In this document: positions 1-64,000 of the stretch, one piece after another
Numbering within the stretch: position 1 is the first letter of the stretch
Layout: each line of letters begins with the position of its first letter
From: a virus
Taxonomy: Duplodnaviria; Caudoviricetes
Direction: 5' to 3' (one strand)
IMG/VR virus record: IMGVR_UViG_3300043394_000609
DNA length: 64,000 nucleotides
The notes under the pieces: model-generated
Told to the model about the DNA's origin: nothing
What the model saw: only the letters and a program-made list of their open reading frames with translations
Database searches by the model: none
Position numbers and translations under genes: made by a program

Positions 1-55
1 TCCACTAATGTGTTACTAATAAATATCAAAACTTATATTAACGAATCATATTTTT

Positions 56-3000
56 TTAACAACCTAAAGCTCTATATGAAAGTGTAATTTCCCAAGTGTG
101 TAGTGTTGAAACAGCGTGTAAATTACCTGATGCATCGATGTTAAATGTTATATCGTCCGTATTTCCAATATCCATCGTTGAAGTCTCAGTGTACTCATAT
201 TGAGCACCATCCCAAACACCCATGATAGTACCAAAACGTCGACTACCATCATATTTTACAACATAATCAATCGTTGCCCCATCAAAATCGTTTAATGCTA
301 AAATAATATTGTTACCAACGCTTGTTGTACATAACGACCCCATTTTAGTGTTGGCGATTGTTAATGATCCCGTAATTGTTTGATTACCATTAAAACTATT
401 TGAACCTGTGGTTGTGAAACCATGTTCAACAATTTGTAATGAGCCACTTATTATACCACTTTTCCAAGATGCTGCAGAACCACTTACCGCTAAAACTCTA
501 CCATCGTAACTACCACTGATCGCTGGAATACCCCCACCAACTGTCGCTGTAGCATAACCAGTTTGTGCAGATGAGAACGTGATAATGATACGTGTGCCAT
601 CCACTGCTTCAATGTTTGATGGTATAATAACAAAACCATCACTATTAAACACTTCTATAGCTGGAAATCTTTCACCTAAATAATGATCAAATGTCCAAGT
701 TGTCGATGGTGCCGATTGTTCTAATTTGGCAGTTCTACCATCTGAACCACTACCACCTAACACCGCTAACGCATATGATGCCGTTACAGCATATGATGAA
801 CTTAAAACGGTCATTGACGCGGTATCAGCGTTTAATACATAACTCGATGTAAGTAGTGTAATGTTATTTATCGCAGTATCTACCGATGATGTATAGGTTT
901 CGAATGAACCTGTAGTTAAAAATCCTAAATCAACAATTTGAGACGACCCTGAAACAATACCTGATGGTGTATCTGTAATCCCAGTATATGATATCTGTGA
1001 AGACCCAGAAACTAAAGCCGGCACATTCGTTAAATTATTAAAGTCTATTGAACCAGTAATCGAATCAACATCTAAATTACCATTAATATAAACACTACCA
1101 GTAAAATTGTGATTGTCGTCAGTTGTGTCACCAAATTTAGTAGATCCTGATTGAAACAAAACTGAAGATGTCACATAATCAATATGCAATTCTTTTGCGG
1201 TTAGAGTACCATCGATATAAACATCAGTATTGATTTGTAAACCATTATCAGGTGAGATTGATGCACTAACACTACCACTAACAATTTTATTTAATTCAAT
1301 TCCAGTAACACCGCTCATTGGAATGTTATATAACCTAGAACCATCGCCAATAAATGAACCGCTAATATTTGAACCCGTGATATCTCCAACAACACTTAAA
1401 TCGTGATCCGCCTTAATACTACCACTGAATTCGTATTGGTATCCGTTTGAAACTGAACTGGTATTAAAACTAATTTGTTTCGAACCACTAATAACAACTT
1501 GTGGATTTTCCCATGAATTCTGTGCAAATAAATTTAAATTGGATGGGTGTCCACTACCACCAACGGTACCAACATATAAATCCTTACCAGCATTTAATAG
1601 GTATGCGTCATTTTCATATCCAACATATCCCGCATTGTATGTTGATGAGTTAATACCTAAATCAACATAATGAATATTTTCTGTACCGTTATCTGCTGTA
1701 ATTACAAAGTCAGAACTTGCACTTGACCCACTATTGTGATTTTGTAAATTAATTTGTGCGTATGAATAATGATTCCCATCAAAACGAGCGATATTATAAC
1801 TCCCACTATTTCCAACATGTAATATTTCTGGTGATAAGTAATCAAAACTACCTGAACCAACAATAAGATAATCACTAATTGTTTGACTACCACTAACATT
1901 TAACGAACCTGTGATTGTGTAATCACCTTCTAAAGATTTTTTAGATTCCCATTTTAATGTGTCAACATTATAAACTAATAAATCATTGTCTTGTGTGGAA
2001 ACTACATCAACATCTGACAAATCAAATAATCTCGATGTTGGTATAGAACCACCACCACCATTACCACCAACATTTCTAAATAACCCCGCAGGAACTAAAC
2101 TATATTTGTTTGTGTTTGTAAAATCCCCGTTACCGGCAATAATAATAGAACCTAAGTAAATTGCGTTTTGTTTGGTGTTTTCAATTTCGATGAATCGTTC
2201 TATCGAGATATTATCAATCGCTTCACGTATTGTACCGTAGGTATCATTACCGTAATAAACAACAATACCTTTAGTTGCACTATTTGGATACCAAAACACT
2301 CTTTGAATTGTGTAATCACCACCAACAGATTCTAATACACCATTATTAACATATTTTGTTGGGTCAATTGTAGTGTATCCTGCACCATTATTTGTGTCTT
2401 GGACAAATGTTGTACCCGATACTTGGTAGTATCTAAATATTTTAGAAACTGCAGTACCTGGGTCAATAATGTATGATGGGTTATTTGGGTCGTTTTGGTA
2501 ATTTCTACCATCTGCCCAAGCTGTACCCGAACCAACGTTCAAACCTAATGAACCTGTTGGCACCATATCTAATCCAGACAATTTTAATGCACCGAACGCT
2601 TTAAAAAAGTCATATGTTCTTTGTTTATAACCGTAAGCAACGTTTGGATATGTTATAGAAGCATTAACCGTAGATAAATTTTGGTGTATAACAGTACCTA
2701 ATGTAATGATGGAATTATATTGACCATCATTAAACGCACCTGTTTGTTGGTGTATTTCCCCATCATCGTTAATACCAATAAAGGTTTGTATATGTGTTGT
2801 TCTATATGTTAGTGTTTGACCAGTAATATCGTCCCACTCAATTAATTTTGTTGTTGGGTATGGGTCTTCAGTTAAACTCGCATTTAAATTGACTATAATA
2901 CCACTACCTTTTGAAACATTAAATGTTGTACCACCGTTTGTTGCTGTGATATTTCCACCGTGTAATAATCCGGTGTACATATTACCTTCTAACCAACGTA

Positions 3001-3652
3001 AACGAGTGACGTTATTATATCCATTACCGTTTTGTGAAAAATATAAATCGTTTGTTGAACTTGATACAAATAGGTATGAAGCTGAGATTGAATTGTCGAT
3101 ATTTTTACTAACTGGATCAAATCTAATAACACCGTCTGTTTGAGTGTCCCCAAAAATCCTAATACTTGGTGTTGCTGGGTCTAATGAACCTGATATTGTA
3201 ATTGACCCCGATAATAATGTGGTACCTAATAAAGTGTTGTTACCAATCTGAGTTGTTGAACCTGAAACAGTAAAAGAACCAGTGATTGTGGTATCTGTAT
3301 TAATTTCCAAACCTCTGTTAGGCGAAATTGATGCACTTACACTACCACTTGTGATTTTATTTAATTCTAATCCGGTCACACCAGAATAAGGAATGTTGTA
3401 TAATTGACTACCGTCACCTTTAAATGAACCAGTAAACATAGAACCACTTATATCCCCAGTTAATGAAATAGAACCTGTATTAACCGTGTTTGTTGAGATT
3501 AATTCTTCGACAGAAGGACCTAATGAACCAGATTTTGCCATGAATACTTTACCATCGGTAGTGTTCAATGCTAATTCACCTAATTGTAGATTGGAGTTTG
3601 TTGGTTTTTGACCAGATACACTACTCCTACGAAGTTTTACTATTTGTGCCAT
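56..3652 (-). CDS. Long tail fibre / receptor-binding protein
   Basis: N-terminus LRRS..GQKPT...LQLGELALNTTDGKVF resembles the Mtd-N/hyaluronidase-type fibre anchor; G/S/T-rich beta repeats; internally duplicated GSFxGDGSxLYNIP module. Confidence 0.75.
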   Translation of the reverse strand: MAQIVKLRRSSVSGQKPTNSNLQLGELALNTTDGKVFMAKSGSLGPSVEELISTNTVNTGSISLTGDISGSMFTGSFKGDGSQLYNIPYSGVTGLELNKITSGSVSASISPNRGLEINTDTTITGSFTVSGSTTQIGNNTLLGTTLLSGSITISGSLDPATPSIRIFGDTQTDGVIRFDPVSKNIDNSISASYLFVSSSTNDLYFSQNGNGYNNVTRLRWLEGNMYTGLLHGGNITATNGGTTFNVSKGSGIIVNLNASLTEDPYPTTKLIEWDDITGQTLTYRTTHIQTFIGINDDGEIHQQTGAFNDGQYNSIITLGTVIHQNLSTVNASITYPNVAYGYKQRTYDFFKAFGALKLSGLDMVPTGSLGLNVGSGTAWADGRNYQNDPNNPSYIIDPGTAVSKIFRYYQVSGTTFVQDTNNGAGYTTIDPTKYVNNGVLESVGGDYTIQRVFWYPNSATKGIVVYYGNDTYGTIREAIDNISIERFIEIENTKQNAIYLGSIIIAGNGDFTNTNKYSLVPAGLFRNVGGNGGGGSIPTSRLFDLSDVDVVSTQDNDLLVYNVDTLKWESKKSLEGDYTITGSLNVSGSQTISDYLIVGSGSFDYLSPEILHVGNSGSYNIARFDGNHYSYAQINLQNHNSGSSASSDFVITADNGTENIHYVDLGINSSTYNAGYVGYENDAYLLNAGKDLYVGTVGGSGHPSNLNLFAQNSWENPQVVISGSKQISFNTSSVSNGYQYEFSGSIKADHDLSVVGDITGSNISGSFIGDGSRLYNIPMSGVTGIELNKIVSGSVSASISPDNGLQINTDVYIDGTLTAKELHIDYVTSSVLFQSGSTKFGDTTDDNHNFTGSVYINGNLDVDSITGSIDFNNLTNVPALVSGSSQISYTGITDTPSGIVSGSSQIVDLGFLTTGSFETYTSSVDTAINNITLLTSSYVLNADTASMTVLSSSYAVTASYALAVLGGSGSDGRTAKLEQSAPSTTWTFDHYLGERFPAIEVFNSDGFVIIPSNIEAVDGTRIIITFSSAQTGYATATVGGGIPAISGSYDGRVLAVSGSAASWKSGIISGSLQIVEHGFTTTGSNSFNGNQTITGSLTIANTKMGSLCTTSVGNNIILALNDFDGATIDYVVKYDGSRRFGTIMGVWDGAQYEYTETSTMDIGNTDDITFNIDASGNLHAVSTLHTWEITLSYRALGC

Positions 3653-3748
3653 ATATATGGGTATCTCAATAAATTTGTGTGAAATATTTCACGGTTAATA
3701 ACCTATATAGGTCATTATATAAATACACAAAAATTAAGATTAAGCAAA

Positions 3749-3779
3749 TAAAAAAAGGGACATTTTACTGTCCCCTTTT
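3749..3779 (-). terminator. Intrinsic terminator (possibly bidirectional)
   Basis: GGGACA/TGTCCC stem flanked by A-run and T-run just after the 3800 stop. Confidence 0.75.
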
Positions 3780-3799
3780 AATTTTAAATTTAATCTATT

Positions 3800-5758
3800 T
3801 TAGAATGAACCACCATCAATAACGGTTGAGAAAACTAAACCACCATCTGAATGTTTGTAACCTAATATACCATCAAGAACATCGGTTGTTTCAGTTGTTG
3901 AAACATATCCAAGTACGTTACTTGAATTTCTAAATGTAACCGCTGAACTTTTAGTCCCAGCGTCCGCACCACCAGCAGCACTTAATGTAACATTACCAGC
4001 AATTAATGTGGCACCATCACTAGCCGCAACAGTGAATTTATTTGTATTATATGTTAATGTTGTTGCATCGTCACCTAATAAACTATCACCAATTGTATTA
4101 GCGCTAGTTGCTTTAGTAATCATATTTGTTGTTAAACTAACTTCTGTTCCGTATGTACCAGCAGTTGTTCCAATTAATTTACTTGAAGCTCCGCTTGAAG
4201 AAACAAACATCCAGTAATCATTTAATGAATCCCAAACCATAGATGCTGAAACACCTGAAGAACCTGAATCCATTACCTCAAAACCAGCATAACGTTGGAA
4301 TGGAGAGTATGCGTTTAATCTAATTATATTATCATCAATTTCAACCGTTTGTGATTGAATGTGTACTTCAGTTAATGAACCTAAAACTTCTAAGGTTCCA
4401 GAAACATACAAATTACCACCTAATTGTGTATTCCCTGTTACCGTTAGAACACCATTTACTGTCGCATCATCATTAATTGTTGTTAAACCATTAATCGTTG
4501 TTGTTCCAGAAACCATTAAAGTATCTTTTAACGTAACAGAACCTGTAACGTCTAATGTTGAATTAAGTCCAGTTGCTCCTTTAACTTCTAAAGTATCTTT
4601 TAATGTTGTGGAACCAGTTACGTTTAATGTTGAATTAATACCAACAGAATCTTTAAATTGACTCGTACTAGTTACTACTAAAGACCCAGAAGTTCTAATG
4701 TCACCATCAGTATCTACTTCAAACGAACCAGCACCAACTTGTAATTTAGACCCATCAAAAGTAAAGTTTGCATCATCTTCTAATAGTCCACGAGTACCAA
4801 CAATAACAACACGATTATTTGTTAATTGGTCATTATAAACTGAACCACTAATAACAGTAATGTCACCACCAGCACCTAAATATGTGCTACCACTAACATG
4901 TAAGTCATTTAAGATACCTAAGTCACTAAAATTAACTTGTCTTGCTTGTAACGTATCAACATATGCCGTTCCACTAACAAAGATGTCTCTCCAATATTTT
5001 GAAGACGAACCTAAATCAAATGCATTATTAACATCTGGTACAACAGATGAACTGATTTCAGCACCAAATTTAACAACATCAGTATCGGCATCACCAACAG
5101 TAATGTTACCACCTAAAGTAATATTACCATCAATTTTAGCGTCACCAGACAAGTACATATTTGAACCAGTAATATTACCAGTAACGATTAACGCTCCAGT
5201 AATTTCTGTTTTAGTATTAATTCTTAACCCATCAGCTTGTGAGATAGATGCTGTTGCACTACCATCTCCAATTTGATTTAATTGTAACCCAGTAATGCCA
5301 CTTGCAGGAATGTTATATAAACCAGCACCATTTCCAGTAAAAGAACCAGAAATATTTGTGATGTATGCGTTTGAACCAGTTAAATTATTAATTGTAACTC
5401 CAGATATTAAATTACCTTCGATGTTACCAGTTAAATCTAGTTTAGTGTTACCACCAGCGCCGTCATTATTTAAAATATATAACGATTCGTTTGCTGTTGA
5501 ATAGAATGGTGTACCGTCTAATACAGAACCATATGTCCCGGCAGTAATTGTCGGTGCCGAAGCTCCTTGATAAATTTTAGATACCGATCTAAATGCCCCC
5601 GCAACACCTTCATCACCACTATTCGGTGACCCGATAAATACGAATGGTCCACTTAAATCAGAAATTGAGCCAGAAGCAATGATTAATTCACCATTTCTAG
5701 CCGTGGTTCCTTTTAAGGAAGCGATCGAACCTCTTCTGTGTTTAATTATTTGTGCCAT
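3800..5758 (-). CDS. Tail fibre paralog
   Basis: MAQIIKHRRGS...GELII N-terminus paralogous to the 56..3652 protein; LxVxGxTxL beta repeats; ends IDGGSF. Confidence 0.7.
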   Translation of the reverse strand: MAQIIKHRRGSIASLKGTTARNGELIIASGSISDLSGPFVFIGSPNSGDEGVAGAFRSVSKIYQGASAPTITAGTYGSVLDGTPFYSTANESLYILNNDGAGGNTKLDLTGNIEGNLISGVTINNLTGSNAYITNISGSFTGNGAGLYNIPASGITGLQLNQIGDGSATASISQADGLRINTKTEITGALIVTGNITGSNMYLSGDAKIDGNITLGGNITVGDADTDVVKFGAEISSSVVPDVNNAFDLGSSSKYWRDIFVSGTAYVDTLQARQVNFSDLGILNDLHVSGSTYLGAGGDITVISGSVYNDQLTNNRVVIVGTRGLLEDDANFTFDGSKLQVGAGSFEVDTDGDIRTSGSLVVTSTSQFKDSVGINSTLNVTGSTTLKDTLEVKGATGLNSTLDVTGSVTLKDTLMVSGTTTINGLTTINDDATVNGVLTVTGNTQLGGNLYVSGTLEVLGSLTEVHIQSQTVEIDDNIIRLNAYSPFQRYAGFEVMDSGSSGVSASMVWDSLNDYWMFVSSSGASSKLIGTTAGTYGTEVSLTTNMITKATSANTIGDSLLGDDATTLTYNTNKFTVAASDGATLIAGNVTLSAAGGADAGTKSSAVTFRNSSNVLGYVSTTETTDVLDGILGYKHSDGGLVFSTVIDGGSF

Positions 5759-5800
5759 ATTTTTGTTTTACTTGTTTTTATATAAATACTTTATTTTTTA

Positions 5801-6553
5801 TTAGAAAAATCCATCACCACAATCAATTATTGAGTTATTTGATCTGTCAGATAATACACCTAAATTCTGTATAGCTAATGATGCTGAAATTACTTGATTA
5901 TTGATTTGGTTCCTAACAATACTTGCGGCACCAGATATGATTAAAGATTCTTTTGCAGGGTCTAAGGTTTGTACTAATGTAGTTGTGCCCTCAACTAATA
6001 AATCACCTTTAATTATCATTGAACCAGTGACTTGAAGGTCGTTAGTTGTTGCGTAAAATGAACCAGTTTCCTGCCATATGCTGCTGGAATCTAAATCACT
6101 TTGTAATATTACTTTTTGTTCAAACCCAAGTGGACCGGCAATCCATTGATCATTAGTTGTGTCCCATAGTAAAGATCCGGATATTGTATTTGGTGATGTT
6201 GGATCTTTAATTAATATACCACCAAAAGTGGCTTCAGAACCATTAAGCTCAATAATATTATCACCAATATCAACAGTTGTAGAAGCTATTGAGGTTGTTG
6301 TACCTTTTACTAATAAATCACCTTGGATGGTAACATTTGACCCTGTTAGTTCAATTGCCTCTTTTAATGATGCTGTGTATGCATTTATCTCGTCAGAACC
6401 AAGAATAATATCTTCTAAGGTTTGTCCTGAAATATATAGATTCTCCGCATAAACTGCGTGAAGTGCTCCGCTAATTGATCCTAAATCAATAATCGACCCC
6501 GAAGGAACGTTCGCGGTATCAATTTGGGTCCAGTTTATTTGTTGTAATGCCAT
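5801..6553 (-). CDS. Short fibre-associated virion protein
   Basis: GDLLVKGTTT...IGDNIIELN motif shared with the adjacent fibre; ends IDCGDGFF. Confidence 0.55.
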   Translation of the reverse strand: MALQQINWTQIDTANVPSGSIIDLGSISGALHAVYAENLYISGQTLEDIILGSDEINAYTASLKEAIELTGSNVTIQGDLLVKGTTTSIASTTVDIGDNIIELNGSEATFGGILIKDPTSPNTISGSLLWDTTNDQWIAGPLGFEQKVILQSDLDSSSIWQETGSFYATTNDLQVTGSMIIKGDLLVEGTTTLVQTLDPAKESLIISGAASIVRNQINNQVISASLAIQNLGVLSDRSNNSIIDCGDGFF

Positions 6554-6602
6554 GTAAAAGTAAAGTCTTTTACATAAATACTTTTATAAAACTTCTTTAC
6601 AT

Positions 6603-6631
6603 AAAAAAAGGGGATTTTTTTGATCCCCTTT
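6603..6631 (-). terminator. Intrinsic terminator after glutaredoxin
   Basis: AAAGGGGAT/ATCCCCTTT stem followed by a U-tract on the minus strand. Confidence 0.7.
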
Positions 6632-6642
6632 AGTTTATTCCT

Positions 6643-6912
6643 TTAAATATATTTTTTTATCTTCTCAATCGCTTCTTCTTTACTGAAGAAATCACGCCCA
6701 GCAACAAATATTGGGCCGGCACCGGTTTCGGTATTTTGAAGATACACAGTAGGTAACGCGTCTAACTTAGTTACTGCAAGTATCTGATCATAAGCATCCT
6801 TATTTTCATTTACTTCATATTCAGAAAACTCAATATTTTCTTTTCTTAATTCATCTTTAAGTGTTACACAATGTGAACAACCATTTAATGAAAAAACACA
6901 AACCTTATACAT
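6643..6912 (-). CDS. Glutaredoxin/NrdH-like redoxin
   Basis: CSHC active site and LPTV cis-Pro motif, 89 aa. Confidence 0.8.
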   Translation of the reverse strand: MYKVCVFSLNGCSHCVTLKDELRKENIEFSEYEVNENKDAYDQILAVTKLDALPTVYLQNTETGAGPIFVAGRDFFSKEEAIEKIKKYI

Positions 6913-7217
6913 TACGCGTTATTTAAAATCTCTTTATAATACTCTGGTGTATTTGCCCCAGATGAACGGTGGATAACTTCTCCATTTTTTAACACCATAA
7001 CTGTCGGAACCGATCTAACACCCAATTCTTTTGCGTATTCCATATTAGCGTCAACATCAACTTTTGCAAAAACAGCGTTAGCGTATTCACTTTCTAATGA
7101 TTCTAGTCTAGGAATCAATTGCTTGCATGGCCCGCACCACTCGGCATAGTAGTCAACTAAAACTACTTCGTTTTCTGTAATTATTTTTTTTAATTCTTCT
7201 CCTGTTACGTTTTTCAT
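6912..7217 (-). CDS. trxA: Thioredoxin
   Basis: WCGPC motif, VRSVPT. Confidence 0.93.
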   Translation of the reverse strand: MKNVTGEELKKIITENEVVLVDYYAEWCGPCKQLIPRLESLESEYANAVFAKVDVDANMEYAKELGVRSVPTVMVLKNGEVIHRSSGANTPEYYKEILNNA

Positions 7218-7222
7218 ATTTT

Positions 7223-8290
7223 TTATTTGTTAAATCCTATTTTACCTTTATTTGACGATTTAAATAATTCAGCGTCTATATGATATATATCAGCCAAAAC
7301 CATTCCTTCATCTACTTTATGGTCTTTACCTAAATGTGTTAATAACTTGTTTGTTTCATCCACATTTAACTTTTCAAATTTATGTTCAGCAATCAATCTA
7401 CCTTTTCTAAGTAATGCTTGATCTATTCTTTCACGTTTCATATTGAACGTTGCAATGATTTGAATATTCAAACAATCACCTAATATACCATCAGTTAAAT
7501 TAAGAATATTAGACACACCTGCCGGTGATCCATTACCTTCTCTGTCCGAAATTACTCTTTCAGCATCTTCAATAATCAACACAGTATTTCTTTGATCCAT
7601 TAAAAATGGAATAATACTTGGTTCAGATAACATTTCAGCCATTGATGGTGGGATAAACAATATCTCTTTATCTTTAACCAACCTAGTTAAGTATTTGATG
7701 TACGATGTCTTACCAGTACCTGGATCACCATGCAATAAAATAATACCTTTATCATTTGGTTTATTAAGTCTTTCAACGATAACATTATGAACTTTAACAA
7801 AATCAGAACCATAGTTTAATTCCAAATCAATATCTGGGGCAACTAAATCATACTCTTCAGTATCTAAGTGACCCATATCGCTTTTAACCAAATTAATGCT
7901 TGATTTCTTTTTAAGACGTTCAAATGTTTTAATTGTCTCAAAGTCTAATTGATCATTTAATTCGCCAGAAGTAATATCAAAAACAAATTCTAATTGAACT
8001 AAGTTATTTTTTTTGTCACCATCTCTAACTTTAATCAAAATTCGTTTTTTTTCTGACTTGTATAAAGAATCCGCAGTCTTATCTCCTCGGCGACTAGTAT
8101 GTACTCTGGTTATTTCTTCAAATCCTTGTTGTTTTAGATATGGTATAACTTCTTGTGCATAACTATTGTTGTTATTATGCTTTGAAGGTATACTATCGAA
8201 ATTGATAACAAACAATTGTTCTACTGGAATATCACTACCATATGACGTTTCATACAGTGGATATGCTGTTGGTAATTTTTTTTCTATCAT
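7223..8290 (-). CDS. AAA+ ATPase
   Basis: Walker A GDPGTGKT, Walker B LIIEDAE, SRH IDQALLRKGR. Confidence 0.9.
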   Translation of the reverse strand: MIEKKLPTAYPLYETSYGSDIPVEQLFVINFDSIPSKHNNNNSYAQEVIPYLKQQGFEEITRVHTSRRGDKTADSLYKSEKKRILIKVRDGDKKNNLVQLEFVFDITSGELNDQLDFETIKTFERLKKKSSINLVKSDMGHLDTEEYDLVAPDIDLELNYGSDFVKVHNVIVERLNKPNDKGIILLHGDPGTGKTSYIKYLTRLVKDKEILFIPPSMAEMLSEPSIIPFLMDQRNTVLIIEDAERVISDREGNGSPAGVSNILNLTDGILGDCLNIQIIATFNMKRERIDQALLRKGRLIAEHKFEKLNVDETNKLLTHLGKDHKVDEGMVLADIYHIDAELFKSSNKGKIGFNK

Positions 8291-8315
8291 TTTGTAAAAG
8301 TATTGATAATTTTTG

Positions 8316-8609
8316 TTAATTCAAAGAAATTGGTGGATAATTTTCATAAACCATAAAAAGACCGTCATCAGTAATAAACATTTTTTGTTGACTAATCGCA
8401 ACAACTTCTAATGTTACCCTAAGTAACTCAAATTGCTCTTTAGTTAATTCTGGTTGGCCATTAGTTTCATAATTTTTTTCAGATATTATTGAGAGTTGTT
8501 TGTAAAACTCATCAACATCTGAATTACCAATGAAATAGTCTCTAGCACTATCGTTGGTGTTTAAAAAGTTCTTAATTTTTTGAATATAAACTAAAACCTC
8601 ACTATCCAT
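8316..8609 (-). CDS. Hypothetical protein
   Basis: 97-aa ORF packed tightly in the nusG operon. Confidence 0.65.
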   Translation of the reverse strand: MDSEVLVYIQKIKNFLNTNDSARDYFIGNSDVDEFYKQLSIISEKNYETNGQPELTKEQFELLRVTLEVVAISQQKMFITDDGLFMVYENYPPISLN

Positions 8610-8611
8610 TT

Positions 8612-9139
8612 TTAATATAATTTAGAAATATGTTCTATACCTACCGTCACCGACGTTTCTCGCCCAAATACTTTAACGTTCAGATCAATTCTATCCCCTT
8701 TAATCGAAGATATTGTACCGTTAAATGACGCAAACGGGCCATCTGTGATCGCCACAACCTCACCATCTTTGAATTGACCAAACTTAGCTTCTTTATGCTC
8801 CTCAAGACTTTCATCTTTAAGAATACGAATCACGTCAGCATCCCTCATCTTTTTTGGTGTTTTATCACCAAACATTGCCATGATAGACGGGAATGTACCA
8901 ACTGTTTTAAGTTCTTTATCTGTTAATTCAGATTCGGTCTCGAAATAAAGATAACCACTATAGATAACTTTCTCTCTTAAAACCTTCTTTTTTCTTATAA
9001 CAACAAACTCCTTATCTAAAGGGCAGACAAATCTACTAATAAAATTTATATTTCCATGCGAAATTTGTGAATTAAATTGTTCTGCTAGCTGTCTTTCTTT
9101 CCCCGGCATTACTTTTACTATGTACCATGTTGAATTCAT
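8612..9139 (-). CDS. nusG: NusG-family transcription elongation/antitermination factor
   Basis: NGN domain (WYIVKVMPGKE, IYSGYLY) and KOW domain (GEVVAITDGPFASFNGTI, VFGRET). Confidence 0.92.
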   Translation of the reverse strand: MNSTWYIVKVMPGKERQLAEQFNSQISHGNINFISRFVCPLDKEFVVIRKKKVLREKVIYSGYLYFETESELTDKELKTVGTFPSIMAMFGDKTPKKMRDADVIRILKDESLEEHKEAKFGQFKDGEVVAITDGPFASFNGTISSIKGDRIDLNVKVFGRETSVTVGIEHISKLY

Positions 9140-9226
9140 AATCTTAAATTTTCTATTCTATAAGTATTTTAACCAAACACTTATTTATTGAGACTAATAT
9201 ACATAAAAAAATTCATTATATGAATA

Positions 9227-9258
9227 TTTGGATATTATTAAAATAATATTTACATTTA
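9227..9258 (+). promoter_or_regulatory. Bacteroidota-type sigma-A promoter (-33 TTTG, -7 TACATTTA)
   Basis: TTTG at 9227-9230, 20-nt spacer, TACATTTA at 9251-9258, ATG 4 nt downstream. Confidence 0.6.
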
Positions 9259-9262
9259 CACC

Positions 9263-9412
9263 ATGGCATGTAAGAATTGTAAAAACAAAGAAATCAAAGA
9301 CCAGTTAGCTAAAGACTTGCAGAAGTCAGAAAAGTGGTTCGTGTCATTTATAATAATCTGGTTTGTATTGGGTTGTTATGGATTATACACGTTAATAGAT
9401 AATATTATATGA
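9263..9412 (+). CDS. Small membrane protein absent from the ORF track (49 aa)
   Basis: MACKNCKNKEIKDQLAKDLQKSEKWFVSFIIIWFVLGCYGLYTLIDNII; CxxC plus one TM helix; its TGA overlaps the next ATG (ATGA). Confidence 0.75.
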   Translation: MACKNCKNKEIKDQLAKDLQKSEKWFVSFIIIWFVLGCYGLYTLIDNII

Positions 9413-10053
9413 AGAAGTACAAGTATATGATTGTTGTGTTTTTAAATGGGAAAAGAAAAAAAGTTCTTTACCAAGCTAATAAACGTACAACAATAAATGA
9501 ACACTGGCGTGAGTGTAAAACTCAACGTAAACCAATATATTGTGCGGAAAACAGAGGTAGAGCTAGAACTAAACTAGATTTTTCACTATGTCTTATATAC
9601 CCAATGAATAGATGGGCCAAGGATGAAAAAGTATTTAGAAAAGATGAACTAGGTCGTAATCAAGAAATATACATTGACAGCACCGACTATCGTGTTAAAG
9701 ATGTTATTGATTGGTTTGAGGCTGAGAAAATATATGACTTTCAGCAAAAGAAGCACATCTATTTTGAAGAAATGTATAGAATTATATCAACAATAGAGGC
9801 GCATGCCCAGATTTTTACATTAAACAATAAAGTATTTGTTCAGATTGATTCTGACATCACCGTTTACAAGAATAAGAATCTTAATGATACACAACGTTTA
9901 TTCACCATATTACAATCTGAATTGTTAAGGAATAAACGTAAGAATTTTATGTTTGTGAAAGATGTGACCAGATATCAAAGATCACAATTGTATAATTTAC
10001 TGGAACCTAAAGGGTTTACCAGAAATGAATTATTTAGACATTACTCATATTAA
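9409..10053 (+). CDS. Hypothetical basic protein
   Basis: 214-aa ORF translationally coupled to the 49-aa ORF. Confidence 0.7.
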   Translation: MKKYKYMIVVFLNGKRKKVLYQANKRTTINEHWRECKTQRKPIYCAENRGRARTKLDFSLCLIYPMNRWAKDEKVFRKDELGRNQEIYIDSTDYRVKDVIDWFEAEKIYDFQQKKHIYFEEMYRIISTIEAHAQIFTLNNKVFVQIDSDITVYKNKNLNDTQRLFTILQSELLRNKRKNFMFVKDVTRYQRSQLYNLLEPKGFTRNELFRHYSY

Positions 10054-10267
10054 AAACAATATTAACATTACCTATTTTAATATTGAATGTGTCTTTGGGG
10101 TCTTCAGCTACAAATTTAACTTTTGTTTTCACCATCTGGTAAATCCGGTCAAATTCATTTTTATTAACTTCTAGGACAATTGTTTGTGACTGTTTTACCA
10201 GATTTGTTTTTTCTAACAAATCCGATATCATAGCCAACTGATTAAAGATCTCCCCGTTTTTTTGCAT
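10034..10267 (-). CDS. Hypothetical protein
   Basis: 77-aa ORF ending an overlapping small-gene run. Confidence 0.6.
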   Translation of the reverse strand: MQKNGEIFNQLAMISDLLEKTNLVKQSQTIVLEVNKNEFDRIYQMVKTKVKFVAEDPKDTFNIKIGNVNIVFNMSNV

Positions 10268-10460
10268 AACCTATTATAATAAGTAGTTTGTCCCAGAATG
10301 TTTTTTTATTTTGTTCTTTTTTTTCTTTTTGGAAGAATTTAGTCTTGTCCATCTGCTTGATCTCCTCGATCATCTTCATCTTGCTCGCTTGAATCGCTTT
10401 CTGGTCCTTCTCCATTTCCTTCTCCAACCAGGTTATCCCCTTTTGTATTTCTTTGCTCAT
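10242..10460 (-). CDS. Hypothetical coiled-coil protein
   Basis: 72 aa, K/E-rich; overlaps both neighbours. Confidence 0.55.
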   Translation of the reverse strand: MSKEIQKGITWLEKEMEKDQKAIQASKMKMIEEIKQMDKTKFFQKEKKEQNKKTFWDKLLIIIGYAKKRGDL

Positions 10461-10830
10461 CTTCTTCTAAAAAATTTAGTTCTTTTAGTTTATCTAAAGA
10501 TTGGTTTTTAAATAATGATTTTAATTCGTCAACTTTTTGTTTAAACAGTCGTTCTTTTTGTTCAATCTCTATATTGTGGTTAATAATTTCAACTGCGCAA
10601 AGTCTGGCGGTGTTATAACCTTCTTGGTTAGCCACAGAAATCAATGAGACCAATTGGAATTTATCGTTTTTATCCTGAACTTTAAAATTCATTGATTTAT
10701 ATTGATTCACCACTTCCTGCACATGTTCTAATTTCCACGTTGTTGGTATTCTGATGTCAAGACTCACATTTTCCCCGACCTCTCTTAAAGAGAAGAAATA
10801 GGGTCTTAAATTTGATATTAATTCGTACAC
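10339..10830 (-). CDS. Hypothetical protein with acidic tail
   Basis: GTG start overlapping the upstream TAG stop. Confidence 0.65.
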   Translation of the reverse strand: MYELISNLRPYFFSLREVGENVSLDIRIPTTWKLEHVQEVVNQYKSMNFKVQDKNDKFQLVSLISVANQEGYNTARLCAVEIINHNIEIEQKERLFKQKVDELKSLFKNQSLDKLKELNFLEEDEQRNTKGDNLVGEGNGEGPESDSSEQDEDDRGDQADGQD

Positions 10831-11012
10831 TATATTACTATTAAATAACTTATTACGTAAGCACTTGCCAAATAAAGCAACACCTCACTTATTTTGTTCA
10901 CTTCCATTGGTTTTGGATCTTCATCCTTAAACCTAATAAGGAAAGCAAAAACATACCTTAGTAAAAATATTAAACTAAGGACCAAGAAATATACACTAAT
11001 TTGTTGCATCAT
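10830..11012 (-). CDS. Small two-TM membrane protein
   Basis: Two hydrophobic helices separated by a charged loop. Confidence 0.65.
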   Translation of the reverse strand: MMQQISVYFLVLSLIFLLRYVFAFLIRFKDEDPKPMEVNKISEVLLYLASAYVISYLIVI

Positions 11013-11184
11013 GACGTTTTATTTCATCTAGAACTTCTTTCCTGTACCCACTGATTAAAGTTTTAAGCTCTTGAGCATTTTTTCTAGCTCTTATAGAAGC
11101 GCTTCTATTACCCTTCAGAAATACTTTTTGAGTGTCAACAGACATCTTCTCAACTAAGTCTTTTATCTTTTTTAAAGTTTCCAT
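10996..11184 (-). CDS. Histone H1-like Hc1-family nucleoid protein
   Basis: KGNRSASIRARKNAQELK matches the Hc1 motif KGNKAAGxRARK. Confidence 0.75.
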   Translation of the reverse strand: METLKKIKDLVEKMSVDTQKVFLKGNRSASIRARKNAQELKTLISGYRKEVLDEIKRHDATN

Positions 11185-11251
11185 GTTTATTTGTTTTAAA
11201 CTAATATACCAAAAAATATTGGTTTATTAAACCCAATATCGGGAATTTTTT

Positions 11252-11701
11252 TTATTTCTTAAGATTTAGCTCTAGCAATTTATACATTTCAGTTAAAATA
11301 TCTAACTCAGATCTGGTCTTTTTGTAGTCAAAAGTAAACAGTTTGTGGAAGTACTCCTTAATCCTAAATGAATTAACATCATTGATATAAAACGCTTCTT
11401 GAAAGAACAACCAAAAGTAATCATGGTGTTCACCTCGTTCACGTAAAAGTATTGATTCTTTCTCTAAGTCTGAAATGAGTTTATCCCAACACCAGTTGAA
11501 ATGATTTTTTTGATCTACTTGTGCTGATAATAATTCCGGACCCATATACGTGGATTCCACTAATTCATATAATGAAAGAACGAAGTCATAAAATAACTCC
11601 GTTCGTTCTCTTGTAATGTTGTATGCTTTGTACCAAACCTCAGCTTGGTTTTTAAAATCTTCGGAAGCAATAAACTCCAAATAACTTCTCTTGTTCCCCA
11701 T
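11252..11701 (-). CDS. Hypothetical protein
   Basis: 149-aa helical ORF with TATATTAG 4 nt upstream of the ATG. Confidence 0.7.
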   Translation of the reverse strand: MGNKRSYLEFIASEDFKNQAEVWYKAYNITRERTELFYDFVLSLYELVESTYMGPELLSAQVDQKNHFNWCWDKLISDLEKESILLRERGEHHDYFWLFFQEAFYINDVNSFRIKEYFHKLFTFDYKKTRSELDILTEMYKLLELNLKK

Positions 11702-11748
11702 GTAGCTAATATAATGTTTTTTATGGAAAAAAGAAAAGAAATAATTAA

Positions 11749-13119
11749 TTATTGTGTCTTTTTGTTGTATGAAAGCATTTCCTTCATTCTGTTCATTTCT
11801 TCACTAAGAATATTCTGGTTTGTTTCAGATTCATTTACTTCTTTAACAGGTTGCGGATCTTTCTCGTACATCGGAGCATCTTCAATTGCTTTCTTTCTTC
11901 TTTCTACTTTCTTGATCATTTTCTCACCCAATTTACTTGGAATTACATTCGCAGCATCATGTGAGTTACCCATTTTAGTGTCACCAATTAAAGACATTTT
12001 TAATCTTTCTTTGAATGAATCAGATGGTTCGTAATCATAATCTAAATCTTCCATTCCACCACCTCTGTTGTCAGCAACCTCTTCATCTTGCTCTTCAGTG
12101 TTTTGTCTCGCAACTTTTTCACCTTTACCAATTTGTTTTGGGAACTCTGGGTTATCATTACCATCAAATGATAATGAATCTTTAATTTTCTTTTCGGTAT
12201 CTGCTAATGCTTTTTTGTTTTCTTCACCGCTACCTTTATGTGCCGCTTGATAACTAACCATTCCTGGGATAGCAGCTTCAGCAATATTTTTAATCATTTG
12301 AACCAATTCTTTTTCAGTTAATCTAATTGTGTTCTTTGTTTTAATTTCAGATTCATACATTGTTCCACTACATTCTGAACATACACCCTCTTCATTTAAC
12401 ATGCTACCACATTCTGAACAAGTTTGTTCTTCTTCTTTCATTTCAGAACCACATTCCATGCACTCTTCGTTTTCATCTACTTCAGAATATAAAGCATCCA
12501 TATAAGTTGATACACCTTCGTTATTAGCCCAGTTATCCGAATCGTGAGGATCGATATCATGTTTTTTTAATGCACCAGCTGTAAGGATTTTAAAATCTTT
12601 TGGATCCCAGTCATTATCTTTGATGTCTTGTTTACACCAGTTCGCGATTTCAGATCGGTCCATACCAGATTCATATTCCCAACCACTAAAGATTTTACCG
12701 TTTTCTTTGTTAACTGCAAAATGTGTGTATGATGGGTCAACTTCCCAATTACCTTCTTTAACTTCTTCTTCCGAATCACCAGAACGAAGTTTTGCAAAAT
12801 CATCTGCATCGATTTTACCATTACCATTAGCATCAATTTTTTCTTGATTACCAACTAATGTTTCATCAAGTTCGTCAGACATACCGTCTAACTCATCAAT
12901 TGATGGTTTAACACCTTTCTCAATGATAAACTCTTTACCTTCATCATTATATGATTGTAATTTTTCTTCCGCCTCTTCTTGTGTGTCACACATCTCGATT
13001 GGTTTACCTTGTTTATCTTTGATCATATAAACTTCTTCAGCGTTTTCCATAATGATAGCTTTTCTAATTTCAGACGATACGGCCTGTTCTATTATTTGTT
13101 TTAAATTAACTCTTTTCAT
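11749..13119 (-). CDS. Acidic putative prohead-core/internal head protein
   Basis: EF-hand-like DANGNGKIDADDFAKLR, three CxECG-type motifs, IRLTEKEL and LSEEMNRMK motifs, TATTTAT motif upstream. Confidence 0.5.
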   Translation of the reverse strand: MKRVNLKQIIEQAVSSEIRKAIIMENAEEVYMIKDKQGKPIEMCDTQEEAEEKLQSYNDEGKEFIIEKGVKPSIDELDGMSDELDETLVGNQEKIDANGNGKIDADDFAKLRSGDSEEEVKEGNWEVDPSYTHFAVNKENGKIFSGWEYESGMDRSEIANWCKQDIKDNDWDPKDFKILTAGALKKHDIDPHDSDNWANNEGVSTYMDALYSEVDENEECMECGSEMKEEEQTCSECGSMLNEEGVCSECSGTMYESEIKTKNTIRLTEKELVQMIKNIAEAAIPGMVSYQAAHKGSGEENKKALADTEKKIKDSLSFDGNDNPEFPKQIGKGEKVARQNTEEQDEEVADNRGGGMEDLDYDYEPSDSFKERLKMSLIGDTKMGNSHDAANVIPSKLGEKMIKKVERRKKAIEDAPMYEKDPQPVKEVNESETNQNILSEEMNRMKEMLSYNKKTQ

Positions 13120-13120
13120 A

Positions 13121-14053
13121 CTAAATAAATATCTCTTTAATTTCTTTTGACACTAAATTTTCAACATCTTTTACCGATAAACCATGTTTTTCTGCGTTTT
13201 CAACAATTGCTTGATCTAGCCCGTTTATTTCTTTCATAATTTCAATTGCATTTATTCCCTGATTACAATATGGAAATTTTTTACATTTTTCTTTAACCTT
13301 AACAAAGACAGCATCTGGTCCACCCCATTTAGGAAATTTCTTGTCCTTAACTGCTCTACTTTTAGCAATACTTTTAACACCACCTATCTTTAATGGGTTC
13401 TTACCCCCATCGCCAAAAGGAGCATCGTATGCTCCGGAAGATGACGCGTCAACTGCTTCTTCAACTTCGGTTTGTTGTTCAGTTAATTTAGCATTATATA
13501 TTTTTTGAATGTTTGCTTTTGTTTGAACCGGACTAAACGCCCCTTCGAATGAACCGGAAGAACTTGAATCTGTTTGTTCTTTGGTATCTTTAGGAACACA
13601 GTTTGGTACGTCCTTACCGTTCTTTTTCTTCATTCCAACCATTTTGTAGTTAGACCAACAATCTTCTTTTACATCTGATTTCATGTTTTCATTAATTTTT
13701 TCTTTTGTCATATCAACAACCCATAATTTAGGATCAATTCCATTTTTTATCATTCCAGCTGTTCTGGTGTTACCACCTAATAAATCATAATCAGTGTCAC
13801 TAAATTTAACAGCAATTGGTAATTCAAGTACTCCGGTGGCAAAATGTTTTTCAAAACGTTCTTTCTTTTCCGGGTCTAATAATTCAAAATCTAAATCAAC
13901 ATTACTTAAAACATCTTTTATTTTTGAATAATCAGTAATGAACCCATTTTCTTTAGCCAATTCAATCCAAGCGTCTTTACCGATTCTTTCAAATTCTCGA
14001 TAACGAAGTGCTTCTAGATACTCATGTCCAAAATCAGGGAACTTATATTGCAT
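13121..14053 (-). CDS. Putative internal virion protein with ParB/Srx-like N-domain
   Basis: LPIAV...YDLLGGNTR resembles the ParB/Srx motif; CWxNY..GMKKKNGK.VPNCVP module. Confidence 0.45.
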   Translation of the reverse strand: MQYKFPDFGHEYLEALRYREFERIGKDAWIELAKENGFITDYSKIKDVLSNVDLDFELLDPEKKERFEKHFATGVLELPIAVKFSDTDYDLLGGNTRTAGMIKNGIDPKLWVVDMTKEKINENMKSDVKEDCWSNYKMVGMKKKNGKDVPNCVPKDTKEQTDSSSSGSFEGAFSPVQTKANIQKIYNAKLTEQQTEVEEAVDASSSGAYDAPFGDGGKNPLKIGGVKSIAKSRAVKDKKFPKWGGPDAVFVKVKEKCKKFPYCNQGINAIEIMKEINGLDQAIVENAEKHGLSVKDVENLVSKEIKEIFI

Positions 14054-14292
14054 TACCTAATGTTTTTAATTGCACCTTCCCAAAAACCTTTTCGTTGCCA
14101 TAGTGTTTTAAACAACTCAACAACTACTTTGGTTGAAAGATCAATAATTTTATCGTCTATTTTTTTGGTGCCCAACTCTTTCTGGATTACTTTAATAACA
14201 ATGTCGTGCGCTTTAGTTGTGTCTAAGAAGTTTTTAACTTCTTTTTGTACAATCTTTTCAATTTCTTTCTTATCGTCGTTACTTAGTGCCAT
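14053..14292 (-). CDS. Hypothetical protein
   Basis: 79 aa, coupled to the next gene by TAATG. Confidence 0.65.
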   Translation of the reverse strand: MALSNDDKKEIEKIVQKEVKNFLDTTKAHDIVIKVIQKELGTKKIDDKIIDLSTKVVVELFKTLWQRKGFWEGAIKNIR

Positions 14293-14294
14293 TG

Positions 14295-14831
14295 TTAGTT
14301 AGTTTTTCTAGTAACCATCATTCCATTAACAACATCTTCATAAGTGTGTTGGAATTTATTTAATTTGTTTAATATCTCAACTGTTTCGTTATTTAAAACT
14401 AACATATCGGCATTAACATATAAACCACGTTCATTACCAGCAATGAAAACAAATCCAAGATCTAAGTTACCGATGGAACCATCTAAACGAATGCTTTCTG
14501 GATATATGTTGAATCCTTCATCAAAGTCAGCAATTTCACTAACTTGTGCTCTAAAATTATCAATTAATTGACTGATCTCAGTCTTTTCTTCATCTGATAA
14601 AACTAAATCTGCTTTATCTGAACTATGTAGTTTAACCTCAACATCATTAACAACAATAAAATCAGTGTCTTGTTGTTCTGGTTGTGGTTGGTTATCTTGT
14701 TCTTCTGGAGCAGCGAATTCTTCGCTCTCACTAATCATTTTCTTTGTTGACGCAACGGATTCATTAAGATTTCTCATTGTATTGAGCATCTTTTTTATTC
14801 CATCATATCCTAAATTCTGCTTGTTTGACAT
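14295..14831 (-). CDS. Hypothetical acidic protein (possible head-internal)
   Basis: ATG at 14831 lies downstream of TATTTATA at 14874-14881; LNE and ISE motifs. Confidence 0.6.
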   Translation of the reverse strand: MSNKQNLGYDGIKKMLNTMRNLNESVASTKKMISESEEFAAPEEQDNQPQPEQQDTDFIVVNDVEVKLHSSDKADLVLSDEEKTEISQLIDNFRAQVSEIADFDEGFNIYPESIRLDGSIGNLDLGFVFIAGNERGLYVNADMLVLNNETVEILNKLNKFQHTYEDVVNGMMVTRKTN

Positions 14832-15417
14832 TTTCTTCAAAAATATTAAAATTAAACGAAGGGTTTATATCTGTATAAATATCCAGGAAATTCGATTTAC
14901 TGACAATACCATTAATGTTTTTTGCGTTTTCAATATAACCTGACGATGGAACACAGAAATAGTTCACATCATATTTGACACACAAGATTAAACAAAGATC
15001 AGCTAATGCTTGTGTCTGTTCCTTAGAGTAGGTGTCCCAGTACTGGTGACCACGCCAATTACGAAGTAATGGTATCCCTCTAAATGAATCACCAATCCAA
15101 TTATTGTATATTCGTGTTATTGTGTTTTTATTTAACCACCCTAAATTTTCAATAGCAATTTTTATTTGTTTATTGTCAATTTTAGGGTCACCAAATGTGG
15201 AACTACTATATTCCGGCTCCATTATTTTGTAAACTTTACCCATTTTAGTAATGCAAAAATGGGGAATATCCCCATATTTACCATTTCTACGATACTTAAG
15301 TTTCATTATAAAGTCGTCAAACCTTCTAGTTGTGTCATACAACATAATTTGACTTTTATTTGTTTTTCTTTTCTTATAATTAAGATTACGAATTTCTACG
15401 TCGTGAATTTCTAACAT
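14803..15417 (-). CDS. Amidase_2-fold protein, apparently catalytically degenerate
   Basis: QIMLYDT..PHFCITKMGKV..IKIAIEN.G..WRG..YSKEQ..GIVSK..TDINP follows the N-acetylmuramoyl-L-Ala amidase layout but lacks the Zn-binding His residues. Confidence 0.7.
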   Translation of the reverse strand: MLEIHDVEIRNLNYKKRKTNKSQIMLYDTTRRFDDFIMKLKYRRNGKYGDIPHFCITKMGKVYKIMEPEYSSSTFGDPKIDNKQIKIAIENLGWLNKNTITRIYNNWIGDSFRGIPLLRNWRGHQYWDTYSKEQTQALADLCLILCVKYDVNYFCVPSSGYIENAKNINGIVSKSNFLDIYTDINPSFNFNIFEENVKQAEFRI

Positions 15418-15616
15418 TTCTTGGTATTATTTTATTACCGATCTTTATGAAAGACATTTGAGGTATCGGTTTATTATCCGGTATTTCTTCCTCGTATAAA
15501 GATTCTTCTTTATCGTCTTCAACTTCTTCAACCATTCCTTCAAAAATATCCCCAGATTCTAAATATAATTCATCAACTTCATCAATAACTGGTTCTTGTT
15601 CAGGTTCAATTAAATC
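15386..15616 (-). CDS. -1 frame C-terminal extension (76 aa) of the 15610..16941 protein
   Basis: Open frame DLIEPEQEPVIDEVDELYLESG...RNSRRRNS* entered by a -1 shift at T TTA AAA AAA AAG. Confidence 0.65.
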   Translation of the reverse strand, partial: DLIEPEQEPVIDEVDELYLESGDIFEGMVEEVEDDKEESLYEEEIPDNKPIPQMSFIKIGNKIIPRNVRNSRRRNS

Positions 15617-16941
15617 TTTTTTTTTAAATCTTCGTCTTCTTGATCTTCGATTTGTTCAATCTCGTATTGCTTCCAAAGATCATTAGTTGTGTCTTGATCA
15701 TTGAAAGTATCTTCAACTACAATATTTTCAACTGGTGCTTGGACTTCTTCAATATTTACTTTTTGTATAACTGGTTCCTGTTGAATCATATCAAAGTCAT
15801 CACCAAATGAATCATGATTTAAATCCCAAATTGGATCTTCAATTAATTCTTCAATGTCTTGTTCGTTTTGGTATTGTTCTAATTCTTCAGGCGTTACTTC
15901 TGGTACTGATGTGAATTGTTCAATTAATTTTTCTAATTGTGATTTTTCCAAATGTTCATAAACATAGTCCTGCATGACATCTTCTTTAACCACCAATTCC
16001 GGCATGAATTCATCATCGATTAATACTTGTTCAGGTTCTTCCTGTAAAACAGTTTCAACAATTGGTTCCTCTGCGGGAATTATTTGAGGTTCTTCATCAG
16101 TTTTTGTATCTTCCTGTAAAACAGGTTGTTCATCTGGAACCAATGAAATAGTTTCATCATTATTTGTTAATACAACCTCTGGCATGAAATCATTCGCCGA
16201 AGGTAAATCATCAGTGTTAACTAGTTCGGTGTTTTGGGTGAAATCGTTACCTGTTGGTGTATTTTCAATTATGTCATTCTTAACTAAGTCGTCATATTTT
16301 TTTGCCGCACTAACTAATTTTTCATTAGGTGGTTGCGGATTTAGCAACGCATTTTGAAGTATTTCTAGATCTTCATCGCTTAATCTAATTCTAGATACCT
16401 CGCCAATTATATCTTTAGCGTCAATCACTTCGTTTGGTAAAGGTTCAGATTTAATCTTAGCATCTTCAATCGCTTTGTCTTCTTCAGTGAACTTAACTAA
16501 CATGTGTAAGAAAGAAAGTGATATTAACGGTAACATACCACCAGCAAAAAACGCTAAGAAACGTTTATGTCCAGCAAAATCTGTTGGATCAACACCCATG
16601 AATTCTACTAATGGTGAAACTAACCCAACCCAATCTTTAAATTCCTTAGACGTAATATCAATATAGGAATACGCAAAATATATATTACCAATAAATTGCA
16701 CTATCGTTACTATTGCAAATGGAAAATAAACTTTCTTGCCCATGTTTGCTGATATTGCAGCTAATGCTGATAATGCGGCAATCTCAATACCTACTGAAAG
16801 ATATGCGGCCCAAGAAACAGGGTTTGATAGCCCATACCATTTCGTTACGTGTGATATAGAAACAATTGCCACGGTTATGATCGGAACCAAAAACGCAGCA
16901 ATAATTAATGTTTTATAATTTTTTTCGAACCAGTATTTCAT
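15610..16941 (-). CDS. Multi-pass membrane protein with long acidic tail
   Basis: About four TM helices in the first 150 aa, then a D/E/P-rich disordered region. Confidence 0.8.
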   Translation of the reverse strand: MKYWFEKNYKTLIIAAFLVPIITVAIVSISHVTKWYGLSNPVSWAAYLSVGIEIAALSALAAISANMGKKVYFPFAIVTIVQFIGNIYFAYSYIDITSKEFKDWVGLVSPLVEFMGVDPTDFAGHKRFLAFFAGGMLPLISLSFLHMLVKFTEEDKAIEDAKIKSEPLPNEVIDAKDIIGEVSRIRLSDEDLEILQNALLNPQPPNEKLVSAAKKYDDLVKNDIIENTPTGNDFTQNTELVNTDDLPSANDFMPEVVLTNNDETISLVPDEQPVLQEDTKTDEEPQIIPAEEPIVETVLQEEPEQVLIDDEFMPELVVKEDVMQDYVYEHLEKSQLEKLIEQFTSVPEVTPEELEQYQNEQDIEELIEDPIWDLNHDSFGDDFDMIQQEPVIQKVNIEEVQAPVENIVVEDTFNDQDTTNDLWKQYEIEQIEDQEDEDLKKKI

Positions 16942-16944
16942 ATG

Positions 16945-17214
16945 TTACTTTAATTTAGCTTCTTCAGCTTTAATTTCTTCGTCAACTTTAATTCCACGTT
17001 CAACATCAATTAATTTTCTGTCAGTTGATTGGATCATTCGTTTTTCAGATTTTAACCCTTCAATTTTCATTTTAACTTCTAATCTCTTCTCTAAATCAGT
17101 CATTTCTTTTCTAACTTTAGCGATTTCTCTTGTGTCACCACATCCTTTGAAGAATGTTAATACTGCGATCGCTAACACGATTACTGTAAAATTGTTTTCT
17201 ACGAACTTTTTCAT
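16945..17214 (-). CDS. Membrane-anchored coiled-coil protein (possible lipoprotein/spanin-like)
   Basis: Hydrophobic N-terminus ending FFKGC, then a K/E coiled coil. Confidence 0.55.
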   Translation of the reverse strand: MKKFVENNFTVIVLAIAVLTFFKGCGDTREIAKVRKEMTDLEKRLEVKMKIEGLKSEKRMIQSTDRKLIDVERGIKVDEEIKAEEAKLK

Positions 17215-17232
17215 TGTTTAATTTTTTTACTT

Positions 17233-18048
17233 TTATAAATAGTTTATTAGAGAATAACTCTCATTTCTTAATTTCTTTAACGCCTTATCCTTCAATTGTC
17301 TAATCCTTTCTTTAGTACACCCAAATTCTTCACCTAAGTCGTCCAAGTTCTTTTCAACACCAGTTAAACCAAAGTACCCGTCAATAATTGCTTGTTCTCT
17401 TTTGTCTAATGATGACATAATTTGTTTAATACGTATTTTTAGATCTTCACCATTAATCATTAAAGTTTCTGGGTTATCCGCGTTTTGATTTGGTATTAAT
17501 TCAAGTAAAGTGTCCCCTTCCTCATTTATTTCCCTAAATAAATCAACTGTTGTTGGTAGTGGTATTAGTGGTGATGTTACAACGTCAAAAGAATATCTAC
17601 CATCATATGATGTAATTTCATCTCTTTTTTGTTTCTGAGTGTCTTGTAAAACGTTGGATGGAACTCTAATTGTTCTAGCATATTCGTTTAACGCATACAT
17701 TATTGACTGTTTAATCCACCAAACCGCGTATGAGATGAATTTATAACCTGATGTATAATCATATCGGTCAATCGCTTTTATTAACCCAATATTACCTTCG
17801 GATATTAAATCCGCAACATCTAATCCTTGGTTTTGGTATGTTTTAGCCACCGAAATGACAAATCTTAAATTACCGGTAACTAATTCATCAACAAATGCTT
17901 TTCGTTCACTTTTACTTAAGTTTTTATTTTCTTTCATGATTTTGAATATTTCAAATTCTCTGTCATGTGTAATTACTGGAATCTTCTTTAAATCCTTTAA
18001 ATAATATTGTATTTCTTCTGTTTTTGCTAATGGCGCACTTTTTTTCAT
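17233..18048 (-). CDS. Phage-encoded RpoD-family sigma70 factor, Bacteroidota type
   Basis: NLRFVISVAKTYQNQG, DLISEGNIGLIKA, KFISYAVWWIKQSI, region 4 TKERIRQLKDKALKKLR; lacks region 1.1. Confidence 0.95.
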   Translation of the reverse strand: MKKSAPLAKTEEIQYYLKDLKKIPVITHDREFEIFKIMKENKNLSKSERKAFVDELVTGNLRFVISVAKTYQNQGLDVADLISEGNIGLIKAIDRYDYTSGYKFISYAVWWIKQSIMYALNEYARTIRVPSNVLQDTQKQKRDEITSYDGRYSFDVVTSPLIPLPTTVDLFREINEEGDTLLELIPNQNADNPETLMINGEDLKIRIKQIMSSLDKREQAIIDGYFGLTGVEKNLDDLGEEFGCTKERIRQLKDKALKKLRNESYSLINYL

Positions 18049-18086
18049 TCCATAAAATTTATTTAATAAAGATACACTTTTATTTG

Positions 18087-18521
18087 TTATTTTCCAAATT
18101 GTTCAAGAAATTTTTTTTCATCTTCTGACAAACTTTCAATACCGTCGTTTTTGATCTTTTCCAATATATTATCTAGGTCATAATTCTGATTAACAACATC
18201 TTCACTATACGTGAATTTTAAAGAATCACCAGGTTTAAAAATAAAACTACTTAAACTTTCTGGTAATTCTGCCATAAGGACGGTCTTCTTTTCAAAAAGA
18301 AAATAAAACTTAACGTGGTCCAACGCCAACGTTTTTTCAAGATCCTTTTTTAACTCCGAATATTCTTTATCCGTGTCAAAAATAATAATACAATTACCTA
18401 AGCTTTCAATCACATACTTAACACCGGATTCTGATATTTGTACAAAATGTTCTAAACAGAAGAATTCAAGCTCTTCATGATCTTCAAATGACGCGTATAG
18501 GAATAATATATATGAATTCAT
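18087..18521 (-). CDS. Hypothetical protein with DUF6576-like C-terminus
   Basis: LDNILEKIKNDGIESLSEDEKKFL. Confidence 0.6.
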   Translation of the reverse strand: MNSYILFLYASFEDHEELEFFCLEHFVQISESGVKYVIESLGNCIIIFDTDKEYSELKKDLEKTLALDHVKFYFLFEKKTVLMAELPESLSSFIFKPGDSLKFTYSEDVVNQNYDLDNILEKIKNDGIESLSEDEKKFLEQFGK

Positions 18522-18572
18522 ACCTCAAGTATACAGGTTTTAATTATAAAAATACATATTTATTATTAAGAT

Positions 18573-19058
18573 ATGGCAAAAACGATACAAATTACCGAAA
18601 AACAATATCAGACAATAATGGAGTCTGCTAATAAAGCTTTGATTAATGAAGAATATACTGAAAGTGATTTTTCTATTCAAGTACCAGTAAGATTTGAAGG
18701 CCCTAGATCATTTCATGGTAGAAGTTTTGATATTACTGGGCCAACTGAAATAATGCTTAATTTTAACATCACCGTCTATTTTAATAGATACGGAGTTGAT
18801 GAGATAAGAATTGAAAATTTAAGAGGACCAAAAAGTTTAACATTATCAATTGACGCGGAACCGGAAGATGAATATGATGAAAATGGTAATTTTGTTAGTA
18901 ATGAAGAATTGGAACATAACATATCTCTTAATTGGGAAAGCGAAATAAACAAAGTTTATCCAGATAGTCGTTCAAATGTAGAAACCTCCGTCCAAGAACT
19001 TGAAATAGAACTAGACGAAGGTTTATTTGTTAAAGCTATAACTGCTTTTATTGAATAA
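18573..19058 (+). CDS. Hypothetical acidic protein with ITE-type leader
   Basis: KTIQITEKQYQTIME...LINE; TATTTATT at 18557-18564. Confidence 0.7.
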   Translation: MAKTIQITEKQYQTIMESANKALINEEYTESDFSIQVPVRFEGPRSFHGRSFDITGPTEIMLNFNITVYFNRYGVDEIRIENLRGPKSLTLSIDAEPEDEYDENGNFVSNEELEHNISLNWESEINKVYPDSRSNVETSVQELEIELDEGLFVKAITAFIE

Positions 19059-19691
19059 CTACTTACTTATTTTCCAATAGACACCACCACTTATAAATGG
19101 ACTGAAGTTACCATTAGTCCCGTCTTCGGACACTTTGTTAGTGACGCCGGCACCGATATGAAATATCTTTTCACCTTTAGTTTTTAACATTACACCAACA
19201 CTTAAGTTAGGTACAACATCAACTTTATTATAACCACCACTAAACCCTGCATACAACACATTTTTCTTTGGTGTTGGGACATAAACAGTGTCTTTTACTA
19301 CTTTTTGTTTAACATGTGGTTCAAATGACTTAGTCATCAATTTATTTTGGTAAACTAACCCAACAAAATTAATAAACCCTAAATTATTAGGTAAGGTAAT
19401 TGTCTCCTTTAATTCGTTTTTAGTGTTAAAGTCTTTCAATATTGATGCGGTATCTACCGGCTGATACATTAATACTGGTTTATCAACTTCCACAAGAATT
19501 TCAACCGGAACCTGAACCTCAACTAAAGAATCCACAAGTACAGTGTCATGAACCGCATATGGTATTGAATCTATTTGAGGAACATAAACTGTTCTATTTG
19601 GCATAATCCCTTTTGGGTTAACAATGGTTAAAACACAAATAATGGTCAAGAAACCAATAATACCGTTTGATATCGTTAGGTGTTTTTTCAT
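19059..19691 (-). CDS. Envelope protein with N-terminal TM and C-terminal amphipathic beta strands
   Basis: TM at about aa 10-25; several D(S/T)-hydrophobic motifs; C-terminus FISGGVYWKI. Confidence 0.6.
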   Translation of the reverse strand: MKKHLTISNGIIGFLTIICVLTIVNPKGIMPNRTVYVPQIDSIPYAVHDTVLVDSLVEVQVPVEILVEVDKPVLMYQPVDTASILKDFNTKNELKETITLPNNLGFINFVGLVYQNKLMTKSFEPHVKQKVVKDTVYVPTPKKNVLYAGFSGGYNKVDVVPNLSVGVMLKTKGEKIFHIGAGVTNKVSEDGTNGNFSPFISGGVYWKISK

Positions 19692-20110
19692 TATTTAACT
19701 AATAGTAATGAAGTTGAAATTATTGCAATATAGGTACCTATTTTATATAAACCAGTTTTAAACTTTTGTGCTTTTAGTTCCTTTAATAAACTTTCCGATT
19801 TTTCTCTTTCTAAAGAAAATTGTTCGTCTTTTTTGGAGATAATCAATTCTAAGTTACCAATTTTTTGGTCCTTAAGACCATCTTTTTGTTTATGTAACCC
19901 AATTTGTTCATCTTTCAAAGTGACAATCTTATTTAATTCAACAATCTCTAATTTAGCACCATCATAACGGATTAAATCCTGGTAAACTAATCTAGCGATT
20001 CTTGTTGGTAAAACGACAACGCTTGTGTCGGTTTTAATTGTTGTATCTTGCTGCGAATAACTGCTCAAGCTCGACATTACCAATAGTAGTAATAGCATTA
20101 ACTTTTTCAT
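19691..20110 (-). CDS. Secreted coiled-coil protein, spanin-like
   Basis: Signal peptide MKKLMLLLLLVMSSLSSYS, coiled coil, C-terminal hydrophobic helix; overlaps the upstream gene by 77 nt. Confidence 0.55.
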   Translation of the reverse strand: MKKLMLLLLLVMSSLSSYSQQDTTIKTDTSVVVLPTRIARLVYQDLIRYDGAKLEIVELNKIVTLKDEQIGLHKQKDGLKDQKIGNLELIISKKDEQFSLEREKSESLLKELKAQKFKTGLYKIGTYIAIISTSLLLVK

Positions 20111-20372
20111 CTGTGTTGTTTTTAATAATTGTTATGTTCTCTTTTACACTTTCAACGTTTTTCTCGACGTTAACGATTTTTGTGCTAACCGTATCAATTT
20201 GATTGTCAATTTGTTTATTAACAGTATAAACCGAATCCACTTCTTTTTGGATTGAGTCTATCTTTTGGTTATAACCTGCTACATCTGTTTTTATTTGGCT
20301 AGTGGTAAATAAATTCCACGCCGCTAGTGCAGCAAGAATAACTAACAGAATTGTTGTTTTGTTGTCCTTCAT
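20034..20372 (-). CDS. i-spanin-like protein
   Basis: N-terminal TM followed by a heptad coiled coil. Confidence 0.55.
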   Translation of the reverse strand: MKDNKTTILLVILAALAAWNLFTTSQIKTDVAGYNQKIDSIQKEVDSVYTVNKQIDNQIDTVSTKIVNVEKNVESVKENITIIKNNTDEKVNAITTIGNVELEQLFAARYNN

Positions 20373-20398
20373 GATTATTGTTTTATTATAAATACAAA

Positions 20399-20419
20399 GA
20401 GGTTCTAAATAAGAACCTC
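20399..20419 (-). terminator. Hairpin/terminator after the Zn-ribbon gene
   Basis: GAGGTTCT-N5-AGAACCTC perfect 8-bp stem followed by UUUGUAUUU. Confidence 0.6.
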
Positions 20420-20444
20420 AATGCTAGCCTTGTGATATTTTTTA

Positions 20445-21275
20445 TTAGAATTTTGTTCCGCAATGTGGGCAGAACTTATGTGTGTCTTTTTTTCTTTTCG
20501 AACCACACTCGGTACAATATGATACTAAATCAGATTTAACAAACAATTTTTCAGATACTGGTTTTATTTTCCACCAATTTGTTGTGCTTGGGAAAGATTC
20601 CCATGATGATGAATTATCATAATCAAAAGTTTGTTTTGAACTTGAACCTTTTTCAACCCTTCCGGTTTCAATTGATTTTTCTTTTTTTAAACTTCTTTTA
20701 TTTGGACCCGCAAATGTGTTTACCCCCGAAATGGTATTCGATGATTGATTAAAGTCAAGTGACACACCAGTGGTATACGAAATGTTCGATGTCCCATTAA
20801 GTGTTGTCATTGGATAATTAACGTAAGTTCCAGTAGATGGTGAAGACAATGTTGTAAATGTTGCATTACTTCCCCAATTACTTGTTATTGATGGATTCAA
20901 TGTTAAAACGCCAGTAAAGGTCTCCTTATAAAACTTAACATTTACATTCCCGTTAATAGCTATCGCCGCTTCAACTTCATTAGTGGTTGCCGCTTCAACA
21001 TTATAGGTCTCAAATAAGAATTTCTTAGCCTCGCTCAAATAGCGTTCTAAATAGATTCTTTCACCTGGTCTAAGAATAATTCCATTACCAATAGAATTAC
21101 CATTAACTTCGATTTTTGCTAAAACTTTATTTTGTGTTGGATTAAAAAGTTCGATTTCGAACTCATCACCGTTTTTAAGATAAACGGTATCAATATTCTG
21201 TTTTAATCTTTGTTTACCCTTGGTAATAAAAGATTGAGGTACAGTAATAGACCCCGTAGCTGTGAAATATCCCAT
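20445..21275 (-). CDS. Beta-rich hypothetical protein with C-terminal Zn ribbon
   Basis: FEIELFNPT...ILRPGERIYLER domain, S/T-rich linker, ETGRVEKG, CTECG...FCPHCG. Confidence 0.8.
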   Translation of the reverse strand: MGYFTATGSITVPQSFITKGKQRLKQNIDTVYLKNGDEFEIELFNPTQNKVLAKIEVNGNSIGNGIILRPGERIYLERYLSEAKKFLFETYNVEAATTNEVEAAIAINGNVNVKFYKETFTGVLTLNPSITSNWGSNATFTTLSSPSTGTYVNYPMTTLNGTSNISYTTGVSLDFNQSSNTISGVNTFAGPNKRSLKKEKSIETGRVEKGSSSKQTFDYDNSSSWESFPSTTNWWKIKPVSEKLFVKSDLVSYCTECGSKRKKDTHKFCPHCGTKF

Positions 21276-21299
21276 TTCCTTATATTTTTTAATTTGTAT

Positions 21300-21371
21300 T
21301 TGAACCCCTATTCGTAGGTATCAATTCCTACTCAAATGTTTCTAGAACACTAGGACCTCAATCACAAGGCT
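21300..21371 (-). ncRNA. Structured 5' leader (predicted three-way junction)
   Basis: P1 UUGAGGUCCUA/UAGGGGUUCAA (one mismatch), P2 GUGUU/AACAU, linker UUGA, P3 GUAGG/CCUAC, linker GAA. Confidence 0.55.
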
Positions 21372-21492
21372 TTAAATAAATATATGGATAAATAAAAAAA
21401 AAGGGAAGTATAAAGATAGTGTTGGTTAAAATTAATTTAACGAATAAAAAGTCTAGGTGGGTGTTTTGGTGTTTTACAAGATATTTATTTAT

Positions 21493-22569
21493 ATGGATAG
21501 AAAAGTTTTTATATATGGTCTTTTTGATGTTAGAAATGATGTTATAAGATATGTGGGTAAATCAATAAATGTCGAAAAAAGACTAAGAGATCATCTAAGT
21601 GAAAGAAATAGAACTAAAAATCATAAAAATGATTGGGTTAGTTCAGTCATTGAATCCAATTCAAAAATCAATTTTAAAATACTTGAGGTTTGTGATGAAA
21701 GTAATTGGAAGGAACGAGAACGAGAATGGATTGTTAAACTAAGAAAAGAAAACAATTTGGTTAATTACACTGATGGCGGTGATGGTGAGCAAACAAATCG
21801 ATTTACATTATCTTATTGTGAATTAAAAGAGTGGGTTATTAAAAATAAACCAGAATATGTAAATTCAATTTCATCATATAAAAAGTGGGTTAAATTTAAT
21901 AATACACCAATTTTTTTGCCGAAAACCCCTAAAAACGTATATGAAAAATATGGGTGGGTTAGTTGGGGTGATTTTTTAGGTACCGGTAATGTAAAAAGTA
22001 ATGATTTGATTAAAAATTATATAACATATGATGAATGTAAAAAATGGGTAAAAGAAAATTTAAGCATCGTAACTTCAATTAAAATGTGGAAGAATTACCA
22101 TGAAAATAATCAACTACCAATTTTTATCCCAAAGCGACCAGAAAGATTTTATAAAAGTAGGGGGTGGGTAGATTGGTATGATTTTTTAAATTACAATAAA
22201 AAAACATTTTTATCTCACCACGAAGCCAAAAAATGGTTGAACGAAAATTTTGGTAAAATAAACATAGTTGAATTTAAAAAATTATGTGCTAATGGTGATA
22301 TCCCTAATTTTATACCAAGGAAACCACATAACACATATGATGATTTTATAAGTTGGAATGATTTTCTAGGTGGTAAAAGTAAAAGAAATAAGAACGATTA
22401 CTTATCATTTAATGATGCAAAAAAAATTGTACACACACTAAAAATAAAATCAAGAAATCAATGGAAAGGGTTTATTAAAAACGAAACACATAAACTAAAA
22501 ATACCAACTAACCCGGATTCATTTTATTGTGGTGAATGGGTTAGTTGGTATGATTGGTTAGATAAATAA
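21493..22569 (+). mobile_element. Free-standing GIY-YIG homing endonuclease with C-terminal integrase-repeat-like units
   Basis: FIYGL...IRYVGKS...KRLRDH, E..WI, LVN.TDGGDG; four PxxPxxxY..W.SW.DFL repeats; opposite strand to neighbours; ATG 21493 preferred over GTG 21457. Confidence 0.85.
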
Positions 22570-22570
22570 A

Positions 22571-23248
22571 TTATTTTTTATTTTTTAAAATAATTTCATC
22601 AATAATTCCGTAATTTAAAGCTTCATCAGTGTCTAACCATAAATCTCTAATAGTGTCGTTTAGAATAATTTCAGCCGGTTTATTACAATAGTCACTCAAT
22701 AAATCGAACAATATAGTGTTGTACTTTTCAGCTTCAGCATTATTAATTCTCAAGTCCTGTATGTTCCCTTGTCCACCAAAACTTATTTGATGTAACATTA
22801 CTTTAGAAAATTTAATACCTGATCTTTTTCCTTTTGTACCAGCACCTAATAAAATTGAACCCATTGACGCCGCCATTCCAGTATTAATAGTTCTCATGTC
22901 TGAATTAATATAATCCATTGTTGCAACCATCGATAACCCAGCAGGAACCGAACCACCTGGTGAGTTAATGTACATTGTGATGTCTAAATTATCAATACTA
23001 TCTAAAAACAATAATTGTGCTTGTGTAATTACTGACATTTTTTCATCAACCTCACCGGTAATGAATAATATTCTATCCATAAGTAATCGCGAGAAAACAT
23101 CCATCTGTGTAACATTCATACTCCTTTCTTCAAGAATATAAGGGGTTAAACTATTTTCAATCTTCTTTGCATGGTAATGCATATTCATTGAACTAACGCC
23201 ATAATCCTTGGCAAATAAACCGAAATCTTTGTAGTCTTTAGTATTCAT
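22571..23248 (-). CDS. clpP: ATP-dependent Clp protease proteolytic subunit
   Basis: DVFSRLLMDRI, YINSPGGSV, AASMG (Ser), MLHQ (His), RDLWL (Asp), YGIIDEI. Confidence 0.95.
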   Translation of the reverse strand: MNTKDYKDFGLFAKDYGVSSMNMHYHAKKIENSLTPYILEERSMNVTQMDVFSRLLMDRILFITGEVDEKMSVITQAQLLFLDSIDNLDITMYINSPGGSVPAGLSMVATMDYINSDMRTINTGMAASMGSILLGAGTKGKRSGIKFSKVMLHQISFGGQGNIQDLRINNAEAEKYNTILFDLLSDYCNKPAEIILNDTIRDLWLDTDEALNYGIIDEIILKNKK

Positions 23249-23283
23249 ATCTTATTTTTTTTTGCAAATATATTAATATTTTT

Positions 23284-25626
23284 TTAATAGTTGTTAATTT
23301 TTGTTTTTATTTCTTCAATTGAAGATACATTGTCTTCTTTTGTAATCATAATCATATTATCTGACCAGTTTCTGATTAACGGATTATGTGAGATAACAAA
23401 GATGTGTTCGAAATAATTTTTAATCTTTTTGAAGAATTCCCCAACCATTTCTAAATTCTCATCAGCAACTTTACCAAATACTTCGTCCATAACAACAATG
23501 TTTGGCTTAGGTAATGATGATACTTTAGTTAACACACTTCTAAGTGCTAACGATGAAATTGTTCTTTCATAACCTGAACCAGCGTTTAATGGTTTTGCTA
23601 CTCTAGTTTCTGAATCAATCATAACAAACTCTAATTCATTTTTATCATTGATGTTTAACTCTAAGATGAAATAACAACTATCAACTAATAATCGTTGTAA
23701 CTCATCGTTGATTAATGGTATCATATTTTTCAAAATTGTTTTTGAAATACCATTCTTACCATAAACTGATAGATAAATTTTAAATACCGATTGTAATTCT
23801 TCTTCTGATTTAATCTTCTCAATTAACTTGTCGTTGATATCAATTTTCTCAGTTAGATTAGTGATGTTATTACGGTTCCTTTCAATACTTGTGTTTGTGT
23901 TTCTAATGTCACCATTGGCCGTTTCAATTTGAGACCTCAAATTAATAATATCACTATCAATTTTTTGATTCGCTTCCAATTTAGACTTATTCTCTTCGTA
24001 TCGATCTAATAATAATTGTTTAGCGTCAATCTCCAATTGTTTTTGGTCAACCTCAAGTAAGAAACGTTCCTTTCTTAATTTATTGCGTTCATATTCATCA
24101 TATTCACGTTTTAAAGCAGCATAACTACTTTCAGTTGTTTCCAATACGGAAATACCCTCTTTTATTTGTTCGTATTTTTCTTTAGCATCACTAATCTCTT
24201 TTTTAAGAGATTCAATTTCATTAGTATGATCGACATCTTCCAATGCGCGTTTACACGTTGGACATATCGTACCTTCTTCGAATTGTTTAATGGTTGCTTT
24301 ATTTCTAGTTGCAGAATCAATAGCTACACGACTTTCAATTTGCAGAGAGCTAATTTCTTTTCTTACCTTGTCATGTTCTTCTTCTAAATAAAATTTTGAT
24401 GGCTCAGTAACCACAACAGATTCACTTTGTGTTTTACTACTAGCTTGTTTTACCTTTAAATCATCAATTTCTCTTTGAACAGATACTGGGTTTGTTCTTA
24501 TTAAATCCTGATCAATATCATTATTTCTTGAAGACAATAAAGCATCTCTAGTTTCTTCTAAAGATTTTAAACTCGATTTAAAGGTTTCGAGCGCAACACC
24601 TAAACGAATAATTTCACTTTTAGACGTTTCAATATTTTCTTTAAACGTTTCATTATCGTTTTGCAAATCAACAATGTTATTGGTGTTAGAAATTAATTTC
24701 TTAGCCCAGTCATTGTAAATTAAACGACACGTTTCTTCTTTTTGTTTTAGGCTTTCTAACCCTAAGAATTTGGTTAGGATTTGTCCACGAGCAGTTGGTT
24801 TAGAATCAATCAATTCTTCTAAATTATAACCAGTGGTTAAAATAGTCGATAAGAAATCTTCTTCGGTACCAATGGCTGATTTAATGAACTCTTCAGTTTC
24901 ACGTCTTTGTTCACCTGTTAAGTTTTCGGTTGTGCCGTCTTCCTTTTCTTTATAGAAATCTAATTCTGTTTTAACGTTGAATTCACCCGCTCTAGATTTT
25001 TTTCTGGTTAATGATCTTGAAATAACATAATTATCGCCATCGATAGTAATGTACCCTTTCACCGAAACAGCATCTTCATCTGTAAATTTATTGAAAATTT
25101 CACCATTTGTTTTCGTCTTTGTTGTTGTATTGAAAAACAAGAACATTAGTAAGTCAACAGAAGATGTTGATTTACCACCAAAATTTCTAGGGTTAGATTC
25201 AATAACAGTAATCCCATTTAAGGGTTCAAAGTCAATTACGTTATTGTTACCAAATGAAAGGAAGTTTGAGAATTCAACCTTTTTAATGAACCATTTATTG
25301 TAACGTACTTTATTCTCGTTTGTTTCATCAATCTTAGAATTAATACGTGTGTCTAAACGATCAACCAATTCCCATTTAACATTAACGTTGTTTTCTGTTA
25401 AGAAATCACGCATCAATGTTTTTTGATAAACTGGATCTAGAATATTGTCAGTCACTTCAAGAGTCTTTAACCTAGTGTTCTGTTTATCAGACAAGGTTTT
25501 TGTAATCACTTGAACGTGCTTAGTATTGTATTTTGTTTGGAAGTATGCTTTAACCCTCTTTATTCTCTCAGGTGTAAAGTTTTCTGCGACATCTTCCCAG
25601 TCGATTTTAATAAACGGTGCTTTCAT
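23284..25626 (-). CDS. SbcC/Rad50/gp46-like SMC ATPase with N-terminal extension
   Basis: IKKVEFSNFLSFG, NFGGKST, CPTC zinc hook inside coiled coil, GSGYE signature, VVMDE, ISHN. Confidence 0.92.
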   Translation of the reverse strand: MKAPFIKIDWEDVAENFTPERIKRVKAYFQTKYNTKHVQVITKTLSDKQNTRLKTLEVTDNILDPVYQKTLMRDFLTENNVNVKWELVDRLDTRINSKIDETNENKVRYNKWFIKKVEFSNFLSFGNNNVIDFEPLNGITVIESNPRNFGGKSTSSVDLLMFLFFNTTTKTKTNGEIFNKFTDEDAVSVKGYITIDGDNYVISRSLTRKKSRAGEFNVKTELDFYKEKEDGTTENLTGEQRRETEEFIKSAIGTEEDFLSTILTTGYNLEELIDSKPTARGQILTKFLGLESLKQKEETCRLIYNDWAKKLISNTNNIVDLQNDNETFKENIETSKSEIIRLGVALETFKSSLKSLEETRDALLSSRNNDIDQDLIRTNPVSVQREIDDLKVKQASSKTQSESVVVTEPSKFYLEEEHDKVRKEISSLQIESRVAIDSATRNKATIKQFEEGTICPTCKRALEDVDHTNEIESLKKEISDAKEKYEQIKEGISVLETTESSYAALKREYDEYERNKLRKERFLLEVDQKQLEIDAKQLLLDRYEENKSKLEANQKIDSDIINLRSQIETANGDIRNTNTSIERNRNNITNLTEKIDINDKLIEKIKSEEELQSVFKIYLSVYGKNGISKTILKNMIPLINDELQRLLVDSCYFILELNINDKNELEFVMIDSETRVAKPLNAGSGYERTISSLALRSVLTKVSSLPKPNIVVMDEVFGKVADENLEMVGEFFKKIKNYFEHIFVISHNPLIRNWSDNMIMITKEDNVSSIEEIKTKINNY

Positions 25627-25630
25627 GGGG

Positions 25631-25661
25631 TAAAGATAATAAAACTTTACTAACCAACAAA
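25631..25661 (-). promoter_or_regulatory. Representative host-like promoter (TTTG-N19-TATCTTTA)
   Basis: Related -7 boxes at 9194, 11201, 11706, 18067, 23265 (TATATTTG), 29162, 29260, 63002. Confidence 0.6.
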
Positions 25662-25668
25662 AAAAAAA

Positions 25669-25980
25669 TTACTTAATTCTATTTTCTTCAAAAAATTCAA
25701 CTACACCGTTGATGGCCCATACTAAACCACAAGTTAACATCCCGTCGAAAAAGAACCCAACAAATCTAGACACCTCAAATACTGGGGTCACTAAACCACC
25801 TAATGTAATTGACATGAAAAATCCAACCCAGGTTGATGTGCACATCATACATGTGATTAAAGTACCAAAGAAATTTGATTTGCTTTTTATTTTTTCTCTT
25901 AAAGATTCAAAGATTGAACCATAAACAATAATTGTTGTCATCCCATAAGCGATAAACGCCCATAATAATAGTAGTGCCAT
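25669..25980 (-). CDS. DUF1360-like membrane protein
   Basis: IFESLRE...LITCMMCTSTWVG and three hydrophobic segments. Confidence 0.65.
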   Translation of the reverse strand: MALLLLWAFIAYGMTTIIVYGSIFESLREKIKSKSNFFGTLITCMMCTSTWVGFFMSITLGGLVTPVFEVSRFVGFFFDGMLTCGLVWAINGVVEFFEENRIK

Positions 25981-25991
25981 AATTTAAAATT

Positions 25992-26582
25992 TTATTCATC
26001 ATAAAGATCACTTAGATCCGTATTCTTAAGATACTTAGCTTTATTCATTTTCTCAAGGGTTTCTGTGATATTTGTCAATTCAGCATTCAATTGTTTGTTT
26101 TCTAATCTCAATTTTGTTAACTCAGCATCTTTTGTTTTATCGGTAACGATTTTATCAACATACTTTATTACTTCAACAGGTACCTCTTTAATAACTTCAA
26201 CCTCTTTAATGACTTCATTAGTTATTACTTGTGTCTTACCTTTGACTTTGACAGGAACTTCTTTTATTACTTCAACCTCTTTGATTACTTCAACGATAAC
26301 TTCTTTAATAACCTCAACTTCTTTAATAACTTCGACCGGAACCTCCTTGATTACTTCCACTTCCTTAATTACTATTTTATCAACATATTCAATCACTGGA
26401 ATTTGTTTCTCGACAATAACTTCCCTTTTACCATCTGTCGGTGTTTCCCCATATTTTTCAATAGTAAACCCCCGCTTAAATATTTTTTTAGCGAGGGTTT
26501 CTGTATCGTCAATGTTATTTAGTTTGCAATATTGGATAAATTCATTATCCAGCATTAACGAGCTTTTCAGTTTCATCTTCAA
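25992..26582 (-). CDS. Protein with (E/P)VEVIKEV repeats
   Basis: Many VIKEV units followed by a coiled coil; start uncertain (26582, 26576 or 26555). Confidence 0.75.
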   Translation of the reverse strand: MKMKLKSSLMLDNEFIQYCKLNNIDDTETLAKKIFKRGFTIEKYGETPTDGKREVIVEKQIPVIEYVDKIVIKEVEVIKEVPVEVIKEVEVIKEVIVEVIKEVEVIKEVPVKVKGKTQVITNEVIKEVEVIKEVPVEVIKYVDKIVTDKTKDAELTKLRLENKQLNAELTNITETLEKMNKAKYLKNTDLSDLYDE

Positions 26583-27363
26583 TATCTTTAATATCTTTTA
26601 TTTTAAAATGCATAAATGGTTGATCACTTTCAATATCAAAGAATTGATAGTCATTTGATTCTACATCGTAAATACCATAACCATGATGTTCAATGTTTTC
26701 ACCAAAGTTTTGTTGGATAAAACTACCAACCATACTTGCTAAACCACCACTAGGTAATTTAAACGTCTGACGAAGGTGGATATCCCCACATAGTAATAGA
26801 TCCAGATTAATAAAATTTAATCTATCATATGCGTCATCAAACTCAAACCCTAAATCAGTTTTCATTCCTTGAATCGCACCATGGAATAACCCAACGTATT
26901 TGTAGCCATCTTCTTTAACGAACTCTGGTCTTTGGTTATGTTGATATAATGAATAAACAACCCATTTAACATCTTCATCATCATAAACACCCATGTCTTT
27001 ATAATAACTAATGTCTTTATCGTTTAATAACTCAATTATTGGACTAATACTATCTAGTCTCTCGTGATTATTTTCCAAGAAATCATGATTACCTGGGATA
27101 ATTACCACTTTACCAAACTTAGTTAGTTCTTTAATAAACCAACTAGTTAAAAGTAATTGTTCATTAGAAATGTTAATTTTTTGGTGAGCAATGTCACCAG
27201 CAATTACAATTCTAACTTCATCGCGTAATATTCCCTGGTCAGCCCATTCTAGTGAGCATGTTTCTAATTCTGAAATGAATTTTTCAAATTGACTTCTATA
27301 CAATTCATGTAATTGATAGGTTCTAATGTGTAAGTCTGCGATGTGTACTATTTTTTTTACCAT
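26545..27363 (-). CDS. SbcD/Mre11/gp47-like metallophosphoesterase nuclease
   Basis: HIADLH, AGD, PGNHD, FHG, GDIH motifs. Confidence 0.92.
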   Translation of the reverse strand: MVKKIVHIADLHIRTYQLHELYRSQFEKFISELETCSLEWADQGILRDEVRIVIAGDIAHQKINISNEQLLLTSWFIKELTKFGKVVIIPGNHDFLENNHERLDSISPIIELLNDKDISYYKDMGVYDDEDVKWVVYSLYQHNQRPEFVKEDGYKYVGLFHGAIQGMKTDLGFEFDDAYDRLNFINLDLLLCGDIHLRQTFKLPSGGLASMVGSFIQQNFGENIEHHGYGIYDVESNDYQFFDIESDQPFMHFKIKDIKDIEDETEKLVNAG

Positions 27364-28217
27364 GCTCCTGTGTATTTTTTTATATCTAAATTTAAAACTT
27401 TTAAGTTAACGTCTTGTGGTACTTTAAATTCTTCATATGTGCCGTCATCTTTAAGTAGAACAACAACACAACCAAATAACTTAATATCACCATATTTTGT
27501 CCCTTCCAACATTTTTAATAATAACCTTGCGTATAATGGAAGTTGCAAATAGTAATGTCCTAACGCGGTATCATCATATTGTGCAAATGGATTGTATAAT
27601 TTTTTTGTATACCATTGCGAAATAAAGTTTTTAGGTTGATTTGTTTTCCAATCGGTAATTACTAAACCAAATCCAGTTTTTTCTTTATTAAACATTAACC
27701 AAACTTTATCTGGTTGACCTGTATAACCTAGTTCATTATCCCCCAAAACAATTTCAGTATCCAATAACACCGCGCCTCTTTCGTGCATAAGATCTAAAAA
27801 GGTCTTTCCTGCATTAATCATATTGTCACTTTTGACTCTCTGTGCTTCATCAATTTGGAATATAGGGCGTCTAACGTCTTTATAGTTATTGTAACGACTT
27901 ATAACGTCCAATTCTAATTCATAATGAACTCGACTACCCATATTGGTTGAATAATCACCAGCGGCTTTCCATTCCCTAAGAAGTTTTTGTTGTGCTTCAA
28001 CATCCCCTTTAGACATTTGTAATGCTTTTGCTTCAGCATCAAACTCAGTGTGGAACTTTTTAATTAATTTAGACACCGATGGGAAATCAGTTCTAACTTC
28101 ACCATGTTTATCACGCATGTAATAAATGTGATCTTCTTCAATAAACGTTAATCCGGATTGGATTCTACGCTCTTCTAATAGTTGTTTTATCTCTTCTGAG
28201 ATCTTGTGTAAATCCAT
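27357..28217 (-). CDS. PD-(D/E)XK exonuclease
   Basis: HIYY, PSVS, GSRVH, TE, GQPD, DWKT, YLQLPLY. Confidence 0.85.
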   Translation of the reverse strand: MDLHKISEEIKQLLEERRIQSGLTFIEEDHIYYMRDKHGEVRTDFPSVSKLIKKFHTEFDAEAKALQMSKGDVEAQQKLLREWKAAGDYSTNMGSRVHYELELDVISRYNNYKDVRRPIFQIDEAQRVKSDNMINAGKTFLDLMHERGAVLLDTEIVLGDNELGYTGQPDKVWLMFNKEKTGFGLVITDWKTNQPKNFISQWYTKKLYNPFAQYDDTALGHYYLQLPLYARLLLKMLEGTKYGDIKLFGCVVVLLKDDGTYEEFKVPQDVNLKVLNLDIKKYTGAW

Positions 28218-28218
28218 A

Positions 28219-29157
28219 TTAATCTAATTGCATTTCATTTAATTCACTTAAATCACCGCGTAAATCCGCGATATCATTTTCCATTGGCATTTTTACTACC
28301 CATACCTTACCAAATAACCTACCATTATTCAACTTGTGGAACAATTTAACGGCATTATCCCAAGCATCGCCATCTAATACTATAACTAACTCTTTTGCTT
28401 TCTCGTATAAAATATCAAATAGATGTTCACTCATCACTTTTCCTAACATTGGAATGGAATTTTTCAAAAATATACTATCAAAGGCCCCTTCAACAATATA
28501 TAAACGTTCATCCCAGTTTATTAAATTTTCATTAAAGATAATGATTTCTTTTTGAACTTCAGGGTTTCTATATTTTAATTTAGAATAATCTAAATAAGAT
28601 CGAGCAATAAAGTAATTTAAAACACCTTCTTTATCATACGATGGTATAATAATTCTACCAGCATACAATCCCTCATATGCAAAACCAATATTAAATCGAT
28701 TAATCAATTCTTCGGTCACTCCGCGTTTTTTTAAATAAGCGGTCGCTTGTCGATAATGATGGGTTAGCTTAATTCCTAATGTACAGTCTTTTAAACTAAT
28801 ATATTCTTTGGGTAGTTGAACTTTCTTATATTCTCTTTTGGCTTGGGGAACATCTTCTGGTATTAAGAGTTCGTACATTTTTAACTGTTTCTTGTTCCCA
28901 TATTTTTTAACCAACCAATATAAACTACCACGAGTGTCGTGAGTATCGCTACATGACCAGCATTTGTAAACCCTCATTCGATAATTAACTTCTAGATTAC
29001 CTTTACCATCACCATCATCTAGACCCTTTATTTCGTGAGAACAAACAGGACAATCAAATGAAATTTGTGCCTTATAATCATTGTGCATGTGACAACTACC
29101 TAGAATGTCTTCTAGGATGTCAATAATTGGCCCATAATCATTATCTGGTTTATTCAT
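28219..29157 (-). CDS. DNA primase (Zn finger + TOPRIM)
   Basis: CPVC...CWSC, YLKKRG, RIIIP, IVEGAFD, LDGDA; likely start MNKPDND at 29157. Confidence 0.9.
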   Translation of the reverse strand: MNKPDNDYGPIIDILEDILGSCHMHNDYKAQISFDCPVCSHEIKGLDDGDGKGNLEVNYRMRVYKCWSCSDTHDTRGSLYWLVKKYGNKKQLKMYELLIPEDVPQAKREYKKVQLPKEYISLKDCTLGIKLTHHYRQATAYLKKRGVTEELINRFNIGFAYEGLYAGRIIIPSYDKEGVLNYFIARSYLDYSKLKYRNPEVQKEIIIFNENLINWDERLYIVEGAFDSIFLKNSIPMLGKVMSEHLFDILYEKAKELVIVLDGDAWDNAVKLFHKLNNGRLFGKVWVVKMPMENDIADLRGDLSELNEMQLD

Positions 29158-29185
29158 GGGGTAAAGGTATAAATAATTTTTTAAT

Positions 29186-29257
29186 AAAAAAAATCCCCCG
29201 AAGACACCACCCTTCGAGGGAATCAAATAAACCGCGTTAAACCCCCGTATTTATTTG
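29186..29257 (-). ncRNA. Candidate small RNA (~70 nt) ending in an intrinsic terminator
   Basis: TATCTTTA at 29260-29267; stem CAAAUAAAU/GUUUAUUUG around a G-rich loop; 11-bp terminator stem plus U8; no AUG-initiated ORF. Confidence 0.55.
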
Positions 29258-29307
29258 TATAAAGATAAACAAAAAAAATTAATTTATGGCAAAAAAATGG
29301 TGATTTT

Positions 29308-29910
29308 TTATGATTCTTCCTTAAGTTTGTTAATATAACCAATTACCGCAGTTGCAGCATCACTCATGTCATAACATTCTTTTTTTAATTGGCCGGTTCT
29401 ACCATATAACCATTTTACCTCTGGACATACAGCATTGACGTGTTCCCAAACAACATGTTTTTTATCAATATCTTTAGGATAACCACCAAATAAAACCTTT
29501 CTACCTTTATCGTTTGCCCCTACTAAATCAGGAAAAGCATACTTTCTGGCATTATATGTTGAAATAAAAGTTGGTACCAGACCAAGAGTGTCATAAATGA
29601 TCTTACAAATCATTGTATTGTAACGTAATAACGTCCCAATTGTATAAACATTATTAGAACTCAATAAAGGTTCTTCAATAACTACTTTAACAATACCCAT
29701 ATCGGTATAACCTTCTAATTGTGCTTTAAACGCATTAGCCTTCATCATAAGCTCTTCTAACTTATCTTCAGGCTGAGGTTTAATCTTAGGTGAAAAGTGT
29801 GTTAGTTCAAGTAAATTCTGACCTGTTAAATCAAAAATAGCCCAACCGATGGTCTTTGTTGATATATCAAGTCCCAGAATTTTAGATTTGTTTTTAAATT
29901 TTACTTCCAT
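29308..29910 (-). CDS. RuvC-like Holliday junction resolvase
   Basis: ILGLDISTKTIGWA, VVIEEP, YDMSDA (RNase H fold). Confidence 0.8.
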   Translation of the reverse strand: MEVKFKNKSKILGLDISTKTIGWAIFDLTGQNLLELTHFSPKIKPQPEDKLEELMMKANAFKAQLEGYTDMGIVKVVIEEPLLSSNNVYTIGTLLRYNTMICKIIYDTLGLVPTFISTYNARKYAFPDLVGANDKGRKVLFGGYPKDIDKKHVVWEHVNAVCPEVKWLYGRTGQLKKECYDMSDAATAVIGYINKLKEES

Positions 29911-29947
29911 AATCAAGAATAATTAAAAAAATTCCTAATGTAAAGCT

Positions 29948-32041
29948 TTAGAAGTCTAATCTAACAGAAAAAACTTGTGTCCCTGATCTTTCTACTGGTT
30001 TCGTACATTTAGCAATAACCAACGCCTCTTTCTGTTCGTTTAACAATGCAATATCCGTAATTCTAAGATTACCATTTTTATATGTAGGATTTTGAGATGT
30101 GTTAAATTGTGTTGATGGTAAGTTGATCATGTAGTTTAATACCGCAATATCCGTTGCTCTTGTTAATCTAACATACCCGGGAAATGGTTGTGTGTCACCA
30201 AATTCAGATAAGGTAGGGGTTGTTAATGCATCATTCTGATCAGTTATTTGCCCTAAGAAATTTTCAATATCATAAGTCGGCGCAACATCATATTCATCCC
30301 CAGTAATTGTAAATGGGATATTTGTCAATTTTGTTGGGTCAATTAAATTACCAATTGTATGTGATAATATCTGCGGTGTTAAATCAATTAATTTCCAAGA
30401 TTCCGAAGATGGTTGATTCCCTGTTGTTGTTATCTGAACTAGCGCATGAAATTTATCCGCAATAAACCCATCAAAAAATGAAGTTGTATCCATATAACCA
30501 AATGATCCGGTTTCGAATTTCATTGTGACATTCGAATTTGTTGTTCCGGTGATTTTATTATAATAATTACAGTGCATCCCATTAACCCCAGGATTAGTGT
30601 CGTACTCAAATACATAGGTAACCCAAGCAGTTTGTCCAGTTGTAATTAAAGGTTCAACACTTAACATACATGGTGAATCTGTTGAAGTAACAGCAACTTT
30701 AGGTGCTGGTAATGTATAACGTCTATTTGATTTGTATTCCAACATAGCAACCAATTCTTGGTCATCAAATACAATGATTTTTTTATCTAAAAATACCTTA
30801 CCAACTCTAACTTCTTGTTCGTCTAGCAAATATCTAAATTTAACATTATTCGAATTTGGTTTGAGATTTTTACTTGACGACACATAATAATCAGTTGAAT
30901 CCATTGTGAATAATGCACCAATAACATTACTAGTATTTCTATGGTAATGAACAAATGGTATATACACTTCAAAAGTTTCAATATCTTCTTCATCACCCGA
31001 AATCCTATCGTCATATCTATAGAATCTATCTTTATCGTTATAAATGTCACCAAGTTCCGAAAAATGAATAATTGCAACACATCTTTGATCTTCAGGAATA
31101 ACATTTATTGTTTCTCCATATGAATTTATAAAAGCTGTTGGGGTTGATATTGTTCCACCAGTTAAATTAGTAAACGTTTGACCTGAACTAGTTGTGTATC
31201 CTAAGTATTCTTTAGTCGACACATATTGATTACCAGTGTACCCAGATAATTGTTCGTCAATTAATTCTACCCCAGCTGGTTTTTGTGTCCAAACAATATC
31301 TAATGTCCATGGATCATGTTGGTCTAAATTATCAACTAAAATTGGTGAACAAACTGTTGACGATTCTGTCGGCAATGGATATTCAATCTTACAATCATTA
31401 CATATTACTTGTGCATAACCAGTTGAATCACTAAAATCTGGCATATTTCTATCTAAATTAAGTTCATTACCATTCACCGACATCACGCGATAAACTAATG
31501 TTTGTGTCCCACCGCTAATTACTTGATCATCACCAACAAAACGTGTGTTTAATGCTAATGTAATAAATTCGGTAGTCACAAATTCAAGACCATTTTCCAC
31601 AGTAAGAATGGACGTACCGTCTATTACACTTAATGATACTTCTTGTACTGCACATGCAATTGTTGTTCCAGTAAAATAAACAGTATCATAATCATAATAT
31701 TGTGTCACAAACCCAGCTGGTCCCATTTCATTTCGAACAGTTTCAAATGAAGAGTTTCTAATTGGATCACCATATGTTTGACCATTTGTGTCTGATAGTA
31801 TAAATGGATATTTAACTTGTGTATCACCATCTGATGGTGAAAGCACTCGTTGATATGGCGCGCGGTAATTAGATGTCATAGCATTATTATTACCGGTCAT
31901 ATTATTAAAATTATAATCATATTCAGAATCCCCTATCTGAAAATATTTGATTACAAAATCACCCTCTGATATTGATTTTCTTCCCTTTTTGGTTATTCTG
32001 GCAGATAAAAATTCTGAATTGTTATTATTTAAAAAGCTCAT
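29948..32041 (-). CDS. Baseplate/fibre-attachment structural protein
   Basis: ARITKKGR..YFQIGDSE N-terminus and ITDIALLN..ALVIAK C-terminus resemble tail-collar/fibre attachment folds. Confidence 0.55.
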   Translation of the reverse strand: MSFLNNNNSEFLSARITKKGRKSISEGDFVIKYFQIGDSEYDYNFNNMTGNNNAMTSNYRAPYQRVLSPSDGDTQVKYPFILSDTNGQTYGDPIRNSSFETVRNEMGPAGFVTQYYDYDTVYFTGTTIACAVQEVSLSVIDGTSILTVENGLEFVTTEFITLALNTRFVGDDQVISGGTQTLVYRVMSVNGNELNLDRNMPDFSDSTGYAQVICNDCKIEYPLPTESSTVCSPILVDNLDQHDPWTLDIVWTQKPAGVELIDEQLSGYTGNQYVSTKEYLGYTTSSGQTFTNLTGGTISTPTAFINSYGETINVIPEDQRCVAIIHFSELGDIYNDKDRFYRYDDRISGDEEDIETFEVYIPFVHYHRNTSNVIGALFTMDSTDYYVSSSKNLKPNSNNVKFRYLLDEQEVRVGKVFLDKKIIVFDDQELVAMLEYKSNRRYTLPAPKVAVTSTDSPCMLSVEPLITTGQTAWVTYVFEYDTNPGVNGMHCNYYNKITGTTNSNVTMKFETGSFGYMDTTSFFDGFIADKFHALVQITTTGNQPSSESWKLIDLTPQILSHTIGNLIDPTKLTNIPFTITGDEYDVAPTYDIENFLGQITDQNDALTTPTLSEFGDTQPFPGYVRLTRATDIAVLNYMINLPSTQFNTSQNPTYKNGNLRITDIALLNEQKEALVIAKCTKPVERSGTQVFSVRLDF

Positions 32042-32065
32042 ATCTTTATTAGTTTATTGTTTTTG

Positions 32066-33349
32066 TTATTGACAAGCACTACCTTGTATATCCATTGTTA
32101 TTGTTAAGTTTGGTCCTGTTGATAAATCTACATTTGTAAATTCATAATAACCTGGTGTAGTTACACATACACTATATGCTATAGGACTTAATGCTAAATT
32201 TAACGGAACGTCATTCGCAACTGAGATGTAAACCCCAACTGTTGAAAGCGATGTACCGTTTGTATAACCTCCTTGTAAGTAACCACCGTTAACTACTGGG
32301 AATGAATTAGTATCTTCTATAATAACAACACCATTTACTTCAACACCTATTATCGTTCCACCATAGGTATCAAAATTATTCACAAATACTAAACCAATAC
32401 CACCTGATTCAGGTGTTGGTGTGAGTGTAAGTGTAGGTGTTGGTGTAGCATTTGATTCAACAGAACAAGGTCCAACAGTTGATACTTGAATATCACCACT
32501 AGCCGATATTTGACCTGTTTGAGCACAAACTGTAGTTGCATCATAACCATTCACACCCCCAATATACCCATCACCAGGTATACCGTCACAATCAATAAAT
32601 GAATAATATTGGGCAGATGATGCCGACGTGCCTAAGGTATATTCGTAGCACTCATTTGAATCACTAATTGGGGTTACTGTTGGTGTAGGGGTTGGAGTTG
32701 GTGTGGATTGTTTTGGATTACCGTTACAATCATACTCATTTAAAGCGTTAATGATGCCAACTGTAGTTGCATCACTTGTGGTGCCATTATATTGATACAC
32801 CGCCCCCGCATTCGGTGAACCTGAAATTCCAATAGTATCACTATATAGAGGTTCATCGGTGAAACCACCATTTATTAATGTATTATATGTTGCAACAAAT
32901 CTACTTAATGCAGTTTCATTAGGGTCATAACATAATAAGAATTCATAATTTGTTTCTGGAACAGCAGTAGGCGTCGGAGTGGCCGTAGCTGTTGGCGTTA
33001 ATGTGACGGTAAGCGTTGGTGTTACCGTAGGTGTTAATGTTACCGTAGGTGTTGGTGTTGGCGTTAATGTGACGGTAAGCGTTGGTGTTACCGTAGGTGT
33101 TGGTGTCGCTATCAAATAAATTACTTGATTTGTTGGACACGCATCAATTATATCAATTCTAGTATTATATAATGTGATTGAAATAGAATTATCTGGAATT
33201 GATATTCTAAATCCATCACCTGTCACTAAATCAACATATGTTATCCCAGAATATCCTAGTATATTACCAGATCCGTTATCGTAATAGATATTATACGGCC
33301 CTAAATCAGTACCTTCTGTTATTTTTACATCAAAAATTTTATTTGCCAT
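32066..33349 (-). CDS. Modular virion appendage protein with Thr-Pro linkers
   Basis: Shared N-domain (GPYNIYYD...IPDN), three TP tracts, Cys-rich modules. Confidence 0.65.
   Translation of the reverse strand: MANKIFDVKITEGTDLGPYNIYYDNGSGNILGYSGITYVDLVTGDGFRISIPDNSISITLYNTRIDIIDACPTNQVIYLIATPTPTVTPTLTVTLTPTPTPTVTLTPTVTPTLTVTLTPTATATPTPTAVPETNYEFLLCYDPNETALSRFVATYNTLINGGFTDEPLYSDTIGISGSPNAGAVYQYNGTTSDATTVGIINALNEYDCNGNPKQSTPTPTPTPTVTPISDSNECYEYTLGTSASSAQYYSFIDCDGIPGDGYIGGVNGYDATTVCAQTGQISASGDIQVSTVGPCSVESNATPTPTLTLTPTPESGGIGLVFVNNFDTYGGTIIGVEVNGVVIIEDTNSFPVVNGGYLQGGYTNGTSLSTVGVYISVANDVPLNLALSPIAYSVCVTTPGYYEFTNVDLSTGPNLTITMDIQGSACQ
32990..33101. repeat. 46-bp exact direct repeat in a TP linker
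   Basis: Copies at 32990-33035 and 33056-33101. Confidence 0.8.
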
Positions 33350-33352
33350 TCT

Positions 33353-33360
33353 TATAAATA
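33353..33360 (-). promoter_or_regulatory. Representative putative late promoter TATTTAT(A/T/G)
   Basis: Same motif at 18-25, 3718, 5781, 6573, 13124, 14874, 17234, 20387, 21375, 35199, 36259, 47487, 55275, 57619 (minus) and 18557, 21482 (plus), always shortly upstream of a start on the coding strand. Confidence 0.7.
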
Positions 33361-33385
33361 TTGGTTAAACCACACCTTTGTTTTA

Positions 33386-34606
33386 TTAATTACAACTGCC
33401 TATCATTGGCCAAAACGAACTATGTGATATGTTTATGGTAGTTGTATCTAATAATGTTCCACCACTATTGTATAATTTTAAATCACCAGATGTGTTTCCA
33501 AACCCATTTGATTCTGTATAGGTTATATAACCTTGCCCTTGTGAATATAACGAGCCACTAGTATATGTCACCGTTGCTGATGAAGACACTAAAGGCGTAT
33601 ATGTCACATAATAACCAACTGGCGCGTCGTAAACATATACAGGGAAATACATAGTACATTGAGCATTATCATTACAATTTCCAGATCTACAAATAGGACT
33701 ACTACCCATGCTAACAGATGGTTCAGCAGTTGTTGGTGTAGCTGTAGGTGTAAGCGTATAAGTAGGCGTATATGTCGGGGTATATGTTGGAGTGTATGTT
33801 GGTGTCAATGTTAGTGTTACTGTTGGTGTCAATGTTGGTGTCGGTGTCGGGTCAATAATTTCAGTAAACGAAGCTTCTAAGACACAATCGTCAATTGTAA
33901 ATTCAATTGAAATTACACATTCACCCATATCTTTTGCGTAAACTGTATACGTCCCAGGTAATAAATTATTTATTACATTAGAACCGCCATATGTTCCATT
34001 AGTCCCCAGTTTATATGAATAAGCTGGACTACCACCTGTAACCGTTACGGTAACCGAACCATTACCAGACACTATTGTACTATTAACAGTTGATGCTTCA
34101 ATTGTCATGTCTTCAGGTTCCGTTAATGTTACCTCCTCAGTTTCAGTAAGCCCATAACAATCAGTAACTGTTATTGTATATGTTCCCTCATCTAAACTAT
34201 CGAGATTTTTTGATGTTGATGAAAAACCATTTGGACCAATCCAAGAATATGTATATGGCGGAGCACCACCACAGACTTCAATTTGTATTATTCCAGTATT
34301 TCCTGGGCCAGGATAATCTGGACACACACTATTAATAGGGTATGCTGTTATTGTTATTGGTGTTGGAACTAATCTAACCGGGAAAATTTGGTCTTTACAT
34401 CCAGGGCAACCAATTTTAATATAAATCACATCATCAATATACGTGTCTATTGTAGAACCACTAATCGTTAATGTGTTCCCAGTAAATCCAGAAACATATA
34501 AATCATATTCACCATATTCCGACGATGAAATGTAAACATCTTGTGGATTATCAATCTGAGAAAATCCTGGTTCTATTTGAAACCCAATTTCAATTCCTTT
34601 TGCCAT
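33386..34606 (-). CDS. SprB-repeat virion protein with TP linker
   Basis: GGAPPYTYSWIGPNGFSST..L..GTYTITVTD..G and GGSPAYSY...GTYTVYAKD..C. Confidence 0.75.
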   Translation of the reverse strand: MAKGIEIGFQIEPGFSQIDNPQDVYISSSEYGEYDLYVSGFTGNTLTISGSTIDTYIDDVIYIKIGCPGCKDQIFPVRLVPTPITITAYPINSVCPDYPGPGNTGIIQIEVCGGAPPYTYSWIGPNGFSSTSKNLDSLDEGTYTITVTDCYGLTETEEVTLTEPEDMTIEASTVNSTIVSGNGSVTVTVTGGSPAYSYKLGTNGTYGGSNVINNLLPGTYTVYAKDMGECVISIEFTIDDCVLEASFTEIIDPTPTPTLTPTVTLTLTPTYTPTYTPTYTPTYTLTPTATPTTAEPSVSMGSSPICRSGNCNDNAQCTMYFPVYVYDAPVGYYVTYTPLVSSSATVTYTSGSLYSQGQGYITYTESNGFGNTSGDLKLYNSGGTLLDTTTINISHSSFWPMIGSCN

Positions 34607-35193
34607 TAATGATTTGATAGATTTAATGCTTTGATGTCATAACCACCTTGCTTTTTATTTGCTGCATTTATATTGTGACCGTCATAATGTTCAATAAAAA
34701 AGTACACTAACCCAGTTGGATTTGAATTAGAATATGTTACGTTATAACTATATGGTAATGTTTGATTGCTTACCATTGCAGTCATTGGAAAATTAGTTGT
34801 TGTACCAGTATAAATGTTGTAATGCCTATTATTTGAAGCATTATTTGGATAAACCTCAGAAATTGTTATTTCTTTAGTTATCCAATGACCACATGAAATT
34901 AATTCAGCAGTAACATCAACGTCAATTCTATCATAACATTCGTACACTTTACTGTCAGAAGTTCTAACATTTTCTATGATGTATCTACCAGTAACTGTAT
35001 CGGTTAATTTAAACCAATATTCTGTGTCAAAATTTAAATTATCCACTGTTATCGGCGATAACATATAATCTCTTACATCCGATGATTGAAAAGTACCATT
35101 TACTGACGTAAAAGTTCCCTTTGGGTGTGTTGAATAACCCAAAGTAAAATCATTTTTCGATTTAATATTATATAATCTAACTACTAATCCCAT
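34606..35193 (-). CDS. Beta-sandwich (FnIII-like) virion protein
   Basis: ITVDNLNFDTEYWFKL. Confidence 0.5.
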   Translation of the reverse strand: MGLVVRLYNIKSKNDFTLGYSTHPKGTFTSVNGTFQSSDVRDYMLSPITVDNLNFDTEYWFKLTDTVTGRYIIENVRTSDSKVYECYDRIDVDVTAELISCGHWITKEITISEVYPNNASNNRHYNIYTGTTTNFPMTAMVSNQTLPYSYNVTYSNSNPTGLVYFFIEHYDGHNINAANKKQGGYDIKALNLSNH

Positions 35194-35225
35194 ATTAACA
35201 TAAATACAACCATATAAAATTTAAA

Positions 35226-35252
35226 TAAAAAAACCCCGTTAGTAAAGGGGTT
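35226..35252 (-). terminator. Intrinsic terminator
   Basis: AACCCC/GGGGTT stem with U-tract on the minus strand. Confidence 0.6.
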
Positions 35253-35277
35253 AAATTATTAGATATGTTGTTTTTAT

Positions 35278-36252
35278 TTATTCTGATAAGAAAGTTGGGT
35301 TCTCAATACCGCAATGTGTGTCGTCATCACATGAACGAACAATAGCACTATATAATGTTACATCTGAAACACCTAAATAATTATCATTGATGATCGTCCC
35401 ACAATGTATAAATTCACGATTTATTTTAATTAAAAATTCCACAACATCACCAACCTCGAAAGTTTGAGTTTTTTGTGCATTCCAATATAATCCAGTTTCA
35501 CAATCTTGAATTAAATAATTAATTGTCTGCACGCTTGTTGGGGTTGGTGTCGGGGTTGGTGTCGGCGCCATTATTTCAACCAAACCACTATTAACAATAC
35601 AACCATTTGCATCTGTTACTTCCAAACAATAATAACCACCGGTTAAATTCGATATTACTTGATCTTTTGTCACCAACGTAACGTCCGTTATTGTTTCTAT
35701 TAACGTATCTCCACATCCAGCAACGTATGGTGATGCCGTATCTTTATATAAACGATAAGTTTTAGGCCAAACCCCACCAGTTGACGAAGCGGTTAATGAA
35801 GCATCACCAGCAGTAATTGTTGAAACATTTATTTCTGGTTGTGTTACCGTCACATCAAATGTTTTAACATTACCATTATTGTCTTTTATATAAACAACAT
35901 AATTACTTGAAGTTAAAGAAGTATATGTCTTAGTGGTAATTAATGCCTCGTATGAACCATCTGAATTTAACTTAATTGAATATAAACCACCAGTACCTCC
36001 GGATACATTTGATATGGTTATTGATCCATCACTACCACCATAACAGCTAATCGCAGTGAAATCTATCGTTGCTGAAATTGGTGTAAGACAATCATTAACG
36101 GGAAGTAATAAACCATTTAATTGTTGTCTATACACATTGTTAATTGAATAATATCCATCTGGTGCCAATGTTGTACGAGAACTATCCTCCCATATTTTTG
36201 TTGCGGTATCAAATCTTGAAGTGTCAATAAAGTAAATCCCTGTAATTGCCAT
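35278..36252 (-). CDS. SprB-repeat virion protein with TP linker
   Basis: ISCYGGSDGSITI..SGGTG..Y, VTQP, GYYCLEVTDANGC. Confidence 0.75.
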   Translation of the reverse strand: MAITGIYFIDTSRFDTATKIWEDSSRTTLAPDGYYSINNVYRQQLNGLLLPVNDCLTPISATIDFTAISCYGGSDGSITISNVSGGTGGLYSIKLNSDGSYEALITTKTYTSLTSSNYVVYIKDNNGNVKTFDVTVTQPEINVSTITAGDASLTASSTGGVWPKTYRLYKDTASPYVAGCGDTLIETITDVTLVTKDQVISNLTGGYYCLEVTDANGCIVNSGLVEIMAPTPTPTPTPTSVQTINYLIQDCETGLYWNAQKTQTFEVGDVVEFLIKINREFIHCGTIINDNYLGVSDVTLYSAIVRSCDDDTHCGIENPTFLSE

Positions 36253-36280
36253 ATATTATATAAATAGAATATTTTTATTT

Positions 36281-37471
36281 TTAATCTTTTATTAATCTTA
36301 CAGAAATTCCCTGAGTTGGGCTAACCCAACCTTTATCAATTACATTGGATATATTAGTTAATGAATAACCCCAAATTTGTTCAAGCCCTGGTGTGTTATT
36401 AGTTCTAGAAGAACTCGCAAGTATCGTTGCACCTTGTAGTTCGCCGAAATAACCAGCAGTTGCTCTATTTCCTGCAGGAAGAGCCGTAAACCCAGATGTG
36501 TTACTTCCAACCGAAAGACCTCCGAACCAATGGCATGACCCAGCTTCTTTTAAGTAACCACCGATTTCAAGTTGATAAAAACTACTTCCAGTACCCCATG
36601 TATCAATCCAAGTACCGCCACCTAATGTTGCGGTTAGTGTTGTCCAATCATCATTTGAAGGTACACGATAACCAATTGGTGCCAATCCACCGTGATCGGT
36701 ATCTAAAATTGCGTATATGTTGTATAGTTTACCATATGTTGTACCATTTGATGTTTGATTTTCATAATAACACCAAGCACCGGTTGTTAAATACGCCCAT
36801 TCAGATGGGTCTGTTACTTGTGGTATCGTTGTACCATCTCTATATGTTGTAACATCTAAATTACAACCCGCCCAAATTTGTGACCCTATTGTAACATCAT
36901 GTGCTACACAATCAGCACATGGATCTGGTGTGGGTGTGGGTGTTGGTGTTGGGATAATTTCACATACACATGCTAGTTCTGGTGAATTTTCGTCATAACA
37001 TAACTCAATACTAGTTACTTCACAACCTTGTATAAGACTTAATTCAAGTCCATCAGCATTAACTGTACCATACATCGCACAAAAAGTATGTTCTACTTGT
37101 CCATTGGTACCGTCAATAATTGTCGATATCTCGTTGCATTCGCAATCAATATAATTATATTCGGAAACACCGTTATCCGATGTTACTGTGTATGTGTAAC
37201 AGCCAATTGGAATTGTGTAACTATCGTTATTAACACCATCATTATCTGAACAAAAAGAATCTGGATCACTACTCAAGACAATTGATGTTGTCTCATCTGG
37301 AACCGAAACTAAAATGCCATATATATCTGATAGCTCGTTAAAAGTTAATCCTGTGGCAGGTTGACCATTTGAATGTAATAATGCTCTTTTGTTTGTGTCT
37401 ATTGAATCATAATAAATGTCAAATAAACTATCTGACGAACCAATGACTATTCTTACTTTTACGTATTTCAT
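36281..37471 (-). CDS. FISUMP (Fibrobacter succinogenes major paralogous) domain virion protein
   Basis: VTIGSQIW..NLDVTTYRDG, GAWCYY, YGKLYN, APIGYRVPS..DW..L, SGFTALPAG.R, GISVRLIKD. Confidence 0.85.
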   Translation of the reverse strand: MKYVKVRIVIGSSDSLFDIYYDSIDTNKRALLHSNGQPATGLTFNELSDIYGILVSVPDETTSIVLSSDPDSFCSDNDGVNNDSYTIPIGCYTYTVTSDNGVSEYNYIDCECNEISTIIDGTNGQVEHTFCAMYGTVNADGLELSLIQGCEVTSIELCYDENSPELACVCEIIPTPTPTPTPDPCADCVAHDVTIGSQIWAGCNLDVTTYRDGTTIPQVTDPSEWAYLTTGAWCYYENQTSNGTTYGKLYNIYAILDTDHGGLAPIGYRVPSNDDWTTLTATLGGGTWIDTWGTGSSFYQLEIGGYLKEAGSCHWFGGLSVGSNTSGFTALPAGNRATAGYFGELQGATILASSSRTNNTPGLEQIWGYSLTNISNVIDKGWVSPTQGISVRLIKD

Positions 37472-37481
37472 TTATATTATA

Positions 37482-40400
37482 TTAAGTTAATGGGCAAGAT
37501 AATTCAGTTATATACCAACCAGTATTACTATTCACACCAATACAAACTATTTTAATAGATGTTGGTGTTGATGCAGTTTTATTAAACGATAATTTTACAT
37601 TACCATCAGACGATTTGGCTCCTGAACTAGGATAATTTGCAACAACATTTAATTGACTACCAACAGAACCAGAAGATCGGGTGTCATCATTACTTGCTAC
37701 TGAACTTGCATCATAAGACACACTAATGGTTCCGTTTGTGTTCCAAGCTGGATTCTGAAACGCGTTACCACCTGTTCCAACGTATGTGAATTTATTTAAC
37801 GAAGTTATACTTGATAACCCAGAAATAAATGCATTTCTTCCATCAGTACCTGTATCATTCGTTAAATAATCACCAACAAAAAGAGAATCAGCAACTAAAT
37901 TATCATCCCAGAAAATTTGAAATCTATCTGGTAAATTACTTGCGTCAAAAGTTACCCCAACTGTTCCAGTGTTTGACCCTACAACGGCACTAACCTCATA
38001 ATAACCTTGAGTACCTGAGGCACTTAATGAACCACCACACTCGACACCAGGTATTATCGTTGGTGTATTCGTAGGTGTTGGGGTTGGTGTCGGGGTTGGT
38101 TGGTAACAAACGGTACTAGTACCTATAACATATGTTGTTTTATTTAATGGATTAGGTGTTGTTATATTACTAATAGTAATCCCAGTCACAATTTCATTAA
38201 CACCAATTTGACTACCATAATTCACAAATGTTGACGGTGATATATTAGACGTTTTTACATTATACGTACCACTAAGTCCTATATTTTGACTATATACATT
38301 AACAACCATATTAATTGGATTGGTTGTCGTCGTTGGTATACCATCTAACACACTATTAATAAAAAACCCCCTATTAAAATTTGAGTCACATCGTTCTTCT
38401 ACGTTTAATGTAATCGTTTGTTCGTTATAATAATAAAATGAATCATTCCCAATCCAATCAATCAAAGGTCTGTACCATCCCGTATCCGCTTCCGAATGTG
38501 ATGTTGTATTAAAATTATCATAAATTTGGAAATCATCTAAGGTTTCTAAATTATTAATAAACCCCTTTCTTAAATTACCATCAGTATATAAACTATTAGG
38601 GTCAAAACTTTTATTATTATCATAACTATTTGTTAGATATTCCAACGATGAACGATTACTATTTGTCATAAACCAGTTACTTGAATAGTCCAAGTTTGTG
38701 GTCACAATTGGTTGTCCAGTTGTTGTTGTTGTACTATTTGAAGATGTCATATAATATATGTTATCAATAACACCATTTGTTGTATGGTAAAAAGTACAAT
38801 ATGGTGTTGAACCTGTTACACCGTAATAACCATCTAATACTTTTTGACAACCAGAAGCATCAAAATATAAACTTTTACCAATAGTTGCTCCGCCATTATC
38901 TCGATTATCGTAAAATACATTGGCTTGAGTTGGGATAGTTTCAATTTTTAATTCGTGAGTAAAAGAAATGGTAAGTTCACCAATTAAATCATCATCAATT
39001 ATTTTACAATAATTCGCATAATTTTCCGCATAGTCAACTGCCGCGTTAAATACCGCTAAGGCTTTATTGTTTGCATCTTGTTGACTTATACAACTAAACT
39101 CAGTACCATTTTCAACTGTAATTACCGTTTCAGTCGCATCTTCCAAATCACAACAATTCGGTGTTACATTGTGTGTTAGATTTCCATTATTATAATAAAC
39201 TGTCCCACCACCACAATACGGTAATGGTTTTCCTGAAGTATATGACAAAACGATTAATTTATTGTAACTAGTTACAAGTGTTGGATCATCCGCTTTCATT
39301 GAAACGAGTTTTTGAGGGATGAATAAACCAAGAACGTGCTTAATTGAAAAAGTGTATGATAAGTCTTTTGATATTATTTTACCACCATTTTGTCTGTAAT
39401 AATACACCCCATCACAATAATACCCATCGTTAACTGTTGTAAGTGGTGATGGTGTTCGATAAAGTATTGTGTCGTGTGATTCGTTACTAACTTCAATGTA
39501 AGGTGTGTCAGTAAAATGATGTAAAAACTGCGCACAATTTTCTCTATATCTTTTTGTTTTTTTGGCAAAAATAATTATAAGTAATAGTATTACAAGTACA
39601 ATCGCTAAAGCATAAACATTCCAGAATGCCGCTTTTAGAAACGACCCAACAACTGTTTTTGAGAACCCCCAAGCTTTAAAACCACCATACAACGATTCAA
39701 ACCACGCAGCAACTTGAGTTGCGACGTTAGTCGAAGCCAATGCCGCACCAAGTGGGGCTAACATTGATAATCCTAATATTGTTGATGCCGTTCTATAATC
39801 ATTAATATTCCAACCTCTATTATACCCTTTAACAACCCCGAATAACACTTTATTTAAAGCGTGTGTTGAACCTGCCACCGCATAAGTATCATTATCTGAC
39901 ACCTCATATAACCTAAAAACACTATCGTTAGAATTTAATTTTTTAGTAAGGTCATATCCCATATAGTACCTATATTGTTCTGGTTGGGTTAATGTTGTTT
40001 TATCAAAAACACTTCTTAATAACCCAACACCCTCAACAAATGGTATGGTACAAGCATCTGAAGTTTGATTAGTTTGATTAAACCATAACTGTGGTCCGAA
40101 AATCTCTTCCGTTATTTTCGCCTTTCTAAATAATTTTTTTGTAACCGTCGTTTCCATTTGGGTACCATATGATCTATCGAAAACACCACCTACTTTATAT
40201 ACGTAATTACCATAACCATAGTAGTAAGGTAATGCTGGATTATTAAATCCTTTAGACGCGTATATTGGTGTGTTTTCAACCCAGGATTCTATTGGTGTTC
40301 TAGAATATAGATTCGTTGTTAATTTAGATTGACCTGCAATTGCATCATATGGTGAATAAACGTGTAATCCAGTTTCATATTCATATAATGGTATTGGACA

Positions 40401-40856
40401 ATTATATGAAATTGTTGCACTTGATGTTGTTGGTGGTGTCCCCTTTTTACCCATCGAAACACAAACATTTAGTAAGTTACTTTTTATCTTGTCTTCAATA
40501 TTAACGATTACATAAAAAACATTCGTTTGATTAACAAAATCACCATTTTTTAAAATATATTCATTAAGCACTAACGATGCTTTAACAGGTTTATATAAAT
40601 CATCCTCAGCTTGTGATACCGAAACAAAACCGCCGTTAGGGTCAAAGAACCCAACTGAAACATAATCTAATGTTCCAGTATATGTAACCTGAAAAACACC
40701 CATACCATAATCGGTATCACCTAAATCTAATGTTACGGTTTTATTTGCAAACCTAATTGATTTACCGTATGCGCCCTCTTCACCATTTGACGGTCTAGCC
40801 GACACATATTCGTTTTGTGTGAAATTTATTATTTTAGTATTGTTGAATGTTGGCAT
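37482..40856 (-). CDS. Large virion protein with internal hydrophobic helices
   Basis: TM-like VYALAIVLVILLLIIIFAKK; SCISQQDANNKA (DUF5977-like); TP linker; C-terminal beta domain. Confidence 0.65.
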   Translation of the reverse strand: MPTFNNTKIINFTQNEYVSARPSNGEEGAYGKSIRFANKTVTLDLGDTDYGMGVFQVTYTGTLDYVSVGFFDPNGGFVSVSQAEDDLYKPVKASLVLNEYILKNGDFVNQTNVFYVIVNIEDKIKSNLLNVCVSMGKKGTPPTTSSATISYNCPIPLYEYETGLHVYSPYDAIAGQSKLTTNLYSRTPIESWVENTPIYASKGFNNPALPYYYGYGNYVYKVGGVFDRSYGTQMETTVTKKLFRKAKITEEIFGPQLWFNQTNQTSDACTIPFVEGVGLLRSVFDKTTLTQPEQYRYYMGYDLTKKLNSNDSVFRLYEVSDNDTYAVAGSTHALNKVLFGVVKGYNRGWNINDYRTASTILGLSMLAPLGAALASTNVATQVAAWFESLYGGFKAWGFSKTVVGSFLKAAFWNVYALAIVLVILLLIIIFAKKTKRYRENCAQFLHHFTDTPYIEVSNESHDTILYRTPSPLTTVNDGYYCDGVYYYRQNGGKIISKDLSYTFSIKHVLGLFIPQKLVSMKADDPTLVTSYNKLIVLSYTSGKPLPYCGGGTVYYNNGNLTHNVTPNCCDLEDATETVITVENGTEFSCISQQDANNKALAVFNAAVDYAENYANYCKIIDDDLIGELTISFTHELKIETIPTQANVFYDNRDNGGATIGKSLYFDASGCQKVLDGYYGVTGSTPYCTFYHTTNGVIDNIYYMTSSNSTTTTTGQPIVTTNLDYSSNWFMTNSNRSSLEYLTNSYDNNKSFDPNSLYTDGNLRKGFINNLETLDDFQIYDNFNTTSHSEADTGWYRPLIDWIGNDSFYYYNEQTITLNVEERCDSNFNRGFFINSVLDGIPTTTTNPINMVVNVYSQNIGLSGTYNVKTSNISPSTFVNYGSQIGVNEIVTGITISNITTPNPLNKTTYVIGTSTVCYQPTPTPTPTPTNTPTIIPGVECGGSLSASGTQGYYEVSAVVGSNTGTVGVTFDASNLPDRFQIFWDDNLVADSLFVGDYLTNDTGTDGRNAFISGLSSITSLNKFTYVGTGGNAFQNPAWNTNGTISVSYDASSVASNDDTRSSGSVGSQLNVVANYPSSGAKSSDGNVKLSFNKTASTPTSIKIVCIGVNSNTGWYITELSCPLT

Positions 40857-40870
40857 TTTTTATTTGTTAA

Positions 40871-43800
40871 TTATATTTGACAAGTTATTGGGTCTGATCC
40901 ACAAACACCTAAAGATGTTGCAATACCATTATTTAGTGAATATATCACCGGTTCATTAATCCATGGTTGATTTAATTTATATAAACCATCTGGTGTTGGC
41001 GTGGTTAAACTTTCATTAAAATACCACGTTACATTTTCTATACCATTATTATTTAAATCATTTTCATTGAAAAACACGTTAATTATATTTTCACAACCAA
41101 TACAAGCATCGTCTTTAGTAGACCCATCTGCAAAGTAACAGAACTCGTCTGAAACAACACCTTCTTTATCTATAATGGCATAATATGTCATATCATACTC
41201 TGCAGTATGTGTTAGAGTTGTGTTGCTTGTTATGATGTTATCAATTACCGATGACTCGCTCCAACCGATAAAAATAGAATTATTTGTTGCTGTTGCCGTT
41301 GCCGTTAAGTTAGACCCAATTGCAACATTTTTTGTTTTTCTATAAAAATTAGTACCACTACCATCATCAATATAACCAGTAGCTAAAGGATTAATTTCAG
41401 ATATCACATAAGTTATTTTCACACTATCAGGATCACATACTTGAACCGCACTAACTAAACTAACACATTCAATCGGTGTCGGAGTTGGTGTTGGCGTTGC
41501 GGTTATAGTTAACGTAGGCGTAATAGTTGGCGTAGCCGTTATCGTTACCGTAGGCGTGACTGTTTCTGTTAACGTTGGTGTCGGCGTAACTGTTTCCGTG
41601 GCCGTAATTGTTAATGTAGGCGTAATAGTTGGCGTAGCCGTTATCGTTACCGTAGGTGTAACAGTTTCTGTTAACGTAGGTGTAATAGTTAACGTAGGAG
41701 TCAACGTTACCGTAGGCGTTAGCGTTTCCGTTACCGTAGGTGTCACAGTTAGCGTTACAGTTGGCGTGGCCGTTATCGTTACCGTAGGTGTTATCGTTAC
41801 CGTAGGTGTTACAGTAGGAGTTGGCTCTGGTGTTTCCGTTGGCGTAGCCGTAACAGTTAACGTAGGTGTTATAGTTAATGTTGGTGTAGGCGTAACAGTT
41901 TCTGTAGCCGTTATCGTTACCGTAGGTGTAAAAGTTAACGTAGGTGTTATAGTTAACGTAGGAGTTATAGTTAATGTTGGTGTAGGTGTAGGCTCTGGTG
42001 TTTCTGTTGGCGTAGCCGTAACGGTTAACGTAGGTGTAACAGTTAACGTAGGTGTAACAGTTAATGTAGGTGTAACAGTTTCCGTTACAGTAGGCGTTAG
42101 CGTTTCCGTTACCGTAGGCGTATTAGTTAACGTAGGTGTATTAGTTAACGTTAACGTAGGTGTAACAGTTAACGTAGGTGTTATAGTTGGTGTAGGTGTA
42201 GGTACTCTAGTTGGTTCACAATCAATTAATGGTATCACATCACAAATAGTCGCGCCACTATAAATAAATTCTCGATTATTAAATAATGATGGTATTTCAC
42301 AATTAACATCGTATGGATATTCACCACCATCATATGCACTACTATTTAATTGGTCAGTATAATAGTGATCAATTACCATGTCCAAATCTTCAAAGACTTG
42401 CATTGTATGTTCTAGTAAAATTTCTTGATCAATATTACCGTTGAATAAAATTAATTTATTTGATGGTAGTGTATCACCAGTACAATTTAAATGATAGTAA
42501 ACATTTCTTTCACAATAATTTAAATCAACTTCCTTAACTTCAATTAAAAACCCATCTTGATTAATTAAAAAATCACCTTCAATATAATAATTTTCATCAT
42601 GATCACAACATGGTTCCTCAGGAATACCACCAATAAATAGTTGTTCTGGGTATCTACTTTCGAAGTGATATGGTACTGAATCTATTGAAACCAATGTACC
42701 ATCTGCAAAATATGGATTATTCTCAGCGTATTGATATTTTCTGTTGGTATAAACTCTAAGTTTAGTATTAGGTAGAACTTCAAATTGATGCATGTCACCA
42801 TTTGCTGTTGTACCACGAACAATATCTTTCTTAATTGAACTTAAACAATCAATATTAGTTACTTCAATTTTATTGTAATTATAACCAAACGACACCCCAC
42901 TAATTGGAATGTGTTTATGTGAATTACTAGCATATGGTGCGTTTAAATATTCTCCAGACAATAAGCTATCACCAACAATAACATCCGAAACAATTGTTTT
43001 AACAATATCACCATTTAGTAACGCTAATTGTATATTTTCGAACGTGCTTAAATCCACATTTAAATTAACAATTTTTAAAACAAAACTATCTTCGATTAAA
43101 CCAAAATCAAATGATGGTCGATACTGAATTTTAGGATGTATTGTATAACCACTATAATTGTCACAATATGTTACCCCAGTTTGTGATTCAATTGAACACT
43201 CTTTAGTTGTAATATCGTTATAAACATTTATTATAAATGTTTGTAAATGTGATCTGTTAAATGGGTCGTGTTCACCTTTTAATTGTAGCCCCTCTATTTT
43301 AATTTTTTGTTCATTATTAGCAGCATCTGCAAAAATAAAATCAACAACGTCATCTTCATAAACCTCCGATAACGTAAATGAACAATAATCCGTATCACCA
43401 CCTGTTGGTGTGAATTTAGGATATTCTAATATCGGTCTTTCAGTAAAAACATTGTTTGAATATTGGCAATTACGTATAACATCAACCGGCCAATCATGTG
43501 TGCTTTTTTCATTACCTGTTGCACCGCTAATCGTTAAATAAACATCGCTTTTTAATTTACAATCTTCGGTCCCGCCGTCAAAAACATCACAAGATGTGTA
43601 TCCAGAAACAAATAAACCATTTTCAGCCGGAGCTGTATAATAGTAATTCGCTTCAAAATAAAAATCTAAGTATTCTGAAATTGTACAATCATTTGGACCG
43701 TACTTGAACGATTTAATTCTAATTTTTTCAAAACCATCAGTATCAATAAAAAATTCATAAGATATTTTTGGTTTTTTTGTTGTTTGGGAACAATTTGTTA

Positions 43801-46558
43801 ATGAAGTTGCATCAACAAATGGTTCATATGTATCATCACAACCAGCGACATCTCTAGTATCTTGTTGTGAATTTATTTTATCAATTAAATCTGCTGTGGC
43901 ATTTTTCCACATAGTCTTAATTGTTGATAATTCTAAATTAATCCAATCTTTATAATCACAAATTAATGGTATTTGTGTTGTTGATTCATTTAAAATTGTA
44001 CAATTTGATTCTGGATCAAATGGGTCAAATAAAAGACCATTAGTTAATATAACTTTAGTATCGCCACTTACCGCTTCGCCATCTATATCCATCCATAAGG
44101 TAAATGTTACCCCGGTGAAATTCATTAAACCACGTAAATGGTCCGGATCCCCCATGATTGTTTCCAGATCTTCTTCAATTACTGTTTCAAAATCGGGATA
44201 TAAATTTTCGATAATTTCTAATGGTTGGCAACCTTGTTCATAGTCATATTTTGGGCGACCAAATACATTATTTTCAATTAAATTACCACCTAACCATAAT
44301 GTAGTTGCTGGAACAATTTGTTCTAAAATGTTTACCCAATATGGACTCATCTTATTAACAAACGTTGCAACATCAATCATATCATATTGTACATAACCTA
44401 ATGCTGTTGAACGATTAATGTAATCCTGATAAACGTCTTGTAACTGAATATATGCTTTTTTATATCTAAAAACATGTGAATTAGTTAATTGACTATCTAA
44501 AACGGTGTCTAAAAACTGAGCAAAACTCTTATTTGTTTGAGGTTCTAAACTATTTCTACCAAATGTTACATTTAAATCTCTAGACTTTCTCCAAATATCA
44601 TAGTTAATACCATTAGCTGGTGAAATAAAGACGTTAATATTTTTTCTATTTAATATTAATGAACCCAAATCATCATCTACCAATAATTGACCTTTTACGT
44701 TATCAACAGTACTAGTCAATTCGTAACCATAATCTAAACCAGGTAAATTTCTATATACGTCATAGAAAGCCTCACCATAAGTAAATCTATTGGATTTAGT
44801 TTTTAATGTTTTTGTTCTACCCGTGATAATAGAGTTTTCCGCATCAAATATAGTTGCTGCTCTATGGTCTAATGTTTCTTGATACCAACCCGCACCCATT
44901 TGAAAAAACATATTTTCAACATTGGTTGTTGGTGTTTTAGGTAAAAATGTATCTGGATCAACAGGATAATCAGTTACTTGTGTAAATGAAGTTCTACCTG
45001 TAACTATAGTTGATTCATAGGTATATGTGTCAGTATTAAAAGTTAATACTGTAGTTGTTTTTAAACCATTTATAATATCAAACAAATCATCTTCAACAAT
45101 TGAAGTTGGTAATACCCCATCAACTTTATAAACGTATTCATCAATTTTAATTAATGGTTCTGGTGCACCAATAAATCTTAAGAAAAACTCAATACTTGAT
45201 CGAGTACCTTTTGATTTATAAATGAATGCTAAGTTAATTAAAAGTCTTCTATAAAATTCAATTTCAGCATCTACTTGGTTTTTACCAACTGATACCCCAG
45301 CATATGCTTGCGCACCACCATTATAAATTTGATCTTCAAATGATTTTTCATCAAATAATGCAACACTCTCTAATCCAAGTGTGTTAGTTAAATTTTTAAT
45401 GAAAACATCAGGAATGTTATTAATTGTGTCATATGTTACATTACGCATATACGCAATGTTATCAATAAATGATTTTACTTTATCAAAACTTTGACCATAT
45501 AATTGAAACACACTATCAATTTTTTGATCTTCAGTGTCGAATTCAAATAATTGAGGTGCAGCTAAAAAACGAGTGATTAAGTTTGATTTATAATCATCAA
45601 TTTCAGTCGATAAGTCATTTAATTTGGTAACATATTTTTCAAAATCATTACCAACAATCATTAAATTCCAACCATCAAAAGAAACCGGCCAATTAACTAA
45701 AACCGAAACAATTTCATCTTTCTTTTCATCAAGACTACTTTCAGGGACTTTAAATGAGGTCTGATATATTGGATACGATTCCCTATTTAATAAGGAAGCT
45801 TCCAAATCATCTAAACCTAAAAAGAATTCTTCAACAATTGGGTTAGAGGGTCTAACCAAATAAGAACTATTATATGTTGATCCTTGAAATGGTTTCCCAA
45901 CAACTTCTAAAGTGATTATATTATTTTCATCTGGTGAAACGTAATTAATTACTGAGTATGTTACCCCGCTAATTTCAAGTGAATATTTATTGAATCTAGA
46001 ATAGAATTCTCGATTAATATTTTCAGATGCTGTTAAATTAGTTATTTTAGGTTCAACTAATTGAATGTCAAATGGATTATATATTTTTGATGATTGAACC
46101 GTAAATGTTGTAATATCTGTTTTCTTATCATAAACAATATTTTCCGCAGTTAAATTATTAACTCCAGAAATTGAATCAGCATCAACATAAAACCCGGAAG
46201 GGAAATTCTTTATGATTCTACTAATAGATACACGTATTCTTTCTCTTAATGAACCAAATAACGATCTAGACCCATCAGTTTTAGCTTTATTAAATCTAAT
46301 CGGTCTTTTCTCCCCATTACTTTGTGTAATACTAGTTGGTACATCATCTTCAATCTTTAAATCATCTAAAGTTAAAAAATCAGAGAACGGTATCGATCTA
46401 AAGTTTTTACTATCTTTTTCTGGTGTTGCCCTATCTAACGCAAAGTTTGCATTTGTTAATTGACTAGTACCGTCAGTAATTTGTTGTCCAACAATACTGT
46501 CGCTAAAAGTTTCTGCCCCACTTGCCGCTTTACTCGGTACCTTTGTGTATTTTGCCAT
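40871..46558 (-). CDS. Giant baseplate wedge-like protein (P2 gpI/T4 gp7-type core) with Hint-like insert and mucin-like TP tract
   Basis: IPDVFIKNL..LG and AFIYKSKGTRSSIEFFLRFIG gpI-type motifs; 1895 aa. Confidence 0.7.
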   Translation of the reverse strand: MAKYTKVPSKAASGAETFSDSIVGQQITDGTSQLTNANFALDRATPEKDSKNFRSIPFSDFLTLDDLKIEDDVPTSITQSNGEKRPIRFNKAKTDGSRSLFGSLRERIRVSISRIIKNFPSGFYVDADSISGVNNLTAENIVYDKKTDITTFTVQSSKIYNPFDIQLVEPKITNLTASENINREFYSRFNKYSLEISGVTYSVINYVSPDENNIITLEVVGKPFQGSTYNSSYLVRPSNPIVEEFFLGLDDLEASLLNRESYPIYQTSFKVPESSLDEKKDEIVSVLVNWPVSFDGWNLMIVGNDFEKYVTKLNDLSTEIDDYKSNLITRFLAAPQLFEFDTEDQKIDSVFQLYGQSFDKVKSFIDNIAYMRNVTYDTINNIPDVFIKNLTNTLGLESVALFDEKSFEDQIYNGGAQAYAGVSVGKNQVDAEIEFYRRLLINLAFIYKSKGTRSSIEFFLRFIGAPEPLIKIDEYVYKVDGVLPTSIVEDDLFDIINGLKTTTVLTFNTDTYTYESTIVTGRTSFTQVTDYPVDPDTFLPKTPTTNVENMFFQMGAGWYQETLDHRAATIFDAENSIITGRTKTLKTKSNRFTYGEAFYDVYRNLPGLDYGYELTSTVDNVKGQLLVDDDLGSLILNRKNINVFISPANGINYDIWRKSRDLNVTFGRNSLEPQTNKSFAQFLDTVLDSQLTNSHVFRYKKAYIQLQDVYQDYINRSTALGYVQYDMIDVATFVNKMSPYWVNILEQIVPATTLWLGGNLIENNVFGRPKYDYEQGCQPLEIIENLYPDFETVIEEDLETIMGDPDHLRGLMNFTGVTFTLWMDIDGEAVSGDTKVILTNGLLFDPFDPESNCTILNESTTQIPLICDYKDWINLELSTIKTMWKNATADLIDKINSQQDTRDVAGCDDTYEPFVDATSLTNCSQTTKKPKISYEFFIDTDGFEKIRIKSFKYGPNDCTISEYLDFYFEANYYYTAPAENGLFVSGYTSCDVFDGGTEDCKLKSDVYLTISGATGNEKSTHDWPVDVIRNCQYSNNVFTERPILEYPKFTPTGGDTDYCSFTLSEVYEDDVVDFIFADAANNEQKIKIEGLQLKGEHDPFNRSHLQTFIINVYNDITTKECSIESQTGVTYCDNYSGYTIHPKIQYRPSFDFGLIEDSFVLKIVNLNVDLSTFENIQLALLNGDIVKTIVSDVIVGDSLLSGEYLNAPYASNSHKHIPISGVSFGYNYNKIEVTNIDCLSSIKKDIVRGTTANGDMHQFEVLPNTKLRVYTNRKYQYAENNPYFADGTLVSIDSVPYHFESRYPEQLFIGGIPEEPCCDHDENYYIEGDFLINQDGFLIEVKEVDLNYCERNVYYHLNCTGDTLPSNKLILFNGNIDQEILLEHTMQVFEDLDMVIDHYYTDQLNSSAYDGGEYPYDVNCEIPSLFNNREFIYSGATICDVIPLIDCEPTRVPTPTPTITPTLTVTPTLTLTNTPTLTNTPTVTETLTPTVTETVTPTLTVTPTLTVTPTLTVTATPTETPEPTPTPTLTITPTLTITPTLTFTPTVTITATETVTPTPTLTITPTLTVTATPTETPEPTPTVTPTVTITPTVTITATPTVTLTVTPTVTETLTPTVTLTPTLTITPTLTETVTPTVTITATPTITPTLTITATETVTPTPTLTETVTPTVTITATPTITPTLTITATPTPTPTPIECVSLVSAVQVCDPDSVKITYVISEINPLATGYIDDGSGTNFYRKTKNVAIGSNLTATATATNNSIFIGWSESSVIDNIITSNTTLTHTAEYDMTYYAIIDKEGVVSDEFCYFADGSTKDDACIGCENIINVFFNENDLNNNGIENVTWYFNESLTTPTPDGLYKLNQPWINEPVIYSLNNGIATSLGVCGSDPITCQI
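41470..42205 (-). repeat. Degenerate tandem repeat encoding ~245 aa of (TPTxTx)n
   Basis: Recurrent 12-18 nt units such as gttaacgtaggtgtaaca and cgttaccgtagg. Confidence 0.95.
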
Positions 46559-47475
46559 TATTGTGTAATATCGTCAAAGTTTAGTGTTTGATCTATGTCA
46601 GTTTTACCTTCACGAATTTCATATAATGTATCATTAAATTCGTCTTTAACTTCATATAAGTTGTACTGTTTGTAGATATTATTATCTTTATTGTAAATTG
46701 TGTAAATTCCTGAAGATACGGCTTTACTTTGATTACCATATAACGCATTCGCTAAAGTAGACGCATCATGTTCAACCATTTCAATCTCAATCGTAGTTGG
46801 ATTAAAATATGTGTTAGTTAAAATGATTTTTTGTGCTGGTTGGCCAATAAATGGTACGATATTAGGTTTGTTACTTGGTGATGAAGATGGCGTTACGGTA
46901 AGAAACAATAAAGTCGTTGCTGAATCTGAATAACGATATCTAACAGCTTTTTGTGTTGTATTTGTTAAGTTTGTTGTAATTGCTTCACAATAAAAAGAAG
47001 ATGTCACAATTTTATAGAAATTAGTAACTTTTTTATTATCCTCAACACTAATATATTCTACCCTGTAACCAACTAACCCCTGAGGAGTAAACTTTGCTCG
47101 ATCATCAACACTAACATTTGCCAAATCAATAACAATTCCCCTAACTGAGGGTAATGACGCTAACACACCACAATCAGTAATAGACGTCCTAATTTGTTTA
47201 GGTCTAAGATTTAAAGTGTATACCCCAGTTTCACCAAAAGTATCCGCATTAAGTCTTAAATTGTATAATCCACCTAATATTTCAGTATCTGGTGCATATG
47301 TGTCATCTGTTGTATTTGAATTGTGATAAACCGGAGATAAAATGTCCGCTGAGTCTAATTTTGTTAGACTTGGTGTTGTTGTTGCTGCTCTATCAGAAGT
47401 ATAATGTAAAATGATTTCTACATCTTCTGGTGACACATCTGCTGGTCTAATTGTTCCGTAACTACCTACTGCCAT
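46558..47475 (-). CDS. Putative baseplate structural protein
   Basis: TATTTATA upstream; coupled by TAATG to the giant wedge gene. Confidence 0.6.
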   Translation of the reverse strand: MAVGSYGTIRPADVSPEDVEIILHYTSDRAATTTPSLTKLDSADILSPVYHNSNTTDDTYAPDTEILGGLYNLRLNADTFGETGVYTLNLRPKQIRTSITDCGVLASLPSVRGIVIDLANVSVDDRAKFTPQGLVGYRVEYISVEDNKKVTNFYKIVTSSFYCEAITTNLTNTTQKAVRYRYSDSATTLLFLTVTPSSSPSNKPNIVPFIGQPAQKIILTNTYFNPTTIEIEMVEHDASTLANALYGNQSKAVSSGIYTIYNKDNNIYKQYNLYEVKDEFNDTLYEIREGKTDIDQTLNFDDITQ

Positions 47476-47502
47476 TTTCTTTTAATTATAAATATAATTT
47501 TT

Positions 47503-48405
47503 TTATTTTTTCACACGGAAAAATCCATGTCCGTACACCTCTAATTCACCAACATTATCAATTTCCCCTAGTCTTAGGTTATATTCAGATGCCCCCATTT
47601 TACCACGTTCAACAAAAATATCAGAATAAACCATAGGTTCGTTTATGAAACCAAGGTAGTGCTCATTCCTAGTTAATTTTTTATTGAATTCAACCTCAGA
47701 CACATAATTAGCGGTATTCCCAGTAATATACGTAGTTCCGTCGTTTAAGTCAAGGTATGATAAATCATCTATAGTGTATCCAGAATATGTGTAGATATCA
47801 TCTTCAATGTTAATTGAACCATATGTTACACCACTATAATTGTTACCACCATATAGTTTTTTTTCAATAATTCGACTAGATCCTATAGCAAAAAATGTTG
47901 TTGTTCCAGTGTATTGATCTGTATTATATTCATAATCATTATTGAAATTTTGACTAAAATCTTCAACATTACTATATGGTAAATTAAAAATTAAAGTCCC
48001 CATATCATTTGTTTGACCAACCACACTAGGTAATGTAATAGTTTTAACAACATTTTGAACAACCCAAGGGCTATTCATTGTAATTGTAACTGTTTTTGAA
48101 CCAGATGTTGAATATGTGTGTGATGCAGTACCTAGTATTGAAATTGATGAGGTTGTTGAATCTCCCCATTTTATTGTAAATGTGGCATCAACAACTCTTT
48201 TTAATATATTTGTATTTGTTGTGTTATACACTGTTAACACATTTCCAGATGATGAATATGTGAAATTACATAATTGCTCAACTTGTTCAATATCACCATC
48301 AAATGTTACCATACCACCTAACTCATCAAGTGTCGATTCCAACACAATTGGGATATTATAGGTAGAACCACTTTGATATAATATTTCATATTTGTCCTGT
48401 CTCAT
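47503..48405 (-). CDS. Structural protein with PKD-like domain
   Basis: FTIKWGDS....ASHTYSTSGSKTVTITM. Confidence 0.65.
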   Translation of the reverse strand: MRQDKYEILYQSGSTYNIPIVLESTLDELGGMVTFDGDIEQVEQLCNFTYSSSGNVLTVYNTTNTNILKRVVDATFTIKWGDSTTSSISILGTASHTYSTSGSKTVTITMNSPWVVQNVVKTITLPSVVGQTNDMGTLIFNLPYSNVEDFSQNFNNDYEYNTDQYTGTTTFFAIGSSRIIEKKLYGGNNYSGVTYGSINIEDDIYTYSGYTIDDLSYLDLNDGTTYITGNTANYVSEVEFNKKLTRNEHYLGFINEPMVYSDIFVERGKMGASEYNLRLGEIDNVGELEVYGHGFFRVKK

Positions 48406-48407
48406 TG

Positions 48408-49190
48408 TTAATTAGATAATTCGTAAAAATTAATTGGTGAACTATATGACCCCTTTCTATTTATTCCTTTGGATGTTGAGTCATATTGATATACTTTATA
48501 TGTGTAATTTGTTTGATTAAAAACAACTTGATAGTATAATTCATCTGAAGGTAAATCGCTATTTGTTATTGTCTTACTAGTATTATTTAAAAATCGATTA
48601 ACAGATCCATCTTCAGAATTAAAAAATCTGGCCGTCATATAAAATGTCGTACCGGTATAAATTGACGTGTCAGGAAACCAAAACATATACATATTTTCAC
48701 TATTCTTATAGTTATTACCATTAAAAACCGGAACAAAAATATCTTCTACAAGTTCTTTAAATAACACTTTTTGACCCAATGGTAACGGTAATGTTTTTGC
48801 CATAACTAATTTTTGTGTCTCTCTATCTGGTGTAGAATAAAATTCTAATCTGAAAAAACTATTAACAGTATGCTTTAACATTTTTGCATTTTCTTTTGGA
48901 CTAATTCCAACTAAATTATAATCTAAACCTTTATCATAATCGTTCGTTGAGTCCAAAAAATAAAAATAAAACCAGATATCTGATTGTCTAGAAGAAACAC
49001 TATTGATGGTTACGTTATATGGTTCATGAACATATCTAACAGTTTCATAGTTTTCAATTGGATTAATTAAAACATCTAAAAATTGTTCTTCAATTTCTTC
49101 AAAATTTTCTTCCCACCCAGCATTAGTTTGGAAATCCGTATTTAAATTATAAACGTAATTTAAATCAATACCTTCAAAAAGTTTTTTCAT
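48408..49190 (-). CDS. Putative baseplate structural protein
   Basis: Operon position; ATG at 49190 directly follows the upstream stop. Confidence 0.55.
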   Translation of the reverse strand: MKKLFEGIDLNYVYNLNTDFQTNAGWEENFEEIEEQFLDVLINPIENYETVRYVHEPYNVTINSVSSRQSDIWFYFYFLDSTNDYDKGLDYNLVGISPKENAKMLKHTVNSFFRLEFYSTPDRETQKLVMAKTLPLPLGQKVLFKELVEDIFVPVFNGNNYKNSENMYMFWFPDTSIYTGTTFYMTARFFNSEDGSVNRFLNNTSKTITNSDLPSDELYYQVVFNQTNYTYKVYQYDSTSKGINRKGSYSSPINFYELSN

Positions 49191-49191
49191 A

Positions 49192-50922
49192 TTAACAATC
49201 AGTTGGGCCAAACCCTTTTATTCCATCTGTTTTATTTGTGTAGTAAGCCTCATTTCTCAAGTAAAAATTAAGATCTGATTTTATATAATGTTGACCATTT
49301 ATAAACGGATAATCCGTTCCATTTCCATCAACATCAATGTAACCATGATCATAAACATCTCGCCATTTCCATAACCCGTCTTTTGGGAAAAATTTAGCAT
49401 TGTCTGGTAAGTCCAATATATTATTGGTATTGTAAGTTTCAACATAAGGTGATAATTCTCTTAATTTTAATCTATAATGTGGTTGATAATATAAACCAAC
49501 TTTATTTCCTGAAGATGCATTAGTGTAATATTGACCATCGTCTTGATTATGGTCAAATATTGTTGTTGGCATAGTAAATTTATGGAACGATTCTGAAATG
49601 ACCCTTTCTTTAAGTTCGGATTCATTGTATTCAATAAAAGCACCTGTTAATATATCACCAACAGATAATGTATTACCAGTATAAAATGTCGTCCCAGATC
49701 TTGTATATTGTGATTTTGTTAATGATGATTCATGAGATGTTGTGCCACTAAAATGCATATCAATCCAAGTATCATGAAAATTAAATTTAAACCCCACTTT
49801 TGGTGGGTAATCAAAATACCCTGACCCGTTTCTGAAAATTGCCGAAACATATACTTCACTAGGAGTGTACCCTAAATTATTTGTTAATCCGGTCAAGACA
49901 AACGTATCTTTAAAATCAAATAGAACAGATTCCATTCTATTTCTTTCAACTAAAAAATCATTAACGCCAGCGCTATTTTCAAATAACAATTTCTTTTCAT
50001 CTTCAAATATCGGTGTTTCAAACCCAGCTTTATCAATAACACAGTCATCTGGTGTTGTCAATACCTTATGTTTATGCACATAGTATTTTGATGTAGTATC
50101 ATTAACATTGTCTTTATCAATACATCTTTTGATTGTTATAATTGTTGGTAATGCAGACCCAGAAAATTGTTGTTTATTTAAATTGATCACATATTTTGAC
50201 GAATTGAACACTTCATCACCTAAACTAGAAATTGAACAGACTTTGTCGCCAATTATAACAAACTCATTTTCTGAAATACCATGAGGAACTGGACAAATTA
50301 ATTTATAGTAACCAACTTTATCTTCTACTCGGCAAGGTATACCATTCCCACTAACATTAGCAATAACCGTTTGTGTTCCACCAGTTAAAGTATATGTTAT
50401 TGGATAATTTTCATCATGTGAATACACATAACTTAAATATAAATTCCAATTATGTGACGATGCATCCATCATAGATATTTCTTGATGTTTATTTGGTATT
50501 TGAGACGGTAATGAAAATGTTGGTGAGTATGTACCATTATTCACATCAGTAATTACCGGTACACTAGCCACTGCACGATAAACATCTTTTCTTATAAAAG
50601 CAAATTCATCATATGGTAAATAACCACTAAAATTACGATCTGAACCATTACCCAATAGATATAGATATTCTTGTAGATTTGCATAATTGTCAGCATCCCC
50701 CAAATATAAATTTCTAAATATCATTTTTAGTTTACCATATATTTTATAATTTTTACTTTCGTTTCTTTCTTTATAAAATAAACGTTCTAAATCTAAAATA
50801 ATAGTTTTGTCACCTTCACGTAAAAGTTCTTCATTTGTCTGAATACCAATCGACGTTACCAGATCTTCGGCAGGAGACTGATAATAACGTTTTTCTGGTA
50901 ATAATATTTCTTTTTTTTGCAT
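49192..50922 (-). CDS. Putative baseplate structural protein
   Basis: 576-aa aromatic/beta-rich ORF in the baseplate operon. Confidence 0.55.
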   Translation of the reverse strand: MQKKEILLPEKRYYQSPAEDLVTSIGIQTNEELLREGDKTIILDLERLFYKERNESKNYKIYGKLKMIFRNLYLGDADNYANLQEYLYLLGNGSDRNFSGYLPYDEFAFIRKDVYRAVASVPVITDVNNGTYSPTFSLPSQIPNKHQEISMMDASSHNWNLYLSYVYSHDENYPITYTLTGGTQTVIANVSGNGIPCRVEDKVGYYKLICPVPHGISENEFVIIGDKVCSISSLGDEVFNSSKYVINLNKQQFSGSALPTIITIKRCIDKDNVNDTTSKYYVHKHKVLTTPDDCVIDKAGFETPIFEDEKKLLFENSAGVNDFLVERNRMESVLFDFKDTFVLTGLTNNLGYTPSEVYVSAIFRNGSGYFDYPPKVGFKFNFHDTWIDMHFSGTTSHESSLTKSQYTRSGTTFYTGNTLSVGDILTGAFIEYNESELKERVISESFHKFTMPTTIFDHNQDDGQYYTNASSGNKVGLYYQPHYRLKLRELSPYVETYNTNNILDLPDNAKFFPKDGLWKWRDVYDHGYIDVDGNGTDYPFINGQHYIKSDLNFYLRNEAYYTNKTDGIKGFGPTDC

Positions 50923-53900
50923 TATTCTCCTGATGTAAACGCACCTTTAGGTCCGTAATATTTTATGAATTTATCATATCCAGTACTACCAGGTCTTAAC
51001 CCAAAATAAAAATGGAAAGGTGTTGATAATACTTGTTTATTTCCTGAATAATTATTCACCGTTTTAAATATATAAACTTCTCGGTTACTACTACCAGCAT
51101 TACTAACGTAACTATACGATGTTGACCACGCCCCATTAACCAAAACGTAAATGTTACCAGTATATGGGTCTTTCCTAAATCCGCTAGGCCCATATGTTAA
51201 AACTTCTAACCATAAATCACCTTCTACGTACATAACCGGATCTGGAATTAAACCACCACTTAATGTAATGATCTCAAATCGTTCTAACATATCAGTATAG
51301 TTACCATCAAAGAAATACGTTTCATGGTCTTTAGTCATTGGTTTAATCAAATATTCTTCTTCACCATCAGCCATCAAATAATTTGTTGTTGTGTCAGTCG
51401 AACTACCAATTGAAACCATTCTTTGTAATTTTTGTGTTGCGATTTTTGTTCTGTCAAATTGTTGTTTATCAACATCACCAAAACCAGTATCTTTTTTATC
51501 CCACAAATACATTGGTACTGTTTGTGTATAGTCACCTAAACGGTTATTTAAACAAAGCCTAACCTCTCTACCATTTTGATCTAATTTAAAATCAATTGGC
51601 GTTGGTCCCCAATCAGAACCATTTTTAAAATAATCAGCATATGTTGGATCTTCAGGGTCCATAAATTCACCATTATAAATAAAATAATGTGTACTATCCA
51701 AATCAAAAGCTTCAATACCAGCTTCACAATTTATTGAAATTAACTGTCTAATATCACCATCCAATACTTTCATATTACTTCCCATACCAACACCAGTAAA
51801 GAAATCATCAACATCTATTTTAGCTTGACTTGCATCCATTCTAAAATTAATTGTATGTTCCAATACGTTACCTGGGTCTTGATATGATGAAACGGTAATA
51901 TCTCTAATAACAGAACAATTAGGATCAACCCTTGGATCAAAACAAATTTCATCAAAAAACTCATCCCTAACACCAACATCATATAAAGTAGTTGGGTGTA
52001 ATAATTCAACATAACCGTCATATGATTGTCCAATAAATTTTTGAGTTGTTGGATTGTATGGTGTACTTCTATAATAGAATTTTTGATCTAAAACATTATA
52101 AAAAACTAACTCTCTAGGAAACTTACTTGCACGCTGACTAATATCATATTCTTGTGAGTTATCCCATTTTATCCTAAAATCAAATTTAAAGAAATATAAT
52201 AACCCATGTAACCAGTTATCGGTATATGCGTAATTAAGTATACCACCACAAAACAAAATACCAACACGTTTTCTACGATACCACTCTTGAATTAAACCCG
52301 CATTTTTAGAACCGCCCTCAACAACAGGTATAATAACCATAACACCATCTCTTATTTCAGAATAACCCGATTTAGTTTTTCTATCATAATATGTGTTACC
52401 AAGTTTAGACCAAATTTTTAATCTAGGTAAACGGCCACCACCACTAGAACCAATAATATCAGCTAATATTGTATAACCTGGACCAGGTTTAGTTGCTGAT
52501 TCAACATAACCAGATGGGTATGTTGGTGGTGATAGTGGAATATAACGATCCCCGTATGTGCTTCCGGTAGACCAAAGATATGTTTGTGATAATGATTCAT
52601 TATATGCTTTATCATATTTAAAACAACCCTCTTCAACGTTATATGTTGAAGAAACACCATTCGGATCTATTTTTGGTTTGCTTCTATCATAAATCCTCAT
52701 AGTAAAATATGTACCTCTATCAGCAAAATTCCCAGTTCCATTATTGCCACCACTATAACCTTCGTAGTTGAAACCTGATATTTCAGCCCAACCACCATGA
52801 TCATAAGTTATACTATTAAGTGTTCTGTCTGCATATTCACCAACAACATTTACTAAATTTTGTATATATGTTATACCATAATTTCCTTCACCAGTCGCCC
52901 AAGAATCTAAACTACCTTGATCTATTGTTACCGTTGTAAATTTTGATATGTCAACTAAAATCGTGTTAGTACTAAAACTGACAGTAAAATCACTTATAGA
53001 AACTGATTTGGTTAATGTATCACCATTAGCAGTTGAATAAGGTAATATATTGTCATTTACCACACCAATAGACTCACCAATAAATCTTGAATTATTTGGG
53101 TCCCCTGTAATTGGCGTTATTGTTTGCGTGTGAAGACCATTTAAAATAGTTCTAGTTGCAGATTTAGTTGACCCCACTAATTCAAATGTGTTTTGACTCA
53201 TAAACGGATCAGTAGACACATAATCTCGAGCCCTACCGCCAGAAACAACAGTTGAACTGTTTTCTGCTGTATTTGTGTTAAATGAATATGGAATTAAATA
53301 AACTTTCTGATTACCAGCGCCAACACCAATAACTTTAAATGTTATTTCACCAACCGAACAATATGCACTGGATAACGATGCTCCTAATGTTGCGTACTCA
53401 TCATCTGTTGAACATTCTTCACAATCTGGATATGTTGTTAACGATAATGTTTGTGTTCCGTTAACTTGTAATTTATGTGCAATATCTTGAAATTGTTCAC
53501 CGATTTTAGCAAACGGTCTCCATTTAAATGGCCAACCAAAATAAATAGCGTACAACGCTTTACCAACTGTCATGAAGAAACCCCCAATTAATTCATAGAC
53601 AAAATTAAGAATGATTGCAATTATAAACTGCATAAATAAAATTACCTGTGAAATTAATAACGAAAATTTAATTCTATTTTTAAACCCAAAATTTGTTGGT
53701 ATGAAATTAGCAGTCCCCGAGCAATCATCTTCTGAATTAGGTCTAATCTCTTTTAACCCTAAAAACGCGTCTCTTCTTGATAGGCCAAAGAAACTTTCAG
53801 CTGCCGAAACTTCATAATGTGAACCTTGAAATGACGATGGGGTATAAACTTTACCATAAATGAATTTATAAAAATAATCTTCTGGAATATCATCATTGTT

Positions 53901-55268
53901 CGTTCCTAACATCAATTCCATTTTATGTGTTCTTTCTGCTGTGGTTAATGGTTCCACAGTAAAACCAGTTGGCAATGGGGTATTGTAATAATCTTCAAAC
54001 ACATTTGAAAAACAATATGATGAAATCATTGCTTCACTATATTCGCCACTAATACTACCATCTCCGCCATTACCACCACCACTATATTTGTTAAACTCTC
54101 TAATATTTGGAACTAAGTAATGTGCAGAATGTGTACCTTTAGTTGCTGTAATATCACCACTATTTAATGATAGTCTAAATCTTGCAACAGTTGTTGTTGC
54201 AATACCTTTATTAGGATCATTAGTTATTTCTTGTTCCCCAAACTCATTAGTATAGGTATAATCCATGTTCATTTGAATCACAGCCATCGCACTACCATCA
54301 TCCTCAATCATTCCCGGACTAAAATATTCTAACTCAGGAACTAATGTAACACCATCAGATGCATAAACTTTATTACCAGTATATCTAACTCCTTCAATTT
54401 TACCTTCGCTCGTTTCTAAATTACATTTATAACCAGTTTTTCTTCTAATAACACCACTTCGTTTAACAGCATCACCATTATTATCAGTTACCGAAGAAAC
54501 TAAAACTAAAGAAACCGGGTCAACTTTTATCCCGTAATTAGACAAATCAAAGTCACATCGGTTTATACCAATTTGACATAAATCCATATTACCCCAGAAT
54601 GGTGCAACTTCAATTGTTTTGTCAAATGAAACAATTTGTGGTAAACCGTCTAAATCACTATCACTTTTAAAATTATAAAAACGATCAAATATGTTTTCTG
54701 AACGACCTTGTCTGATGAAATCATATGGTCTAAGAGAAAAACAACCCATATCTGATAAATCCACATCAACGTGTAAAACTTGTTCTCCAAGTGGAACCCC
54801 CCAAATCATAAAATCACCAGCACTATTTGTTTTTACAGTATAGCGATAATACGTATCGAAGACTTCTAAACATTCTTCTCTACTTAAGATATCTTCTTGG
54901 TCAAAAAATGTTCCAGTTGGAACATGACCCCCATGTTGTTTTCTTGCGGGTAATAAATTATAACGATAACCATCAGTATTAGAATCTTCTGATGTTTGAA
55001 AAGGATATAAAGCTGATATAACCGGATCGGGGATGTCCTGATCCTTTATAGGTACGAAAATAGAAACCCTAGCGTTAGGTATACCAAAACCATTATTAAC
55101 GATTATACGGCCACAAACGACCCCATAATCAGCACACAATGATGTGTAGGCTTCTTGTTGGGTAAATTTAAGTGATAAAATCTCTAATAGGTCAAAATTT
55201 TGATTGATTTCAACCGAAATTGTTTTATCATTACCAATCTCTGTATTAATACGGTGTTTTTGAATCAT
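50922..55268 (-). CDS. Large baseplate-associated protein with central hydrophobic helices
   Basis: GVVCGRI..NNGFGIPNARVSIF prealbumin-like start; ~50-aa hydrophobic segment LLISQVILFMQFIIAIILNF... Confidence 0.6.
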   Translation of the reverse strand: MIQKHRINTEIGNDKTISVEINQNFDLLEILSLKFTQQEAYTSLCADYGVVCGRIIVNNGFGIPNARVSIFVPIKDQDIPDPVISALYPFQTSEDSNTDGYRYNLLPARKQHGGHVPTGTFFDQEDILSREECLEVFDTYYRYTVKTNSAGDFMIWGVPLGEQVLHVDVDLSDMGCFSLRPYDFIRQGRSENIFDRFYNFKSDSDLDGLPQIVSFDKTIEVAPFWGNMDLCQIGINRCDFDLSNYGIKVDPVSLVLVSSVTDNNGDAVKRSGVIRRKTGYKCNLETSEGKIEGVRYTGNKVYASDGVTLVPELEYFSPGMIEDDGSAMAVIQMNMDYTYTNEFGEQEITNDPNKGIATTTVARFRLSLNSGDITATKGTHSAHYLVPNIREFNKYSGGGNGGDGSISGEYSEAMISSYCFSNVFEDYYNTPLPTGFTVEPLTTAERTHKMELMLGTNNDDIPEDYFYKFIYGKVYTPSSFQGSHYEVSAAESFFGLSRRDAFLGLKEIRPNSEDDCSGTANFIPTNFGFKNRIKFSLLISQVILFMQFIIAIILNFVYELIGGFFMTVGKALYAIYFGWPFKWRPFAKIGEQFQDIAHKLQVNGTQTLSLTTYPDCEECSTDDEYATLGASLSSAYCSVGEITFKVIGVGAGNQKVYLIPYSFNTNTAENSSTVVSGGRARDYVSTDPFMSQNTFELVGSTKSATRTILNGLHTQTITPITGDPNNSRFIGESIGVVNDNILPYSTANGDTLTKSVSISDFTVSFSTNTILVDISKFTTVTIDQGSLDSWATGEGNYGITYIQNLVNVVGEYADRTLNSITYDHGGWAEISGFNYEGYSGGNNGTGNFADRGTYFTMRIYDRSKPKIDPNGVSSTYNVEEGCFKYDKAYNESLSQTYLWSTGSTYGDRYIPLSPPTYPSGYVESATKPGPGYTILADIIGSSGGGRLPRLKIWSKLGNTYYDRKTKSGYSEIRDGVMVIIPVVEGGSKNAGLIQEWYRRKRVGILFCGGILNYAYTDNWLHGLLYFFKFDFRIKWDNSQEYDISQRASKFPRELVFYNVLDQKFYYRSTPYNPTTQKFIGQSYDGYVELLHPTTLYDVGVRDEFFDEICFDPRVDPNCSVIRDITVSSYQDPGNVLEHTINFRMDASQAKIDVDDFFTGVGMGSNMKVLDGDIRQLISINCEAGIEAFDLDSTHYFIYNGEFMDPEDPTYADYFKNGSDWGPTPIDFKLDQNGREVRLCLNNRLGDYTQTVPMYLWDKKDTGFGDVDKQQFDRTKIATQKLQRMVSIGSSTDTTTNYLMADGEEEYLIKPMTKDHETYFFDGNYTDMLERFEIITLSGGLIPDPVMYVEGDLWLEVLTYGPSGFRKDPYTGNIYVLVNGAWSTSYSYVSNAGSSNREVYIFKTVNNYSGNKQVLSTPFHFYFGLRPGSTGYDKFIKYYGPKGAFTSGE

Positions 55269-55327
55269 ATTATCTATAAATAGAAACTCATTGGTTTTCT
55301 ATAATGAAAATATAACTAAAAATTAGT

Positions 55328-57160
55328 TTAATATGTAGTGGTTCCTAATGTTTTAACTCTGATTTTGATATCCTTATTAGGGAATCTAATCTGAAAAATT
55401 TGATTAGATTTCATATGGATTGTTAGATCTGATTGTTGTATTTCTTTGGTTACAGTATCTTTGTATGCTTGAGCCACTTCAGATAATGAATACTCACCAC
55501 CTAACTTATTATAAACCCTAACATCAATTGCATTAACAACACCAGCTACATTATTTATCTCTTTCATTAATTCACCAACAAATAATGGGTCACCCATTTT
55601 TCGTTTATCAATATTAAAATATGTGGTAGTCGATGAAATGATATCACGCAATACTTCAGTTTGATTTTGGTTTTTATCCAATAAAACGTCAATTTCTAAC
55701 CCTAAATCAATAACTTCACCACTAACAATATCTAAATAATCATTTATCATTCTATATTCTGATAGATAATTTAAGATATTATTTTTTAATGTGTTAGAAA
55801 CAATATCAGTAAGATTTCCATTTTCATCATAAGATAATAATTTAATTCTAACTTTGTTTTCTTCTTCCATCACATTTACTTTTGCCGGGGCACCATAAGT
55901 TGATGGCATTGTTTCGATCAAAGATTTGTAATCATTTAATGTTACGGCACGATTTTGTGATGCGAAATTATACGCGATCATACCTCTTAATTCTTCTGTT
56001 GTTGGTTGATCTGCCCCACCTACTGCTGGGGTTACATTTGTTATATTTAAAGATTTAGATACTTGATCATTTATTGTTGAATTTGGGCCTGTTATGTCAA
56101 ACTCAACATTTTCTATATTAGTTATTACATTAACCCCTAAATTACTTTCTTTACCACCACCAATTCGGTATTTAACAAACAAAGTTGTACTAGTCTTAGG
56201 TAGGGCACCTAAAGATAAATTATTAAGATATGTTCCTAAATTAACCTTTAATTTGTCAGTAATATAACTGTCTAAATTATCCATTGGATCAACACTACCT
56301 GATCCAAATGTTACTGAAAAATACCCTTCTGGGGTATATTCTGTGATGAATTTATTTGAAACTCTAATATGATCACCAGCAGTAAAGTTAGCTCTATCTG
56401 AAACTGATGTTGTATTAGGAATGAAAACCTTATCTTGAACTAACGATTTAACTTCGTACCATTTGTTTTCACTATTAGCAAATTCACTACTTGTTGGATT
56501 TCCAGCAAATGTTGTACCGTCTTTATGAATCATACTAGTAATCCCTAATATGTTCTTTTCTGGTAGATATAATTTTAAAAACGGTTTTTGATCTTGAGCG
56601 GTAATAACACGTCTGAATACTTTTGTTACACCATTAACTACAGGTTCTCTTTTTGTTATTGTATATGAAATTAATTTATTGTTCCCATCAAAATTTGGTA
56701 TTTTTAATCTGTTAGGTTCTCCCTTGTCATTGAATGGGTTTGAGAAATCAATATCAGTTATTGTTTCAAAAATTTGACCCCCACCAGAGATCTGTGCACC
56801 AGATCTTAAAATACCTTCATATCTATCATCATCTTTATCACCCTTAACCGGAACATTGATACTAAAGTCACATAATGCAACTGAAGGTCTAGCTCCCGGT
56901 ATTTTAATACCATAAGTTTTTGCAATATGAAATAATGATTGTCTTTGTTGAGCAAAGTCTAACATTGTTTCTTGCCAAACACGGTCAATATGAAAATGTA
57001 AGTTATCCGCAACCGCAGCATTTAAATCTAATAAAACTGAGTAGATTGATGCATCATTTGTGTTATTAATTAACTCTGGGTAATATTCCTTGGTTAATTG
57101 AACAAGGTCTTGTCTAATCCCAGCGAAATCCCTATTAGTGTATGATATTTTTTTAGCCAT
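55328..57160 (-). CDS. Baseplate wedge subunit (T4 gp6/baseplate J-like)
   Basis: YTNRDF..IR..L, VTFGSG, YRIGGG..SN, AVGGAD, SQNRAVTLNDY. Confidence 0.9.
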   Translation of the reverse strand: MAKKISYTNRDFAGIRQDLVQLTKEYYPELINNTNDASIYSVLLDLNAAVADNLHFHIDRVWQETMLDFAQQRQSLFHIAKTYGIKIPGARPSVALCDFSINVPVKGDKDDDRYEGILRSGAQISGGGQIFETITDIDFSNPFNDKGEPNRLKIPNFDGNNKLISYTITKREPVVNGVTKVFRRVITAQDQKPFLKLYLPEKNILGITSMIHKDGTTFAGNPTSSEFANSENKWYEVKSLVQDKVFIPNTTSVSDRANFTAGDHIRVSNKFITEYTPEGYFSVTFGSGSVDPMDNLDSYITDKLKVNLGTYLNNLSLGALPKTSTTLFVKYRIGGGKESNLGVNVITNIENVEFDITGPNSTINDQVSKSLNITNVTPAVGGADQPTTEELRGMIAYNFASQNRAVTLNDYKSLIETMPSTYGAPAKVNVMEEENKVRIKLLSYDENGNLTDIVSNTLKNNILNYLSEYRMINDYLDIVSGEVIDLGLEIDVLLDKNQNQTEVLRDIISSTTTYFNIDKRKMGDPLFVGELMKEINNVAGVVNAIDVRVYNKLGGEYSLSEVAQAYKDTVTKEIQQSDLTIHMKSNQIFQIRFPNKDIKIRVKTLGTTTY

Positions 57161-57162
57161 TT

Positions 57163-57615
57163 TTAAATGTTAATAATTACAAAATCGGAAGTTCCAAACG
57201 TTCCATTATTAGTTGTATAGTCGATTCTTATTTTTGCGGTGTATGGCTTAGAAGCTGCGCTCGAAACTCTAAAAAGCCTTGCATCATCTTCTTCACTAAC
57301 AATAGACTCTTGTTCAGGATCTAGTTCCGCATTAGTTATGTTTATTTTATTAATTTCTAGATTAGGTATGTATTTTCTAACCGATTCTCTAATTTCACCT
57401 TCAATGTGACCATATGTCACACTATCATTCATGTCGAAAATATATTCATATAATCTACTCCCGAAATCAGGTAAGAAATATCTACTACCTTTTCTCGTCA
57501 ATAATAAATGAACAAGATTCGCGCGAATCTCTTCATCCTTGGAAACTGTCATTTTAACAAAGTCACCAAGTCTGCTATTTCTAAAAGGGAAGTCTAAACC
57601 ATATTTTGTAGCCAT
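57163..57615 (-). CDS. Baseplate gp25-like sheath initiator
   Basis: LLLTRKGSRYFLPDFGSRLYEYIFD. Confidence 0.9.
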   Translation of the reverse strand: MATKYGLDFPFRNSRLGDFVKMTVSKDEEIRANLVHLLLTRKGSRYFLPDFGSRLYEYIFDMNDSVTYGHIEGEIRESVRKYIPNLEINKINITNAELDPEQESIVSEEDDARLFRVSSAASKPYTAKIRIDYTTNNGTFGTSDFVIINI

Positions 57616-57652
57616 AACAATAAATATAAAGAATACTAAAATGGTATTAAAT

Positions 57653-57680
57653 AAAAAAATCCCAACCGAAGCTGGGATTT
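57653..57680 (-). terminator. Intrinsic terminator with cUUCGg tetraloop after nrdA
   Basis: AAAUCCCAGC-UUCG-GUUGGGAUUU-UUUU. Confidence 0.9.
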
Positions 57681-57703
57681 GAGTATTATTGTGTCATGTT
57701 GTT

Positions 57704-60109
57704 TTATGAACCACAACCTTCGCATTCGAATGGAGAATCCGTTGGTCTTTCAGTCACCATAACTAATTCAGGTGTATTTTCACTAATAATTGCATTTGTT
57801 GCTGGTTGTTCGATTGGTTTTGCTGTTGACAAATCCATACCTAACCCTTTTAACGCATCAACTGCTGATCTTGTTCTTAGATAATACATTCCGGTTTTTA
57901 AACCTAATTTCCAACCATATAAGTGAGCCGCCAATAATTTTGGTTTGGTTGCGTTATCAATAAATAAGTTCAATGATTGTGATTGATCAATAAACACACT
58001 ACGATTCGCTGCCATTGCCAAAATACGTTTTTGTGACATCTCCCAAACGGTTTTGTACACTTCCTTAACTTCGGTCGGAATTTCTGGAATGTTTTGTACA
58101 GAACCATTTTCCATCATCAATTTCTTTTTAATGTCATCATTCCATAGATTAAGTTTCAATAACTCATTTACCAAATGTTTGTTAATAACAATAAACTCAC
58201 CACCTAATGTTCTACGAGTATATAAGTTAGTTGTAAAAGGTTCAAATGCTTCATTATTACCTAAAATTTGAGCTGTCGATGCCGTTGGCATAGGCGCAAC
58301 TAATAATGAATTTCTAACACCATAGTTAACAATCTCTCTTCTCAATGATTTCCAATCCCATCTACCAGATAAATCTTCATCTGTTTTACCCCACATTTGG
58401 AATTGCAAAATTCCTTTTTCAATTGGTGATCCACTAATACTTTCGTATGGACCAACAACTTTAGAAATTTCATTAGATGATGTTAAAGCGGCAAAATAAA
58501 TAGTTTCAAAAATTTCTGTTTGTAATTTATCCGCTTCTTCACTTTCAAATGGTAAACCTAGCATACAGAACACATCCGCTAATCCTTGGATACCTAAACC
58601 AACTGGTCTATGTCTAAAATTAGATAATTTAGTTTCTTTAGTTGGATAAAAATTTAAGTTAATAACGTTATTTAAATTTTTAACTACTTGAAATGTCATG
58701 TCATATAACAATTCATGATCAAAAACACCATCAATTACATATTTTGGTAAAGCAATTGAAGCTAAGTTACAAACTGCTTGTTCTTCCGGTGAACTGTATT
58801 CAATAATTTCAGTACATAAGTTAGATGACTTAATGGTACCTAAGTTTTGTTGATTTGATTTGTAGTTCGCAGCATCTTTATACAACATATATGGTGTCCC
58901 AGTCTCAATTTGAGCTGTTAAGATAGAATCCATTAATTTTCTAGCTTTAACGACCTTTCTTGCTCTACCTTCAGATTCATATTGTTCATATAAACGAGTA
59001 AATGCTTTATCTGTTGGTGAATCAACAGCATCAGATAAACCTGGTGCCTCATCTGGTGAAAATAACGACCAATCCCCATCTTGTTCAACACGTTCCATGA
59101 ATAAATCTGGAGTCCACATTGCCAAAAATAGATCTCTTGCTCTTAATTCTTCTTTACCATGGTTTTTTCTTAAATCAATAAACTCAAAAACATCAGCATG
59201 CCATGGTTCTAGATAGATAGCAAATGAACCTTTACGTTTACCACCTTGATTAATCCAACGAGCAACCTCATTATATGTTTTCATCATTGGTAATAAACCA
59301 TCGGACTCACCACCAGTTCCTTTAATGTACGACCCCTTTGCTCTTACGTCATGAACATGTAATCCAATACCACCAGCCCATTTAGAAATCTTAGCAACAT
59401 CTTTAACCGTATCAAATAAACCATCAATATCATCACCTTTGTTACCAATTAAGAAACAAGACGACATTTGTGGTCTTGGTGTTCCAGCGTTAAATAGTGT
59501 TGGTGTTGCATGCGTATAAAAATGAGTTGATAAATCATCATAGATTCTTAACGCCTCTTTTATGTCAAAATTACAAATACCAACAGCAACTCTCATGTAT
59601 GTATACTGAGGTCTTTCAACAATTTTCTTACCTATTTTAAGTAAGTAAGAACGTTCCAGTGTTTTAAACCCAAAATAATCAAAATCAAAATCACGATTTA
59701 AATTAATCGCATTATCAATAACTTCTTTGTTTTCCATCACGAATGAAAACACTTCATCTGAAATCAATGAGTTTTCTTTACCTGTTTTAGGGTCAATGAA
59801 ATGATGTAATTCTTTAATCGCCTGAGAAAATTTCTTAGGTGTTGTTTTATGTAAATTAGTCACCGCTAATCTACCTGCTAATTTAGCATAATCTGGATGA
59901 GTTGTTGTCATAGAAGCCGCAGTTTCTGCAGCTAATGTATCCAACTCAGAAGAAGAAATACCATCATATATTCCTTGTGTTACCTTTAAGGTAATTAAGG
60001 TTGGATCAACATATTCCATGTTAAGATCATTACAAAGAGCTGTTATTCTCCTTGTAATTTTATCATACCTCATTTCTTCTAACTCACCGTTTCTCTTTTT
60101 TACTTTCAT
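57704..60109 (-). CDS. nrdA: Ribonucleotide reductase class Ia large subunit with ATP cone
   Basis: VKKRNG ATP cone, ATPTLFNAG, SSCF, SNLCTEI, AVCNLAS, MPTAST, KTGMYYLR, C-terminal CEGCGS. Confidence 0.98.
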   Translation of the reverse strand: MKVKKRNGELEEMRYDKITRRITALCNDLNMEYVDPTLITLKVTQGIYDGISSSELDTLAAETAASMTTTHPDYAKLAGRLAVTNLHKTTPKKFSQAIKELHHFIDPKTGKENSLISDEVFSFVMENKEVIDNAINLNRDFDFDYFGFKTLERSYLLKIGKKIVERPQYTYMRVAVGICNFDIKEALRIYDDLSTHFYTHATPTLFNAGTPRPQMSSCFLIGNKGDDIDGLFDTVKDVAKISKWAGGIGLHVHDVRAKGSYIKGTGGESDGLLPMMKTYNEVARWINQGGKRKGSFAIYLEPWHADVFEFIDLRKNHGKEELRARDLFLAMWTPDLFMERVEQDGDWSLFSPDEAPGLSDAVDSPTDKAFTRLYEQYESEGRARKVVKARKLMDSILTAQIETGTPYMLYKDAANYKSNQQNLGTIKSSNLCTEIIEYSSPEEQAVCNLASIALPKYVIDGVFDHELLYDMTFQVVKNLNNVINLNFYPTKETKLSNFRHRPVGLGIQGLADVFCMLGLPFESEEADKLQTEIFETIYFAALTSSNEISKVVGPYESISGSPIEKGILQFQMWGKTDEDLSGRWDWKSLRREIVNYGVRNSLLVAPMPTASTAQILGNNEAFEPFTTNLYTRRTLGGEFIVINKHLVNELLKLNLWNDDIKKKLMMENGSVQNIPEIPTEVKEVYKTVWEMSQKRILAMAANRSVFIDQSQSLNLFIDNATKPKLLAAHLYGWKLGLKTGMYYLRTRSAVDALKGLGMDLSTAKPIEQPATNAIISENTPELVMVTERPTDSPFECEGCGS

Positions 60110-60134
60110 CTATATTACTAAGTTTAAATTTTAA

Positions 60135-61106
60135 TTAAAAATCAACATCACCAAACGCTGAATCTAAATCTTCTGCGCCATTGTTTACCCCCGCTTTTTG
60201 GTATTCTGCCACTCTTTTTTCAAAGAAGTTAGTTTTACCCTGTAATGCAATGTTTTGCATAAAATCAAATGGATTCTCAGTGTTATATACTTTAGAACAT
60301 CCTAATGCCATTAATAATCTGTCAGTAACAAATTCAAGATATTGAGACATCAAATCAGAATTCATGCCAATTAATCTAACTGGCAACGCTTCAAGAATAA
60401 ATTCTTTTTCAATTTCTAACGCACCACAGATAATCTCTTTGATTCTCTTTTCATCAATTTTGTTTTCTATGTGTTGATTATAGATATGACAAGCAAAATC
60501 ACAGTGAACACCCTCATCTCTTGAAATTAATTCATTAGAGAATGTTAATCCAGGCATTAACCCTCTTTTCTTTAACCAGAAAATTGAACAGAATGACCCA
60601 GAGAAAAAGATACCTTCCACAGCAGCGAATGCAATCAAACGTTCAGCAAATGATTCTGATTCAATCCATTTTAATGCCCAATCCGCTTTCTTTTTAACGG
60701 CCGGTATTGTATCGACAGCGTTAAATAAGTATGTTTGTTCATCTTTATCTTTCACCAATGTGTCGATCAATAATGAATAGGTTTCGCTATGAATGTTTTC
60801 CATCATGATTTGGAATCCATAGAAAAATTTAGCTTCAGTATATTGAACTTCATTAACGAAGTTTATTGCTAAGTTTTCATTTACGATACCATCAGATGCA
60901 GCAAAGAATGCTAGTACGTGTTTAACGAAATGTTTCTCGTCATCATTTAATTTATTCTCCCAATCCAATGTGTCTTGTCCTAAATCAATTTCTTCTGCTG
61001 TCCAAAAAGACGCTTCAGATTGTTTATAAAATTTCCATAAATCGTCATGTTCGATAGGAAAAAGGACAAAACGTCCAGGATTATCTTGTAAGATTTTCTC
61101 AGTCAT
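60135..61106 (-). CDS. nrdB: Ribonucleotide reductase class Ia small subunit
   Basis: [22 protein letters not shown] (radical Tyr), [23 protein letters not shown]. Confidence 0.98.
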
Positions 61107-61120
61107 AGTGTTTTTGTTTA

Positions 61121-62494
61121 TTATATTAATTGTTGTGATTTTTTGTAAATTTCCACTGCGCGGTTTCTTCTTTCTTCTTCTTTGTCTTCCTTGTGGCCCA
61201 ATAATGTATTTTGATAATCAGTGTCGATATCTAATAACGCATTATTAAATTTACAATTTTGGAATACAACACCGTCTTTACCAATACGTGATTTCAACAA
61301 TGTTAATGTACCTAAGTCATGCTCTTTTTGTTCTAGTGTTTTACCAATAGAAATAACTACGTGACCAATTTGGGCTTTCTTAATTGATCCACCCATTTGA
61401 TCTGTTGTAACAACCTCAGACGCAATAGATGCCCTATTACCTTGTGTTGCTGTCCATACCGCAATTTCAAATTCTGAAGTCATAGCCTCTAGTTGTCTCA
61501 TGATAGCACCATCACCTTTCCATTCTTCATTATATGAGCTTCTTTCTGGTGTAATACAATCAACGTAATCTAAAGTTACAATATCAACTTTAAATCCGTC
61601 AGCAATCATTTTTCTAATTTTAGATTTGATTTCACCCATAGTAACCGAATCACTTGGTAATTTCAATAATCTCAATTGACCCGTTGAATTAGTTTCAGCA
61701 GTAGTTACGGCTTCTTTAACTAGTTCGTAGTTAGCTGGCTGTTCATCCGGTACTATACCAGACCATATAGTATAGTGTTTTCTTTTTATGTTATTCACGT
61801 TATCCTCGAAGAAGATTTGAAGAACATTCTTACCATTCATGTAAGCTGTGTTAGAAAACTTAGTTAAAAGGGTTGTTTTACCGGTTCCCGTTGGGGCCAA
61901 AACGACCCCAAGTTCACCTTTACCTAAACCTCCGTTTAGTAAATTGTCAATTCCGGTAATCCCAGTTGCAATTGGTTCTCTTGCATCTTCTTTTAAAGCA
62001 TCAGCAATATTATCAAATACATCCTGCATATCGTGATTATCTTCACCAACTTGTAATGCTTTTTGTATGATCGATTCTATTTTGTGATACTCCTCAAACT
62101 CACCGTCATTTGTGATAGTTTCAACTTCTTTTAATGCCTTTTTTAATAATTGTTGCTTACAAAAATTTAAAGCTTTATCCTTGATAAAGGCATCGTTATT
62201 CTCTAAAACAAGACTTCTAATATTTTCGATTGTGTCCAGGTGCATCTTTAAAGATGTGTCTTTCCCATTTTCAGAAAGCATTTTTTGCTTTAATGTCTCA
62301 TATGTTGGTACCGCATTGTATGTTTCATAGTACTCCTTTAAATTCACCATAATGAATTTAAAACTAGCATTATCAAAATACGAGCTATCCATTACCTCAA
62401 TGATCGTGTCAGCAAAACGTTTCTCTTCAATGATTGTTTTCAACAACCCTTGCTGGAAAGTAATACCTAGATAACCAAAATTTTTCTCGTTCAT
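61121..62494 (-). CDS. DnaB/gp41-like replicative helicase
   Basis: [38 protein letters not shown]. Confidence 0.92.
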
Positions 62495-62511
62495 TTTTTA
62501 TTTTTTATAAT

Positions 62512-62955
62512 TTACAAATTGTATTGAAGATACGTTGTCTCCGGTTGTCTCAATGATAACACGTCGGTTAAATCAGTTAGAATTTGTCGAAGTTTTGGTC
62601 GAATATCAACCGAGTATCTTACTTTTGGTGGATAATAATGCGCCGCAAATATCCTTTCAATAAATACTTCGTCATTCTGCTTGATTTGCAATAAAAAGTA
62701 TTGTTCTTCCGCTTCTTTAGGATCTTCCACATACTCCGAATTCAAGAAAAAATGTTGATTTTCGGATAAGTAATCGCAACTTTTATTTTTCAAATCTTCC
62801 GAAATTTCTGAACAAATATTTTTTACTTCATCATGCAAATCTAAAGATTTACGTGAAGCTGGGTTATAATCTTTTACATTAAAAAAACGTTGGCAGATTA
62901 TATTGCCATCTAAAGTTAATAAAAACTCAAATTTGTTTTGGTCTTGAATGTTCAT
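62512..62955 (-). CDS. Hypothetical protein
   Basis: 147-aa ORF between the nuclease and helicase genes. Confidence 0.7.
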   Translation of the reverse strand: MNIQDQNKFEFLLTLDGNIICQRFFNVKDYNPASRKSLDLHDEVKNICSEISEDLKNKSCDYLSENQHFFLNSEYVEDPKEAEEQYFLLQIKQNDEVFIERIFAAHYYPPKVRYSVDIRPKLRQILTDLTDVLSLRQPETTYLQYNL

Positions 62956-63010
62956 CTTTTAAAAATTTTAATTTATTTATTTTTCATTTATTATATGATG
63001 GTAAAGTTAA

Positions 63011-64000
63011 CTATTTTATTTTGAACTTAACAATTTTATTGTTCTTTTCTTTTCTAGTTAATCTTAGGTATGGATTTAAAAAACTAACCCACGCATCATT
63101 GTACTTTGGTAACATTGAAAATATACCATCTTCCATCATCATTTTCATACAATTTTTGTACGAACGACCTTCAGCGTCCAGATTATCTTTTTGTAATGAA
63201 ATAACTCCTTCTTTAGCTTCTTCAGTTAATATAGGTTCGTTAAGATTAACCATCTTATTGTTAATGATAAAAAATTCATCACCAAAGACCCCTTCTCTGG
63301 TTACACCAGTTAAAAAGTTTTGTATTAATTTATTATTTTTATCTTGTTCAAAAATAAGATTACCTTGTGCCCTAACTTCATCTAATGTTAGATGTTTTGT
63401 CTGGACTTCTGGGAATAGGGAAATTAGACGCTTTAATCCAAGATTTTTAATACCTGAAATATTATCTGAAGGATCTCCACATAAGATTTTAACCAACTCA
63501 ACATTTTCAATTGGGATTGGTATTTTATCATACTCAATGATACTGTTAGGGGTATATAATTTACCATGTGATGGATTATATAATGAAACATTATCATTTA
63601 CTAATTGTGCTAAATCACGATCAGATGAGTATATGATCTTTTTTTCATTTGGAGAATTTTGACAATAGTATGCAATACAATCATCTGATTCGCAATATTC
63701 AAATTCACCTTGGCGAACGTATAACTCTTCTAGATATTGTTTGATTCTATTTCTTTGATAGTCATATGAGTTTTGACCTTCTTCTGTTAATCGACTTTTA
63801 CGTCGATTCTCTTTGTATTGATGATAGATTTTTTTGCGTTCTTGAGACGAATCTTTTCCATCCCAAAAAACGCAAATTTTATCTAAGTGGTATGTTTCGA
63901 AAGACTTTCTTAACGTGTTTAAAAAATGGTAAATGCCGCCAATGTGTTCTCCTTTATGGAAAGCGTTTTTGACACCGTAAAACCCGATCGTTAATAAATT
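63011..64000 (-). CDS. 5'-3' exonuclease / RNase H (FEN family), 5' end outside the window
   Basis: Frame open from the window edge: NLLTIGFYG...VFWDG...YKENR...ESDDCIA...SSDRDL...GDPSDNISGI. Confidence 0.9.
   Translation of the reverse strand, partial: NLLTIGFYGVKNAFHKGEHIGGIYHFLNTLRKSFETYHLDKICVFWDGKDSSQERKKIYHQYKENRRKSRLTEEGQNSYDYQRNRIKQYLEELYVRQGEFEYCESDDCIAYYCQNSPNEKKIIYSSDRDLAQLVNDNVSLYNPSHGKLYTPNSIIEYDKIPIPIENVELVKILCGDPSDNISGIKNLGLKRLISLFPEVQTKHLTLDEVRAQGNLIFEQDKNNKLIQNFLTGVTREGVFGDEFFIINNKMVNLNEPILTEEAKEGVISLQKDNLDAEGRSYKNCMKMMMEDGIFSMLPKYNDAWVSFLNPYLRLTRKEKNNKIVKFKIK

Follow-up and report, generated by a model that had tools for sequence, protein, structure and literature searches.

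A gene for a 276-aa protein lies on the minus strand of the window, by which we mean the whole 64,000-nt stretch of phage DNA that was analysed. The genes around it are of phage type (a GIY-YIG endonuclease, ClpP and an SbcC-like ATPase), and the source phage is very large and of the Bacteroidota type. The G+C content of the window ranges between 30 and 36%. The parts of the locus, in the order in which the message would be read, are as follows.

21375..21384, minus strand: promoter-like box TATATTTATT, which contains TATTTATT; the box is conserved in the family, with the probable transcript start ~5 nt downstream, near 21371.
21361..21371, minus strand: 5' arm AGCCUUGUGAU, predicted first bases of the mRNA; exact complement of 20426..20436.
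21302..21359, minus strand: three-way-junction leader; covariation in 59 leaders, covariance model match of 100 bits.
21278..21284, minus strand: UAUAAGG, 2 nt 5' of the AUG; weaker alternative partner of CCUUGUG, with complementarity kept across arm classes.
20445..21275, minus strand: ORF of 276 aa; Ig/MSP-like beta-sandwich with a C-terminal zinc ribbon.
20426..20436, minus strand: 3' arm AUCACAAGGCU, 8 nt past the stop codon; exact complement of the 5' arm.
20391..20419, minus strand: intrinsic terminator with an 8-bp stem, a 5-nt loop and a U-rich tail; called by the terminator scan and present as a hairpin in the transcript fold.

On the minus strand, TATTTATT (21382..21375) is separated by 3 nt (UAA) from AGCCUUGUGAU (21371..21361). 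At the far end of the gene, the UAA stop codon (20447..20445) is followed by 8 nt and then by AUCACAAGGCU (20436..20426), the exact reverse complement of AGCCUUGUGAU. With 11 nt per arm and 924 nt between the arms, this inverted repeat brackets the ORF, one arm lying 3' of the promoter box and the other 5' of the terminator. Another 6 nt separate the end of the 3' arm (20426) from the terminator hairpin, GAGGUUCU-UAUUU-AGAACCUC (20419..20399), which is followed by UUUGUAUUU and was the sole terminator-like site that the scan found in the region. An earlier note, made from the sequence of the window, had placed the box, the arms, the stop codon and the terminator, and all of its coordinates were right when re-read on the minus strand. 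The 10/12 repeat that it described between the leader and the 5' arm of the terminator was also present, as AUUGAGGUCCUA (21362..21351) and AUUGAGGUUCUU (20422..20411). The alternative pairing that it had suggested on this basis, between the leader and the 3' arm of the terminator, was not conserved, with a score of 12.15 within loci and 12.16 across loci.

Taken by itself, the 11-nt repeat in this window is within chance expectation. With one mismatch allowed, at least two matches turned up in 20 of 100 shuffles. When 5'/3' flank complementarity was scored by length for every predicted gene, the 276-aa gene ranked ~16th of 55, and ~15 other genes scored at or above it through AT-rich chance helices. 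The top of this ranking was a 24-nt complementarity around the neighboring GIY-YIG gene, which was AT-only and of low complexity and was discarded as chance. The earlier note reported such ends for this gene only. For the combination of leader and 5' arm this is right, as its covariance model matched no other gene of the window. The significance of the helix comes from its conservation and covariation in relatives, and from that basis only.

Loci of relatives (215 in total) were collected and reduced to 123 distinct flank pairs. In the first 48 loci, the longest 5'/3' complementarity was found at one fixed place, 92-97 nt 5' of the ATG and 8-13 nt past the stop codon. For each 16-nt 5' arm, complementarity was then scored to the 3' UTR of its locus and to 300 control windows taken from there. 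For 117 of the 123 distinct loci the score was at or above the 99th percentile of the 36,900 control windows, and for 108 loci none of the 300 controls reached it. In these 117 loci the helix had 9-16 bp, with 13 as the mode, and it is an exact 11 bp here. At least 10 unrelated arm sequences were found, each complementary to its own partner: the commonest version was GACCUUGUGGUU, and further versions were GACCUUGUGG, UAACCUUGUGAUU, GAAACCUUGUUAC, GAAACCUUGUUGAU, AGAGCCUGAC, AGAGCCUCACUCU, GAGUUAAC, GCCUCGUGUGG and GCCUUUUACC. The pairing was kept in huge phages as well, with UCUCACUUUGUU as the arm in one of 462 kb and GCUGUUCG in one of 635 kb.

Among 85 arm haplotypes, both sides had changed at 15 of the 16 helix positions, and 83.8% of cells were canonical pairs. 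The covariation score was 0.319, compared with 0.13 +/- 0.008 in column shuffles (none of 500 reached the observed value), and it dropped to 0.04-0.09 when the partner was slid by 1-3 nt. The earlier note had proposed covariation of the complementary ends among homologues as a check, and this check was positive. The helix was weak or absent in a clade formed by L056, L057 and L212, and in L063, L211 and LR756504, so it is dispensable in some phages. For homologues in Lak megaphages, where the start codon is ambiguous under recoded TAG, the leader model gave no matches at E <= 1. On this comparative evidence, the end-pairing helix is almost certainly real and maintained by selection.

A pair of DNA sites had to be weighed against an RNA helix. 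Two copies of one site would also co-vary with a binding protein, and the downstream neighbors of the gene differ between loci, as might be expected for paired protein-binding sites or for the ends of a recombination unit or mobile cassette. However, on the sense strand the mismatches are of the G-U kind, not A-C: interior single non-Watson-Crick positions were G-U or U-G in 46 haplotypes and A-C or C-A in 3, with 38 of the 46 coming from one inherited position. In 44 loci the duplex was more stable on the sense strand than on the antisense strand, and in 14 loci the reverse held. Together, the G-U bias and the duplex stability favor a helix in coding-strand RNA over paired sites in DNA. Arm length and register also varied freely across loci as long as pairing persisted, and both arms lie within the predicted transcription unit. 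The element occurs once per genome, 65 loci carry an SbcC-like gene upstream of it on the same strand, and the unit holds no recombinase. A mobile cassette with terminal inverted repeats is unlikely, with one copy in each of four searched records and the GIY-YIG gene next to this locus only. Inverted repeats acting in DNA are scarcely credible on these grounds, and the helix very likely acts at the RNA level.

Both arms very probably lie on one RNA and pair there, as suggested by the promoter and terminator signals and by modelled folds. In 114 distinct upstream regions, the box TATA(C/T)TTAT was kept 4-7 nt 5' of the 5' arm. Of 56 genes in the window, 17 have TATTTAT upstream, for the most part at 4-23 nt from the ATG. 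In six genes this distance is 4-7 nt, and the messages of these would be nearly leaderless if transcription starts ~5 nt past the box. For the 276-aa gene the gap between box and ATG is 100 nt, by far the longest. The box-to-start spacing common to genes of the window points to a start at ~21371, the first base of the 5' arm, and the transcript start predicted in the earlier note fits this spacing. No sigma-70-type site was called at this promoter by the promoter scan. At the other end, 90 of 117 loci have a 3' arm that begins 5-10 nt past the stop codon, and the distance from the end of the arm to a hairpin is 0-6 nt. The gene is predicted to be transcribed as a single-gene late mRNA.

In folds of the predicted 984-nt transcript, the end helix was retained both in the minimum free energy (MFE) structure and in the centroid, with the terminator hairpin present too. 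When the 3' UTR was added to leader folds, the 5' arm paired with the 3' arm in 109 of 112 leaders. The idea that the RNA folds its 5' end onto its 3' end is very probably correct, as borne out by the placement of the helix, the compensatory changes and the sense-strand G-U bias. The further suggestion of a circularisable RNA found no backing: the 3' arm is internal, the terminator hairpin follows it, and there was no sign of a covalent circle. Metagenome contigs of ~1 kb were considered as transcript-derived assemblies and dismissed, as their ends include promoter DNA or the next gene; their lengths probably reflect a 1-kb cut-off and hence are no evidence on transcript ends.

The leader of 96 nt contains a three-way junction with the joining strands UUGA and GAA. 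P1 (21359-21351 with 21310-21302) has 8 pairs and an internal mismatch, and P2 (21350-21346 with 21340-21336) and P3 (21331-21327 with 21318-21314) are 5-bp hairpins. In 59 diverse leaders, 90.7% of cells were paired and 17 of the 18 pairs had changed on both sides, with a covariation score of 0.559 against 0.20 in shuffles (0 of 500 reached the observed value). RNAalifold, run on a MAFFT alignment of the leaders, recovered P1 only, whereas P2 and P3 came from the supplied structure. The junction nucleotides UUGAG and CGAA were highly conserved. Judged by this covariation, the leader fold is conserved and under selection. An Rfam search of the locus gave no family match at E <= 10, only noise. 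A hammerhead ribozyme was rejected, as there was no Rfam match and no CUGANGA core, the P2-P3 joining strand being UUGA.

The covariance model of arm and leader had one match in the window (100 bits) and one match in each of four records, namely phage genomes of 405, 316 and 311 kb (all at least 93% complete) and one MAG. It also recognised two huge phages of 462 and 636 kb. One match per record indicates that the element is specific to the 276-aa gene. An apparent second leader copy at 14049-14157 (22 bits, E = 0.14) was dismissed as spurious, since a plausible 79-aa ORF contains it and the protein encoded next is unrelated.

A helix next to a structured leader recalls the leader-trailer stems of rRNA operons, in which the flanks pair, enclose a functional RNA in the loop and serve as RNase III substrates. 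The phage flanks likewise enclose a whole functional RNA. The rRNA stems, however, are longer and lie within a longer precursor, whereas the phage helix has 9-16 bp and stands at the ends of a predicted protein-coding primary transcript. The helix (~13 bp) and P1 (8 bp) do share a continuous 5' strand, so that stacking could give about two helical turns, and the 5'/3' pairing of icaR makes an RNase III substrate (PMC7821165). A processing stalk of this type, cleaved to trim or inactivate the message, is nevertheless very improbable, as the helix by itself is short for RNase III and begins at the predicted transcript start.

The protein was modelled by AF2 (pLDDT 78.7) as an Ig/MSP-like beta-sandwich that is interrupted by a disordered Ser/Thr/Asn-rich insert of ~85 residues and completed by strands from residues 201-239. 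A C-terminal zinc ribbon follows, for which Pfam Zn_Ribbon_1 matched residues 253-275 below the cut-off. Only generic Ig/MSP-like folds were matched in the PDB (Z <= 6.6), and the PDB sequence search gave nothing below E = 0.02. PHROGs had no match to the protein, and the protein atlas had hypothetical phage clusters only. Public metagenomes held 3720 homologues, typically ~60% identical and many of them on contigs of 200-400 kb. An adjacent GIY-YIG gene was found in one locus only, the one described here.

The zinc ribbon is basic, and its weak sequence matches (E > 0.01) include ribosomal and RNA-binding ribbons. Together with the highly conserved junction nucleotides, this could fit a protein that binds the leader or panhandle of its own mRNA and controls the translation of that mRNA. 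Such an autoregulatory RNP is very unlikely, since the searches identified no RNA-binding fold in the protein, its body being a generic Ig-like sandwich, and some relatives carry a SHOCT domain where the ribbon stands. Recognition of the RNA by its own zinc-ribbon product, one of the roles considered in the earlier note, had no indication beyond the adjacency of the two, which is the only link between protein and RNA.

The first bases of the message can also pair with the start region, a complementarity that was absent from the earlier note. CCUUGUG of the 5' arm can form 7 pairs, two of them G-U, with UAUAAGG (21284..21278). Divergent arm classes keep a match to their own arm at the start region, with UCAGGU, AGUUAAUU, ACGAG, UAGAC and GGUAAAG, and with GAGA in LR756500. 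When start regions were permuted among 15 arm classes, the observed total was reached in 3 of 20000 trials. The mean binding energy of the arm was -6.4 kcal/mol for its own start region and -3.0 kcal/mol for other genes of the same loci, and the own start region was the best partner of the arm in 54 of 70 loci. The 3' UTR partner bound the arm with -16.6 kcal/mol.

SD-like tetramers were found upstream of 3 of the 56 window genes (background 8.5%). This fits Bacteroidia, whose ribosomes pay no regard to SD sequences (PMC7797042). In a genome that is otherwise SD-poor and Bacteroidia-like, the conserved AAGG is more likely an RNA-pairing partner than an SD, although it could be a true SD used under special conditions.

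The start-region complementarity bears on whether the helix does more than protect the ends of an abundant late mRNA. If protection were its only function, the complementarity would be a by-product of the SD-like AAGG. Folds of the leader by itself are in keeping with this: the arm paired with the start region in the MFE structure of just 34 of 112 leaders, and in this window the arm/start-region conformer is a minor one, 1.6 kcal/mol less stable than the MFE structure and with a predicted pair probability of ~0.1. The main clade prefers a 5-bp extension of P1 over the arm/start-region pairing. The precedent of hbs is also that of a stabiliser. Against a by-product, the divergent classes swap AAGG for matches to their own arm (AGUUAAUU, ACGAG, UAGAC and GAGA), the class permutation gave a result rarely reached by chance, and SD-like motifs are otherwise absent in the window. 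We regard a pure stabiliser as rather unlikely. Our preferred reading, which we hold to be somewhat probable, is that the end-pairing helix keeps the 5' end buried and may free the start region in complete messages only.

According to this reading, the helix would form only once the whole message has been transcribed, and would then bury the 5' end beside the terminator hairpin. RppH, RNase E and RNase J require the 5' end to be free. Burial should stabilise the message for this reason and by analogy with hbs, guarding an abundant late mRNA against decay that depends on a free 5' end. By that analogy, 5'-end protection could quite plausibly be a main role of the helix.

In the same fold, the 3' arm would outcompete the leader-internal partners of the 5' end, including the weaker one 5' of the AUG. 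A stronger 3' partner that displaces the arm/start-region pairing means that the start region may fully open only in complete, intact messages. A role in licensing translation is possible, and we put it forward tentatively. The stop codon lies so close to the 3' arm that a ribosome terminating there should come up to the inner end of the helix, which is rich in G-U; this would link the fold to translation. As the sandwich is completed by residues 201-239, a truncated product would presumably have an incomplete fold; this offers a possible, speculative rationale for licensing.

Put in its most specific form, and again as a tentative proposal, the 5' end would be a sensor of completeness, with the start region opening only when the 3' UTR arm is present. 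During synthesis, or after degradation from the 3' end, the first bases would find partners inside the leader, one of them just 5' of the AUG. The 3' UTR arm would pull them away and open the start region in an SD-blind, Bacteroidia-type translation. If this is true, only complete messages would yield the interrupted beta-sandwich protein, by a licensing logic that is opposite to that of hok and aapA and undescribed for phage or bacterial mRNAs.

A literature search on 5'/3' pairing in mRNA gave only the known cases hbs, icaR, RNAIII and aapA, and a search on phage mRNA panhandles found nothing relevant; as far as can be told, the phage element is undescribed. None of the known bacterial cases has been reported with deep phylogenetic support. 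The phage element has been conserved, with many compensatory changes, in jumbo, huge and probably mega-phages of Bacteroidota, and it is coupled to an undescribed three-way-junction leader in an SD-ignoring translation system. Being conserved, alignable, coupled to a leader and set in an SD-blind system, it would be a natural model for the role of mRNA closing in prokaryotes, be it stability, licensing or ribosome recycling. The family is also a ready set of natural compensatory variants for experiments.

The closest stabilising precedent is the hbs mRNA of B. subtilis, in which a 14-bp helix that joins the 5' UTR to the 3' UTR modulates cleavage by RNase Y (Braun, Durand and Condon 2017, PMC5737220). 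Both are helices of at least 10 bp between the UTRs of a short, abundantly expressed single-gene mRNA with a structured leader. The hbs helix is tied to protection from ribonucleases, a role that would carry over to the phage helix by analogy. In contrast, the sequence and the gene of hbs are unrelated to the phage locus, and its 3' UTR is reportedly not conserved among close relatives (PMC5737220). The phage helix covaries across >100 divergent phages and is predicted to begin at the very 5' end, and its 5' arm has a second, competing partner at the start codon.

Fold-back inhibition in hok and the metastable structures of H. pylori aapA are known from type I toxin mRNAs (PMC6733600). As in the phage message, the two ends of the mRNA pair with each other, and alternative local pairings involve the RBS and govern access to it while the RNA is being transcribed; for the phage, the direction of the effect is a prediction. 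Those mRNAs encode small toxic peptides and have antisense RNAs, whereas the phage ORF encodes a 276-aa protein that combines an Ig-like fold with a zinc ribbon; across the phage leader, the scan called no site resembling a promoter for an antisense RNA. Their end-paired, full-length form is translationally inert, while the end-paired phage form is predicted to leave the start region open.

In S. aureus, icaR and RNAIII pair the 5' UTR with the 3' UTR of the same mRNA, as the phage message is predicted to do, and this affects translation (PMC7821165). The 3' UTR of icaR carries an anti-SD motif, blocks the RBS and creates an RNase III site (PMC7821165). In the phage the positions are reversed: the 5' end holds the anti-SD-like CCUU. 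The 3' arm is similar to the start region, with AAGG in both, and does not complement it.

The 56 predicted genes of the window were all scanned for translation and promoter signals. Upstream SD-like tetramers were found for only three of the 56, against a background of 8.5%. Six genes had a TATTTAT box, the promoter-like element of this phage, 4-7 nt 5' of the ATG. The short distance of these boxes from the start codon, together with the rarity of SD-like tetramers, suggests that the phage has leaderless late mRNAs, and that its translation is SD-independent, of the Bacteroidia type.

The ribosomal protein bS21 helps to maintain the SD-blindness of Bacteroidia ribosomes, which bears on the AAGG adjoining the AUG of the zinc-ribbon gene. 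It was encoded in two of the three related jumbo-phage genomes:

G002 (316 kb), 17858-18016, bS21 gene
G003 (311 kb), 280791-280940, bS21 gene

Freshwater 'bS21 phages' carry bS21 likewise (PMC9723584).

Three features were located around the zinc-ribbon gene and elsewhere in the window:

20387-20394, minus strand, TATTTATA box directly 3' of the zinc-ribbon gene terminator, 15 nt before the next gene
21493-22569, plus strand, GIY-YIG homing-endonuclease gene between the zinc-ribbon gene and ClpP
11749-13119, minus strand, 456-aa ORF with sub-threshold zinc-ribbon/double-zinc-ribbon and EF-hand matches

With the TATTTATA box directly after it, the terminator is packed back to back with the next promoter. 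The downstream gene encodes a 112-aa coiled-coil protein and was present in 18 loci; the terminator-promoter module (…CCUCUUUGUAUUUAUA…) was seen again in the relatives with this same gene downstream. Of 123 distinct homologous loci, only this one has the GIY-YIG gene upstream, which gives that gene the appearance of a recent insertion. A TATTTAT box immediately precedes its start codon, and the 456-aa ORF also starts immediately 3' of such a box.

The predicted fold of the zinc-ribbon protein (20445-21275, minus strand) had BFVD matches at E = 1e-9 to 1e-4 to uncharacterised proteins of giant eukaryotic viruses and nudiviruses, of iridoviruses (ISKNV ORF098, ranavirus ICP-18) and of WSSV (wsv390). 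No solved structure matched above the generic Ig-like level. As modelled, the protein may be part of a very widespread viral beta-sandwich family.

At 31-37% identity, the protein family reaches Lak megaphages of Prevotella and 460-735 kb 'huge phages' (MK250015-MK250029, LR756500-LR756508, LR745206). The leader model, a covariance model of the 5' arm and three-way-junction leader, matched LR756500 and LR756504; the Lak loci searched with it gave no match. Within the window, a weak match (22 bits) with a UUGAG...CGAA core was found at 14049-14157 (minus strand), just 5' of a 310-aa ORF; given its score and its position within a 79-aa ORF, it is probably spurious as a second leader copy.

End helices of new sequence were present in LR756500 and LR745206. 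The LR756500 helix (locus L223) has 12 bp, and GUUAAGG just 5' of its 5' arm matches GCCUUAAC directly after the stop codon. Because of their crossing order, the two pairings would be either pseudoknot-like or alternatives. Transcription may begin only downstream of the GUUAAGG.

Follow-up and report, generated by a model that had tools for sequence, protein, structure and literature searches.

A conserved three-way-junction leader RNA with covarying end-to-end pairing ahead of a zinc-ribbon protein gene of giant phages

Flavivirus RNA carries at its 5′ end a Y-shaped element, SLA, which adjoins cyclisation sequences; these base-pair with the 3′ end, and the circle so formed serves replication by the viral polymerase. 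The hok mRNA of plasmid R1 (tac/fbi/ucb) has a 5′-terminal element with mutually exclusive partners in the 3′ UTR and at the ribosome-binding site, all of which covary (PMC9841398). In the 5′ UTR of the maturation gene of the levivirus MS2, an upstream strand pairs with the ribosome-binding sequence and closes the multi-arm junction of a cloverleaf, and the order and timing of folding constitute the control (PMC4615214). The k-junction, in turn, is a three-way junction in which a third helix is inserted on the non-bulged strand of a k-turn (PMC10573300), as in the junction of the TPP riboswitch and in the DUF-3268 RNA (PMC10573300, PMC4005666). A junction conserved in sequence, a covarying 5′-3′ helix and a start-proximal alternative partner are rarely found together in one bacterial or phage mRNA, and the leader described here appears to unite them.

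The leader lies in the IMG/VR virus record IMGVR_UViG_3300043394_000609, of which a stretch of 64,000 nucleotides, referred to here as the window, was analysed. The window has a G+C content of 30-36%, bears nearly all of its genes on the minus strand and includes typical phage functions (a Clp-type prohead protease, an SbcC-like nuclease and a GIY-YIG homing endonuclease). GenBank phages gave no DNA match to it; its relatives come from metagenomic contigs, the longest of which measures 405 kb. Three of the four near-complete relatives of 310-405 kb (the records holding L002, L014 and L016) encode a homologue of ribosomal protein bS21, and the window's relatives resemble the freshwater bS21 phages infecting Bacteroidota that have been described (PMC9723584), a paper in which both the zinc-ribbon gene and the leader are unmentioned. 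The hosts of the window's relatives appear to be Bacteroidota too. A Shine-Dalgarno-like motif of any kind precedes only about 3-4 of 50 window ORFs, and a TATTTAT box is found 4-25 nt ahead of many minus-strand start codons. Bacteroidota ribosomes ignore Shine-Dalgarno sequences, and translational control in these bacteria is, to our knowledge, little understood.

Against this background the gene for a 276-aa zinc-ribbon protein stands out by the length of its leader. An earlier sequence-only reading had remarked that most other genes preceded by TATTTAT have much shorter leaders, and this is indeed the case, as these leaders measure about 4-25 nt with one other of about 65 nt. The latter (3653-3725, minus strand) lies ahead of a 1198-aa ORF at 56-3652, and no further long leader follows a TATTTAT box. 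The features of the unit, listed along the mRNA from its promoter to its terminator, are as follows.

21376-21382, minus strand: TATTTAT promoter-like box, recurring before many minus-strand start codons and having a counterpart in homologues
21371 to 21276, minus strand: 96-nt leader of the zinc-ribbon gene, between the TATTTAT box and the ATG (21275)
21361-21371, minus strand: 5′-terminal strand (5′CS) AGCCUUGUGAU, an exact 11-nt inverted repeat with 20426-20436
21300-21361, minus strand: entire three-way junction, P1 closing P2 and P3 (minimum free energy fold; RNAalifold consensus and pair counts on 95 leaders; covariance model score)
21351-21361, minus strand: 5′ strand of P1, UUGAG-G-UCCUA, pairing with 21300-21310
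21336-21350, minus strand: P2 hairpin, GUGUU-CUAGA-AACAU
21332-21335, minus strand: J2/3, UUGA
21314-21331, minus strand: P3 hairpin, GUAGG-AAUUGAUA-CCUAC
21311-21313, minus strand: J3/1, GAA
21300-21310, minus strand: 3′ strand of P1, UAGGG-G-UUCAA (minimum free energy fold, RNAalifold and pair counts)
21285-21299, minus strand: A-rich linker between P1 and the start box, predicted mostly unpaired and A-rich in all leaders
21278-21284, minus strand: start box UAUAAGG, complementary to CCUUGUG of 5′CS (pairability in the alignment; change together with 5′CS in divergent clades)
20445-21275, minus strand: zinc-ribbon protein gene, 276 aa (ORF list)
20426-20436, minus strand: 3′CS (AUCACAAGGCU), the complement of 5′CS, 8 nt beyond the stop codon and just before the terminator
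20392-20419, minus strand: intrinsic terminator hairpin with U tract, closing the monocistronic transcript (terminator scan)

The transcript is predicted to start a few nucleotides downstream of the TATTTAT box, near 21371-21374; homologues carry TATA(C/T)TTAT at the corresponding place, and in every one of them a terminator-like hairpin directly follows 3′CS. Because the gene is always accompanied by its own promoter-like box and terminator, while its neighbours vary from phage to phage, it forms a self-contained monocistronic unit.

The sequence-only reading had folded the leader of about 95 nt by eye into P1, P2, UUGA, P3 and GAA, and the same helices were returned by minimum free energy folding with ViennaRNA of 21371 to 21276, read on the minus strand. 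The fold reaches -20.6 kcal/mol (z = -1.97; 5 of 200 shuffled sequences fold as well) and contains one G.G mismatch in P1. Taken as the prediction for a single sequence, it is suggestive and only marginally beyond chance. A weak outer helix (UUGUG/UACAA) seen in the same single-sequence fold showed little covariation and many gaps among homologues and was discarded as an established helix, the two strands being at most possible transient local partners. ARAGORN found no tRNA-like gene.

Comparison of homologues is much more telling. IMG/VR yielded 48 relatives of the zinc-ribbon protein and metagenome contigs more than 272; 80 of the latter were taken, and the leaders were combined into an alignment (A2) of 95 distinct sequences. 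In 125 of 129 sources the homologous gene is preceded by the junction fold, and in the remaining four a contig end cuts the sequence; the conservation of structure among homologous leaders, on which the earlier proposal had been staked, is thus found throughout. RNAalifold recovered P1, P2 and P3 from the 95 leaders unguided, with double changes in 13 of 18 pairs. When a 19-pair structure was scored on the same leaders, 97.5% of cells were paired, as opposed to 28-43% when the 3′ partners were slid, and double (compensatory) changes occurred in 14 of the 19 pairs. Compensatory cells amounted to 173, a number that none of 500 column shuffles reached (38.8 ± 4.4), with the reservation that many leaders are close relatives and cell counts thus overstate the number of independent events.

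The pair types themselves are varied, one position being G-C in 54, C-G in 22 and U-A in 15 leaders and another A-U in 65, U-A in 20, C-G in 7 and G-C in 3. Double changes in P1 affect all five inner pairs and three of the four outer ones. P2 is paired in 99.8% of cells, its closing G.U being replaced by C-G in six leaders and its loop varying in length, and P3 in 98.7%; its stem, GUUGG/CCAAC, is strongly conserved in sequence apart from the window's A-U where most relatives have U-A. The base of P2 (GUG/CAU) is likewise conserved in sequence, while the top of P1 and the loops drift, and the helices of the junction contain many G.U pairs. No nucleotide separates P1 from P2 (J1/2 = 0 nt). In J2/3 the 95 leaders have U in 95/95, a variable N, G in 95/95 and A in 95/95, and in J3/1 they have G in 69 or A in 26, followed by A in 93/95 and A in 95/95; the G-A of J2/3 and the R-A of J3/1 can be read as two sheared purine pairs extending P3.

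Nucleotide identity to the window is 78% for the leader, slightly above the 74% of the best-conserved coding part, whereas the DNA upstream reaches 60%. Clades with only 36-45% protein identity were still detected (E from 1e-16 to 2.5e-3), and they keep both the fold and the G-A / R-A junction. As pair types vary and distant clades retain the fold, a chance origin is, for all the kinship among the leaders, untenable on this comparative evidence, and we consider it highly probable that the element is a real RNA structure, conserved and acting in cis. The earlier proposal of a cis-regulatory RNA is borne out, as far as sequence analysis reaches, by a 5′ leader structure that is conserved, covarying and specific to one gene.

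The element's distribution is equally specific. A covariance model built from the homologue leaders (R1), as the earlier reading had advised, found a single copy in the window at 98.4 bits, the next match scoring 18 bits, and one copy in each of 48 loci (4-9 kb) and in each of the four near-complete genomes of 310-405 kb, always ahead of the zinc-ribbon gene. A scan of IMG/VR with a pattern of the junction/P3 core matched at least 120 stretches; among the matches listed, 88 lie clearly upstream of a member of the zinc-ribbon family and about 8 more apparently do, the surroundings of the remaining ones listed having no leader features. The 18-bit match in the window (14050-14158) was considered as a second copy and rejected as chance, as it falls inside a 78-codon ORF and has z = -0.7 against shuffles. 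That ORF (MALSNDDKKEIEK..., 14054-14291, minus strand) fills a gap left by the ORF list with its 80-aa limit. Comparison with Rfam gave no match at the gathering score for the window and none at E≤10 for 21100-21600. On these comparisons the leader represents a well-supported structured RNA family that Rfam lacks and that is widespread in freshwater giant phages.

Likeness to the hammerhead ribozyme had been pointed out from the start, with the remark that the element is not a canonical one, and both parts of this statement deserve comment. Like the hammerhead, the leader has a three-helix junction, and its N-G-A and R-A-A match the positions N7-G8-A9 and G12-A13-A14; what stands of the likeness is thus the N-G-A / stem / R-A-A purine motif extending P3, which flanks one stem as in hammerhead stem II. 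Missing are C3-U4-G5-A6, J2/3 being only U-N-G-A in 95/95 leaders, and an H17-type cleavage-site nucleotide, and the equivalent of the invariant G12 is G in 69 and A in 26 leaders. The absence of the C3-A6 part of the core and of the cleavage-site nucleotide bears out the verdict "not canonical". The further suggestion of a variant self-cleaving ribozyme related to the hammerhead finds its grounds in the three helices and the flanking purines; it fails with the hammerhead features themselves, as the C3-A6 part is absent, J1/2 holds no nucleotide to cleave, G12 is replaced by A in 27% of leaders and no Rfam ribozyme family matches at E≤10, and we find it scarcely credible. By all these comparisons the leader is not a hammerhead, nor any other catalogued ribozyme or riboswitch.

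Another architectural parallel is the k-junction, with which the leader shares strand topology when P2 is taken as the C helix, P3 as the NC helix and P1 as the third helix (T). The bulged strand of the leader then runs from P2 through U-N and G-A to P3, and the other strand from P3 through R-A to P1 and P2. At the positions of the tandem sheared G1b.A1n and A2b.G2n pairs with which the NC helix of a k-junction begins, the leaders have G in 95/95 and A in 95/95 on the bulged strand, A1n in 93/95 and, at 2n, G in 69 or A in 26, a composition that may allow such pairs. The leader differs in having a bulge of 2 nt (U, N) instead of 3, in having A at 2n in 27% of cases, in giving no match to Rfam's DUF-3268 and in its context, that of an mRNA leader adjoining an end-to-end helix, and a kinked fold is here a candidate only. 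If true, it would add a natural example to the few known k-junction-like motifs.

Pairing of the 5′ strand with the 3′ UTR had escaped the sequence-only reading. 5′CS is complementary to three sites, namely 3′CS, the start box and the linker sequence UACAA. Among loci having a 3′ UTR, 116 of 117 contain a 5′CS:3′CS duplex at least as stable as -14 kcal/mol, a level that 3% of control windows reach. The helix comprises 11-17 bp (-15 to -23 kcal/mol), and 3′CS lies mostly 5-18 nt after the stop codon, at 33 and 44 nt in two lineages. Its two strands covary even in clades of entirely different sequence, the compensatory classes including GACC/GGUC, AACC/GGUU, AGCC/GGCU, GCCUGAAA/UUUCAGGC, GCCUCACUC/GAGUGAGGC and GAGUUAACU/AGUUAACUC. 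In partition-function folding of full-length mRNAs its pairing probability is 0.74-1.0, and 0.99 in the window. The helix is predicted to stack directly on P1 at a cost of about 1-3 P1 pairs, the two together forming a quasi-continuous helix of about 20-27 bp. An exact-word scan revealed comparable GC-containing intergenic inverted repeats around none of the other window genes. Two divergent lineages, L263 and L256, have no detectable 3′CS, and both keep the junction.

Such repeats could also be a feature of the DNA, marking the ends of a mobile gene cassette as terminal inverted repeats or forming a palindrome that a protein binds, in line with their position on both sides of the ORF and with gene neighbours that differ between phages. 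Yet the 570 helix positions include 52 mismatches of the G.U type and only 2 of the A.C type, a bias expected only if the pairing takes place in the sense RNA and not in a DNA repeat; moreover, both repeats fall between the promoter and the terminator of the unit, G.U pairs are frequent in the helices of the junction and a transposase-like domain is absent. We thus take the DNA-level explanation to be highly improbable and the end-to-end helix, on the evidence of its covariation, to be real and to act at the level of RNA.

The stacked helix of about 20-27 bp also invites the idea of a processing stem, in which 5′CS:3′CS on P1 would serve as a double-strand cleavage site for RNase III or another enzyme trimming the mRNA. 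Stems of a similar kind flank rRNAs and T7 mRNAs. In the present unit, which has its own promoter and terminator, excision is not needed, and the long-range helix alone is short for the enzyme, which makes processing an improbable role. A new riboswitch class is hardly more probable. A pocket in the junction would in that case bind a small ligand, and the stability of P1, which overlaps the long-range helix by 1-3 nt, would choose the partner of 5′CS. The size, three-way architecture and conserved junction nucleotides do resemble those of junction riboswitches, but no Rfam riboswitch (Rfam 15) matches, the controlled phage gene has no metabolic or transport signature, and the junction offers only 7 unpaired bases, mostly accounted for by the purine pairs.

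The second partner of 5′CS, the start box, is pairable in 94.7% of cells on the alignment, as against 34-55% when slid. In a phage nearly devoid of Shine-Dalgarno motifs, it is the only conserved box of Shine-Dalgarno-like appearance that was found, and its conservation may be owed to pairing between RNA strands rather than to the ribosome. In divergent clades the start box changes together with 5′CS (GCCUG/CAGG; GAGUUAAC/AGUUAAUU; GUCUA/UAGAC), and AGUUAAUU, which abuts the AUG, is not Shine-Dalgarno-like. Minimum free energy folding of the leader alone closes the junction by 5′CS:start box pairing in L249, L250, L262 and L263. Own-class energies beat cross-class ones for four unrelated 5′CS sequence classes, with p = 0.02-0.09 per class and a combined p of about 0.001. 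In leader-only folding of the main clade, 5′CS is predicted on the linker with a median probability of 0.46 and on the start box with one of 0.29, the latter value being 0.02-0.1 in the window; the start region is predicted to be about 80% unpaired even without 3′CS, and L256 lacks the start box as well as 3′CS. Taken together, these observations lend modest support to a 5′CS:start box pairing.

The reading that we prefer, tentatively and at a probability somewhat below even, is that of a partner-switching leader, through which translation and stability of the mRNA would depend on its being complete; the junction would form the architectural or factor-binding core. The mRNA, presumably a monocistronic late phage transcript with a gene-specific cis-acting control module, would present in order 5′CS, the three-way junction, the A-rich linker, the start box at the AUG, the ORF, 3′CS and the terminator. 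While the mRNA is nascent, 5′CS would be limited to its local partners, the linker or the start box. Once 3′CS has been transcribed, the 5′CS:3′CS helix (-15 to -23 kcal/mol) would outcompete these local pairings (-5 to -9 kcal/mol) and stack on P1, so that both ends of the mRNA would be buried and the A-rich start region left open. Full translation and protection might then be limited to complete, intact transcripts. In such a scheme the junction would most likely provide rigidity as a k-junction-like piece of architecture, or else dock a protein by which the switch is biased. Since L263 and L256 keep the junction without a 3′CS, the switch would not be its sole role, and the near-invariant junction bases can be explained by the switch model only if a further partner is added.

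Set beside the described systems, the proposed switch would work in part like hok-type mRNAs without the leader being a member of their class. As in hok, 5′CS has two covarying and mutually exclusive partners, of which 3′CS is strongly and the start box moderately supported, and the different folding of nascent and full-length hok mRNA is what we propose for the leader as well. The logic, however, is opposite, given that closure of the hok 5′ and 3′ ends silences the mRNA until its 3′ end is trimmed; moreover, hok encodes a small toxin under antisense RNA control and has no conserved three-way junction, whereas the leader precedes the gene of a 276-aa phage protein. With the MS2 leader it would share closure of a multi-arm junction by an upstream strand that pairs with the start region, within a phage 5′ leader, but MS2 is an RNA phage genome whose arms are not homologous to those described here and which has no 3′ partner reopening the start site. 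The flavivirus element likewise combines a Y shape with a neighbouring end-to-end pairing, and differs in that the leader belongs to a DNA-phage mRNA and has no sequence relationship to it. We consider the RNA module to be new and the principle of partner switching to be already known from hok and MS2. If the switch is true, it would constitute a compact natural device linking translation to completeness of the mRNA and a clean system for the study of long-range mRNA folding.

A bolder version of the same idea, which we regard as a rather doubtful possibility, is a closed loop reminiscent of the eukaryotic one. The mRNA of a DNA phage of Shine-Dalgarno-blind Bacteroidota would be translated only once its ends have paired; the start site would be freed, the stop codon would come within about 35 nt of the start region with a possible hand-over of ribosomes, and the k-junction-type module would dock a regulatory protein or the ribosome.

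On the other hand, the panhandle and the junction might do nothing but shield the mRNA from 5′-end-dependent and 3′ exonucleolytic decay, with no translational switch involved. The helix begins at or near the predicted first nucleotides of the transcript and finishes just before the terminator, folding of the full-length mRNA predicts that it dominates the ensemble, and a largely open start region is predicted for every state, all of which would suit such a function. It leaves unexplained, however, why a local partner at the AUG changes along with 5′CS, why the junction bases are invariant and why such closure is limited to one gene in the window, and end protection alone thus seems to us unlikely.

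The possibility of a protein-binding site, raised already in the sequence-only reading, can be put in the form of an operator, the junction being bound by a specific protein that represses or activates translation; this may coexist with the switch that we prefer. Candidates would be the zinc-ribbon product itself (autoregulation), another phage protein, or a host or ribosomal protein. Sequence conservation of the junction and of the P3 stem, while P1 and the loops drift, the single-copy nature of the element and its strict tie to one gene in all clades, and the conserved, Lys/Arg-rich C-terminal zinc ribbon of the product speak for it, but the predicted fold of the product offers no RNA-binding precedent and k-junction-type folds require no protein (PMC10573300). 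For all candidates together, we would call the operator an unlikely explanation.

As for the product, its AlphaFold model (mean pLDDT 70) shows an N-terminal beta-sandwich, a disordered S/T/N-rich linker and the zinc ribbon at the C terminus. Pfam gave weak zinc-ribbon matches alone and PHROGs nothing; searches of PDB by Foldseek, VIA-align and the ESM Atlas returned nothing more specific than generic sandwiches of Ig-like or MSP-like type, together with unnamed phage clusters, so that structural matches of the model give no clue to function. In BFVD the model matched uncharacterised proteins of giant viruses, nudiviruses, iridoviruses and white spot syndrome virus (wsv390, ICP-18-like) at E from 1e-8 to 1e-4, as well as a marine-phage "SHOCT domain" protein at 2e-19. 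The predicted structure may thus belong to a widespread viral beta-sandwich family.

Two further observations concern the borders of the unit. The 5′ arm of its terminator (AUUGAGGUUCU, 20399-20422) resembles the 5′ strand of P1 (AUUGAGGUCCU, 21351-21362), both on the minus strand. This likeness is present in a subset of relatives, others having unrelated terminators, and it may have arisen by chance or may provide the 3′ strand of P1 with yet another partner. On the opposite side, the GIY-YIG homing endonuclease gene (21457/21494-22569, plus strand), which has its own TATTTAT box and is encoded on the strand opposite to the leader, separates the prohead protease gene (22571-23248) from the leader's promoter. 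In L006 and other syntenic relatives a complete terminator hairpin is found upstream of that promoter box, and because the window keeps only the 3′ arm and the U tract of this hairpin in the adjoining stretch 21383-21456, insertion of the GIY-YIG gene seems to have removed its 5′ arm.
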